Shown here in pieces: positions 1 through 64,000 of a stretch of DNA of 64,000 nucleotides (position 1 is the first letter of the stretch; every line of letters begins with the position of its first letter). Origin of the DNA: Octopus vulgaris (Eukaryota); NCBI GenBank assembly GCA_951406725.2, contig OX597828.1, positions 73,284,001-73,348,000 of the forward strand. Reading direction: 5' to 3'. The translations under genes and the position numbers were made by a program. Below the pieces are notes generated by a model, which saw only the letters and a list, made by a program, of their open reading frames with translations, was not told the origin of the DNA and searched no databases.

Positions 1-49
1 GAAGGGAAGAAATGGAGCTGAACGAAGATTCTACAAAATTCCTTTTATT

Positions 50-135
50 ATTTTCTACACATGTTTCAAAGGCTGCAAATTTCCAAATTCGGATTGAATA
101 AGGAGACCATTTTGCAGCCTTCTCTTCAGGAAAAT
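50..135 (-). ncRNA. Type I hammerhead ribozyme motif, canonical core (Penelope-like)
   Basis: Minus strand reads ATTTTC-CTGAAGA-G-AAGGCTGCAAA...TTTGCAGCCTT-T-GAAAC-ATGT-GTA-GAAAAT. It has a 6-bp stem I, a CUGANGA core, an 11-bp perfect stem II closed by G-U, GAAA, a palindromic ACATGT stem III and a GUA cleavage triplet. Confidence 0.8.
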
Positions 136-268
136 CCAGGAATTTAAATCTCCAAAACCAATGCGCAGCAAGCTATTCGAACGAAACGCTCCCTAGGAGC
201 CCATGGTATGGCACCTGAACCAAATATTGCTGGTCTCTTACAGGATTGTAAAGCTACATCCGGGGCCT

Positions 269-302
269 TTAAGAGAACACTCGATTTCGAGTGTTCTCTT
301 AA
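269..302. repeat. Perfect 16-bp inverted repeat with a 2-nt spacer
   Basis: TTAAGAGAACACTCGA-TT-TCGAGTGTTCTCTTAA. Confidence 0.9.
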
Positions 303-354
303 TGATGAAGCGATCATGTATGCATGTATGTGTACATGTGTGTATTTGTGTGTC

Positions 355-420
<66 letters not shown>

Positions 421-484
421 TATATATTTATGCGTCTATATATACATTCACACACACACACATACACACACATATATATATATA

Positions 485-588
485 CGACGGGCTTCTTTAA
501 GTTTCCGCGTAGTAGATCCACTCCTAAGGCTTTGGTTGGCTCGTGGCTATAGTAAGGGACACTTGCAGAAGGTGCCACGCAGTGGGAG
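485..588 (-). mobile_element. SINE family A fragment (tRNA head/central domain)
   Basis: Reverse complement matches the ...CCCACTGCGTGGCACC...AAGTGTC...GGAAACT...GAAGCCCGTCGTA part of the full copy at 43281-43686. Confidence 0.8.
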
Positions 589-1087
589 TATTGTTGGGGA
601 AGGAGTTTCCTTTGAAAGAATTGGTATATATTGAGCATATAGTTCATATCCAGTTAAATTAAGAAAAGAAAACGGAGAGTTGAAAAGTAACAATTATTTA
701 TCATTAACAATTAGGTAATGTTCACTCCTTACAGCCGTTTCCATTAGTACTCAATAATTAAATTACAAATGTTATGAGCATAGTTTCATCCTTAAGATGT
801 TATATGTCGACCTATCAGTTCATAGCAGCAGACTAAATATGATTTATTGTTTTGTTATTATTGTGCGAGGGGTAAGGGGTTGATAAGAATATAATGATGA
901 ATATAGTAAAATAAAGAAAAATAGAAAAGTAAAAATAGAACTAAACGATAATATAACTAAAAATATACAGTGTGTTAAAAGAATTGAAATATTCATTTAT
1001 GACCTATAAATAAAGAGTATAAAGCACACACATGTATGTGTGTGTGTATATATATATATATCGAATTAGATATATATATATATAGAT

Positions 1088-1234
1088 GTGGTAAGTAGCT
1101 TGCTTACCAACTATATGGCTCCGGATTCAGTCCTACTGCGTGACATCTTGGGCAAGTGTCTCCTACTATAACCTCAGTCTGACCAAAGCCTTGTGAGTGA
1201 ATTTGGTAGACGGAAACTGAAAGAAGCCCATCGT
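1088..1234 (+). mobile_element. SINE family A, 5' half
   Basis: TGTGGTAAGTAGCTTGCTTACCAAC...CTTGGGCAAGTGTC...GCCTTGTGAGTGAATTTGGTAGACGGAAACTGAAAGAAGCCC, shared with 22663, 48981, 58081 and 63300. Confidence 0.85.
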
Positions 1235-1306
1235 ATATATATATACATATTTCGTTTTTCTTGTTTCAGCTCAGAGCTGCGGCCATGCTGATGCACCGCC
1301 GTTGTA

Positions 1307-1338
<32 letters not shown>

Positions 1339-2170
1339 CATAGAGAGAGAGAGAGAGAGAGACATATGTGTGTGTGTTTGTGTGTGTATCTGTATGTGTG
1401 TATATAGACAGAGAGAGCGAGAGAGAGAGAGAGACCACGAGGCAGTGAGTGGACGGTGGTTTGGCTTCTACTTCTGATGTGGTTGAGGTCTCATGGATGT
1501 TTCCGGAATCGATTTGGGTGGCTCCCGTCATCAAAAATATCAAACCCCTTTATAGAATTGCCGAGATGCAGTTTTATGCAGTTAAGTACTACGTAAAACT
1601 GCATCTCGGCACTCAAGGACTGCATCAAGTATTTCTTGTGACGTAGTATTTTTCTCCATTGTTCTCTGTATTTACTTATCTTTATGGACTACTTATACCA
1701 CATAGTATAATTAAAAAGATGTTTTGGAACACGTGGTTACGTTTAGTTAGAGCACAAATTGATTAACAGCTACAACATAACATTGTAACTTTAAGAGAAC
1801 TAACAAATAATAAATGTAATAAATATTTCATTGGTCGTCGGGAAGAGATAAAAAAAAAGTTTGTAAGATTCCCATCAATCAACATATGTGCTGGACATGG
1901 TGTGCCTGATCTTTAGCAGCCGAAAGCCACTACTCTTTCTTAAACAAATTATAATGTCTTTAGAGATTTAGATAAGTTCGTCTTACAGAAGTAAATGTCG
2001 TGTTTGAATATATAATGCGACTTCATCTCTACACATGGGACTATGTAGCTCTGTTTGCCCTCGGTTCCTTCTGCTATTGAGATTACTACTTGGAGATGAT
2101 AAATGGAATCTTTTTATCAGTATCACCGGATACGACACCTTTTCTCTTCACATATATCTTGATAGTTTAT

Positions 2171-2366
2171 CTTTCATTTGTTTCAGTCATAGGAGAGCGG
2201 CCATGCAGGAGCACCGCCTTCAAGATTTTTTAGTTGAATTAATCGATCACTTTCCTTATTTTTTGAAGCCGGGTTTATATTTTGTTGGTCTCTTTTGTCG
2301 AATTGCTATGTTACAGAGACGTAAAAGCACCAGCAGAGGTTGTTAGGCGGTGGTGAGGAATAACAC
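2171..2366 (-). mobile_element. SINE family A, 3' half (diverged)
   Basis: TTGTTTCAGTCA...GCGGCCATGCAGGAGCACCGCC matches the family A tail. Confidence 0.75.
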
Positions 2367-2416
2367 AATAACGCACACACAGACTTTCTCTCACTCTCTC
2401 TCTCTCTCGCTCTCTC

Positions 2417-2452
<36 letters not shown>

Positions 2453-2594
2453 GTATATATATACATACTGGCGCAGCTTCTGAATCGGTACTACGCACAC
2501 GCACACGCCCACATACATACAATTCCCACACATATACATACACACACATCACACACGTACATGCATACACATATCATCTATTTTTATATGCCTA

Positions 2595-2704
<110 letters not shown>

Positions 2705-2752
2705 AGTGAGGAAAGACAGACAGAAAGATAAAGAGGGAGAAAGAGATAGTTG

Positions 2753-2825
<73 letters not shown>

Positions 2826-3089
2826 TTAATAGATAGAAGATAGATAGATAGACAGATACCAAAATGGCCAATGTTTTAGAAATGTAGTTTGGGCACAAAT
2901 TAGTTTTGAAACTGGAAAGAAAAAAAAGGAGAAACAATGTTATCAGACGTGAGTCTTGGGAAGGGCAAATATCCAAGAGGCCATTCCAATATTGGAAGTA
3001 AATATCAGATAATTACTACTGCCCTATTGCAATCTATAAATTAAAAATTTAACATATATTTACATTAACGCATACATACCTACACACCG

Positions 3090-3176
<87 letters not shown>

Positions 3177-3883
3177 TACATATATATATAAATATATAGA
3201 TATGTATGTGTGTGTATGTATATATGTATATATATGTATATGTATGTATATATAAATACATGCGTTTGCGTGCTTGTGTGTGTGTGTGTGCGTGTGTAAG
3301 CCCGAATGGTCAAAGTCTTTGTTTGAAGGCGATTTACCAGTGAGTCACTAACTTATGTGCTGTACTAACAAGCTAAAGTTTGTCTTCATTAACCATACCG
3401 TAGGTTTCGTTTTCTTTCTTTTTCGATCTAATCCCATGAATCTATTCGCGCGGGCAGGGAAACGGAGAAAAAGGAAAAAGGAAAAAAACTTCCTCCTCCT
3501 TCATCCAGAAAATAAAATGTCGTTTCATCCCAAATTTCCATTCCGTTTCCTTCGATGCTTCAGCCTTGTATTCTACAGACCTTACCAATTTGCCGGTTTC
3601 TATTTATTTTAACATTTTACAGTTTTACATTTGTCTCTCTTGCTTCCTTCCATCTCCCTCTCACTCTCTCAGTATATCTTCACTCTCTTTCTGCTCCGAT
3701 CTTTCTTCTTTTCCCTCTCTCTCTCCATCCTTATCCATCGTTTATCCTTGCATGTTTCAAGAACTGGTCGACCGTGGTTGTGGAGTTAATGAAGTTGATC
3801 TTTACTCTTTTCTCTCTCTCCCTCTCTCTCTACTTTCTTTCTTTCCTTCTCTCCGTCTCACCCCACCCTTTCTTCCTGTCTGT

Positions 3884-3963
<80 letters not shown>

Positions 3964-3974
3964 GCATATATATA

Positions 3975-4022
<48 letters not shown>

Positions 4023-4084
4023 TATATATATGCATGTGTATATATGTATATATATATGTGTATATATATATATATATATGTGTG

Positions 4085-4130
<46 letters not shown>

Positions 4131-5166
4131 TATTTCATCTTCCCTGTCGCGCTTTTGTAATTTCTCCACAACTAATTGAACTTATTGGCTGAACATCCTT
4201 GACGATATCACCACGCCCGCTACAACAGTTACAACAATAACAACAGCAACAATAATGATGACGATGATGATGATGATGGTGATGATAATAGCGTTGATAA
4301 TAATGGTGATGATGGTAATGGTGATGGTGATGGTGGTGATGATGATAGTGACTATGATGTTTGGAGGAGGTGAAAACAAACAAACAAAGGATTTCTGTCT
4401 CTAATGACAGGTAAAAACTGTAATGATGAAAATCCCTTTTCTTTACCTTTCAATCATCGGGGTTATTGAAGTGATAAAGGGATTGGCGTAGCTGTTGGGG
4501 GTGGGGGCGGCGGCGGCAGTAACGGTTGTCGTGTTCGTTGTGGAGGTACGGCTATTGCTTGTGGTGACGTCAATGCTGACGGTGGTGGTGGAGGTGGTGG
4601 TGGTAGTATTAATGATGATGTCGATGGTCGTTGCGTTGGTGCTAATGATGGAGGTGCTGTGGGTGGTGGATCGTACTGGCGGGGGGGCGGAGGGGGAAGA
4701 GTAGGTTGATGGTGTTGGCAGTGAAGGCGGTGGTGGTGTGAAGTTGGTGGGCAGCGGTCACAGTGCATGTAGTATTGATTGTGATAATAGTGTTTGCAGC
4801 GGCGGCGGCGGCGGCGGTGGTGGTGGTGGTGGTGGTGGTGGTGGCGGTGGTGGTGTTGATAGTTATGGTGATGGTGGTGATGGTGGTGGTGGTGGTGGTG
4901 GTGGTAGTGGTGGTGTTGATAGTTATGGTGATGGTGGTGGTGTGTGTGTGGGGCGGGGTCAAAATGACAAAAAAGAAACCATTTCAAGCCAAAAATAACT
5001 CGGAGAAAATATAAAAGTTTCCAATGAAAGAAACTTTGTATGGAATCGAGACGTGGAATGGAAGGTAATCGTTTGAAGAAGTGTGTGTGTGTGTGTGTGT
5101 GAAACAGTGATGGGTCACATAGACTGGCACACACACATACACACACACACACACATACATACATAC

Positions 5167-5225
<59 letters not shown>

Positions 5226-5505
5226 TATATATACATATATATATATATTTATATATTTATATATTTATATATTTATATATTTATACTTGTATGTGCGTGT
5301 ATGTTTTTGATTGAGTATAAATGTGCCTGTGTCTAATTGCGTATTGCGAAGCATAAGTATATATTTATGTAAACGTTTGCATGTGTCTGCACACACAACT
5401 GTGTCTTTAACTGTGGGCGAGAGAGAGGGTAGTTAGAAAGAGAGAGGAGGAGAGGAAGAGAAGGAGAGAGAGTGCGTGGGAGAGAGATACCAATAGCTAA
5501 ATAGT

Positions 5506-5801
<296 letters not shown>

Positions 5802-6162
5802 CTACGCGTTTCCCCCCATATTGACAGAAATGAGTTGAGATGTCGAAACTTGAAAATAACTGTGAAACAAATATAAAACCTAAACGCAACACAAACGATA
5901 ACAACTGCAAGAACATCAACAACGAAATAACAAACTATAATTATGTTCACCGGATTGTATAAATATCGAAAAGGTCACACCTTCTGATCACGAAGGATTT
6001 GGAACCGCGTTGGGGTCGATGCTGTTTTTCCTGTATTTTTCAATGTGATTTTTTCATTAGGAAAATGCTACGTCCATCATTCATCATTATAAGACAACAC
6101 CTACTATCAATAACCACGCCATTCATCACCTAATAATAATTATAATAAAAATAATAATGACG

Positions 6163-6203
<41 letters not shown>

Positions 6204-6265
6204 TAGAAGTAGTAGTAGTTATAGTGATTGTGGTGGTGGTAGTGGTGGCGGCGGTGGTAGCAGTT

Positions 6266-6340
6266 GTGGTTTGCGTGGGTTGTGGGTGGTTTGCGTGGGT
6301 TGTGGGTGGTTTGCGTGGGTTATGGGTGGTTTGTGTGGTT
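6266..6340. repeat. 20-bp G-rich minisatellite, about 3.5 units
   Basis: Unit GTGGTTTGCGTGGGTTGTGG. Confidence 0.85.
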
Positions 6341-6384
6341 GGGTTAGGGTATTATTATTATTATTATTATTATTATTTTTAGTT

Positions 6385-6440
<56 letters not shown>

Positions 6441-7281
6441 GGTGGTAGTAACGATGATGATAAATAATACGACCTTCATAAACCGTTAAATGCTAATACT
6501 ACTAATAAAGCTGAGTAATACATCTATCATATACCATTAGAAACACAACGGCAAATTGACATTCTGCCGTTACTTGTTCGTTTAAGGCAAACCTATTCAC
6601 ACGATCCATGATATAACATGGGATTTTTTTGTAATCTTTCGTTAATTTGTGCGCGTTAGATTGGCTACAGTGGCTTTCAAGCTAGTTTCTCAACAAAGGA
6701 AAACAGTACTCAATACATTATGTCAGGTATAGTTGTATGTGTAAACAGACCTCCCTTCCGTCGTGCTTCAAGTTTCATGCCACATCAATCTTCAGGCGAG
6801 AACGATGATTGCAAATTGAAGATAAATGTATAAATCTCAGTAAATGAATAATGATTGATTACCCGTCTTTTTCGACGCTGATTATGCAACTATTCATTTA
6901 CTAAAATACCACACGAGTAAATTAAATTTATCTTACTTATGCGTCAATGTTTCAAATCAGCAGATTGTTTATATACTATTTCTATACACTTCAGGGTAGC
7001 GATTTCCGATGTGACACAAGTACAGTATATGACATTCAGAAGCTGCAACACAGTGACATCGGTGTCTGACACTCACTTGATCATCCCTGGTGCGATTTCA
7101 CTTCGGCTACTTCTGAAGTAAACTAGGATTTTGAACATTACAGGCCTTTAAGACAATGTTTCCCAGAGAAAGCAAATGCAGTTTCTGGCGATTACACAAT
7201 ACACCCACATTAAGTATCTGGTGTTGATAAGGCTTACATTACAGAGCTGATTCGATTGCATAATTCGAATATATATGTAAA

Positions 7282-7690
7282 GGGCGGCGAGCTGGCAGAA
7301 ACTTTAGCACGCCGGGCGAAATGCGTAGCCGTTACGTTAATGTTCTGAGTTCAAATTCCGCCGAGGTCGACTTTGCCTTTCATCCTTTCGGGATCTATAA
7401 AATAAATACCAGTTACGCACTGGGGTCGATGTAATCGACTTAATCAGTCTGTCTGTCCTTGTTTGTCCTCTCTGTGTTTAGCCCCTTGTGGGTAGTAAAG
7501 AAATAAGTATTTCATCTGCCGCTAAGTTCTGAGTTCAAATTCCGCCGAGGTCGACTTTGCCTTCCATCCTTTCGGGATCGATTAAATAAGTACTAGTTAC
7601 GCACTGAGGTTGATGTAACCGACTTCATCCCTTTGTCTGTTCTTATTTGTCCCCTCTATGTTTAGCCCCTCTGTGGGCAATAAAGAAATA
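7282..7690 (+). mobile_element. SINE family B (Nin/Deu-like domain), two tandem units
   Basis: GGCGGCGAGCTGGCAGAAAC head; GAGTTCAAATTCC B-box-like; GAGGTCGACTTTGCCTTTCATCCTTTCGGG central domain; tail TAGCCCCTTGTGGG..AAAGAAATA. The second unit lacks the head. Confidence 0.85.
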
Positions 7691-8123
7691 TATATACAAG
7701 TATATGTATACATGACATAAACACAAACACACCGAGAATATATTGAAGGAAAGTCTAATGTTGAGATAAAGTGAGGAAACAATAAACTTTTTAGTAAGAG
7801 TTAAATTTCAACTTAACATTTAGAACATTAAGGAAACAAATGTAAATTAAGATAATGAGTAACCCGCCCATTCCCTCCTCTTTCTCCAACCTCTTGCCCA
7901 TCTCCTTCTCTCCCTCGCCATTTCCCTATTTTGGTAATGGCCGACTTTTGTATCTTCCAGTAAAATCAGTCAAGAATACTGAGGAAGAAATGAGATCCAC
8001 ACGAAGACAATGTTTGGACGAATAGAGGGAATGGTTAGTTATATTGGCATTCAAAGGAATACAAAGAATACAACGATGAGAAAGACAATAACAACAACAA
8101 CAACGATAACAACAACAATAATA

Positions 8124-8182
<59 letters not shown>

Positions 8183-9589
8183 TGCCTCAAATATAAGAAA
8201 CAAAATCCAGGGTTATAAACAGTGTGCAATTAGTATTTCCTTATTTGAACTTGTCGTTTGTCTACATCATGTAGGTTTAATTGATCGATCACTTTCATGC
8301 GAATGTATATATGCATCTATACATGTGTATGTGTGTGTGTGTATATATATATATATCTGTATTTATGTATGTTTATGCGTGCACATTTGTAAGCAACTGC
8401 GTATTTACATAGTGATATACGTATGTATGATATTTATATATATATATATATTTTCATGTGTGTTTGTGTGTGTGTTTGTTTGTGTGTGGATGTGTGTGAG
8501 TACGTGTGTGTGTATGTGTGTATGTATATATATATCTGTATTTATGTATGTTTATGCACGCACATTTGTAAGCACGTGCGTATTTACATATCGATATACG
8601 TATGTATTATATTTATATATATATATATATATATTCATGTGTGTGTGTGCATGCGTTTGTGTGTGCATGTGTATGTGTGCGTGTGCGTGTATGTGTGTAT
8701 GTATGTGTGTATGTGTGTGTGTGTACATATAAATGAATGCATGTGTGTACTTATGTGTGAATCGGTATGACTGTTCAGTAAGGTAAGGTGGTTCGAATTT
8801 ACCGTCACATATCTTCCAAGCTGACGTAATTGGCTTCAGCACTACTTCCCCCTCTCCGCACCCCTCATTCTGCACCCCCTCCTCCACTGTCCAACCTCCT
8901 CCTCCTGCCTTTACTAATACTACTACCAACACTACTCCGCTCCTTCCATACTCCAGCACAACCCCCATCGCCGTCACTCTTCTCGGTGCAACATAACTGT
9001 CACCATTACACGCCTTCCTCACAGTTTACTCCTTAAGTTGCTCTTTAAAGATATCTTAATTTTTTCTTTCTTTTTTGCAATCTATTAAAATTTATTTCGT
9101 CCGTAAATTTATTTTATCTAAAATATCAAATAAAAAAGAAACTTTCAAGAAATCGCAAAATAAATTTAATGGAACAACCGATATTTTCCGAAGAATATTT
9201 CATTTCTCGTCATATTTTTTTTCCGATTTACTATTTTAATTGAATTGTTCTCATTTTTAAAAAAATCATATTTTTTTCCTTCATTAATGACAAAGGCATT
9301 TAACCACTTAAGTACACAGCTAGAATATTCTCATATTTCGCTCTATGTGGTGCAATAATTTCATATAAAAAATATTCTTTATTACTGAGAGAAAAATCTT
9401 GATATTGATACGAAAAATGAAGTCTATTTTCTCTTTTTCTTATTTCATTTCTTTCCATATGTCATGCTTCTTGTATAATTTAAATAACAGACAATGTAAG
9501 ACCTATATAGCTGCACGATAAAGGTTTAAAACCTACACGCTTATTTGTATACACACAAACACACACACACACACACACGTATATGTGTG

Positions 9590-9621
<32 letters not shown>

Positions 9622-9932
9622 GTTCTGTTTGTTCCTTCTCAAGCCACGCCTGGCTCATGAGAGCAGGTTTCCCGGTTTCCCGGTTTCCTTGGCGTATAGG
9701 TTCCCCTCCTGGACAGGACGCCGGTCCGTCGCAGGTGAGCTGCAAGATGCAGGAGGAAATTTTAAGAGAAAGTTGTGGCGAAAGAGTCAGCAGAAGTTCG
9801 CCATTACCTACTGCTGAAGCCGTGTTCAGCTTAGATATTTCGCTCATAAACACACATATCGCCCTGTTTGAGATTCGAACCTGCGATCGCTCGACCGCGA
9901 GTCCGCTGCTCTAACCACTAGGCCATGTGCCC
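9622..9932 (-). mobile_element. SINE family C (tRNA-Arg-like head) with V-domain-like 3' region
   Basis: Minus strand has A box TGGCCTAGTGG, GGACTCGCGG loop, B box GGTTCGAATC, and 3' CCTGCGACGGACCGGCGTCCTGTCCAGG. Confidence 0.8.
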
Positions 9933-9936
9933 CATA

Positions 9937-10145
9937 TCAGACGCCATGATAGATCGTTAGCCACTACACACATTTTTTCTCTCCTTGTTTCTCTCCTTGT
10001 TTTTTTTCTGTGTCCCTTTCTGTGGAAGAGCGTAGGCTCAAAACGTAAAAGACTTTTTCTATTCCTCAGCGTTATACTAATACATTTGTTTGTTTTGTAC
10101 ACCACCTGTCTTCGTCTTTTGTTTTTTTTTCGTATACTTTCCCTA
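9937..10145 (+). mobile_element. About 200-bp hammerhead-bearing repeat, family H1 (probable solo Penelope-like terminal repeat); degenerate core
   Basis: Highly similar to 23455-23690 and 41983-42177. Motif at 10016-10051 is CTTT-CTGTGGA-A-GAGC-GTAG-GCTC-AAAA-CGTA-AAAG, with G12 lost. Ends in TATAT. Confidence 0.7.
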
Positions 10146-10169
10146 TATATTTTGTTTTGTTTTGTTTTT

Positions 10170-10382
10170 GTTTTTCCAGTTTCAGCTCTTGAGCTGTGGC
10201 CATGCTGGGGCACCGCCATTGTGGTGAAAGAGTACAGCAGGGATCACCACCCCCTGCCGGAGCCTCGTAGAGCTTTTAGGTGTTTTCGCTCAATAAACAC
10301 ACACAACGCCCGGTCTGAGAATCGAAACCGCGATCCTGCGACCGCGAGTCCGCTGCCCTAACCACTAGGCCATTGCGCCTCT
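10170..10382 (-). mobile_element. Chimeric SINE: family C head/body plus family A tail
   Basis: Minus strand GAGGCGCAATGGCCTAGTGGTTAGGGCAGCGGACTCGCGG...CTCTTTCACCAC joined to GGCGGTGCCCCAGCATGGCCACAGCTCAAGAGCTGAAAC. Confidence 0.8.
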
Positions 10383-10462
10383 ACATATATATATCTACCT
10401 ACACAGACACACACACACACATTTAGACATACATGCATATATTCATATATGCATACATTTAC

Positions 10463-10551
<89 letters not shown>

Positions 10552-10559
10552 AAGGGAGA

Positions 10560-10997
<438 letters not shown>

Positions 10998-11870
10998 ATG
11001 TATATATATATAAATACGTAAATTTGTAGTGGAATATATAGATACATATAATCGTGTGGCTATCACAGAACTTTCCTCTACCATACTTGGTTAGGTGGTC
11101 ATGCAAAAATCTAGGCACCTTAAATACAACCAAAGAGTTTCCACCTATAGCCGTTCACTCTTCTATACTCACTCCCAGCTTAATTCATATAAAGAATGCG
11201 AGTTATATCTATGGGTTAGCCTTAAGAGTTAAGATCTCTTCCAGAAAATCCGTATCTTATCCCCACAAACGCCTGTTTTTTTTTATGTAAACTAAAACAG
11301 AATTCTCTCGACAGATATATAAGGGAAAACGTACTGATTTGAAAGTCAGACATTTGTTTAATGTAGACCCGCTTCCTATCCACTCGGCCGAGTTAACGCT
11401 ACACTAATAGATACGAAGTCTTATTAACACATGTACACACACGCGTGTACGCACACACACGCGTGTACGCACACACACACACATATACACAGGCACATTC
11501 ACACAAACACATATATATAAGTATATATAGTAACATATGTATGTGCATAGATATACACACTTACATGGTGATTTTAAACCTGTTGTTTTAATCCCTTCCT
11601 TTTCACCAGTCTTTTCATAGTTTCGTCTTCTTTGTCTATTCGTTTAGCACTCCTCCCTCTCCTTCTCCTATTCCTCCTCCTCCTCCTTTCTAGTGTTTCA
11701 TTCTTTGCTTTATTTGTTTCTTAATAGAATCCCGAACGATTCGCCGACGTCCATTTTATTGTTTCATTGACCTCCTCTGACATTTTGCTTTATAGCTTGC
11801 TTGACCAATTATTTCGATTTCTCTTTCATTCACTCACTCTATCGCGCTCTCTCTCATCTATCTATCTGTC

Positions 11871-11907
<37 letters not shown>

Positions 11908-12097
11908 ATATATATATATATATATATCTACTTATTTATCTATCTCTACAAAGCCTTATTGAAATGATCCGTATAGAAAGGAGTGATCAGAGATAATATT
12001 CCATATCATCTCTTGTACAAAGGTGTCAATTATTTATGACAAAGATGAAACAACATTGGTCATAAATGGCACCACCTCCCTTATCAAAGAACAGCAG

Positions 12098-12167
<70 letters not shown>

Positions 12168-12700
12168 CTGTATCCGCATGTGTCTGTGTGTCCGTATGTC
12201 TTTTAGTGTGTGTATCTGTGCGTATACTGTAACCTATAAAACATATTTTTCATTAATCGTAGGAAATGGTTAGTTTTTGTGCATAAACGTACGTAAGAAT
12301 GTGTATGTATTTGTGTGTGTGTATGCGCGTGTGTGAGAGTATATAACATACATACATATATACATACATATACATATATATATATATATATATACATACA
12401 TACATATATATATATACGTATATATATATACACATATTCATACATGCCTGTATATGCATTCATGCACACACACACACTTATATGTAAATACATACACATA
12501 CAAACGATTATATATTCGTATATCTCTTTGTATATTTGTGCGTATGAATGCATGTATCCTTGTATGCATGTCGTGTTCAATTCCTAGTGGTTCGGCTCAT
12601 CTTTTTTCAGTCAACTGTTTATGCTTAGTCGCTTTAAATGGACCATATATTATTATATAAATATTATATTAATTATAGTTCTAATATATATATATATATA

Positions 12701-12993
12701 TATAATTTATAAGATAAGGGCAAAAGAAGAATGGAAGAGGGGAACATTTCTTGTGAATTAACCCCGAAATTGGACCAATACGGTAATAACGAATTTTTTA
12801 GAGATTTCTATCGGTTTGTTTCGAGACGCATGAATTTAATGGTTATCGACAATTTTTTGTTTCGGCGTATCTGGCATTAGAATTTTCTTTTGCCCTTATC
12901 TTATAAATTATATATAAATTTTACCTTTAAAGGCATTTCTTGATATGCTGGCCATTGATAAAAATTTTTTGTCGAAAAAAATTTTATCCTATA

Positions 12994-12995
<2 letters not shown>
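12701..12995. mobile_element. Fold-back repeat family P, copy 1 (inverted arms plus shared tail) in (TA)n
   Basis: Perfect 28-bp arms at 12701-12728 and 12885-12912. Spacer GAATTTTTTAGAGATTTCT and tail ACCTTTAAAGG..ATATGCTGG..ATTGATA are shared with 45142-45505. Confidence 0.7.
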
Positions 12996-13049
<54 letters not shown>

Positions 13050-13051
<2 letters not shown>

Positions 13052-13470
13052 TTTGATACTTTGATAGGTTTCGGTCATATCTAACTTAATAGCACCACCT
13101 AGCAAAGTCATTCATATCAGGAATCGGACAACATAGCCCACTCGAGGAGAGAGCTATTGTTTATGGAAACATATCCGGGTGTAGTAAGTATATCCGGGAA
13201 TTATTGAAGGAATTTGTACAAAAATTTCTAGAACTTTATGGGGTCTGTTTTTACTTTAATGTGTTTTGGCGTAATGTTAAAGAGAGCCGGGCGAATTGAG
13301 GTGAAATGATTGCGCCGTATTGTTGTCATCCGATACGAGTATCATTTATGTTGTGGGGTCTAAGTCTTCGGTGGATCTTAAAGGCGATACCAACATAATT
13401 TGAGCAATGTTGATGGAATATTTTCCGCATCATGCAGATGATGTTGGTCTCACGGAGGCATTGGAGAGAA
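13050..13470 (-). mobile_element. 3' end of a CR1-group LINE (decayed ORF2 C-terminus, 3' UTR and tandem tail)
   Basis: Minus frames SLQCLRETNIICMMRKIFHQHCSNYVGIAFKIHRRL and RRNHFTSIRPALFNITPKHIK..DPIKF*KFLYKFLQ*FPDILTTPGYVSINNSSLLEW. Ends in (ATCAAAGT)2. Confidence 0.75.
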
Positions 13471-13668
13471 TACATGTATTTACATATGTGAGTTTACATA
13501 ATTTGTTTTTGAATTTGTAAATATATCAATGAATGTATACAGACGTATGTGTATACATACCTACACTCACATACACATATATATACATATACTTAAACAT
13601 ATATGTATATACTGTCATACATAAAAAACACATGCATACATACATACATACATATATATATATATATA

Positions 13669-14048
13669 CACTACCGTCAGAAATTAATTAGCACCCTTGA
13701 TTTGCTCTTCACTCAAGGTATGTGCTATCACCTAGTGGCCATATCTCGAACTATTGCTTTGTTGCGAGTTCACTGTTGCGCAGAACGATGACGTAACTTT
13801 GTTTGCAGAGCAGTTTGAGAGTCTACAGCCTTATGATGTTGACATAGCAGTGCAACAACAACTTGGAGTGCGGATGCAGACAAATCTTCCTTTGTTTAAT
13901 AGATATAGGTAGCGCCTCGCAAGGACCGAAATCACACCATACTAAGTTTTCTCATCGCGTAAGACGTTTTGAACAGCTCATAGGTTAATTGATTTAACCT
14001 ATTTAATGTAGAAATTTGAGAAGTGCTAATTATTTTCTGACGCAAGTG
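13669..14048. mobile_element. Non-autonomous Tc1/mariner-type MITE
   Basis: TIRs CACTACCGTCAGAAATTAATTAGCAC / GTGCTAATTATTTTCTGACGCAAGTG, flanked by TA on both sides. Confidence 0.8.
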
Positions 14049-15047
14049 TATATATATATATATATTTATATATATGCATGCAAGTATATACACATTCCCA
14101 TATATCTTATATATATATATATATATACATACACACAAATACATGCATTCATACATATATACATAATACGCACATACATACATGTATACATGTATGCATG
14201 CAGACATGTAAGTCAAACATAAGTGATGAAGATTGATTAGTGGTTATTGAGCCTTTGGTCGTTATCCAGTCTGATGTTTCCAAGAGAATCTTTACCATTC
14301 GATAGGTGATCCGACTTGACTTCCATACATTATACTCCCTAATGCAGTACAAATCTACGATCATTATATTTATGAGGAATACTAATATTCATTATGCTTC
14401 GCTGTTTTTGTTTTTTTAATTATTATTGCATTTCAAAGGAGGTCGTTGATTCGCAGAATCATTTGAGCGTATGACAAAATATCATATGGTTGTGAGTTCA
14501 AATCCTGCCGAGGTCAGATTTGTCTTTCATCTATTCGGTTCCGCTAAAATGAAAGAGAAATTCATATAATCAACTAATCACGCTGCCCTCAGAAGTGGTG
14601 CCCCTGCTATTAAAGTGTAATACTTCAGGACAGGCTTTTGGTAGAATCGGTGCAATGTGCCACAAAAATGTTGTGGCATTTGTTCCAGCTTATTAGGTTC
14701 TGAGTTCAAATCACGCTCAGTTTACCTGCAAATTCATCTTCGCAAAAGCATGTAATTAATAGACATTTCAAGTATTTACTCAAATAATTATTTCACAAAT
14801 GTTTGACCTTCAGTTTCAATCGGAAGTTATTCTTTCTTTTTTTTCTGGTGTTAATGGTTTGAAGAGGAAGTTGAGAGTAATGAGGATGCGACTGCCTTGC
14901 TGTTGGTTTGTGACGAGTTACGCGGGAGTAACAGGCATCGCCAGTGTTGAGTGGTGTACTCTGAGCATGAGTCTGTACACAAAGAAATATACAAACGTAC
15001 ACGGTATATGAATACATTTATACTCATATACATGCATATAAATGCAA

Positions 15048-15092
<45 letters not shown>

Positions 15093-17459
15093 TATATATA
15101 TATACGTGTAACAATCCCAAAAGCGTATGCGAACATGCATGCACACATGCGCGCGCATATATATATACTTCATATATATTATGCATACATACGTATATAT
15201 ATATATGTAGGTGTATGTGTGTGTACACGCGTGCATTCGTGTGTGTCGGACAGATGCAGACAACATGTGACCAGGTCCGCCGCCAGATGCTGGAACAGAT
15301 GTTGTCCTTGGCTTGACGAGGGAAGGAAAGAAGGCAAGGCAAGGCAGGACTTAGTCCATTGGCGGCCCTCACTCGTTACGACACAAATATTTCTTTGGAA
15401 ATTGCAACTATATTGTACATATATATACCCACAACTATAAATGACCCCTTAACTTCAAGAAATGAAATATAGATTCAGCTGAAAAGAAAATTTGTGCTAT
15501 GTATATAAAACTTTCATTGAAATTCCCCAAGAAATGGAACGTGTATGTACAATAAATTTCAGTCTTCTAATTTGATTCCACAATTTCAAATTCTTATTGT
15601 TGATATCTTAATATTTTCGAAATAATGCCCTCAACTTCGTTACTTCAGTGACAATGTTTCGTTATAGGTACCCACCTCATCGTCTCTCTTCAACTGTCTG
15701 ATTTTACCATAAACATTCTAGAAATGCCAAGAACATAACCGAACACCATAAAGACCCGAAGGTGAGCGGAGACCCCGCAGCCAAAATTTTGTAATTATCA
15801 CAGTCAAGATGATAATCCTTAGCACAGAAGTGCAAACAAATCCTAATGTATTTGATAGCATATAAGACACATTTTTCCCAAGCATATACGTCAAAAAATT
15901 TATCCATTGTCCTGTATGCGAAGCTATGCCTCCTATCAGCAAAATTTGCTCCTGACGCTCCTATTCGTGGATATGCGCCGCTGAACTTGGTGAGGATCTT
16001 TTACGCCAGAAATCACGACGTTACATTCGTACCTATAACGATTGTTGGATTAAGCTAATTGTTTTGCTAAGTCATTGAACAAAATCCAGGTACGCAATAA
16101 AATAAACCAGATAATCTACTATTTCCAACAAAATCTCCGTTCACCAGAGCTGTGAATAATATGTAAACATTTGGATAAAATTCAACATGGAATTATCACC
16201 TGATTATTTTTTTCTCGTGTTTAAGTTCTTTAAATTCCAGTAAAGAAGATTTGCCTCGACCTTGGTAAGTACTTCCTTGTAGTGAAAATGTAGAGATCTA
16301 AAATACACTCCTATTCTCCCCGTCTCTCTCTCTCTGTCTTTCTCTCCACACACACACATACACACATATATGTGTATATATATTTACACACACACATATA
16401 TGTAAGCATATCTATACACACATATATATAGAGAATGCATTAAATCTTTATATACAAATACCTACACAGACATACACACACATAATCACACACACACACA
16501 TACACACACCCTCTGGATGTTTAATGTCACTAATAGCACAGAACTGTAGATGACAGTCTCTGTAGGGTGGGATCGAAACAGCATTCATCTGATATCGATT
16601 CCATTTCTACCTTTATTGCATGACATGCAATTAAGGACGTAATGCTCAATGAAGCAGAACACATTGGGATTTTGATTTCATCACGTGATCACAGCAGGAA
16701 GTTGTTAGGGATGTTAGCTTTTAGTGAGACTATTCCCAAAGGTGAGGGGTTAGTGTTAGCGAGAGGGGGTAGATGCACATGCGTGTCTGTCAACATGCAC
16801 ACACACACACACACACAATAACACACGCATATTTGTATACAAAATTCTATATACAATCAATCACACACACAGACATACACACACACGCGCATATTTTTAT
16901 AGAAACTTCTATATACAATCAATCACACACGCGCGCACACACACACATACATTTCTGTAAAGACACATACGTACATTCATCACTCACACACGCATATTTG
17001 TACACACACCCATGAACACTGTTGATCATACACACGCACACACACACACACACACACACATGTAGATATACACACATATATTCGCACACTCTTGGAGAGA
17101 CACGCACACACACACGCGCACACACATTTGTATATATAGAGACACAGTCACCTGCGCATATATTTTCTTATACAGATGAATAGACAAAATCGCATACACA
17201 CATATACAAACGCAAACGTAGTTACATACAATCATATCAACACAACACATCACACACACAAACACACACACACGCACATATTTGTATATAGAGCCACAAA
17301 CACATATACACATATATTAGTAAACGAATACACAGACACAATCACACATACATACAATCAATCACGCACGCACGCACACGCACAAACACAAGCACACACG
17401 CACATACACGTCCTCTAATATGTTCACAAGCACAATTAATAGCTACGAGTAATGAAAAT

Positions 17460-17630
17460 GAGTCTCCGTCGCTTGTAATGATGAGCGTTCCTCTTGTTCG
17501 CTCAACCGAATAATCTGCTCATAAAATTAAACGCATGAATGGCTGAATATTCCGCAGTTATGTGTACTTCACTGTAAATCAGTGTGGCAGGGTGTGTGAC
17601 AAGACCTGGCGGTCCGAATTACAGGTACAA
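17460..17630 (-). mobile_element. Diverged 3' region of SINE family C type
   Basis: Reverse complement resembles 10750-10890. Confidence 0.5.
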
Positions 17631-18104
17631 ACCTTACGTCATGCTTCAGCACAGTTTCTGTCTATACAACCTTATTCTAAAACGCTTGGGAAGTCAGATG
17701 GCCGAAAATCGAAACTAAGGTAAAACGTTGGATGAAAGAAAACAATGAAAACTGATCTTCTTAGCCACGTGACCACGTCAGCGTCGATGAATTCTTTCGA
17801 ATTTTTGCATAAGGCCAGCACTTTTTCTGGGCTAAGTAGGTTATGTTGCCCTTAGTATTTGACTGGGTCATTATTTTATCGACCCCTAAAAGAGAGGGGG
17901 GGGGCAGAGTCGACCACCGTGGGAATTGAACTCACAACGTAAAGAGCGGGATGAAATGCTGGTAAGTATTTTGTCCGACGGGCTAATGATTCTACTACGC
18001 TGTCGTCTTATGCCAGCGTCTAATATGCATGTATGCATGTATGTATATATGTATGTGTGTATGTATGTATATATGTATGTATTTTGTATCATATAACCGA
18101 TATA

Positions 18105-18251
18105 TATCGTCTGTCTTTATGTTCTGAGTTCAAATTCCGCCGAGGTTAACTTTGCTTTTCGTCCTTTCCGACCAGTTACGTACTGGGGTCGATGTAAACG
18201 ACTTAATCCCCTCGACTGTGCTTGTTTGTTCCCTCTGTGGGCAATATAGAA

Positions 18252-18252
<1 letters not shown>
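18105..18252 (+). mobile_element. SINE family B, headless copy with internal deletion
   Basis: GTTCTGAGTTCAAATTCCGCCGAGG...CTGGGGTCGATGTAA...TGTGGGCAATA. Confidence 0.75.
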
Positions 18253-18339
<87 letters not shown>

Positions 18340-19094
18340 GTACGGATGCATGTGTGTGTGCATGCTTGTGTGTATGTGTGTGTATGCACTCACATAGAAT
18401 CTTCATTCACCATTTCTTTGATAAGAGTATCCGTTATCAGGTACCACAATGATCGTCTAAAGAGTGAATAGAGATGATTTTTAAAAATCACTCACTAATA
18501 ATTTCTAGGTTCCTTCTTCCAAGTAATTTCCAATTTGCCCCACCAGTTTTCATCCTTCCTGGGCTTATGCTTCGTTGCACAGGGTTCATTTATTTCTTAA
18601 TCGGAGGTTGATTCAGGCAACGTCAAAACATTTCTACAGACCGAGAGACTTCCATGATACGTGTCAAGGGGCCAGTACTCTATCGAGTTCTGTCTAACTT
18701 AGTAACGATATCGTAATTTGCTATTTGTTCCGAGCCTAGTTCCACTTGCATGTTTTATCAACCCGAGTAGGAGTGACAAAAGATTGCGTTATTACTCCTT
18801 AAAGTTCTTAAACGCCCATGCTAGAGCCACGCGGCGGATGGACTTTGATGTATTTACCACGCCAAAAGGAAATTGCTCGCAAAGTTTTCAGTTGGTAGCC
18901 TATTCGAAACATCATAGTAAACTAGAGAAAACCTTCTGTTAACCAGGGTAGTGGTGGTCGCATGTTCTAGTGTAAACGATTACATAAGCCTACACGAGAA
19001 GCCTGCAGGTGGTCAGTGTACGTGTTAGAAATAACGGTTCAAATAGTACTCAAATCTTTACATGTCTCTTAAGTATACGTTCAACGATTCGTGC

Positions 19095-19275
19095 AAGGTC
19101 TGGAATTTTGGCGGAGGGTGCTAGTCGATTACATCGAACCCAGTACATGACTGGTACTTATTTTATCGACTCCAAAGGCTAAGTTGACCTCGTTTGAATT
19201 TAAGCTCAGAAAAGACGGAAGAAATGCCGCCAAACATTTTGTCCGGTGTGCTAACGATTCTGCCAGTTTGCCGCC
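19095..19275 (-). mobile_element. SINE family B, diverged
   Basis: AGTCGATTACATCGA..CTGGTACTTATTTTATCGAC..GCTAACGATTCTGCCAGTTTGCCGCC is the reverse complement of family B. Confidence 0.7.
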
Positions 19276-19563
19276 TGTGTCCTAAATATGGACAGGATTT
19301 ATTAACAGGTACAACACTGCACAGAAAGGGAATATTCGGCGCGGCTGTTTCGACGCTGAAGAATTGTCACGGCTGATTGGACATTCAAACTGTTTGTGTG
19401 ACCGCAATTTTTGGCACTAGAGGGAAACACACCCACGCATCTGCACGGAGGAATATACATGGATATATAGGTAGAGAGAGTCAGAGATAAATGGAGAAAG
19501 AAGTTTTACATATAGACATATTAAATGCTCCAAAACATAAAGACAGAGAGAATAAGAGAGAAG

Positions 19564-19608
<45 letters not shown>

Positions 19609-20311
19609 AGTTAGAAAACTGAAACATGAAAACAATGTTTTCATTTTGCTCGATTAAGATATGGCCTAGGGCTAAACAGCTTCCGCTCAGCAGTGATAAA
19701 AGCAACACCAGGAGCAGTTACAATAACAAATAAAACAGCAAAGTGCAACTATTATCTTCTCAGCAGGAGGATACAAACTGACTGAGCTGCAGATCGATAT
19801 ATCGATAAAGGTCGAACGGCAACGTTATTTTTTTTTCTCTACCCTTACGTAATAATACCCCAACCCGAACCCAGCGCTAACCCACTGCTACTTGGCGTTG
19901 CTATTGATAGCTTAATCGATCAGTAAGCGATTCAGGAAATGAAATGAAGTAATAATAATAATCTGTTGATCAGGATGTTAAATGAAATGTAAGAAAAAAA
20001 GCAATGGGACGGGATGGAAGAAAAACACATTACTTTCACTTTCACATTTTCCTATCTCTCTCTCTATCTTTATCTCTCTTTCTCCCTCTCAGAAATATGT
20101 AAGTCTGAGCATATATATATATGCATATATACATACATATAAAGGTACATAAACAGAGACATGGTGATGATGTTGATGGCGATTATGATGGTGAAGATGA
20201 TGATGATGATAATGATGACGCTGATTAAGTTATGAAGAGAATAACAATGCTGATCAGGATCAATATAAATATGTATGTGTATGTGTATGTGCATGTGCGT
20301 GTGAGTGTGTG

Positions 20312-20354
<43 letters not shown>

Positions 20355-20524
20355 GGATATGTACAGTCATATGTAGCTATAGTGAAAATATATATATACA
20401 CACATACATGTATATAGATAGGCGGATACACGCACATACATATACACACGAAAACACAAACACACACACATACATATATGCACTCACACATACATATATA
20501 TACATGTGCATGTATGTATCTATT

Positions 20525-20562
<38 letters not shown>

Positions 20563-20573
20563 TATATAAATAC

Positions 20574-20607
<34 letters not shown>

Positions 20608-20830
20608 GTGTATATATGTATATATATATATATAAATATACATATATATATAAGCATATATATGTGTGTATATATATACATATATGTGTATATATGTATA
20701 TATATATATATATATAAATATACATATATATATAAACATATATATGTGTGTATGTATATACATATATATATATATATATATGCATATGTATATATATATG
20801 TATATATATATATGTTTATATTAATATATA

Positions 20831-20911
<81 letters not shown>

Positions 20912-21201
20912 TTTCTTAACCGGCAACCTATTGACCTATTGAAAATGTTATGCTATTAAATATTAAATGATTAGGGCCAAATGTTGCTGTATCGTTCACA
21001 GATTCACTTGATACACACCTGCCTGGTGAGTTGCACAGACGGCGAGGAGCCTTGGGAAGCTAAGACTCACCATTGTCTTGAAGCCACCACTGACATGTGA
21101 GTCGGTAGACGACACATACGTGCATGCCCACACACGTACAGACATATACAGATAAAGATACATACATATATATGTATATATATGCGTGTGTGTGTATATA
21201 T

Positions 21202-21260
<59 letters not shown>

Positions 21261-21423
21261 CTTTACTCGGACAAATCGCCTTTATTCGAACAAATCCACC
21301 GCAGGACTTACTCTTCTGCAGGCCTTGCACTTATTCTATCGGTACCGCTAGTTTACGGGGACGTAAACACACTAACATCGGTTGTCAATCAATGGTGGCA
21401 CACGAATGCATACACTTATATAT

Positions 21424-21630
21424 ACTCTTTTACTCTTTTACTTGTTTCAGTCATTTGACTGTGGCCATGCTGAAGCAATGCCTTTAGTCGAGCAAGTCGA
21501 ACAGAGGACTTATTCTTTGTAAGCCTAGTACTTATTCTATCGGTTTCTCTTGCCGAACCGCTAAGTTCCGGGGACGTAAGCACACCATTATCGATTGTCA
21601 AGCGATGTTTGGGGGACAAACCCAGACACA
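21424..21630 (-). mobile_element. SINE family A, 3' half
   Basis: CTCTTTTACTCTTTTACTTGTTTCAGTCATTTGACTGTGGCCATGCTG...GCCGAACCGCTAAGTT. Confidence 0.85.
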
Positions 21631-21638
21631 TACACACA

Positions 21639-21698
<60 letters not shown>

Positions 21699-21715
21699 GG
21701 TTAAAGATTACTGCC

Positions 21716-22329
21716 CGATCGGGCATTAATCTTTAAATTACAATGCTTTCTTCACTGACAGTTGAAATATTCCAGCATTTGAAACATTAAGTAAATTGGT
21801 GAGGAAGGATACCACGAGTGTGTTGGTACGACGATAACTTGAAAATTGTTTTAGAACTTGTTCAACTGTTTTTTTTCACTCGCATAGTTTAATACTTTTA
21901 ACTCCTTCAGATCTATTTATTCATGACTGACCAAAGATCTATGAATGGATTTGGTAGACAGAAACTGAAAGAAGCCTGTCATATATATGTGTGCATCTTT
22001 GTGTCTGTCCCCACCACCACTTGTTTACATCTACCCCAATAACTTAGCGGTCCAACAAAAGAGACCAATAGAATAAGTACCAAGCTTTAAAAAACAAAAA
22101 AAGTCCTGGGGTTGATTTATTTGATTAAAGATTCTTCAAGATGGTGCCCCTAGTATGGCCACAGTCTAAACACTGAAAGAAGATATACGCATGAGCGTGA
22201 TTGCAGCATAGAGGACACATTTTAACCATTCAGAAACACACAAAGACTATTAACCTCACAAACACTTACTGGTTGTAATATGATGTCAAATTTTCATCAC
22301 ATTGTAATTTAACGATTAATGCCCGATCG
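21716..22329. mobile_element. Mariner-like MITE with a nested SINE A fragment (about 21925-22185)
   Basis: TIRs CGATCGGGCATTAATCTTTAAATTACAATG / CATTGTAATTTAACGATTAATGCCCGATCG. Confidence 0.7.
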
Positions 22330-22662
22330 TCGTCTCGCAGTTGTACTACGCTCGAAATTAGCTTTGTTGTCTGTGAAATACCAACACTCTGATGCTTCAA
22401 AAATTTGTTTATGAAATGTTCTCGCATTCGAAAAATTATTTAACATTAGAATTGACGTTGACGGTAACTGTTGTCAGGGAACGTTTAGTTTAATGATAGA
22501 ACACTGAGTCGGTATCTGAGCGGTACGGGGTTCGATTACTGTAACTGCCCGTTGCCGACTTTTTCCCGTCTTATAAAGGCATTCAATGCTCTCTTCCTCT
22601 TCTGTACTCACACATCTACTACGCTCGAAGTTCGCATTCTTCTCTGTAAAATATACATATAT

Positions 22663-22830
22663 AGGCCCAGGAGTGGCTGTGTGGTAAGCAGCTTGCTCAT
22701 CAACCACATGATTTCAGGTTCAGCCCCACTGCACAGCGGGTTGGGCAAGTTTCTTCTACTATAGCCTGGGGTCGGCCAAAGCCTTGTGAGTGGATTTGGT
22801 TGACGAAAACTGAAAGAAGCCCGTCGTGTA
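22663..22830 (+). mobile_element. SINE family A, 5' half
   Basis: GGCCCAGGAGTGGCTGTGTGGTAAG...GAAAACTGAAAGAAGCCCGTCG. Confidence 0.85.
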
Positions 22831-22845
22831 TGTATATATATATGC

Positions 22846-22916
<71 letters not shown>

Positions 22917-23036
22917 GTGTAAGCACATAAATGCGAATCAAGGTGGAAAAATAGTACTCGAATATCAGAGGTAGAGTAATAAGCTTTTTAATAAAACATA
23001 TATCCTCCGTCTTCCTTTTCTATTGGACTTTCCTCT

Positions 23037-23071
23037 GTTTCTGAAGAAGAGCTTTGCTCGAAACGTTAAGC
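23037..23071 (+). ncRNA. Minimal type I hammerhead motif, canonical core, in repeat family H2 (about 23003-23172)
   Basis: GTTT-CTGAAGA-A-GAGC-TTT-GCTC-GAAAC-GTT-AAGC. Stem I is GUUU/AAGC, stem II is GAGC/GCUC, and stem III is the palindrome ACGU. Confidence 0.7.
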
Positions 23072-23398
23072 CATCTTTTTTCCTTCCCTGAGCGTCTGCT
23101 AATACTTTACATGTACCAAGTCCACGTGTTGTTGTTTTATGTGTTTGTTCTTCGTTTTTTGGATTTACTATTTATATATATATATATATATATATTTACA
23201 TATATACAAACACACATGTATTATTTAAAGCAGTTTGATTTGGGTGTATTCGTCTTCAAGTTTCGTGCGACTTAATTTGGAGCCGAATCAAATCGTTTTA
23301 AACAATAATACATATAGCTCCACCTAAATATGTTGAATGCCGCTTTCTTTCGTCTAAGTAGTACACGGAGTTACATTTATGTATATCTATTTCTATCC

Positions 23399-23454
<56 letters not shown>

Positions 23455-23459
<5 letters not shown>

Positions 23460-23690
23460 AGAGTTTACGAAAAAAAAAAAAAGACGAAGACAGGTATTGT
23501 ACAAAACAAACAGATGTATTAGTATAACGCTCAGGAATAGAAACAAGTCTGTTACGTTTCGAGCCTACGCTCTTCTACAGAAAGGGACACAGAATAAAAA
23601 CAAGGAGAGAAATAAGGAGAGTAAAATCTAGAGAAAAAAAGGAGAGAGAAAATGTGTGTAGTTGCTAACGATCTATCATGGCGACTGACT
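23455..23690 (-). mobile_element. Hammerhead-bearing repeat family H1
   Basis: Minus-strand motif at 23549-23584: CTTT-CTGTAGA-A-GAGC-GTAG-GCTC-GAAAC-GTA-ACAG. The 3' end abuts (TA)n. Confidence 0.75.
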
Positions 23691-24524
23691 TCGGACAATA
23701 TATATATATATACATATATATATTGCTGAAAACAACCAACTGTTTCTGAAGAAATCCTCTCAGACAGCCCAAAACCCCGTACAAAAAACATTGGCGAAAC
23801 GCGGAAAGAATACAAATACAAACAGAAGAATAGATTGAACTGATTAAAGTTGGCGGATTCAATACATCGATAATCAATCAACTCCAGGTCTTTTTGTCTC
23901 TCCAGTGGTTAAGTTCATATTTTAGCGGCTCATTAATTTCCAATACCTTTGCATCGAATCCATTTGACTCTAACAGAAGAATCGTCCGATTGTGTAAAAG
24001 AGAGAACGCTGTAGATGAGAATGGCGTAGACATATAATGGGAGAATGGCTGTTCAGTTTGTTTTACCGAGCGAAAACTTATCTATCTGTCTCGTTGCTGG
24101 CGTGTGGTGGGGCGGCACTGTTCTGTGGTGATTGCGTGATTGCGTATGTGTGTCTGTGAGTGATTGTGTGCGTGTGTGTGCATGTGTGTGTGTGTGTGTG
24201 TTTGTGTGTCAGTGGCTGGTTTTTGTCATCGCTAGTAGCCATTATTGCCGTTGGTTGTCGCCATTCTCATCTTCAATCTTCCCCGCCGATTTCCGATTAC
24301 ATTTAGTTTAAAGACAAAGAACGATGGACTAAGAGAAAAGAAGGATGGATGGAAGGAAGGAAGGAAGGAAGGAAAGAAGGAAGGAACAAAGGAGAAAGAA
24401 AGAAAAGAAATTAGGACGGGCGCATGAAAGAAAACGGGCGGGGAATAATAGTTATCGTTTTGAATGCGTAATAAGAATAATAATGATAATAATAAAATAA
24501 CAATAATAATAATAATAACAACAA

Positions 24525-24600
<76 letters not shown>

Positions 24601-25107
24601 CACGCTGCTATAAAACTAGAATTTTACTCATGATTAGATCGATACATTGAACTGGTTTAGCATATTAAACGCTGAAGATCCTTTGTCATTTGGAAAGGAA
24701 AGGAATCGTATATCATTATATAAATACATACATGTGTGTTTGTGTGTTTGTGTGTATGTGTATATGTGTGTGTGTTTGTGTGTGTGTGCGTATCAAATAG
24801 GCATTCACATAAGGGTAAAGAATGGCTACAAGTACGGCTGGAAGATGGAGGAAGTCTTGTGTAATAAAAGCTACTTGCAAAGCCTATTATGTAAGAACGG
24901 CTACCAAGATGCCCCCGTTTGAAAGATGCGTTTTCTTTTGTAGCAATTACGTGTTGAATGTTGCCTAGAACAATGGCAATGTTTCAAGAGAACAATGCTA
25001 CAATAAAAGCGATTGAACCAAGACAATACGATTTTTAGATAATACAATGAATAGGGCGTCACGATAACCAGTTTTTATCTATATCTATGGGAGGGTAGGA
25101 CAACAAC

Positions 25108-25175
<68 letters not shown>

Positions 25176-26269
25176 AATCGTAATAAAAGTACAATGACAG
25201 CAGAAATAATAACGGGTCGGTTATTGGTACAAAAGAAGGAAAGTTCGGATTACTGGCCAAATTGAAGTATGAAGTTTAGAAATTTATTCTTTCGCCCAAT
25301 TTTTATCTCAAGGGCTCTTGCGCCAAACTACGCCAGTCCTTTGCAATGTATTGTCCGCACAACAATGAAACAATGGAATCGACAATGTACTACGACTTAT
25401 ACAAACACCACTATTACTGCTCTGAATATTTTGACGAACTCCCTGCTGCAATAAATGTGCAATTGCGATCAATAACTGCATTTATGTTGCAAATACTGTA
25501 TGTTTTAAAATTAAGTTTAAAACGGGTTTCCTTCTCATCTAAGAAATGGAGGCGTAACTGGTAACGATCTAAGACAAATTAGAATTAACTGTGTCTTCGG
25601 CCGGATTTGAGACTGGAAACATAGTTGAATGATGTAACTAAAGGATTGTAACACTAGCGATCACTTACCTGTCTATGCATGAAGCACAAGGCTTCTTAAA
25701 ACCATTTTACTCCATTATATCCCGTTTTAGCTTTAACTGATGAGACACAACATACTGAAAGACCGGTGTCCAAGAATTTCATGCGCCCATGAACCCAATG
25801 TGTTATGAACATACACACGTCGTGAAAAGAGTTGTTTTCCTGCGATGCACACAACAGAGACTAGCATATTCACGTTTTAATCGACCGGAATTTTTTAACA
25901 ATAAATCTACAAGTCAAAGTTTCTACGTCTTAAGAAATACATATTTTATTATTGCTGTAAATATCTCCGTTTCCCTTTGATGCATTTTACAACAGATTTC
26001 ATTTAATATTTACTCAAAACATATATAGAACTGATTCCACTCATTTTAGAATATCATTTAGTTATTGCTCCGGGTTATAGGTAAAAAAGAGGGGACCGTC
26101 ATGGTTGGAATATTTTTGATCGTAGTTCAGCTGGATAAGAGTTAAGAAGGAGACAGTCGTCACTCGCGATCGAGTCTGCCTTGGCAGCATGTATGATGGT
26201 TAAATGGCTATCAAGTCGTGAGCAGACATAGACACACCACACTGTCGGCCGAGCACTTCTTGGCCCAGA

Positions 26270-26455
26270 AGGGTATCTAGGATGTAACAGCTAGAGGGAG
26301 AGAGAGAGAGAGGGGGGGATCGCATCAGCTACTGGCTGGTACACATTTACGGCTGAGCAGACTAGAGTAACCTGGAATGAAGTGCCTTGCTGAAAGTTAG
26401 AACGTCTTGCGACTCTGGATTATGAGCCGAGCAATTTAACCACGAGGCAACACTC
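26270..26455 (-). mobile_element. Old tRNA-derived SINE fragment (related to 35775-36078)
   Basis: Minus strand GCCTCGTGGTTAA...AGCAAGGCACTTCATTCCAGGTTACTCTAGTCTGCTCAGCCGTAAATG. Confidence 0.5.
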
Positions 26456-27058
26456 GGTAAGGACTCAACAACAACAATAACAACAACAAAAACAACAATA
26501 GCAATAACCCCAGCAATAACAAGAAAGATCTAACCGCCACATTTTCAGAAATCTGCCCACCTTTTCCTCACTGCATCACTACCACTACATCATCATACCA
26601 CTCGCTTAATACTTCACACAAGCATTTCACCAGACCCACACGCATACCATTATCAACACCGCAACAAGTAAAAAATCCCCGCAGGTTCACGCCACTACGA
26701 AACTCCTTGACACTACGCCATCGTAGCCAAGGGAATCAGTGCACCCCCGCCACCACCTCCACCACTACGCCTGCAATCTACTTCTCTTGCCATTGTCATC
26801 GAAAGGCGATTATCAAAGACAGAAGCACGGTAATTATATAAAACTGTATTATGTTGGTGAAGAATAGGCAAATCTGCCGACAACCGTTTGTAGAGCGGGA
26901 GAGAGGGATAGAGAGAGAGAGAGAGAGGGAGAGAGAGAGAGAGGGGGGAGAGAGAGAGAGAGATCGTGTGTGTGATGGAGAGAGGAAGTTGGAGAGAGTG
27001 ACATATGAAGAAAATGACAGAATTGAAAACAGTGTATAAGTGGGAGTAATAGAGAGAA

Positions 27059-27089
<31 letters not shown>

Positions 27090-27202
27090 AAGAGAGGAGA
27101 GATGAGTTAGGGAGAGAGAGACAAGGGAGAAAACGAGATATATACGGTGATAAAGAGGTAGGAAGATAACAGAGGAAGGCATAAGTGTGTGTAGATAGAT
27201 AT

Positions 27203-27240
<38 letters not shown>

Positions 27241-27249
27241 TGATAGATA

Positions 27250-27400
27250 AGTTTCTTTATTTGCCACACAGGGCTGCACACAGATGGGACAAGTTACAAG
27301 GTAGAGCTTTTCTTTTGGGGGATGAAAAAAAAAACAAAAAACAAAAGAAACAAAAAAAGGGGGGTGGCGCAGGTTTTCGATCAAGAGGGATCGTAAAAGG
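27250..27400 (-). mobile_element. Retroelement 3' end with AATAAA, inserted in (TATC)n
   Basis: Minus strand CTTGTCCCATCTGTGTGCAGCCCTGTGTGGCAAATAAAGAAAC then TATC repeats. Same terminus at 53551-53585. Confidence 0.6.
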
Positions 27401-27479
27401 GAAGAAAAGAACAAAAAAAAAATAAAATAAAAATTTAAAAAATAGACGCAAATAGATAGTCAGGCAGACAGATAGACAA

Positions 27480-27559
<80 letters not shown>

Positions 27560-27791
27560 TCAGAAACTTAGCCTATATGACAAAGCTAAAATAAGGTAGA
27601 GAAAAAAGAAAGAGAGAGAGAGAGAGTCAAGATTAAGTAATGCAGTTTTTAACCCGTCCGAGACTGATTCTTATTTTTAAAGCAATTATCAGTTTTCACA
27701 GGCACATACACGAACATACAGACATACAAGATACTCACACACGCACACACATGCACGTAATGTGTGTGTATGTATCTATGTATGTATGTGC

Positions 27792-27850
<59 letters not shown>

Positions 27851-28123
27851 GGTGTGTATTTATGTCAGCATGTATGTAAATATGTGTGTATGTATTGTAA
27901 GCGTTACTCCAAGACAATCTGATAACAGTCCCACAAGAATTAGTGTAGGAGTTTATAAAAAGAGTGTTTGAGGAACAATGCCAATTATATTCAAAAGAAA
28001 TATCTGCAGTTATTAAATTTTTTATGTTGTAAAAAATAATATTTTTTTCCCTCGCAAACATTATTGGAAGAAGATCAACGGATAATGGAATAATAATGTT
28101 TGTCTTCGTTGTTGTTGTTGTTG

Positions 28124-28157
<34 letters not shown>

Positions 28158-28189
28158 CATCATCATCATCATCATTACTATTATTATTT

Positions 28190-29160
28190 GCAGAGATGAG
28201 CTGACAGAATTGTCACGGAAACTGCTGAGCAGCATTTTTCCCAACGCTTAACGTTCTGAGCTCAAATTCCACCGAGGTCAATATTGTTTTTCATTCTTAC
28301 GAGTTTGATAAAATGAGCAACAGCTGAGCATTGAGATCGGTCAAGTCGATTTACCTCTTCCCCCCAAAATTGCTGGCCTTGTGCCAAAATTATCAATCAA
28401 TGTTTCGGGCGGTGAGCTGGCAGAAACGTTAGTACGCCGGGCGAAATGCTTAGCGGTATTTCGTCTGCGTTACGTTGTGAGTTCAAATTCCGCCGAGGTC
28501 GACTTTGCCTTTCATCCTTTCGGGGTCGATAAATTAAGTACCAGTTACGAACTGGGGTCGATGTAATCGACTTAATACCTATGTCTGTCCTTGTTTGTTC
28601 CCTCTGTGTTTAGCCCCTTGTGGGTAATAAAGAAATAGGTATTTCGTCTGCAGTTACGTTCTGAGTTCAAATTCCGCCGAAGTCAACTTTGCCTTTCATC
28701 CTTTCGGGGTCGATTAAGTAAGTACTTGTTACACACTGGAGTCGATGTAATTTTGACTTAATCCGTTTGTCTGTCCTTGTTTCTCCTCTCTGTGTTTAGC
28801 CCCTTGTGGGTAGTAAAGAAATAGGTATTTCTTCTGCCTTTACGTTCTAAGTTCAAATTCGGCCAAGGTGACTGCTTTTCATTCTTTCAGGGTCGATCAC
28901 ATAATTACTAATTGAGTATTGGGGTCAATGTAATCGACTTATACCCTTTCCCAAAATTGCTAAAATTTAACGTCAATATTTAGGACAGCGAGCTGGCAAA
29001 ATCGTTACCAACATTAGACACTAAATTTAAATGCCGTCAGGATCGAGTTTGCCTTTCATCCTATCGGGGGTCGATTAAATGGTACTAATTGAGCACTGGA
29101 GTCAATGTAATCGACTTACCCCTTCCCTCGAAATTGCTGGCATTGTGCTAAAATTTGAAG
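28190..29160 (+). mobile_element. Head-to-tail array of about 5 SINE family B units
   Basis: Repeated GTTCAAATTCCGCCGAGGTCGACTTTGCCTTTCATCCTTTCGGGGTCGAT modules near 28260, 28480, 28665, 28850 and 29040. Confidence 0.85.
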
Positions 29161-30331
29161 CATATAGAACTGTAATAGTTAATTAGAAAGAGAGACTTGA
29201 TGGACGGCAAAATCGATAAAGAACTGAATTGCAATATTTCATGTTACTTAATTGAAAGTGTTTACGTTTGATCTGTAACTTCAAGTTCCAAGAGGGGAGC
29301 TTAGATCTATTGTTCTTCTTTCCAGGGCCGATTAAGTACATGTGCAACATCAACTTTGCAGAAACTGACAGACAGGAACCTTTTATAATCCTGAGGAATT
29401 TACAAGCATAAAACACAGAACACCCGCTGTTGCCAGACTACTTGACTGATACTTTGCACGGTAAGCTAATAATAAAATCGTATCGTTTGTATAAACGTAT
29501 CGGTAGCTGTATTTCATTTAATCATTTAAATAAAGTTAATATGTGTTTAGTTCATAGCAAGTTGAACAAGGTCACCGTCCCTGATACGGAAAAAATCAGT
29601 AATCCGGAAGGCCTGTGGAATCTAAGGTTTAGGAAAATCGATCTTGTAGCTACACCAATCAACTATTGGGAATGATTTAGTCGATCCCCCCTCCATTTAA
29701 AACCTCTTTTCCTTGTGCCTAAGTCTTGTATTCTCCCTTGTTTGTACCCAGTTACTTTCTTAATATTTATTTATGTGACCCTTTAACCACAGCTATTCCA
29801 ATAATGATGTGAAATATCTACCAAAAGACAAAGGCGAAGAAAAAATAAAATTCGTATTTTCTGCAACTCACGTTGTTTTAATAAACTTGACAGATCACAA
29901 GAAAGGAATAGTTTTATACAACAGTTAGGTTGATATATAAAACTGCTTTCTGCAGTTAAGTGTAGTAATATGTTCAATGTATCTAACTGATTTCAGCAGT
30001 GAAATGAGTATAAACTGCTCTGATAACCAAACATGAATCGTAAAATGGCGAAATAAGAGAGCTCAAATTTTGGTAGCAGAAGATCAAATCATCTAAATGA
30101 AATAATGACAAACTTCACTAGCAAAATAATCAATTAGAAAGTTGGTTAATCGAGTCAATCGTCTGCTGATCGATTACCTTATCAAACTGAAACAACAAAA
30201 GGACCGACTTGTATGTTAATTTGATCTTAGCCAGGATCTAGGATCAAACAGCGCCAGCATTTTATTCATCAGCGTTATTTTTCAATCGACCATCTTTGGT
30301 TTCATACCGTTTCATTTATTCCAACTAGTGT

Positions 30332-30392
<61 letters not shown>

Positions 30393-30494
30393 TCTACTAC
30401 TGCTGCTTATGCAGGAAGCACAAAGGATGTACGAGAAAAGACGGTCGTTTTAGTAACAAGACGTAGAAATAAATTGAGAAAATATATCATCAAC

Positions 30495-30558
<64 letters not shown>

Positions 30559-30574
30559 TTAGATAGATAAATAC

Positions 30575-30840
30575 ATTATGGCTGCCCCCTCGTTATCGAG
30601 TATGGCCATTGCACGAAGCTTAGCAGTTATTTGTGCTGTGATCGAACGTGACTTTTTAGCCCAGCTAAAGATCTACAATGTCTTGTACAGAATTGGCAAC
30701 TAAAACATTTACCGGTAATAGCCGGCTGTAGTTGTAACTGGGCTTCATGTACCTTTGCATGTCGTTCAATTCCTCCAGCCGAATTACACTCTTTTCCACA
30801 GGCCCGACAGATATGATTATGATTTATCTGGCGGTGTAAC
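30575..30840 (-). mobile_element. 3' end of an RTE-clade LINE (C-terminal C2H2 fingers and 3' tail)
   Basis: HICRACGKECNSAGGIERHAKVH...CQFCTRHCRSLAGLKSHVRSQHK*, followed by a short UTR TGGCCATACTCGATAACGAGGGGCAGCCAT. Confidence 0.7.
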
Positions 30841-31816
30841 ACACCAAATAAATACATACATAGCTAGATAGATAGAAAGATATACACGAGTGAGTGGACA
30901 AACGAAAGAAGGGCACTAAACAAATTCATTGGGATTTACATGTATAGATCAAAACAGTTTGATTCAAATTCGTTGGTACTCCGAGTTTCAAGCGTGATGC
31001 TAGTCCCCTGCCATATGTATAAATGCATACGTATATATGTATTATGAGTAGATGTTGATTGAATTGAAAGACAATGTGCTAATGCTGTCTGTAAAAAAAG
31101 TTGTATTTCGAGGTATTTAAGTTACTAAGGTATTAATCTACTTATTTTAATCAAATCTCTTCATATGATATTTTATCGTCTGTACATCAAAATGCTGGAA
31201 CGTTTCCATCAACAAAAGTTCAACGCCGTCTTAAACAACACATGGAAGGGTTACGGAACCAATAAAACGTCAGTAGTCCAACTTTAGAATCAACCATGAT
31301 TAAAAACGAGTTATGAACTATGATAGCTGGGTCATGCGTGTAAAATGAGAAAAGAGAGATTTCCAGGTCAAATCCATTTCAGTGAATAAACCACGAGAAA
31401 AAAGACCACGAGGCTATTCTTTTCGACGTCACAAAAAAGCTATGTTCCAACTTCAAAATGGCTAAAATTAAGTACAAAAGCAAAGAAAAGAAAATCAAAG
31501 ATCGTTCGTTCCAGCTGACGTGATTTTTTCATTAGAGCAACTGAACTTCTTGAAATCGAAAGAAAAAGAAAAATGGAACATAAAATGCGTTAAGAACATA
31601 TTGTTATTTTAATATATGCCCTGTGATGATGGTCGCCTCTCTGCCGAAACTTTCTGCTGACGTTCCAGTGACGTAAACAAACTACAGCGGTTATGAAATA
31701 CGTCAACAAGTGTTTCCTCTTCTTTATAGCAGCCTATTTGGATTCGAACTCATAACCTCACAACCACTGAGCTATGCGCCTTAACACACACATACACACA
31801 CAGACACACACACACG

Positions 31817-31886
<70 letters not shown>

Positions 31887-31929
31887 TATTTCAAAATGTA
31901 ACTACATGTGGATCGTTGGCGATTTTTTT

Positions 31930-32087
31930 TCCTCCGTTTTCCTTCCCTCTTGGATTTTCCTCTGTCTCCTGTTTCTGACGAAGAGCTTTGCTCGTACTTT
32001 CCCTGAGTGTCTGCTAATAGTTTGCATGTACAACCTTGGCGCGTTGTTGTTTTTCTTACCTGTTTTGTTTTTCTTCGTTTTTCCTAT

Positions 32088-32090
<3 letters not shown>
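31930..32090 (+). mobile_element. Repeat family H2 copy with a deleted hammerhead 3' half
   Basis: GTTT-CTGACGA-A-GAGC-TTT-GCTC-G, then a deletion. Flanks align with 23003-23172, and it ends in (TA)n. Confidence 0.7.
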
Positions 32091-32149
<59 letters not shown>

Positions 32150-32582
32150 CATGTATGTATGTATATTTGCACACAACTTCTGTCACGGATATACATGTAT
32201 GTACGCGTGTGTACAAAGGCACGTATATAGAGTTTTGTTTACAACAAACCTCTTTCTTACCCATGTTTCATGTTGCAGCGTTCATTGGGAAGTTAAGCTG
32301 CCCTACATTTGGAGACCACATGTGTGCATATAAACATGGTCATACATGTGTTGATGCTTATATATACATATATAGACACACATATATATATATATATATA
32401 CCCATATATAAATATATGTATATGTATATATATACATATATACATATATATACCCATATATAAATATATGTATATGTATATATATATACATATTTACATA
32501 CATATACATATATATTTATGTACTTGTACATACATATATGTATACATGTATGTATATATATGTATGTGCGTGTGTGTGCATA

Positions 32583-32805
32583 CGAGGGGGTGGGGGCTTA
32601 AAACTTTCTTGGATTTGGGTAAAAGAAAATCCCGGAGCATCAGCTAATTACCATTTTGCTCAATATATTTCCCTCTCAGATTCACACCTTTATTGCGGCG
32701 GTCCTTCGGTTTTTTCTAAGCCGTGTAGAACAACTCAGAAGGTTGGCCTGTCAACTAGGCCTTTCGCGACACCCTTAAAGCAAAGAACTTTTCAGCAGTC
32801 CCTTG
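32583..32805. mobile_element. Mariner-type MITE
   Basis: TA-CGAGGGGG..CTTAAAACTTTCTTGGATTT / AAAGCAAAGAACTTTTCAGCAGTCCCTTG-TA degenerate TIRs. Confidence 0.65.
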
Positions 32806-33463
32806 TATGTATGTATATATTTATATATAGTTATATATGTGTGTGTGTGTACATATATATACATATTTGCACACACACACACACATACATACATACATAC
32901 ATACATACATACATACATACATACACACATACATACACACACATACATGCATACATACATACATACATACATGCACACATACATACATACGCACATGCAT
33001 ACATACGCACACGCATACATACATACACACATACATACATACACACACATACATACATATATACACAATATATGCATCCTCATTTGCACTCAAATTAATA
33101 ATGTGTATGCGCGTGTATTATTCTGTCTGTACTGCATACATTTGCATATGTATTTAATATATATTTATGAGAAGAAAATTGGCGAAAGCATATGAATTTT
33201 TGTCATACTGATTATAACATCATATTCCTGATGAGAAAATATCGATTATCTACATTTGGGGACCTCTACTCATGCGAAAACACCTTATACATAAGACCTA
33301 CAAACCGTACGCAACACTTAATGCCAATAAACTTAGACTTTCTGCAATAACATTAGCCCTTCTTTTCTTCCTCTTTTTCTTCTCCTCTTTCTTCTCTTTC
33401 TTTTTCTTCTTTTTCTTCTACTTCTTCCTCTTCTCCTTCTATTTATTATTATTATTATTACTA

Positions 33464-33534
<71 letters not shown>

Positions 33535-34038
33535 CAATCTCTTACGTTTTTACCTTGCACAACGCACCTTTAATGCATATGTGCGTCTCGGCATGTTTGT
33601 GTAACGCTTTTTTTTAAAGATATGTTATGTCCTGTATGTTTGGGTGGTAATGGCCAAGAAGGAAATAATAATTATCGCTAGTTTTCTTTTATTCTTTTAT
33701 CGTTCTATTTTCCTTTTCTTTTACTCAGGTGTTCAATCCAGGCCATGCTGGGACAACGGCCTGGGTTGCCGCAAACAGAACTCAGTATTTATTTTTAAGT
33801 ATGTTACTTGTAGAAACAGTCGTGCTCTTCTGTTAACATATTGGTGACTTGGTGTCATAAACAAGCCTATAGCAGTCATCAAACTTTGAGAGACGCACGC
33901 ACGCTCAAATGCACGCGCTCACACACACACACGCACACACACACACACACATACACACACACACACATACACACATATACTTATGTATGTATTGACCGTT
34001 CCAATTTCAATACGTAAGCTTTCTTATTCTATATTTTC

Positions 34039-34245
34039 GAGATGAAGAATTGTATACATTATTTACAATGGACAGATAAATGAAATACCTTAGGAATGAG
34101 AACAGGGTACCCCATTAGTCATTTAAAGCGTTGGGTTCTAAATTCCACCAGAACACCTGATGGATACTGGAGAGTACCTCAGCCGAAACGTTATTGTAAC
34201 AACAAAAAGATGAGAGCACCTATCCGTCCATTGGGAATAATATAA
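34039..34245. mobile_element. Internally deleted relative of the 47112-47705 fold-back element
   Basis: Left terminus GAGATGAAGAATT..TACATTATTTACAAT..ACAGATA, then right-arm AAATACCTTAGGAATGAGAAC...AACAC-CTGATGG..CAGCC-GAAACGTT..AACAACAAAAAGATGAG. Confidence 0.7.
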
Positions 34246-35339
34246 GCTTTCTTTTCCTTTCACGAATATAGTCACCGATTTTGGTAGTAAACTTCTTAAT
34301 CCATCTAAGCTTTTCATTTCTACTTTGTATCCATGGAAATGAATAAGCTGATGCTGCGTCTGTTTAGATCTTTGGTTGGAGTCTCATGGAACGGATATAT
34401 ACTCAAATGACGCTCTAGCCACGCCAATCCTATCTTATTTTCGGCAAAGTCTACCCAACCACATAATAACTCATACCTCTTTTTGGAGGAAAGAAGTAAA
34501 GAGGAGTCGCTTGTGAATGGCATACCAGTCATTATTGCAGCATTAAGTTCATATCTCATATCTCATAACAATTGTTATTGTTATCGGCGTTTAGCCCTAG
34601 GTCAGGTCCAATCATCAGTTTGTTTTTCAAATGTAGTGTATTTCTGACTATATTATCTAATGATCTGTAAGTGGCAGATGATTCTAACCGGTCAAACGTG
34701 TGAGAAAATAAAGAGAAAAACAAGGGAAGACGGAATGACCACTCCTTAAACATCTCATCTTTTATTAAAACACAGTGTATTTAAGACTACATTATGACTT
34801 GTGACCGCATTTGAAAAAAAAAACTGTTGGGTGTGATTTCAGGGTAATGTGGCCCAAATTCCTGGCTGAGCGATTAATGACGCACAAACAAATCGTGATA
34901 CGTTTATTACTAAAGCTGTCAGAAAATGCAGCAAAACCTTCTCTTAACTCGAATCTTACATTTTGCTCTTTCTTAAAAATGCACAATCTATTTCGTAGTT
35001 GAATAGAAAGTGTCGGAAAAAGATAGGATGGTCAGATTTGGAATATCATTTTATGTTCCGATCAAACAAGCTGACCTGGGGCTAAACGATATGATATGTC
35101 TGGGTCTAATGTGAGTTGGAAGATGGCCTCGACGGATGAATGGGAAGGATTTGTCGAATGGCGGTGGTGTGTCGTGATTCATAAATATAAGGTATTACAA
35201 TAGATGTCATGTGTTGACCGGAGCAAATATCTTCTTTCCGTGTTGATTTACTTGTCTCGTTCAGACAGAGGAGAACAATGGAGTTAATATTGCTATAAGC
35301 TTTAAGGCGGAGAACGGGTGGAACCGAAAGCACGCCGGA

Positions 35340-35750
35340 GCACAATTTTTAGCAGTTTCGTATTTACGTTCTGAGTTCAAATTCCACCAAGGTCGACTTT
35401 ACCTTTCATCATTTCGGGGTCCATAAAATAATTACAAGTCAAGCACTGGGATCGATACTATCGACTTAGGCCCTTCCATGAAATTACTGGCTTTGTGCCA
35501 AAATTTGATATCAATATCATGATAAGGTATAAGGTAACGGCGAGCTGGCGGAACATTTAGTAAGCCGGATAAAATGTTTAGCTGCATTTCGTCCGTCTTT
35601 ACGTTCTTAGTTCAAATTCCGCCGAGGATGACTTTATCTTTCATCCTATCGTGATCGATAAAATAAGTACCAGTCGATAACTGGGGCTGATGAGAGAGAC
35701 TAACCCCATCCCAAAATTTGACCATGTGTCGAAAAAATGAGACCAATATT
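35340..35750 (+). mobile_element. SINE family B, two tandem diverged units
   Basis: TTACGTTCTGAGTTCAAATTCC..GGTCGACTTT twice; GGCGAGCTGGCGGAA head near 35539. Confidence 0.75.
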
Positions 35751-35774
35751 ACGAATATATATATATATATTCAT

Positions 35775-36078
35775 AGAGCGTCGGATTCACAATCATAAGA
35801 TAGTGAGTTCGATTCCCAGACCGGCATGTATATTGTGTTCTTGAGCAAGACACTTTATTTCACGTTGCCCCAGTTCACTCAGATGTAGAAATGAGTTGCA
35901 AAAGTCGCTGGTGCCAAGCTGTACCAGCCTTTGTTTTCCTCATGGATAACATTGGTGGCGTGGAGAAAGGAGTCTGGAATGCTTGGGTCAATGCTGGGCT
36001 TCCATAAGCAACCTAACCTGGACTTGTGCTTCGGAGGGAAACTTTCTAGGTGCAACCCCATGGTCCTTCATGACCTTT
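35775..36078 (+). mobile_element. tRNA-derived SINE (fourth family)
   Basis: B box GAGTTCGATTCC, then TTGAGCAAGACACTTTATTTCACGTTGCCCCAGTTCACTCAG. Confidence 0.65.
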
Positions 36079-36396
36079 ATATATTGTGGTATGCGTACTG
36101 TCGTGCTAACACACACATTCATGTATGTTCTTTTATAATTAGATACTATGGTCTGTTCTTTGTCCTGCTGACGCACTGATTTGAAAGGCTGAGTCGAAGA
36201 AATCGACATCAGCACACACCATTAAGCCTGTTGTCTATCACATCGGTCTCTTTCTGCACCGGGTATCAAGCAATGGTGAGGGAAAACACAGACGTAAAGA
36301 CACACACATGTATACATGTACGTATATATATATATATGTATATATGAAAAAACAAGTCAAAAATAGAAAATGCTAAAATAATTTTATAGTGAACAT

Positions 36397-36438
36397 TTCA
36401 GTACCGGTTTCGGTCATTTTGAGACCTTTTCAACTGTA
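36397..36438 (-). ncRNA. Minimal type I hammerhead motif with a U3-A8 covariant core
   Basis: Minus strand CAG-TTGAAAA-GGTC-TCAAAAT-GACC-GAAAC-CG-GTA-CTG. Stem I is CAG/CTG, stem II is GGTC/GACC, stem III is the palindrome ACCGGT, triplet GUA. Confidence 0.7.
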
Positions 36439-36595
36439 ACGATTAAATAATTAAATTTAGAAAAATTAGAAGAAAAGTTTTTTTAAAAGAATATTTCTAT
36501 AGTAGTGTTCAGATTTAAGTGGCATTCTGCCTTTCTCTGACTCCCTTGTTTGCACTTGTGTGTCGGAGGTCGTTGTGAGTTCTTGGAAGGGTAGT

Positions 36596-36676
<81 letters not shown>

Positions 36677-36681
36677 TATAT

Positions 36682-36714
<33 letters not shown>

Positions 36715-36852
36715 CACATGTATATACATATATATATATACATCCATATACGTGTACACGTATATGTGTATGTATGTACTCACAAACACACAAAAACACG
36801 CGCTCGAGCGCGAGGACGCATACACACACGTACACACACACACACATATATA

Positions 36853-38067
36853 CAGAGTTTTGAAAAATAATGGAAACAGCTAGCGTCATAGCATCATAGT
36901 TTTGAAATATCTATAAAACCATCAAAAGCGTGTTTATTTTTATTGTTTTTTTTTTATTTATTATTATTGTTACTTAATATGTTTTGCTAAAATTGCTGTT
37001 TCTTATCAGATATCAGAAAAAAAGGTAAATTAAAATTCATTAAAATGACAGATCTATCGGACTTTCAAAGAGGTCAAATTGTTGGTGCTCGTATGGCAAG
37101 CGTTAGCATAACGAAAACAGCTGAAATGTTTGGTGCATCAAGCAGTACTGTCTCGAAAGTAATGACAGCCTTTGATAAAGAGAAAAATCTCCTCGTCGAA
37201 ACAAAACTCCGGAAGAAAACCAAAACTTTCAGATAAGGATCAGAAAAGTAGAGCTCCCAAAATTACTGCAGAGCTTAATGACCATCTCGAGAACCCAGTT
37301 TCCACAAAAACTGTTCGCCGAGAGCGGCACAAAACAGGATTTCACGGCAGGGTTGCAATCGGAAAATCGCTACTTTCAAAACCAAACGTTGCAAAGCGTT
37401 TTGAGTGGAGTAAAAACCTACAGAATTGGACCCTCGAGCAGTCATTTTCTCAGACGAGTCATCCTTTACCTTATTTCCGACCACCGGCCGAGGATACGTG
37501 TGGAGATAGCCATAAGAAGCATTTGACTCAGACTGTCTTCTTCCAACTGTTAAACAGGGAGGAGGATCTGTGATGATCTGGGGTGGGGGGTCTCTATCTT
37601 GGAAATCCGCCGGCCCAATGATTTCCCTTTATGGCAGAATTAATTGTCAAGTCTATTTAAACATTATATCTGATCAAATTCATCCTATGGTTGCATAGCT
37701 GTTTCCGGAGGGAAACGCAATCTTTCCGGATGATAATGCACCAATTCACACAGATAAATTTGTTATTGAATGGCACGAGGAGTTTCTAGTGAACTTGAAC
37801 ATCTTATTTGGCCACCACAGTCCCCAGATCTCAGTATTATTGAACATTTATGGGTCTTTTTAGAAAAATACCATCATCATTACAAGAAATGAAAACTGTT
37901 TTAGCTGAAGAATGGACAACAATTTCTTTGGAAACAATTCAAACTTTGTACAAGTCCATAACTCGTAGAATTCAAGCTGTAATTACGGCCAAAGGCGGTC
38001 TTATCCCATATTAAAATAAATTTGTTTGAAATTCTAAGGCGTTTCCATTATTTTGGGAAGACGCCTG
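36853..38067 (+). mobile_element. Tc1-family DNA transposon, near full length, decayed
   Basis: TIR cores AAAATAATGGAAAC / GTTTCCATTATTTT; left TA; internal transposase relic. Confidence 0.9.
37045..38014 (+). pseudogene. Tc1 (DD34E-type) transposase pseudogene
   Basis: MTDLSDFQRGQIVGARM..HTH; SGRKPKLS; FSDESSF; GGSVMIWG; FPDDNAPIH; WPPQSPDLSIIEHLW; AVITAKGGLIPY*. Multiple frameshifts and stops. Confidence 0.9.
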
Positions 38068-38472
38068 GACAAAAAGCCGCACAGCGGGACTGAACCCAAG
38101 ACCACATATTTGGAAAGCAAGTTTCTTACCACAAAGCCACGTCTGCGCCTCTATGAATATAAATATGTACACAGAACGCAATATTCGCTCACACTTACAT
38201 AGATACATATATGCATATACATACAAGCCTATATACATATATACAGTCACATACATACAGACATCACACATACATATACCTATATAGACCAATGAAGATA
38301 TTAAAATCCTTCAGAAATTTCTCACTTTCTATGCACTGAACGATGTGATATCTAAAATAATAAATGCAAATAAGTGTGTATATATGTAATATTTATAGAA
38401 ATACACACATATAAAGATATATAAGAGTATATTTAAAGGTGCGTGTATATAAATATATGATATGTATATACA

Positions 38473-38517
<45 letters not shown>

Positions 38518-38763
38518 AATATAAAGCTAACAGATAGATATCTAGGCATATTCTTATGAACACTGACGTCTATATGCCTGAGTGGATAAAAGTTGATATA
38601 TTCAACGAAATATATATATATACATGCATATGTATATACATGTACACGTAAATGCGTATGTATGCATGCATACATATATACATACGCACACAATATATGC
38701 ATGTATGTATATATATATGTATATATATATATGTATCTATGTATCCATCTATCTATCTATCTG

Positions 38764-38826
<63 letters not shown>

Positions 38827-40779
38827 GTATGTATATATATATATATGTATATGTATATGTGTATTATATATATATAGACACACACATGTGAATGTATTAT
38901 GTATGTTTCTATATATTACGACACATACGCCATCATATCTCGCTATCTGCAACTAATTTAGGAGATGAGTGATCCAACCAGACTAATCGATTCCAGTGTA
39001 TTTATGAGGTGGACATTGATTGTGTTCTAAATGAAGACAGCGAACGGTCGAAGTCGTTGGAGTCCCAGATTAATTAGTCTTTTGTTATTTAATACCGTTT
39101 CTCTAATCATCTCTCATTGAACTAATATTTCGTTCAACAAGCGACCGCCAGATTTCACCGAGATACCGTGTCGGGTGTATATTACGCCGTATCTTGCGGC
39201 TACTCAATATTACGAATCGACAATTTAATTCCAGTGCCATCACAATATATGATACAAAGGATACAAGCAAGACGTTTTGGATCCTCTCTTATCATAGATT
39301 AGCTTCTTAAGAAAACAACCGACGAAGGTCATCACTGTCTAGATAGGTGGCGCTGCGAACTGATATTGGTATAGTAACACCATTTTGTCTACAGCGAGAA
39401 ATTTCCTCCGTGACATAACACAGTGAATGGCTCATTAACGAGTGCAAACGTGTCTCACGCATATTTTAATTGGCAATAAAAGTATGTGATGCAATCTGTA
39501 TTTCAATATATTCTGTATAGAAAATCAGAGGCGAGAATGCTACGGCTGGAATGCCATTTAACAAAAGTCAACCCCATCAATGTTGAGTTATGATTGCGCA
39601 AAAACAGCAACCCTCAGCATGGTTTTATTCTTGACTATTATTAAGATGGCTGAATCGTTAAAGCTTGCGAAAGAAAAACATAATAATGTTTTGCAGCATT
39701 TGTTCTGGCTTACTTTGTTAAGGCTAACTTTGCATTTGATCTTTCGTGGTTCGGTATAATAAAGTTCCGGTGAACAACTTGGCTTGATAGTATCAACTGA
39801 TCGCTTCTCCTCAAAATTGTCAATCTTATACCAAGGTTGGCGAGCTGGCAGTAATAGAGACAATATTTTACAGTATATAATCTGGCTATTTACGTACTGA
39901 GTTAGAATACTGCTGTTTCAAGCTTTTCCGAGTCAATGAAATAAAGCACTAAATACTGGATTCAATAGTATCGACAAACCGCTTCTCAAAGACAAAACCA
40001 GAAAAATAAAAGGGAGGAATTGTCTTTACAGAATGTACAACAAGCAAACAGATCGTCCCCTATGGTGAAGAAAGCAAGGCCGGAGACTTCACTCCCTACT
40101 AGAGTGCTGTGGATTTCAAAATGGAGAGAATATCTGCTGAAATGCTTGAATGGCCTGCAAGAGGAGAAAATAACTGAGGACTTAAGCAGTTATGAATAAT
40201 ATGAGGGTAGAGTATAAAGGACACTTGAAGAGTTGACTGCTGGAGGAAAGAAAGCGGTGGGAGGATATTGGCAACCCCACTAATCGAACTTTTCGAGAAA
40301 CGCAGTCCCTTATTACCTACGCTGAACTTGCAATGAACACTTTCAGGAATTGGACGGATTACAGGAGGAAATCGATGAGGGGAAATGGGGTCAACTCTGA
40401 TTTCGCTATAGAGCTTTGCATATGTTTCTCTCTCTTTCTTTCTCCTTCAGTCTGTCTCTTTCTCTCTCTCTCTCCTTCTCTTTCAGTCTGTCTCTTTCTT
40501 TCTCTTTTTATCTCTCATTTTGCATTTTAAAAGTTATCTGTCATCTCTCTTATAGAAGCGTCTCATTATTTTGTATCATTTTAAAAATGGTAATGATATT
40601 TGATGGTTTAAATAAGATAGTGAAACCATCAGATACCTTTGCCGCTGCCATCGATTTCTATTTTAATATTTCAATCCGTCTGCCAATGGCTTGCATCCAT
40701 TTTCTTATACGCACATCATATTTTGCCGTCAGGCAAAATATAAACGGGTATCATGTCTGTTGTTGATATTAGTATTCAA

Positions 40780-40990
40780 AGCAGTGCTTTGGCAGAGTCG
40801 ATAGAGACGGGGGAAAATACCTTGCAGGATCTGTTCCGAGTCCTTACATTCCAAGTTCAAATTCTGCTGTGGTCGACTTTGCCTTTCATTCTTTCGGGGT
40901 CGTGGAAATAAGTAGCAGTTGATCACTGGGTGTCGATATAATCGACTTATCACCACCACCACCACCCGCAAAAAAAATAATTCTAGGCCC
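40780..40990 (+). mobile_element. SINE family B, diverged
   Basis: AAGTTCAAATTCTGCTGTGGTCGACTTTGCCTTTCATTCTTTCGGGGTCG. Confidence 0.7.
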
Positions 40991-41017
40991 AGTCGAAAGA
41001 ATTATTATTATTATCAA

Positions 41018-41056
<39 letters not shown>

Positions 41057-41933
41057 GATAGTGGTGAATTCACATTTCCTGGATATCAACTGGCAAAAAT
41101 ATTTGAAGCGCTCCAAATTACAGTCGTCGCATTGACATTACTGTTCGATTTTCCGAGTCCGATAATCTAAGCCACTAACCCACATGGATGTAAGCGTGTG
41201 GATATCATGCGCTCAGACGTCCCCTTATAATGCGCAAAACACTGGAAAGGACCATCATATCGGGAGGGTCACAATTCTCTTCTGATGTGTCGAGTCAATT
41301 CTCATTCTCTAAAATGGATTATCGGTTAGAAAGCAGGTTGGTGATTTTATAGAAATAATAGATGCTAAAATATAAATGTTTTTTTTATGTTTTGACACAA
41401 AGCCAGCAATTTTGGGGTAAGTGGCTACTCGAAATCATCAACTCCAATTCTCAGTTAGCAAGTCATTTACCGAAATGGAAAAGAAAAAAAAGGCAAAGTC
41501 GACCTCGGCGGAATTTGAACTTCAGGATATAAACTAATCAGTCCCTGCAGCAAGTCTTTCAACCCAAGGACAATGAATAGCTTTCAGAAATCCTTGGTCT
41601 GACAATACTGTTTAAGGATATAGCTGGTTTTTGATGAGGGACGAAAAGCTATAGGTATATTAGTGCTATTAGCCCGACCCGTCGGCTGAGGTACGTGACG
41701 AGCGATGATACCAATCTGTACACAAGCGTTCAATAATGTTCAAGCATCAATAATTCATGAAGTTATGTCAAAACAAAGAGTTGATGTAGTATAAAAACGG
41801 ATCAGAATATCAGCCGGCTACATGTGTATGCGCGTGCGCCTGTATGCGTGTGTGTGTGAACGCATGCATACATATACATATACATACATATATATATATA
41901 CATATGAATATATACACTGATATATATACATGC

Positions 41934-41982
<49 letters not shown>

Positions 41983-41987
<5 letters not shown>

Positions 41988-42177
41988 GGAAAGTTTACGA
42001 AAATAAAAAAAAAGACGTAGACAGGTGGTGTACAAAGCAAACAGATGTATTAGTATAGCGCTCAGGAATATAAAAAGTCTTTTACGTTTCGAGCCTACGC
42101 TCTTCTACAGAAAGGGACATAGAAAAAATGAGAGAAACAAGGAGAGAAAAAAAAGGGTGTGTAGTGGCTAACGATCA
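41983..42177 (-). mobile_element. Hammerhead-bearing repeat family H1
   Basis: Minus-strand motif at 42079-42114: CTTT-CTGTAGA-A-GAGC-GTAG-GCTC-GAAAC-GTA-AAAG with intact stems. The 3' end abuts (TA)n. Confidence 0.75.
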
Positions 42178-42416
42178 GGGCAGCGAACATGCATTACAAA
42201 TATCACTACCAGTGGTCCAACATGTATAAATAGTCAATAGACAACATATTCATATTTTAATAATAAATAACAAGGTAAAACTTTTTATTTTTCAATTCCT
42301 TCGAAAATTGCTATCAAATCGTGGTTTTGGCCGTGTTGGCTGTTATTTCTAGCATGTAAAAATTACCTATTAAATGGTAGTTTTCTTTTGCGTTTAAATG
42401 TACACTTTTTAAAATA

Positions 42417-42505
<89 letters not shown>

Positions 42506-42538
42506 TAATTAATAAATATATGTTCGTCCTTGGCTTCT

Positions 42539-42627
42539 CTGCTGACGAGGCACGCCAGTTGTAAATAAATTTAATTTAATTTAATTAATTTGTTTACTAA
42601 AGTTTGCCGAAACTATGCATAGTCCAG
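42539..42627 (+). ncRNA. Type I hammerhead ribozyme motif, canonical core, GUC triplet
   Basis: CTG-CTGACGA-GGCA...(AU-rich hairpin)...TGCC-GAAAC-TATGCATA-GTC-CAG. Stem III is the perfect palindrome ACTATGCATAGT. It lies in an approximately 250-bp insert between two (TA)n tracts. Confidence 0.8.
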
Positions 42628-42750
42628 TTATGAAAGGGTAAACGTTTTTATTTCTCTTTCAATTTCAGAATTACAACTATTAGCGGTTAGAGTTTGGTTG
42701 CTCTTTCTAGTGAGTCGAATGTCCTATTATGGCCATTCCTTATATTTTTG

Positions 42751-42783
<33 letters not shown>

Positions 42784-43280
42784 TATATACATAAATATAT
42801 ATAAATTAGAAATAAGGATACCAAAGAGATATCATTATGCTTGAAATAGCAGTCAAAACCTGACTTTAAATCCACATGATGCCCTATTTCATAATTTTAA
42901 TAATAATTATAACCTGCAGTGCTTTTCTTCCCATGCTGCTTCTTGATTTAACCATTATTTAAATAACGTAGTCATAGGTAGGAAGATGAGATGTTTGCCT
43001 CGTGATCCTCAGATTCGATGTTCGGTCGTAGTCTCAGACAGTGACTAGAACTTGAGACATAGTAATTGTTGCGATCTCGAAGGAAACCGAAAGTTCCCAA
43101 GAGGAATTATTGCCTCAACATCTGTTTTGGACAGTGTTAGATAGGAGTTCTTGATTGCAATAGAGGCAACCTGCCTGAGGGGTTGGGGAAAACTGAATTC
43201 TCATTCCGTGTATCCCCGGGTAGGACATACATTGGACATGTGGTAAAAAAATGTTTTGATATGGCTTAAATGTCTCTCTC

Positions 43281-43686
43281 TCTTTTACTCTTTTACTTGT
43301 TTCAGTCATTTGACTGCGGCCATGCTGGAGCACCGCCTCTAGTCGAGCAAATCGACCCCGGGACTTATTATTTGTAAGCCCAGTACTTATTCTATCGGTC
43401 TCTTTTGCCGAACTACTAAGTGACGGGGACATAAACACACCGGCATCGGTTGTCAAGCAATGCTAGAGAGACAAACAGAGACACACAAACACATACACAC
43501 ACATATACATATATACATATATACGACAGGCTTCTTTCAGTTTCCGTCTACCAAATCCACTCACAAGGCATTGGTCGGCCCGGGGCTATAGCAGAAGACA
43601 CTTGCCCAAGATGCCACGCAGTGGGACTGAACCCGGAACCATGTGGTTGGTTAGCAAGCTACTTACCAAACAGCCGCTCCTGCGCC
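43281..43686 (-). mobile_element. SINE family A, full length (about 405 bp)
   Basis: tRNA-like head with B-box-like GGGTTCAGTCCC, central domain, internal (TA)/(TG) tract, tail stem-loop CAGTCAAATGACTG and (GTAAAAGA)n end. Confidence 0.9.
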
Positions 43687-44483
43687 TTTTCCGCCCCTAA
43701 ATTCCACCCCTAAATCGATACGGTTGCATATAGACCAAACTCAATCTATTGGAAACGAGGTATCTCATGCACAAACACCTTGCAATGACGCCTCGACGTG
43801 TTGTTCACCTTCATTCAGATGAGATTAAGATGTTTTAGCGATGCTGTGATTCGGTAATGTATAAAAATTTATCAGAATGAAAGCAGGTAATCAAAATGAT
43901 ACATACATGCATACACACCCTCACACACAGACACATACTGAAACACACACATATATGTATAGATATACGTGTATGTGCGTGCGTGCGTGTGTGTGTGTGT
44001 GAGTGTGTGTGATTCTTTCCTTCGCAACCTTGCAAGCAAGAAGGAGGTCGGTCGACTTAAACGCTAAATCACAAAGTGAAAAAGAAGCAATACATAAATA
44101 AGTCCGTGTATAAGTATGTATGTGAGTGTGATTGTGTGTGTGTGTGTGTGTGTGCGTGTGCGTGTGTGTGTGTGTGTGTGCTAGTGTGAGCATGTGGTAG
44201 TGAGAGTGTATGTTCTAATAAAAACAAAACAAAACGCAAATTTGGGGAAGATACACTATCAATAGTTTCTGACGGATTGTATTTTATAATATATTATATA
44301 ATATAGTTGTATAATATATTTATAAATATTTATAATATATTTATTTGTAGGAACTGGAAAAATGCTTATTAGTGATTTAGATACGAAGAATTTCTTGTTG
44401 CTATTTTCCAAGGTAATTACTTCGGCAAACCGCAAGATAAAGTAAGTTCGGCTATACAATTCTGAAGCCAATCTTTTTCGTAT

Positions 44484-44527
<44 letters not shown>

Positions 44528-44593
44528 GAAAATGTGTGAAATCCTTGGTACAGTTGGGTATATTTGAGAAAGAAAAAGAAAGACTTCACTGCC

Positions 44594-44860
44594 AGTTCTA
44601 ATTAATTTAATTTTCTAATAATTATAATATAATTTTAAAGTGTTGCTTCTAGATCTTGTAAGTTCTTTGTTATCTTTGATGGGGAGATTTTTTCAAGTTT
44701 GGTTTCTAGAGATCTTTTAAAAAGGAATCTTTAAGAAAGTTTCCGCATCGAAGTTACCAAAGAACTTACTAGATCTACGAACCCAGTTGTAAAATTAACT
44801 TATATTATTATTATGAGAAAATTATATTATTATTATGAGAAAATTAGATTAATTAGAACT
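44594..44860. repeat. Imperfect long inverted repeat (about 100-bp arms)
   Basis: AGTTCTAATTAAT / ATTAATTAGAACT and TAGATCTTGTAAGTTCTTTG / CAAAGAACTTACTAGATCTA. Confidence 0.75.
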
Positions 44861-44869
44861 ATATTTGAA

Positions 44870-44919
<50 letters not shown>

Positions 44920-45141
44920 GCATTAAATTTAGAGGACTGACCACTAAAAAAATGGACACCCTATATGCTAGATATAGCCGTCAAAATCGCCATTTTCCAC
45001 GAAGAATGTGTTCTCAAGAAAAAATTCAGCGAAAAGCCAAAGTATAAAAATTTTGTATGTAAAAAGAAAAAAAAAATTAATTTTCGGAATTTTAAAAAAT
45101 ATGCTGGTGCACTGGTTTAATTGATTAATATATATATATAT

Positions 45142-45505
45142 AACTTATAAATAAAGGCAAACGAAAAAATTTCTAACGCCAAATATGCCGAAAATTGGAC
45201 GTATTGTCCATTTACCATATAATTTTTTCCCCAGTACGCACGCTACTCGAAAAAAATCGATCCGATGTGGTTTAAATGGAATTTTTTAGAGATTTCTGTC
45301 GGCCTTTTTTCGAGTAGCGTGCATACTGGGGAAAAAAATTATATGGTAAATGGACAATATGTCCAATTTTTGCCATATTTGCCATTAGAAGTTTTTTCGT
45401 TTGCCCTTATTTATAAGTTGTTTATAATTTAACCTTTAAAGGTATTTTTTAATATGCTGGGTATTGATAGAATTTTTTTTCGAAAATATTTTATACTACA
45501 TTAGA
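45142..45505. mobile_element. Fold-back repeat family P, copy 2 (about 114-bp arms, 45142-45255 and 45305-45419)
   Basis: Arms nearly complementary, e.g. ATTGTCCATTTACCATATAATTTTTT / AAAAAATTATATGGTAAATGGACAAT. Spacer and tail shared with the 12701 copy. Confidence 0.8.
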
Positions 45506-45597
45506 TATATATATATGTATAATAATAATATTAGGAAGTAAATCCAAACTTACAGGGAAAAATTAAATTTAGGATTAAATCTAATTTTATAGTATAA

Positions 45598-45692
45598 ATA
45601 TATATATTAAATTAGAGATAAAACCACTATTAGGCAAATCAAACTGTTTGATTTGCCTAATAGTGGTTTTATCTCTAATTTAATATATATAT
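45598..45692. repeat. Perfect palindrome, 47-bp arms, 1-nt spacer
   Basis: ...TTAAATTAGAGATAAAACCACTATTAGGCAAATCAAAC-T-GTTTGATTTGCCTAATAGTGGTTTTATCTCTAATTTAA... Confidence 0.9.
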
Positions 45693-45734
45693 GTATATAT
45701 AATTTAATATATATATATATGTATATATATATAT

Positions 45735-45821
<87 letters not shown>

Positions 45822-47184
45822 ATATACATATATGTATGTATGTATGTATGTATCTATGTATGCATGTATGTATGTATGGGTTGAAAGGTCAGATTGTCAA
45901 GGCGTAAGGCAGTAACCCATGCACGATCAGTTTAACACCAATTTGTATATTGCGCACGCAACCCTTCATGAATGAAGAGAAGGTGGAAGTTTCAGTGTAG
46001 AAGTTGTTCGCCTCCAGGACAAGAACAGGTGTCAGCGTGGGATCAAAGGACAGGTAGAAAGGTGCACTCAGACTGTGCATCACGCTGGCTTCTGGTTTGA
46101 AGTCTCGGCCACTTTACTTGTACGCTGACGGATTATGCAGATAAGTTACGAAAATATTGGAACGTAATATTTCGGTAATACAAAGAATAAAATCGTATAC
46201 AAACACTTTTTATAGCAATAAATCTTTCTGCAAATATATTGTTTATCCATTACTGATCAAAAAATATCGAAATAATCGTTATGTTATCTTTTATGAAATG
46301 TATAAAATCCTTATTTCTGTTTTAAGTATTATATTATTGTCCTTAGAATTTCGTTAGCAGTAAATAATATTTCAGTTAATTATTTATAGCAATTGAACAG
46401 AACTTCGAATTATGTAGGTATTATTATGTATGCTTGTATGTATGTATGTATGTATGTATGTATGTATGTATGTATGTATGTATGTATGCGTGTATGTATG
46501 TATGTATGTATCTACATATGTATGTATGTGCGTACATATGCATGCTTGAATGTATGTATGTATATGTATGGTCTCTTGTGTTTCGTAGATAATCGAAAAG
46601 GCAACAAGCTCGCAGAATGTTTGGTACGCTGGACAAAATACTTTATTTTATTCATTGCTTTTGTTTTGGTCAGTTTGCTGAATAGAGTGTGTGGAAGAGA
46701 ACCGTTATGTGCAAACTAATTGTCTTGGTGGTCAGGACCCTTCGCTATCAGGAAGGACCTTCTCAATACACCCGATTGTTGATAAATTGCATAAAGGAAG
46801 GAATCTTTAACTTGCTCACTTCTGTCCTACGTTGCCGTTCTGCTCCTTCGATGAGTAATCCAGGAGATAGTTCGTTTCTCACCTGCTGCTTAATGCAAAG
46901 AGAAGTGAAGATAAACAGCAAGTTATATGGATCATAACAATTAGCACTGGGTTACCAGTAAAATATTTTACTTAGCCAACTGCAGTTTTATCTCAACGTA
47001 CGGATTTCCAGGATTCTTAAACTCAATTAAATGTCATTCACTAATGCTAGGTTAATAATGAATAATTCTTATTGTGAGAAGACGTAATGTTATCAAAAGG
47101 GATTTTATATTTAAGAGATGACGAATTATTTACATTATTTACATTATTTACAATTTACAGATATTTGTCCTCATCTTGTTTGTT

Positions 47185-47230
47185 AACACAACGTTTCGGT
47201 TGATATACCCTACAACCTTCATCAGGTGTC
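47185..47230 (-). ncRNA. Minimal type I hammerhead motif, canonical core
   Basis: Minus strand GACAC-CTGATGA-A-GGTTG-TAGGGTATAT-CAACC-GAAAC-GTT-GTGTT. Confidence 0.75.
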
Positions 47231-47279
47231 TTGGGAAAATTTTGAACCTGTGTTCTAATTCCTAAGGTATTTTTTGTTA

Positions 47280-47351
<72 letters not shown>

Positions 47352-47605
47352 CATTATTCAGGTCACTACCTGGAATCGAACTCGGAATCTTGTAGTTAGT
47401 AGCCCGCGCTCTTAACCACTATGCCATGTGCCCACAGGCATATAGCTTTGTAGCTAAGAACGCGGGCTAATGACTCCAAAATTCCGAGTTCGGTTCCAGG
47501 TAGTGACCTGAATAATGATGATGATGCTAATAATAATAATAATAATAATAATAATATAACGAAAAATACTTTAGGAATGAGAACCCAGTTTCAAAATTTC
47601 CCCAA

Positions 47606-47651
47606 GACACCAGATGAAGGCTGGAGGGTATATCAGCCGAAACAATGTGTT
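47606..47651 (+). ncRNA. Degenerate hammerhead motif (U4A, mutated stem III/triplet)
   Basis: GACAC-CAGATGA-A-GGCTG-GAGGGTATAT-CAGCC-GAAAC-AAT-GTGTT. Confidence 0.55.
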
Positions 47652-48980
47652 AACAACAAACAAGATGAGGACAAATATCTGTAAATTGTAAATAAAGTAA
47701 ATAATGATTTTATATTGTTTAATTCGAAGAGGAACACTATATTTTGTCGCCTTAAACGTAATGAGAGATGAGATTTTCTGTTTTATTAAACTTAATGGTA
47801 CATAGAATGCTGCATCCTATTAAAATTAGTGAAATATTGAGATTTTGCACATCTTTGATTCTAATGAGAATGAGAATGTTTGATAGTTAAATTGGTGAGA
47901 ATTCTTGATGCTTAAATTGAATAACATATGATATTATTTTCTCTTAAATTCAAATTCAACATGTTTGTAATATGGATGATAAAAATCTTTATTCAAAGGA
48001 AATTTGAAATATTTCCACCCATTTAATTAATTGAGTATCACTCGTGTCAAGTTTCAATTTATTTATATTTTATGAACTTGATTAAAGTTTGAACTCTGGA
48101 TCAAGCGATATACATTCATAGATGTGCAATTCAACCTTAACCTTCAGCACTAAGTGTAGCTCTTAGGAACTGGTCCTTCCAAAAAGCACCTTAACATAGG
48201 TCTGCCCACTTTACCTGTCAATATCTTAATATGAAAATCATCAAACATGCCTTCTCCCATCACAATATTTATGGCACCTCAGTGTCATTAAGGCAGTGAC
48301 ACGAGGCAGGATTTGAACACAGATCCCCAACAGACATAACGAGACACCGCAAATCTCTTACAAGAAATAGACATAATCCAACCCCGAAAACACCAACTTG
48401 AATTGAGTCGTTTATTTACGAACCCCAAGAGATGAGACGAAGGGCACGATTGATTGTAACAGGATTTGAAACCAAAGTGGAGATACCCAGAGCTAATCTC
48501 GCAAACGATTTTAAAGAACTCGCTAACCACTCAACCAGGTAACCTAATATATAACTACATATACATTACAGAGCAAAGACAGAGAAATGAACAAAAGAAA
48601 TACAAAGCCTAAGGAATTTGTCTGCAAATGGAAGCGACAAAAGTTGGCTTTCAACTTCGCAAATTCAGATTCTTTCAAAGTTAGAATCAGATGTGACTTG
48701 CAACATTTCTAGCATTTCTAGAAAAAGTTTTTCAAGTTTCAGAGTAGCAATAGGAATTGGTGCCAGATTCTACATTGAGCAGCAATGAAGTGGCAGCCCC
48801 TATAATGTACTTTCACTTTAGGGGTCATTACGCAAGTAAACCCTGCCACTTACGACATTGAAATTTACAAAGTTTGATACGTAATACGTATAATATATAT
48901 TCTTTCTCAAGTGGTTAACATATTACAAACACACACAGACACACACGCACACACACATATATATGTATGTATATATATAT

Positions 48981-49105
48981 CGCAGGAGTGGCTGTGTGGT
49001 AAGTAGCTTGCTTACCAACGACATGGTTCCTTAGACAAGTGTCTTCTACTTCACAAAGCGTTGTGAGTGGATTTGGTAGACGGAAACTGAAAGAAGCCCG
49101 TCGTA
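48981..49105 (+). mobile_element. SINE family A 5' half with internal deletions
   Basis: CGCAGGAGTGGCTGTGTGGTAAGTAGC...TTGTGAGTGGATTTGGTAGACGGAAACTGAAAGAAGCCCGTCG. Confidence 0.85.
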
Positions 49106-49131
49106 TATGTATACATACATACATACATACA

Positions 49132-49200
<69 letters not shown>

Positions 49201-49331
49201 ATATATATCCATACGCGCATATAGAAGCATACATGAAGAGACAGGCAGATTGATATGCAGATATTTAAAATAGAGGTATATCCATATATTCACATACATA
49301 TATATATAATATTCATGTATATAAATTCAGA

Positions 49332-49392
<61 letters not shown>

Positions 49393-49629
49393 GTACAAAG
49401 ATCAATTGTATTGTACAAATGTATAATATAGATGCTTGTTTTACATGCATAATGGATTTTTAGAGAGCTTATTATGTGTGGAGATATACTTATGAATGTA
49501 TGTATATATGAACACATCCACACACACATCCACACACACACCCACACACGCACACATATAGACATTAATATACTCATAGGTGTGTATAACGGTACATCTA
49601 TCAATAAAAGTCCCTGTAATCGTGTCTTC

Positions 49630-49663
<34 letters not shown>

Positions 49664-50006
49664 TTGTGTGTGTGCGTGTAATCGATATGCATGTAAGACA
49701 GTTATCATGCGTTAATGACAAAAGATCTTGTCTAACACGAATCAATAACAGGAATCAATCGACAAAACAGTTCCCGAGATGTCAACCCACCCACTAAACA
49801 GCTTTTCTACACACGGATATAGATAATGATCACAAAAAATATATTACACACACACACAAAGGCACACACGCAGACATGCACACACATACACGCACACGCA
49901 CGCGTGCACATACACAGAGGAACTCATTTGAACATCTTTATATATGTTCATGTGCTTGTGTCCATGTGTGCGTGTGTGTGTGTGCGCGTATGCATATATA
50001 TATGTG

Positions 50007-50064
<58 letters not shown>

Positions 50065-50145
50065 TATGTTTGTATATATATTTAATGAACTAAACGGCTT
50101 CAGTCGAGCTAAATTTTTGTGTCAGGACATTTGTGAAGGCCTCCA

Positions 50146-50216
<71 letters not shown>

Positions 50217-50811
50217 GCATGCATGTATGTATGAATACCAGTTTATCAACTTTCATCTTGCATTTTTTCTGACGAGTGAATGTTAGAAGTATTTAAGAAT
50301 TTAAGAAACGATTTAATTTCTTTTCTTTACAGTCTGGAACCATTAAAGCATAAGGAACTCAACAACAACAAAAACAACAACGATTTGAAGCCCTTAACCT
50401 CAAATTTGCGAAGGGTTATCGCGGCATTCAGCGATCCGAGTACTTCATGTTATATAACTGCATCGACCCCGGAATGGCAAAAGCTCAGATTTTCGTGGGA
50501 AAAGTTTTAGCCAATTAAGTACATTCCCACCACTCGAATGTTATTTTGATTCATCTCTCTTACATGTATAAATGGTAAGAATTCCTGTAAAATTGCGGGA
50601 TTTTAAAGTAAAAGGAAGTGATGAAATGAAATAAAATAAAAACATTGGAACTGTTTGTGCTGAAGGATTTGTGAAACTTTCTAAAGACTGTGCGAGTGCA
50701 ACGCCTCCTAACAACAGTTAGAAATAAAGTTGATCAAAGAATTTTAAAACTGGCATACTAACTTCGAAGTCACTGCCACCCCTGTTTTTGTAAAAGTATG
50801 ATAGTATATAC

Positions 50812-50889
<78 letters not shown>

Positions 50890-51021
50890 TACAGGGGTAA
50901 AAAGAAGTATTAAATGACTTTTTAGTTCAATGTGAAATTGTTTTGTTACTCTTATTGATAAATCCAAAGATTTGATACTCACAAAGACTTATTAATGAAC
51001 TCAAGCACGTGTGTATATGTG

Positions 51022-51078
<57 letters not shown>

Positions 51079-51641
51079 GTGTGTGTGTGTGTGTGTATGT
51101 ATATATGTGCGAATGTACGTATATGTATAAATATATAAGTGAAGAAAAATGAAAATAGTCAGACAGATAGACCTACATGCATCCATATATTTGTGAATAT
51201 GTGTGTGTGTGTATACATAAATCCATACATACATATATATAAATCCATACATACATATATATATATATACACACACAAAGAGAAAAGATGAAAAAACATA
51301 GAAGATTTGTTTTACAGAATTAAGGAGTATATTGTACAAAATGAGATTTTGAACATAATTGAAGTAAGAACCGGTTTCGCATGTGTTTACAGTGATTAAA
51401 ATTTAGTGACCCTTTGATACGGAAAAGTGCATTAGATATAAAAGAATAGCCAGGGTTTGAACACAGAACGCATTTGTACAGAAGTACATAACAGAGTCAC
51501 ATTTTCCGGTGGTTTGTTTAGCGCCAAACCGACTGCAAAATGTCACAAACGTGAGTTATTAACTAACTGTTCAAAAGTTAATATACATAAGGACATCTAC
51601 ATAAGTACATCTATCTTTCTATCTATATAAATATATATATA

Positions 51642-51703
<62 letters not shown>

Positions 51704-51741
51704 CATATATATATACATATATATATATATGTATGTATATA

Positions 51742-51795
<54 letters not shown>

Positions 51796-51904
51796 GGTCC
51801 CGGGTTGATTCGGGGTTAACCACAGTAAGTAAGGTCAATACATTCCTGAAGATTTCTCTTGAATGAAACAGTACTAGTCCTGTAGAAGCTCCTTCTATAT
51901 AATA

Positions 51905-51940
<36 letters not shown>

Positions 51941-52531
51941 CTTATATGTATGTATGTACTTTTTAATATATATTTTTGCGTGTATATTCTTATAAATCTC
52001 TACCGCGGCGTTACAGTTGTTTAATAAAAAAAAACAAGGTGTATAATTGTACCATATAGTAATAGAATGAAAATTATATTATAACATAGAATAGTACGCA
52101 TACAATGCAATATACAACCAGCATATAATGCAATATAACAACAATGCAAGGTGATGCAACTAATATGCAATGTAATACAGCGTAATGGAAGTAACACATG
52201 AGAGATATGAAGCCAACATACCTTAACTGTGGCTCTTTGCAAAACTTTTCTTCTCAAGCGTTATCATGAAAAAGCTCAGTGAGGACTGTCTGGTGAGGGC
52301 TAAAGATCTCTCCCTTCATATAGCAACTAGTAGTAGTAGTAATAGTGGTGGTGATGGTGGTGGTGGTGGTGGTGGTGGTGGCCGTGCACTGTGGAGCTAT
52401 GCCTTTATTTTGTGGAGGAGTAGTAGTGATAGTAGAGGAACCAATGATGACGGTAATGATGATGATGATGTCGATGGTGGTGGTGGTGGTGGTGGTGGTG
52501 GTGGTGAAAGTAATTGTTTATATATTGTTTG

Positions 52532-52570
<39 letters not shown>

Positions 52571-52833
52571 CATGCGTTGATATTTTCCCCTTTTGTTTGT
52601 AAGTTTCTTCTCTCCTCCTCCTCCTCATCGCCCTCCCCCTCCGCCTCCCCTCTTCAACTTCTTTTTTCCTCTTCGTCTCCGCCTCCTCCCGCTTTTCAGT
52701 TGCTCACTCTTTCTTCGCCTCTATCTCTCCTCCCACCTTTCTAGTCCTTCATTTCACCACTCCTTCTTGCACTTTTTCCTAATCCTCCTCCCATCCTTCT
52801 TCCCACCCTTTCAAACATCTTACGCCACTTCTC

Positions 52834-53035
52834 CTTCTTCTTCTTCTTCTTCTTCTTCTTCTTCTTCTTCTTCTTCTTCTTCTTCTTCTTCTTCTTCTTC
52901 TTCTTCTTCTTCTTCTTCTTCTTCTGCTTATTTTTCTTCTTCTTCTTCTTCTTCTTCTTCTTCTCCTTCCTCTTCTTCTTCTTCTTCTTCTTCTTCTTCT
53001 TCCCTTTCTTCTTCTTCTTCATTCTTCTTCTTCTT
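52834..53035. repeat. (TTC)n microsatellite within a polypyrimidine tract
   Basis: Direct reading. Confidence 0.95.
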
Positions 53036-53189
53036 TTTCTTCTTTTTCCTCTCTTTCCCCCCTCACTCACTCTGCTCACACTTCCTTCTTCGTCTCTTCC
53101 ACCCCGCCTTTTCTTTCTCACTCCGCAACTCTTTTTAACTTTTCCCAACTCTTCCTTTCTCTCATTTCTCTCCTTTCCCCTTCGTACAT

Positions 53190-53556
<367 letters not shown>

Positions 53557-53957
53557 GTGCAGCCCTGTGTGGCTAATAAAGAAACATATCTATCTATATA
53601 TATATATATATATATATCTACTTCTCTATCCATCTATCTACCTATCAGTTTACCTACCTATCTACCTACCTGCCTCCCTCCCTCCTTCCCTATCTACCTA
53701 CCTACCTACCGACCTACCTACATACATACATACATACATATCTGCATATGTACATGCATACATACATACTTCTCTATCTATGTACCTATCTGTCTGTCTG
53801 TCTATCAATCTATCTTCCAATTCATTTATCTCTATATAACTTTCCAAGCCTCTCTTCCTGTCTCTGTATCACACCCACTCCCTCCCCACTCTCTCTCTCT
53901 CTCTCTCTCTCTCAGTATATATGCGTCTACATATATTTATCTCCCTCATTAAACGCG

Positions 53958-54000
<43 letters not shown>

Positions 54001-54179
54001 CACTATCTCACCTCCTCTAAATCTCTGCCTCACACAAATGCGAACCCATTTCCTAACTCCCACTTCTTCTCTCGCCCTCTCCGTCTTCCTCTCTAAGCAT
54101 ATCCTTCCTTCACTCTCCTAGTCTCAATTTTTTCGCCCCTCCCTATCTCTCCCTCTCTCATTCTCTTTCTTTCTTTCTT

Positions 54180-54216
<37 letters not shown>

Positions 54217-54325
54217 GTCACCCTACCCTTCAATCTTTCTCATGATCATACCTCGTCAGTCTCTCGCTTTTTCTCTCTATCTTTCTCTCCATATATCTGT
54301 ATCATACATATTCCCCATCTCTTTC

Positions 54326-54376
<51 letters not shown>

Positions 54377-54404
54377 GTATTTATATATATATATACATAC
54401 ATAC

Positions 54405-54436
<32 letters not shown>

Positions 54437-54442
54437 ATATAC

Positions 54443-54494
<52 letters not shown>

Positions 54495-55033
54495 ATACAT
54501 ACATATATATATGTGTGTGTGTGTATGTATGTATCCCCCTCCCTCTCACACTTTCCATCATGTTTTATTATCACCTTTGTCCCAATTGTTGATGCTGCTG
54601 TTGTTGCGGTTTGTTGTTATTATCATTGCTGCTGCTGCTGATGTTGTTGTTTTTCATTGTCTAGTTTCACTTTCGCTTTCGATTTCTGTTGTGTCGCGAG
54701 CCACTCTACCAATTTTCTCGTTGCTATTATTTAACCCGTGGTCAGACACGAACAAACATAACTACAATTAACATTCCATTCGTGGCCCTCTCGCATTTTT
54801 TTTTTAGAAATACATTACTCACTGTGCCTTGCTTTTTTGTAAAGTCAGTAAAATATGAAATGAAATAGATTTTACTAGTGTTTCTAGCAAACCTAAAAAC
54901 CACCTTGAAGCTTTCATATTATCGTTTCCTTTTGTTGTTGTTGAGTTTTATTTTTGTTACTTTTGTTGTTACTGTTTGTTGTTGCTGTGTTCATAGTTTT
55001 TAATTTAACGTATTAAATGAAATATAGTAGTAA

Positions 55034-55108
<75 letters not shown>

Positions 55109-55160
55109 TAGTCGCAGCAGCAGTAATAGTCGCAGCAGCAGCAGCAGTAGTAGCAGCAGC

Positions 55161-55200
<40 letters not shown>

Positions 55201-55535
55201 ATTGTTGTTTTTTTCCTATGTTATTTCTACTAATTATTTTGAATTGCTGCTGTTGCACTAATAATAATAATAATTGTAGTTGTTTTTGCTGCTGATGGTG
55301 TTGCTGTTGTCATAACCGACGACGTTGTTGTTCTTGTTGTTGCCTTCGTCCTTTAGTATTCTTGTAGTGGAGCCAGAAATGCGTGTCGTTGTTTTTTTTT
55401 TTGTTTCGGCGGTGGCGGTGGTGGTGATGATGGTGGTTGTGGTGGTGGTGTTGGTGGTCGTCGTTGTAGTGGTGATGATGGTGGTGATGTTATCGTGATT
55501 CTTTTGTTTGTTGTATAAAGTTTGTGGCGTCAATT

Positions 55536-55567
<32 letters not shown>

Positions 55568-56496
55568 GGTGGTGTTGCGAGTCGTGGGTGGCCGTTAAAA
55601 TTGGGTGGAAATAAAGTAATTTAGGAAAATTTTAATTGATATTATTGAGTGATGTTTGTTGATCAAAATGAAATATAAGTGGAACATTATAAGGATATGA
55701 AAGATATGAATGAATGAATGAATGAATGAATGAATGAATGAATGAATGAATGAAACGAAGGAAATTTAGAATGAATGAATGGACGAAGGAAGGAAGATGA
55801 GGAGGAGAGTAGGATGAGAGAAAAATGAAAGAGTAAGGTGAGAAAGTAAATTGATACGAAATGAAAGAAGGAAAGAAATAGGTGGGTATGAAGGAAGGAA
55901 AGAAAGAAATGCAGTAAAAACTAACATGAAGTTAGGAAGGAAGAGAGAGAAGGGAAGAACGATAGCGAGAGAGAAAGGAGGGAAAATGGGAGAGAGAAGA
56001 AAAAAGAGAGAGTGGGGGGAGAGAGACAGGAATATTGAATATATTGAATGTAAGACACTGAAAGAGGAGAGAAAGTGTGAAGATAACGAAGGAAGAAGAA
56101 AAGGAAGAAGAAGAAGAAGAAGAAGAAGTAGAAATAAAAGAAGAAGAAGAAGAAGAAGAAGTAGAAGTAGAAATAGAAGAAGAAGAAGAAGAAGAAGAAG
56201 AAGAAGAAGAAGAAGAAGAAGAAGAAGAAGAAGAAGAAGAAGAAGAAGAAGAAGAAGAAGAAGAAGAAGCATTGGAATAGTGAAAGTAGAAAGTAGAAAG
56301 ATGTGTGTTAAGAGATATGTTGAATAAAGTGAAGAGAGAGAGAAGGAAATGATGATAAATACACGTATATCTATCTGACTGTTTTTATGATTATGGGCCT
56401 GTCTAACCCTCTCTCTCTCTCTCTCTCTCTCTCTATACGTACATGTGTGTGTGTGTGTGTGTTTGGGTGTGTGTGTGTGTGTGGATAAACATATAT

Positions 56497-57461
<965 letters not shown>

Positions 57462-57467
57462 TATATA

Positions 57468-57515
<48 letters not shown>

Positions 57516-58080
57516 CATACACACATACATACATACACGCACGCATAGATGGATAGCTAGATAGATAGAAGATAGATAGACAGATAGATAGAGAAAAAAA
57601 TGAAATAACTAATGAAATAAAGGAGAAACTCTAGAACATTTGACAGAGAAAGACACAAGAAAAGATGGAAAGACGAGAATAAGAGGAAGAATAACAACAA
57701 AAAAGTGAAAAAAAATGAGGTGGAAAGAAGGAATGCATAGAAAATAGTAGTAAATCGCGAAGAAAGAGAAGAAAGAACGAGTTGAAAAAAGAAAAGAAAG
57801 AGAAAGAAATTAATTGATGAAGAGTAAAAAAAGAAAGAAAGTGGCAGAAGAAAAAAGTGAATTAAAAGAAATAACGGAAGAATGAGGTAGAGATAGAAAG
57901 GAAGAAGAAAATTATAGAAGAATGAAAGGAAAGTTGAACGAGAACGATAACAAAAAGAAAGAAAAAAATTACGGAAGGAAAAAAAATGAAGGAGAGAAAA
58001 GTCAAAAAAGAAAAAGGAAAAGAGAAGATAAACCACAAAAAGAATAAAAAAAGAAATGAAGGATAAATATAATATTATAA

Positions 58081-58438
58081 GAGTGACTGTGTGGTAAGAA
58101 GTTTGCTTCCTAACCACATGGTTCCGAGTTCAGTTCCCCTTCGTGGCACCTTGGGTGAGTGTCGGCCTTTTGTAACCTCGGGCCGGCAAAAAGTCACGTG
58201 AAGGGATTTGGTAGACGGAAACTGAAAGAAACTCGTGTTTTCCCACGCTAATCGATTGAAAACTGGTGTTAGTTTGTTTACATCCTGTAACATAGCTGTT
58301 CGGGAAAAGAAACCGATAGAATAAGCTGCGAGTTGTAAAGAAGAAAAATAAAACGTAATGTGATTGATTCGTTCGACTAAAAACTCTTCTAGGCAGTGCC
58401 CCAGCATGGTCGCATTCTAATGAGTGAAACAAGAGAAA
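58081..58438 (+). mobile_element. SINE family A, diverged near-full-length copy
   Basis: GAGTGACTGTGTGGTAAGAAG...TTTGGTAGACGGAAACTG...GCAGTGCCCCAGCATGG..GAAACAAG. Confidence 0.8.
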
Positions 58439-58978
58439 AAGGACAAAAGTGAAGAAGAAAATGTTGAAGAAGAAAGACGGAAAGGAAAGAAAGAAGGAAG
58501 GAAGGAGGTTGGAAGGAAACAAAGAAGGAAGAGAAGGGAGAGAAGGAAGGAGGGACATGAAGAAAAACTAATAATTTGAAAGAATGAAAAAGTTCGAGAA
58601 AAAATGAGGGCGAAAAAGTGAAAATAGAAAGTGTAAGAAAGCATAAAGGGAGAGAGAGAGAGAGAGCAGGGAGAGCAGGGAGATGATGAGTGAGAGAGCG
58701 AGAGAGAGAGAGAGAGAGTATGTATGAGGTTGTGTGTGTGTGTGCATGCGCCGGCGCGAACGGAAGAATGAATACAAAACGCTGGAAGAAAACAGAAAAT
58801 AAAAGTGTGATGTTAGCAAATGAGATGAAGACGAAGAAGAAGCAGGAGGAGGAGGAGGAGGAGGAGGAGGGGGGAGAGGAGGAGGAATGAAGGTAGACAG
58901 GTGAGAGAGAGAGAGAGAGATTTCAAAGTGTGTGGGAAGGATTGAATTAAAAAAATGTTAGAAAGATGCTCACTAAAG

Positions 58979-59024
<46 letters not shown>

Positions 59025-59128
59025 TTATGTGCATACATCCACACATAAATACATGCATAGACAGACCGACGGATAGACAGACAGATAGATATACCTGCAG
59101 ATAGGCAAGCAAACAGACTGAGAGGCAG

Positions 59129-60052
<924 letters not shown>

Positions 60053-60430
60053 GTTCAAGAGAAAATTAATTTTCACAAGTCGAGAGAGAAAGAGAGAGAC
60101 AGGGGGAGAGAGAGAGGCGGAGACAGAGGTGGAGGAAGAGATAACAATAAAAGTTAAAAGGAAAGCAAAGGAGAAGTCGTTGGCGTGGAAAGTGAAAAGG
60201 AATGTGAGAGGGAAACGAGTAAAAACTAGCAAAATGAAGAAAGGCAGGTTGGCAGCAGCAACAGGATGGTGGAAAAGCTAGATAAATACGAAGCGATGAA
60301 GAAACGAAGAGGATGATGGGAAACGATCGTCTGCTAACTGATTGTAAGTGTTCGAGTGAGGTGGTAGGAGGATGCAACTGACGTGTAAATGAGTAGGAGG
60401 TGGTCAAGAATGATGATAGGAATATGTCCT

Positions 60431-60461
<31 letters not shown>

Positions 60462-60520
60462 GAAGCTTGTGTTTGTGCACCTATTGATGTGGTCTGCGGC
60501 TATATATTAATGTGTGTGCG

Positions 60521-60553
<33 letters not shown>

Positions 60554-61380
60554 GTGTGTGTGATTCGTGTTTATTTTAGTGTATTTGTGAGTTCCGCTTG
60601 CTGTCTGTGTGCTCGCGTGTATGCTTGTGTGTGTGTGCGTTTATATGAGATTATGTATGTGTTGGTGTATGTGTTGTGTATATGTACGTATGTGTATATG
60701 CCTGTATGCATGTTCGTGTGTGAGTTTGCGTATGCGTGTGTCTGCATGTGAGGTTGTATGCATGTGTGTGTATATAATTATGTGCCTGTTCGTATGCGAG
60801 TTTCTGTGTGTATGTGTGTGTGTGTTTGTTAATGTGTATGTATTTGCGTGTATATGTAAGTTTATGTTTATGTCTGAGTTTGTTTATGGATGTGTGTCAG
60901 TTTGTGTATGTGTATATTTATTATATATTGGTGTATATATGTGTGTGTGCGAGTTTGCGAGTTTGTGTAGTGTGTAAGTATAAGCGGATGAATACGTTTG
61001 TGCCTGATAAAGTGGTTTTGTGTGTCTACATTAAGTGTGTGTGAAGTGTGTGTGTGTGTGTGTGTGTATGTGTGTGTGTTTGTGTGCGTGTTTGTGTGCG
61101 TGTATGTGGTTGAATTTGTAGGACTTTTTACTGGAGGTGAATTCGTGTATAAAGGTCTGTGCATGCCTTTGTGTGTGTGTGTGTGTGTGTGTGCGTTTGC
61201 GCGGTTATGTGGGTAATTTGGCAGGACATTTTACTGGAAGTAAATTCGTGTATAAAGTCCTGCGCATGCATGGGTGCGTGTATGTGAGTATGAGTGTGTG
61301 TGTGTGTGTGTGAGGCACACACACACACACACACACAAAATACACACGCACACATACATATATGTATATATATATATATA

Positions 61381-61485
61381 CTCTCTTTACTCTTTTACTT
61401 GTTTCAGTCATTTGACTGCAGCCATGCTGGAGCACCGCCTTTAGTCGAGCAAATCGACCCCGGGACTTGTTCTTTGTAAGCCCAG
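61381..61485 (-). mobile_element. SINE family A 3' tail
   Basis: CTCTTTTACTTGTTTCAGTCATTTGACTGCAGCCATGCTGGAGCACCGCC. Confidence 0.85.
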
Positions 61486-61561
61486 TGTGTGTGTTTGTGT
61501 GATTGTTTTTTATGCCAGATTGCGTATGTAAGTTGGCTTTCTGAGTTTGTGGTGTGTGTGT

Positions 61562-61618
<57 letters not shown>

Positions 61619-62289
61619 CGTGTTTGCATGTGCAATGAGAACGGTACAGAAGAATGAGAAAAAGGAGAAAACGTAGATGGCGGGAAAAAGCAAAGAGGAA
61701 AAGTAGGGAAAGAGACGTAGAGAGAAGGGGGGGGTTAGCTAAGGGAGGAGGGTTAATATAGAACATCATAATGGAGGGAAAGCGAAGAGGAGAGAGGGAA
61801 GAGAGAGAGTGAGAGGGGAATGAGAAATTTTGAGATAAAGAGGGGGTGAAAGTGCGAGGGAGTAAGAGTAAAAGTGGAGGGGGGGAGCAATTGAAAGCCG
61901 TAAGGTTAAAGAGAGGGAGAGGGGGAGAGAGAGCGGAAGTAGTGCGGGGGGAAGGGGGTAAGAGAAGACGTTCACACTTGAAAGTATGTTGGTACATGTG
62001 TGTGTATGCGTGTCTGTGGGTGTGTCTGTGTGTGTGTGTGTGGTTGCGTGAGTGTTTCGTGTGTGTATACAGGTGCGTGTGTATGTCTGTTTGCGTCTGT
62101 ACATGCATTTGTGTGTGTGTGTGTGTGTGCGTCTGTGTGTTGTGTGCGTCTGTGTGTGGATGTGGGTGTTGATGTGTCTTTGTGTGTGTGTGGGTATGAG
62201 TATGAGTGTGGGTGTGTGTGTGGGTGTGGGTGTGGTTCATTGGTTCGATGTAGAAGAAATAGTTTAGTTGGTCCCATGGTCTTCGCAAT

Positions 62290-63290
62290 TATCCGACGAT
62301 AATGAGATTGAACCCGAGAATATTCCGCATTAACTATTTCATGTGGGCGACTAATGACGAATTATGTGGTATGGAGGGAACTGAGTGTAGAGGGTCACGG
62401 AGATTGATGATAGCGAACACAAGTGAGTCGGGAGATGGGGTCCTGAATAAAGGTGGTGTGAAATCAGCAACAGCTTGCTAACAAAGGCCGTTGTAGTAGC
62501 GGTATTAAACCGAGTGAGTGGACACAGCATGTCAGTGCATTTGTGAGTAACTTCGTGGTAATCGTCGAAGAAAGATTTTCTCTTGTTACATCAAGGAAGT
62601 CAAGGTTTAGCAACAACGCCGTCCCAGATGTGGGGCCAGCGTCCTGAAGTGGCATGTAAAGAGTTAAGAATTCTTAGAAGTTTGTAATATTTTATGGTGC
62701 TAAGAGGAGAGACTGGTCTTTGAAGTGCTGATGATGCCATATTGATGTGGTGGAATGAAAGTAAGATCAGACACAGAAGAGTATGTGTTGTAGATGAGCG
62801 CATGAAAGCCTTGAAGAACAAAACCAACCCCTGAGACATGCTAGAGTTCAATGGGTTTTGGTTAGGGAGAGATTCATCAGAATTCTTTGTTGCCGGGCGA
62901 TTCTAACAAAAAGATTCCAATTCAGGAATTGGGAGACAAATAGAGTCTAAGAGTCCATAGTTCACCAATTTAGAAGGAAGATTCACTTCCTGGGTACCGT
63001 GAAAGGCCCTGATTTTGTAAAGTGCATCCAGTTTTCCTTTCAGTTCTCGATAGTGAGAACATGTTCAAGAATAACTTAACTGCTTTGGTCACCGGTACAA
63101 AGTGGCTTGAGTAAAGCCGTTCGCTGAGGAGGGTGAGGGCTTAAAGGTTTTAGAGCCGGGTTGTACTGAGTGGCTTTGTCCATCATTTTTGAGATTTCGG
63201 AAGGGAATAGCAAGTTTCTACATAGCAAGGTCAGTGTGGTTGCCCTTCTTGAGATTAAGACAAAATCTAAAGCGCTTATGCATTACCAGT
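62290..63290 (-). mobile_element. Heavily decayed CR1-group LINE reverse-transcriptase region
   Basis: Minus-frame remnants in RT order: KKGNHTD..SEISKMM (cf. PKKG..NYRPI..ISK), AFHGTQEVNLPSKLVNYG (cf. KAFD...KL..YG), NSSMSQGLVL (cf. SGVPQGSVL), PHIWDG and YRYYNGLC. Confidence 0.65.
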
Positions 63291-63299
63291 AACATGTAA

Positions 63300-63480
63300 A
63301 ATAAGCGGTGTAGGGACAGGCGTGGTAAGATGTTTTCTTCCCTACTCTAAGGCTCCGGGTTCAGTCCCACTGCATGGAACCCAGATCAAGTGTCTCCTAC
63401 TATATCTTCAGGCCGACCAAAACCTTGTGAATGAATTTGGTCAATGGAAATAGAAAGAAGCCCCCCCTCCCCATCGTAAA

Positions 63481-63525
<45 letters not shown>

Positions 63526-63625
63526 ATGTGTGTATGTGTGTGTGTGTGTATTCGAGTAAAAATTTCGTTAAAGTTGTGGCCTAGCATGGCCGCAGTCTAA
63601 TGACTGAAACAAGTAAAAGATAAAA
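63300..63625 (+). mobile_element. SINE family A, diverged with internal deletion
   Basis: CCGGGTTCAGTCCCACTGC...GGCCGACCAAAACCTTGTGA...AGCATGGCCGCAGTCTAATGACTGAAACAAG. Confidence 0.8.
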
Positions 63626-63759
63626 CGTAGACGATAAAAGAACAACCAGTGTCTTCTGAGGGGGGGGGGGAGACAGGCAGACATACAGAAAGACAGACAA
63701 ACAGACAGACAAAGGTTGTTTGGGGAGGGCCACATTTGGAGCAGGTGGTTTGGGTGAGC

Positions 63760-64000
63760 CTGTGTGTGCGTGTGTGTGTGAGCGTGTGTGTGTGAGCGTG
63801 TGTGTGTGAGCGTGTGTGTGTTAGCGTGTGTGTGTGAGCGTGTGTGTGTGAGCGTGTGTGTGTGTGCGTGTGTGTGTGAGCGTGTGTGTGTGAGCGTGTG
63901 TGTGTGTGCGTGTGTGTGTGTGTGCGTGTGTGTGTGTGCGTGTGTGTTTTGAGCGTGTGTGTGTGAGCGTGTGTGTGTGCGTGTGTGTGTGAGAGTGTGT
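63760..64000. repeat. (GT)n-derived minisatellite with GAGC/GC interruptions
   Basis: Unit approximately GAGCGTGTGTGTGT. Confidence 0.9.

Follow-up and report, generated by a model that had tools for sequence, protein, structure and literature searches.

The window analysed in this study, a 64,000-nt stretch of Octopus vulgaris contig OX597828.1, contains at positions 47101-47716 a pair of inverted arms (47112-47705) bounded by an exact 11-bp direct repeat (TSD), with the left copy at 47101-47111 and the right copy at 47706-47716. The first-pass annotation described two homologous head-to-head units inserted as a single piece of DNA, and our analysis agrees on both points: the arms are 78.5% identical over 302 nt, with a complementarity of 81-98% by segment, and TSDs in the family are in excess over a swapped-flank null, as detailed below. 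The inner boundary of the TSD is ambiguous, because 8 of its 11 bases, compared by eye, also agree with the family tail. The left arm (47112-47433, minus strand) is a copy of the terminal repeat (pLTR) of a Penelope-like element (PLE), starting at tRNA position 1, +33 past the last ORF codon, and ending at the long 3' end. Along this arm were found a tRNA-Arg-like head placed by alignment (47359-47433, minus strand; A box 47416-47426, B box 47372-47383), an (AAT)n spacer (47280-47358, minus strand), the position of the PLE start codon (47257-47259, minus strand), which is mutated here and is ATG in the long copy L224, a minimal type I hammerhead motif with intact core inside the first codons of the PLE ORF (47186-47229, minus strand), and the PLE 'tail' (47112-47132, minus strand). 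The tail is the extra 3' extension noticed earlier; arm alignment and the two classes of arm 3' ends in the family place it on the left arm only, and a passage in Craig et al. 2021 (PMC8557442) describes such a one-sided PLE tail.

The right arm (47434-47705, plus strand) is a tail-less pLTR copy that ends at the short 3' end. Its head occupies 47437-47510 (plus strand), translation of the arm places the ATG of the PLE ORF N-terminus at 47577-47579 (plus strand), and sequence inspection located a second hammerhead motif, with lesions in the core and in the cleavage triplet, at 47607-47650 (plus strand). A tRNA-like head and a hammerhead had been assigned to each unit. Boxes and hammerhead are intact in the left arm; in the right arm, the A box (47443-47453) is degenerate, the B box (47486-47497) is mutated and without its conserved A, and the hammerhead is damaged. 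The 4-nt gap reported between the units is present but is not foreign DNA: the head-to-head junction (47429-47440) lies on the element's own palindrome with zero foreign bases, and the gap is the loop of this palindrome, which lies where the head begins. The opening ~35 codons of the PLE ORF are encoded in each arm, and inspection of the longer frames of the window revealed no evident host gene. The copy at 47101-47716 is a dead fossil and a typical PLE fold-back insertion.

The hammerhead of the left arm retains the CUGANGA and GAAA core, stems I and II, a palindromic stem III and an intact NUH site, and its cut is predicted after GUU, between 47190 and 47189. In the right arm the core CUGAUGA is changed to CAGAUGA and the cleavage triplet GUU to AAU. 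Across 118 family copies the majority sequence of the hammerhead is intact. Comparison with hammerhead models did not bear the motif out, since the Rfam search gave no hammerhead or tRNA match at the insertion locus (E<=5) or at 7 other loci (E<=10). The stem II difference between the arms had been read as a compensatory pair. The double change does occur in 3 of 118 family copies, including an arm of this locus, vs 3 and 10 single changes (Fisher p=0.022), but in 0 of 48 sister-family copies; we grade it as weak evidence. In the passages compared, the minimal type I hammerheads of metazoan PLEs (Cervera & de la Pena 2014, PMC4209133) share with the octopus motif an unpaired base before stem II, a G-C first pair, a palindromic 15.2-16.2 and, in Schistosoma, opposite-strand pairs 100-700 bp apart; stem II is 7-8 bp there and 5 bp in the octopus family, and those passages describe no tRNA-like head. 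According to the same source, in the part consulted, minimal PLE hammerheads cleave poorly in vitro and only as dimers. The two motifs of the present insertion lie on opposite strands and would therefore be unable to form a hammerhead dimer in one RNA; passages in PMC11167929 indicate that PLE insertion may not require the hammerhead.

The unit had been proposed to be a non-autonomous SINE that borrowed only its 3' module from a PLE, with autonomous RT plus GIY-YIG elements sharing that module as the expected partners. Such partners were found. A protein search for the partner ORF gave 4,980 candidates, the best 150 of which were scored. Of the 50 loci fetched, 46 have the head within the 70 nt that follow the ORF; counting distinct loci only, the figure is 41 of 45. 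Among the four misses, three retain a piece of the head, as judged by eye, and one carries a deletion. Analysis of these loci revealed the order ORF (RT, GIY-YIG), stop, ~30 nt, tRNA-like head, (AAT)n, ATG, hammerhead in the first codons, tail and remainder of the ORF, so that the pLTR forms a partial tandem overlapping the ORF start. In L224 and L230 the upstream unit runs into the ORF, with the hammerhead within the first codons; the unit body flanks the ORF on both ends in L224, L230 has a tail piece and L263 a full tandem. The tRNA-like head/AAT/hammerhead/tail unit is almost certainly the pLTR of an autonomous Penelope/Poseidon-type retrotransposon and not a separate SINE. As in tRNA-SINEs, the head is tRNA-derived and has A and B boxes. 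In a tRNA-SINE, however, the head is absent from the autonomous partner and only the 3' tail is common to both, whereas here the head belongs to the autonomous pLTR and the arms are themselves coding.

The partner protein is represented in L211 by a 569-aa open frame with RT motifs and a terminal EN-like region, and the ORFs of L224, L230 and L218 are legible across breaks in three frames. The partner ORF has a Pfam RVT_1 match at E=2.7e-6, a value just under the cut-off, and the PDB matches of the profile include telomerase RT. The RT matches obtained from NCBIfam are weak and below the cut-off. Pfam GIY-YIG gave no score on the partner EN piece; four homologs bear PF01541. The EN shows a CCHH motif (YSIPCSCG..YKGET..EH..ADH), with YIG reading YKG, and inspection found no Cys linker between thumb and EN. 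Passages in PMC8557442 define Penelope/Poseidon by two Cys between GIY and YIG and no upstream CX2-5CxxC linker, and the layout of the partner protein (RT, thumb, C-terminal EN, CCHH, no Cys linker) is, as read from its sequence, that of Penelope/Poseidon. A quick tree set the partner family apart from Cys-linker (Neptune-type) families, all from the same genome and with no named Poseidon reference in the tree. The window also contains a copy of sister family B (34017-34253), which led to copies with the head after the GIY-YIG ORF; this position of the head holds for the sister family and for the family of the 47101-47716 locus (family A). PLEs found through Pfam GIY-YIG (L101-L150, mostly of the Cys-linker type with intact 781-aa ORFs) were rejected as partners, as they do not share the 3' module; the single exception, L147, has a short unit copy as neighbour. 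No relative was found in viral contigs, and prokaryote genome contigs gave one relative, L340, without boxes by inspection.

A search of the octopus genome with the unit gave 5,503 candidates, of which the best 40 were scored. The exact 34-nt hammerhead pattern matched 1,690 times in the genome and its reversed control 0 times; at ~5.5% divergence this would correspond to roughly 10,000 family copies genome-wide. A blind sample of 70 loci, covering the first 71 pattern matches on contig C1 and picked regardless of architecture, was used to describe the family. Head and hammerhead, linked at the locus, proved linked in the family as well, with a head upstream of the hammerhead on the same strand at 42 of 70 blind loci and on either arm at 55 of 70. 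An inverted partner was present at 45 of 70 loci, a share whose true value is nearer half, since a pair has twice the chance of a single arm of entering the sample. The sample consists mostly of inverted pairs and single arms, with occasional direct duplicates (L043; L006). Among the 45 inverted pairs, 41 combine a long and a short arm, 4 two short arms and none two long arms. Arm 3' ends fall into two classes, at body positions 140-159 (60 of 123) and 180-187 (51 of 123). A TSD score of at least 9 was obtained for 24 of the 45 inverted loci vs 2 of 300 swapped flanks, and TSD length varies from 8 to 16 bp. Across 35 pairs, 26 variants were common to both arms, vs 12.0+-3.0 after permutation (maximum 20 in 300 permutations), and 4 of the 26 fall at the 47101-47716 locus; this excess indicates that both arms come from one template or source. 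Among the copies fetched none had an intact full ORF, and copies differ by 4.6-6.6% from the column majority; as far as sampled, the family is inactive.

The fold-back arrangement is the known PLE insertion pattern. The same inverted and tailed pattern is described in passages of Craig et al. 2021 (PMC8557442), and long and short PLE arms are explained by two internal priming sites in the consulted part of Frangieh et al. 2024 (PMC11167929). In the passages compared, EN+ PLEs of the Penelope/Poseidon type (PMC8557442; PAc of Anolis, PMC11167929) share with the octopus family an RT followed by a C-terminal GIY-YIG endonuclease of the CCHH type that lacks an upstream Cys linker, a pLTR overlapping the ORF start with the hammerhead in the first codons, and an inverted 5'-truncated copy with a 30-40-bp tail on one end and a variable TSD. 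The Penelope-type mobilisation suggested earlier is upheld. LINE twin priming was ruled out, as the 3' sequence of one arm recurs in the other and the partner ORF belongs to a PLE. A MITE or a chance palindrome was likewise ruled out, given arm lengths that differ by the tail and the variable TSD length. A non-LTR retrozyme was rejected because head-to-tail tandem units are not the rule and inverted pairs and single arms dominate.

The head aligns colinearly with tRNA, best with tRNA-Arg(TCG) (L245, z=8.2) among 30 fetched tRNA loci of the genome that represent some isotypes only. ARAGORN, applied to the window and to 24 loci that bear a head, called no tRNA. Comparison of the heads of families A and B (135 and 16 copies) revealed 10 differing positions, 3 of them inside the boxes, and all 3 sit at positions that we take to be degenerate in the Pol III box consensus. 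The head probably acts as an internal RNA polymerase III promoter.

Analysis of arm 5' ends revealed a sharp wall near the head start. Within +15..+45 lie 40 of the 117 ends, and 15 lie further upstream, spread over ~900 nt. Among 51 arms with an intact head core, 36 begin at +25..+41, 0 at +10..+24 and 10 reach the ORF side, a tally in which a few rows are ambiguous; the mode of arm 5' starts is +33, which is tRNA position 1. As many as 102 of the 117 ends lie at or past the head, so most copies are without ORF sequence, and exact 33-34-nt patterns matched 1,690 hammerheads, 825 heads and 447 ORF-head junctions. Such numbers would suit a stand-alone non-autonomous tRNA-SINE in which hammerhead and tail alone derive from a PLE. 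The presence of the head in the autonomous pLTR at 41 of 45 ORF ends refutes this as the origin, and ORF-linked (44) and head-start (71) heads have the same majority base except in one column (+96), a difference that is absent from the blind subset; we consider a separate SINE very improbable.

We take the 5' wall, on the pattern of sequence ends, to mark the 5' end of the RNA, but it does not tell which polymerase made that RNA. A wall that is not a transcription start, produced by RT stalling or strand switching at a palindrome or folded head or by RNase P trimming at tRNA position 1, would fit both the mode at +33 and the 12-nt palindrome at +26..+37 that holds the junction of the 47101-47716 locus. 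However, of the 36 wall ends, 26 carry no flag for a junction with an inverted head, and shuffled sequences fold about as well as the head does (z=-1.0). We consider stalling or trimming very improbable. A more substantial alternative is suggested by a TATA-like TTTATAA that shares bases with the stop codon and precedes the wall by ~30 nt, a spacing at which the wall could mark a Pol II start. The same PLE insertion would then be transcribed by Pol II from this motif, and the head would be that of a captured SINE carried along in the 5' UTR. In the box-less relatives L270 and L340, too, a TATA-like motif precedes the hammerhead, by 40-42 nt. Passages in PMC2377424 and PMC8557442 liken the internal promoter of D. 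virilis Penelope, with its start in the pLTR, to LINE promoters; this is the one mapped PLE promoter found in the literature (PMC2377424, in the part consulted). Pol II transcription is nevertheless rather unlikely in view of the features that it leaves unexplained.

Reading of the element by Pol III predicts a sense strand without TTTT, the Pol III terminator. In the 2.3-kb ORF of family A no TTTT occurred in 2,267 majority columns of 18 copies, with 4.1 expected, while AAAA runs were as expected (28 vs 28.5). The depletion has P=0.017 on base composition and P=0.0008 only after scaling to other families, and when synonymous codons were shuffled with codon usage held constant, the TTTT count was not significantly low (P=0.05-0.62 in 8 stretches); taken alone, the TTTT depletion is modest. 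Cys-linker PLE ORFs that come from the octopus genome and equal family A in T content contain 8-9 TTTT per 1.7-2.3 kb in 4 of 6 stretches and 1 and 4 in the others, and 22 other PLE families pooled, for not all of which the absence of the head is established, have 178 vs 103 expected. Two T-poor box-less families also have 0 TTTT (1.5 and 1.1 expected). TTC is preferred over TTT in L211 of family A (16:6) and in L263 (15:8), while the other NNT/NNC pairs of family A and L263 are even or T-rich.

The metagenome locus L263 contains A and B boxes after the stop, with an AAT spacer next and then, at the start codon, a hammerhead; this is the order of family A. It is the only such case among 79 metagenome loci, of which 37, counted by eye, have at least 150 nt past the ORF match; the box regex gave one further match elsewhere, L283. 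L263 shares 38% identity with family A and does not group as its sister in the quick tree; box-bearing lineages number two only. It contains 2 TTTT where 5.2 are expected (P=0.11; 0.006 scaled), and both fall within the opening 200 nt of the ORF, with 0 in the next 2,360 nt; these early runs could stop Pol III and count against full-length read-through in L263. A Pol II start leaves the missing TTTT runs, the bias for TTC, the box-compatible changes between families A and B and the boxes in the same place in a second lineage unexplained, whereas read-through of the ORF by Pol III would explain the loss of TTTT runs.

On balance we favour a single Penelope/Poseidon-type insertion of two 5'-truncated terminal-repeat copies placed head to head, the head likely being an internal Pol III promoter. 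From known PLE chemistry, the PLE protein would nick both strands of an AT-rich target ~11 bp apart. Two cDNAs primed at two internal RNA sites 30-45 nt apart would then give one long and one tail-less arm, each extending to the 5' end of an RNA that presumably begins at the head, and the two cDNAs would be joined, at 47101-47716 by way of the palindrome at the head start. The step of which we are least sure is that Pol III would make this RNA and read through the ORF. Head-only copies could then re-amplify like SINEs. Uncapped Pol III RNA is poorly translated, and a second promoter may therefore be needed for the protein. Under a more far-reaching version, which we put forward tentatively and hold with less than even confidence, some autonomous PLEs, in two lineages or more, replaced their promoter by a captured tRNA, Pol III transcribes the whole 2.5-kb element, selection stripped terminators from the ORF, and truncated pLTRs are ready-made SINEs by a direct route from PLE to SINE.

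Comparison with known systems suggested that inverted copies, tail and pLTR hammerhead are known PLE features and that the head is the new part. A tRNA-like A/B-box sequence in the pLTR, a sharp 5' wall at it and an ORF without TTTT runs shared by its copies distinguish the octopus family from EN+ PLEs, being absent from the passages compared (PMC8557442; PMC11167929). The TRIMp3 elements Cassandra, Helenus and Ajax (Kojima 2024, PMC10886601) resemble it in having a small-RNA-derived Pol III promoter in the terminal repeat, for which passages of that study propose an origin by SINE insertion. Unlike the octopus element, where the promoter-like sequence is in an autonomous PLE, these are non-autonomous LTR elements of 311-1263 bp, with autonomous partners expected, in the same passages, to use Pol II. 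Short non-coding derivatives of PLE pLTRs, to which the truncated octopus copies are alike, are known from the consulted parts of 10.64898/2026.07.22.740005 and PMC7761336, and include the non-LTR retrozymes (Li, Clavereau & Pollet 2026, 10.64898/2026.07.22.740005) and non-autonomous Chlamys elements such as MRC1 (PMC8557442). Retrozymes form tandem arrays in that description, whereas the octopus family is dispersed, mostly inverted and provided with a tRNA-like head.

The parent element likely has an atypical, Pol III-type promoter in its pLTR. The SMalpha repeat of Schistosoma mansoni carries Pol III boxes. It is a SINE-like repeat of ~335 bp with a type I hammerhead and, unlike the octopus unit, has no link to a PLE pLTR in the passages compared (PMC8490949); a SINE-like repeat with a hammerhead is therefore not new in itself. 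Among titles and abstract openings, with most subscription papers outside the scope, no tRNA-derived promoter in a PLE pLTR was found. Octopus tRNA-derived SINEs named OK, OR1 and OR2 were reportedly described by Ohshima & Okada in 1994, and OR1 and OR2 are said to derive from tRNA-Arg. OR2 is listed as a CORE SINE in the consulted part of PMC4758252, while the body of the octopus unit is PLE coding sequence. The short form of the 47101-47716 family might be catalogued under an OR-type name or in Dfam/Repbase. The main text of an octopus repeat annotation (PMC13282606), in the part consulted, does not mention hammerheads or ribozymes, and its supplements may list the family.

A tRNA-derived promoter in an autonomous PLE makes a sharp prediction, namely B-box-dependent, amanitin-resistant transcription through a TTTT-free ORF, and A and B boxes in a pLTR offer a simple sequence screen for further cases. 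For the annotation of SINE-rich genomes it matters that a coding element can have a terminal repeat with the appearance of a tRNA-SINE. If the proposed promoter is real, each truncated pLTR copy would be a ready-made SINE.

L197 was compared with one contig set and with three RNA-seq runs selected by their species label. Each run, of 11.5-12.9 million records, placed 8,663-12,822 reads on L197, with equal coverage in both mate orientations in all three. No pile-up of starts or ends on L197, at the hammerhead or elsewhere, was present in these three fragmented runs, a result that speaks neither for nor against Pol III transcripts. Loose read ends are concentrated where the head begins and at both 3' ends, which lie 45 nt from each other, a distribution that read-through of genomic copies would give; base differences in the RNA reads, which could otherwise bear on ADAR editing, are confounded by family divergence. 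Consistent with the read-through hairpin proposed for 47101-47716, an RNA of this insertion would, if transcribed, fold into a long and stable hairpin (-346.8 kcal/mol, z=-41).

The peptide encoded by the hammerhead core (TPDDG...PKRCV) is kept at residues 17-32 of P0003, a homologous protein from another source with 55% identity; therefore, the layout in which the ribozyme lies within the ORF is found outside the source genome too. A tandem Poseidon-type PLE was identified at 2745-3200 of L263 (metagenome contig JGI1357J11328_10009043), with an A box, a B box and an AAT spacer; its hammerhead begins at the ATG and its open ORF of about 855 aa corresponds to the homologous protein P0119. Since this PLE is apparently intact, it is well suited as a test substrate. 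At 3059-3074 of L263, within the N-terminal region of the ORF, there is a hairpin similar to the histone 3' stem-loop, although its Rfam match (E=0.21) does not reach the gathering threshold. This hairpin contains one of the two TTTT runs (Pol III terminator) of the locus.

Analysis of related PLEs revealed a TATA-like motif about 40 nt upstream of the hammerhead in the box-less L270 and L340, the source contig of L340 being filed as a bacterial MAG. By eye, a TATA-like motif also precedes the hammerhead at about this distance in L262 and L300, likewise without boxes.

ORF-linked heads are present in sister family B as well (L158, L168, L173 and other loci). A small family B fold-back whose ends carry a 10-bp direct repeat occurs at 34017-34253 in the window. 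Unlike family A, it has no AAT tract, its middle is longer and its hammerhead loop is different.

A repeat of about 600 nt was found inside the family A AAT spacer in several instances (L011, L025, L027, L062, L084 and L193), and this recurrence suggests an element targeting (AAT)n tracts.

Among other elements, the PLE represented by loci L131-L136 is young and present in high copy number; it is of the Cys-linker (Neptune) type, and its 781-aa ORFs are intact. At several of these loci, an additional open frame of 300-480 codons lies upstream. The window also contains fragments (36991-37628) that, on inspection of the translation, resemble a Tc1/mariner transposase. Seven tRNA calls, six Cys and one Ser, are clustered in 3 kb at L236.
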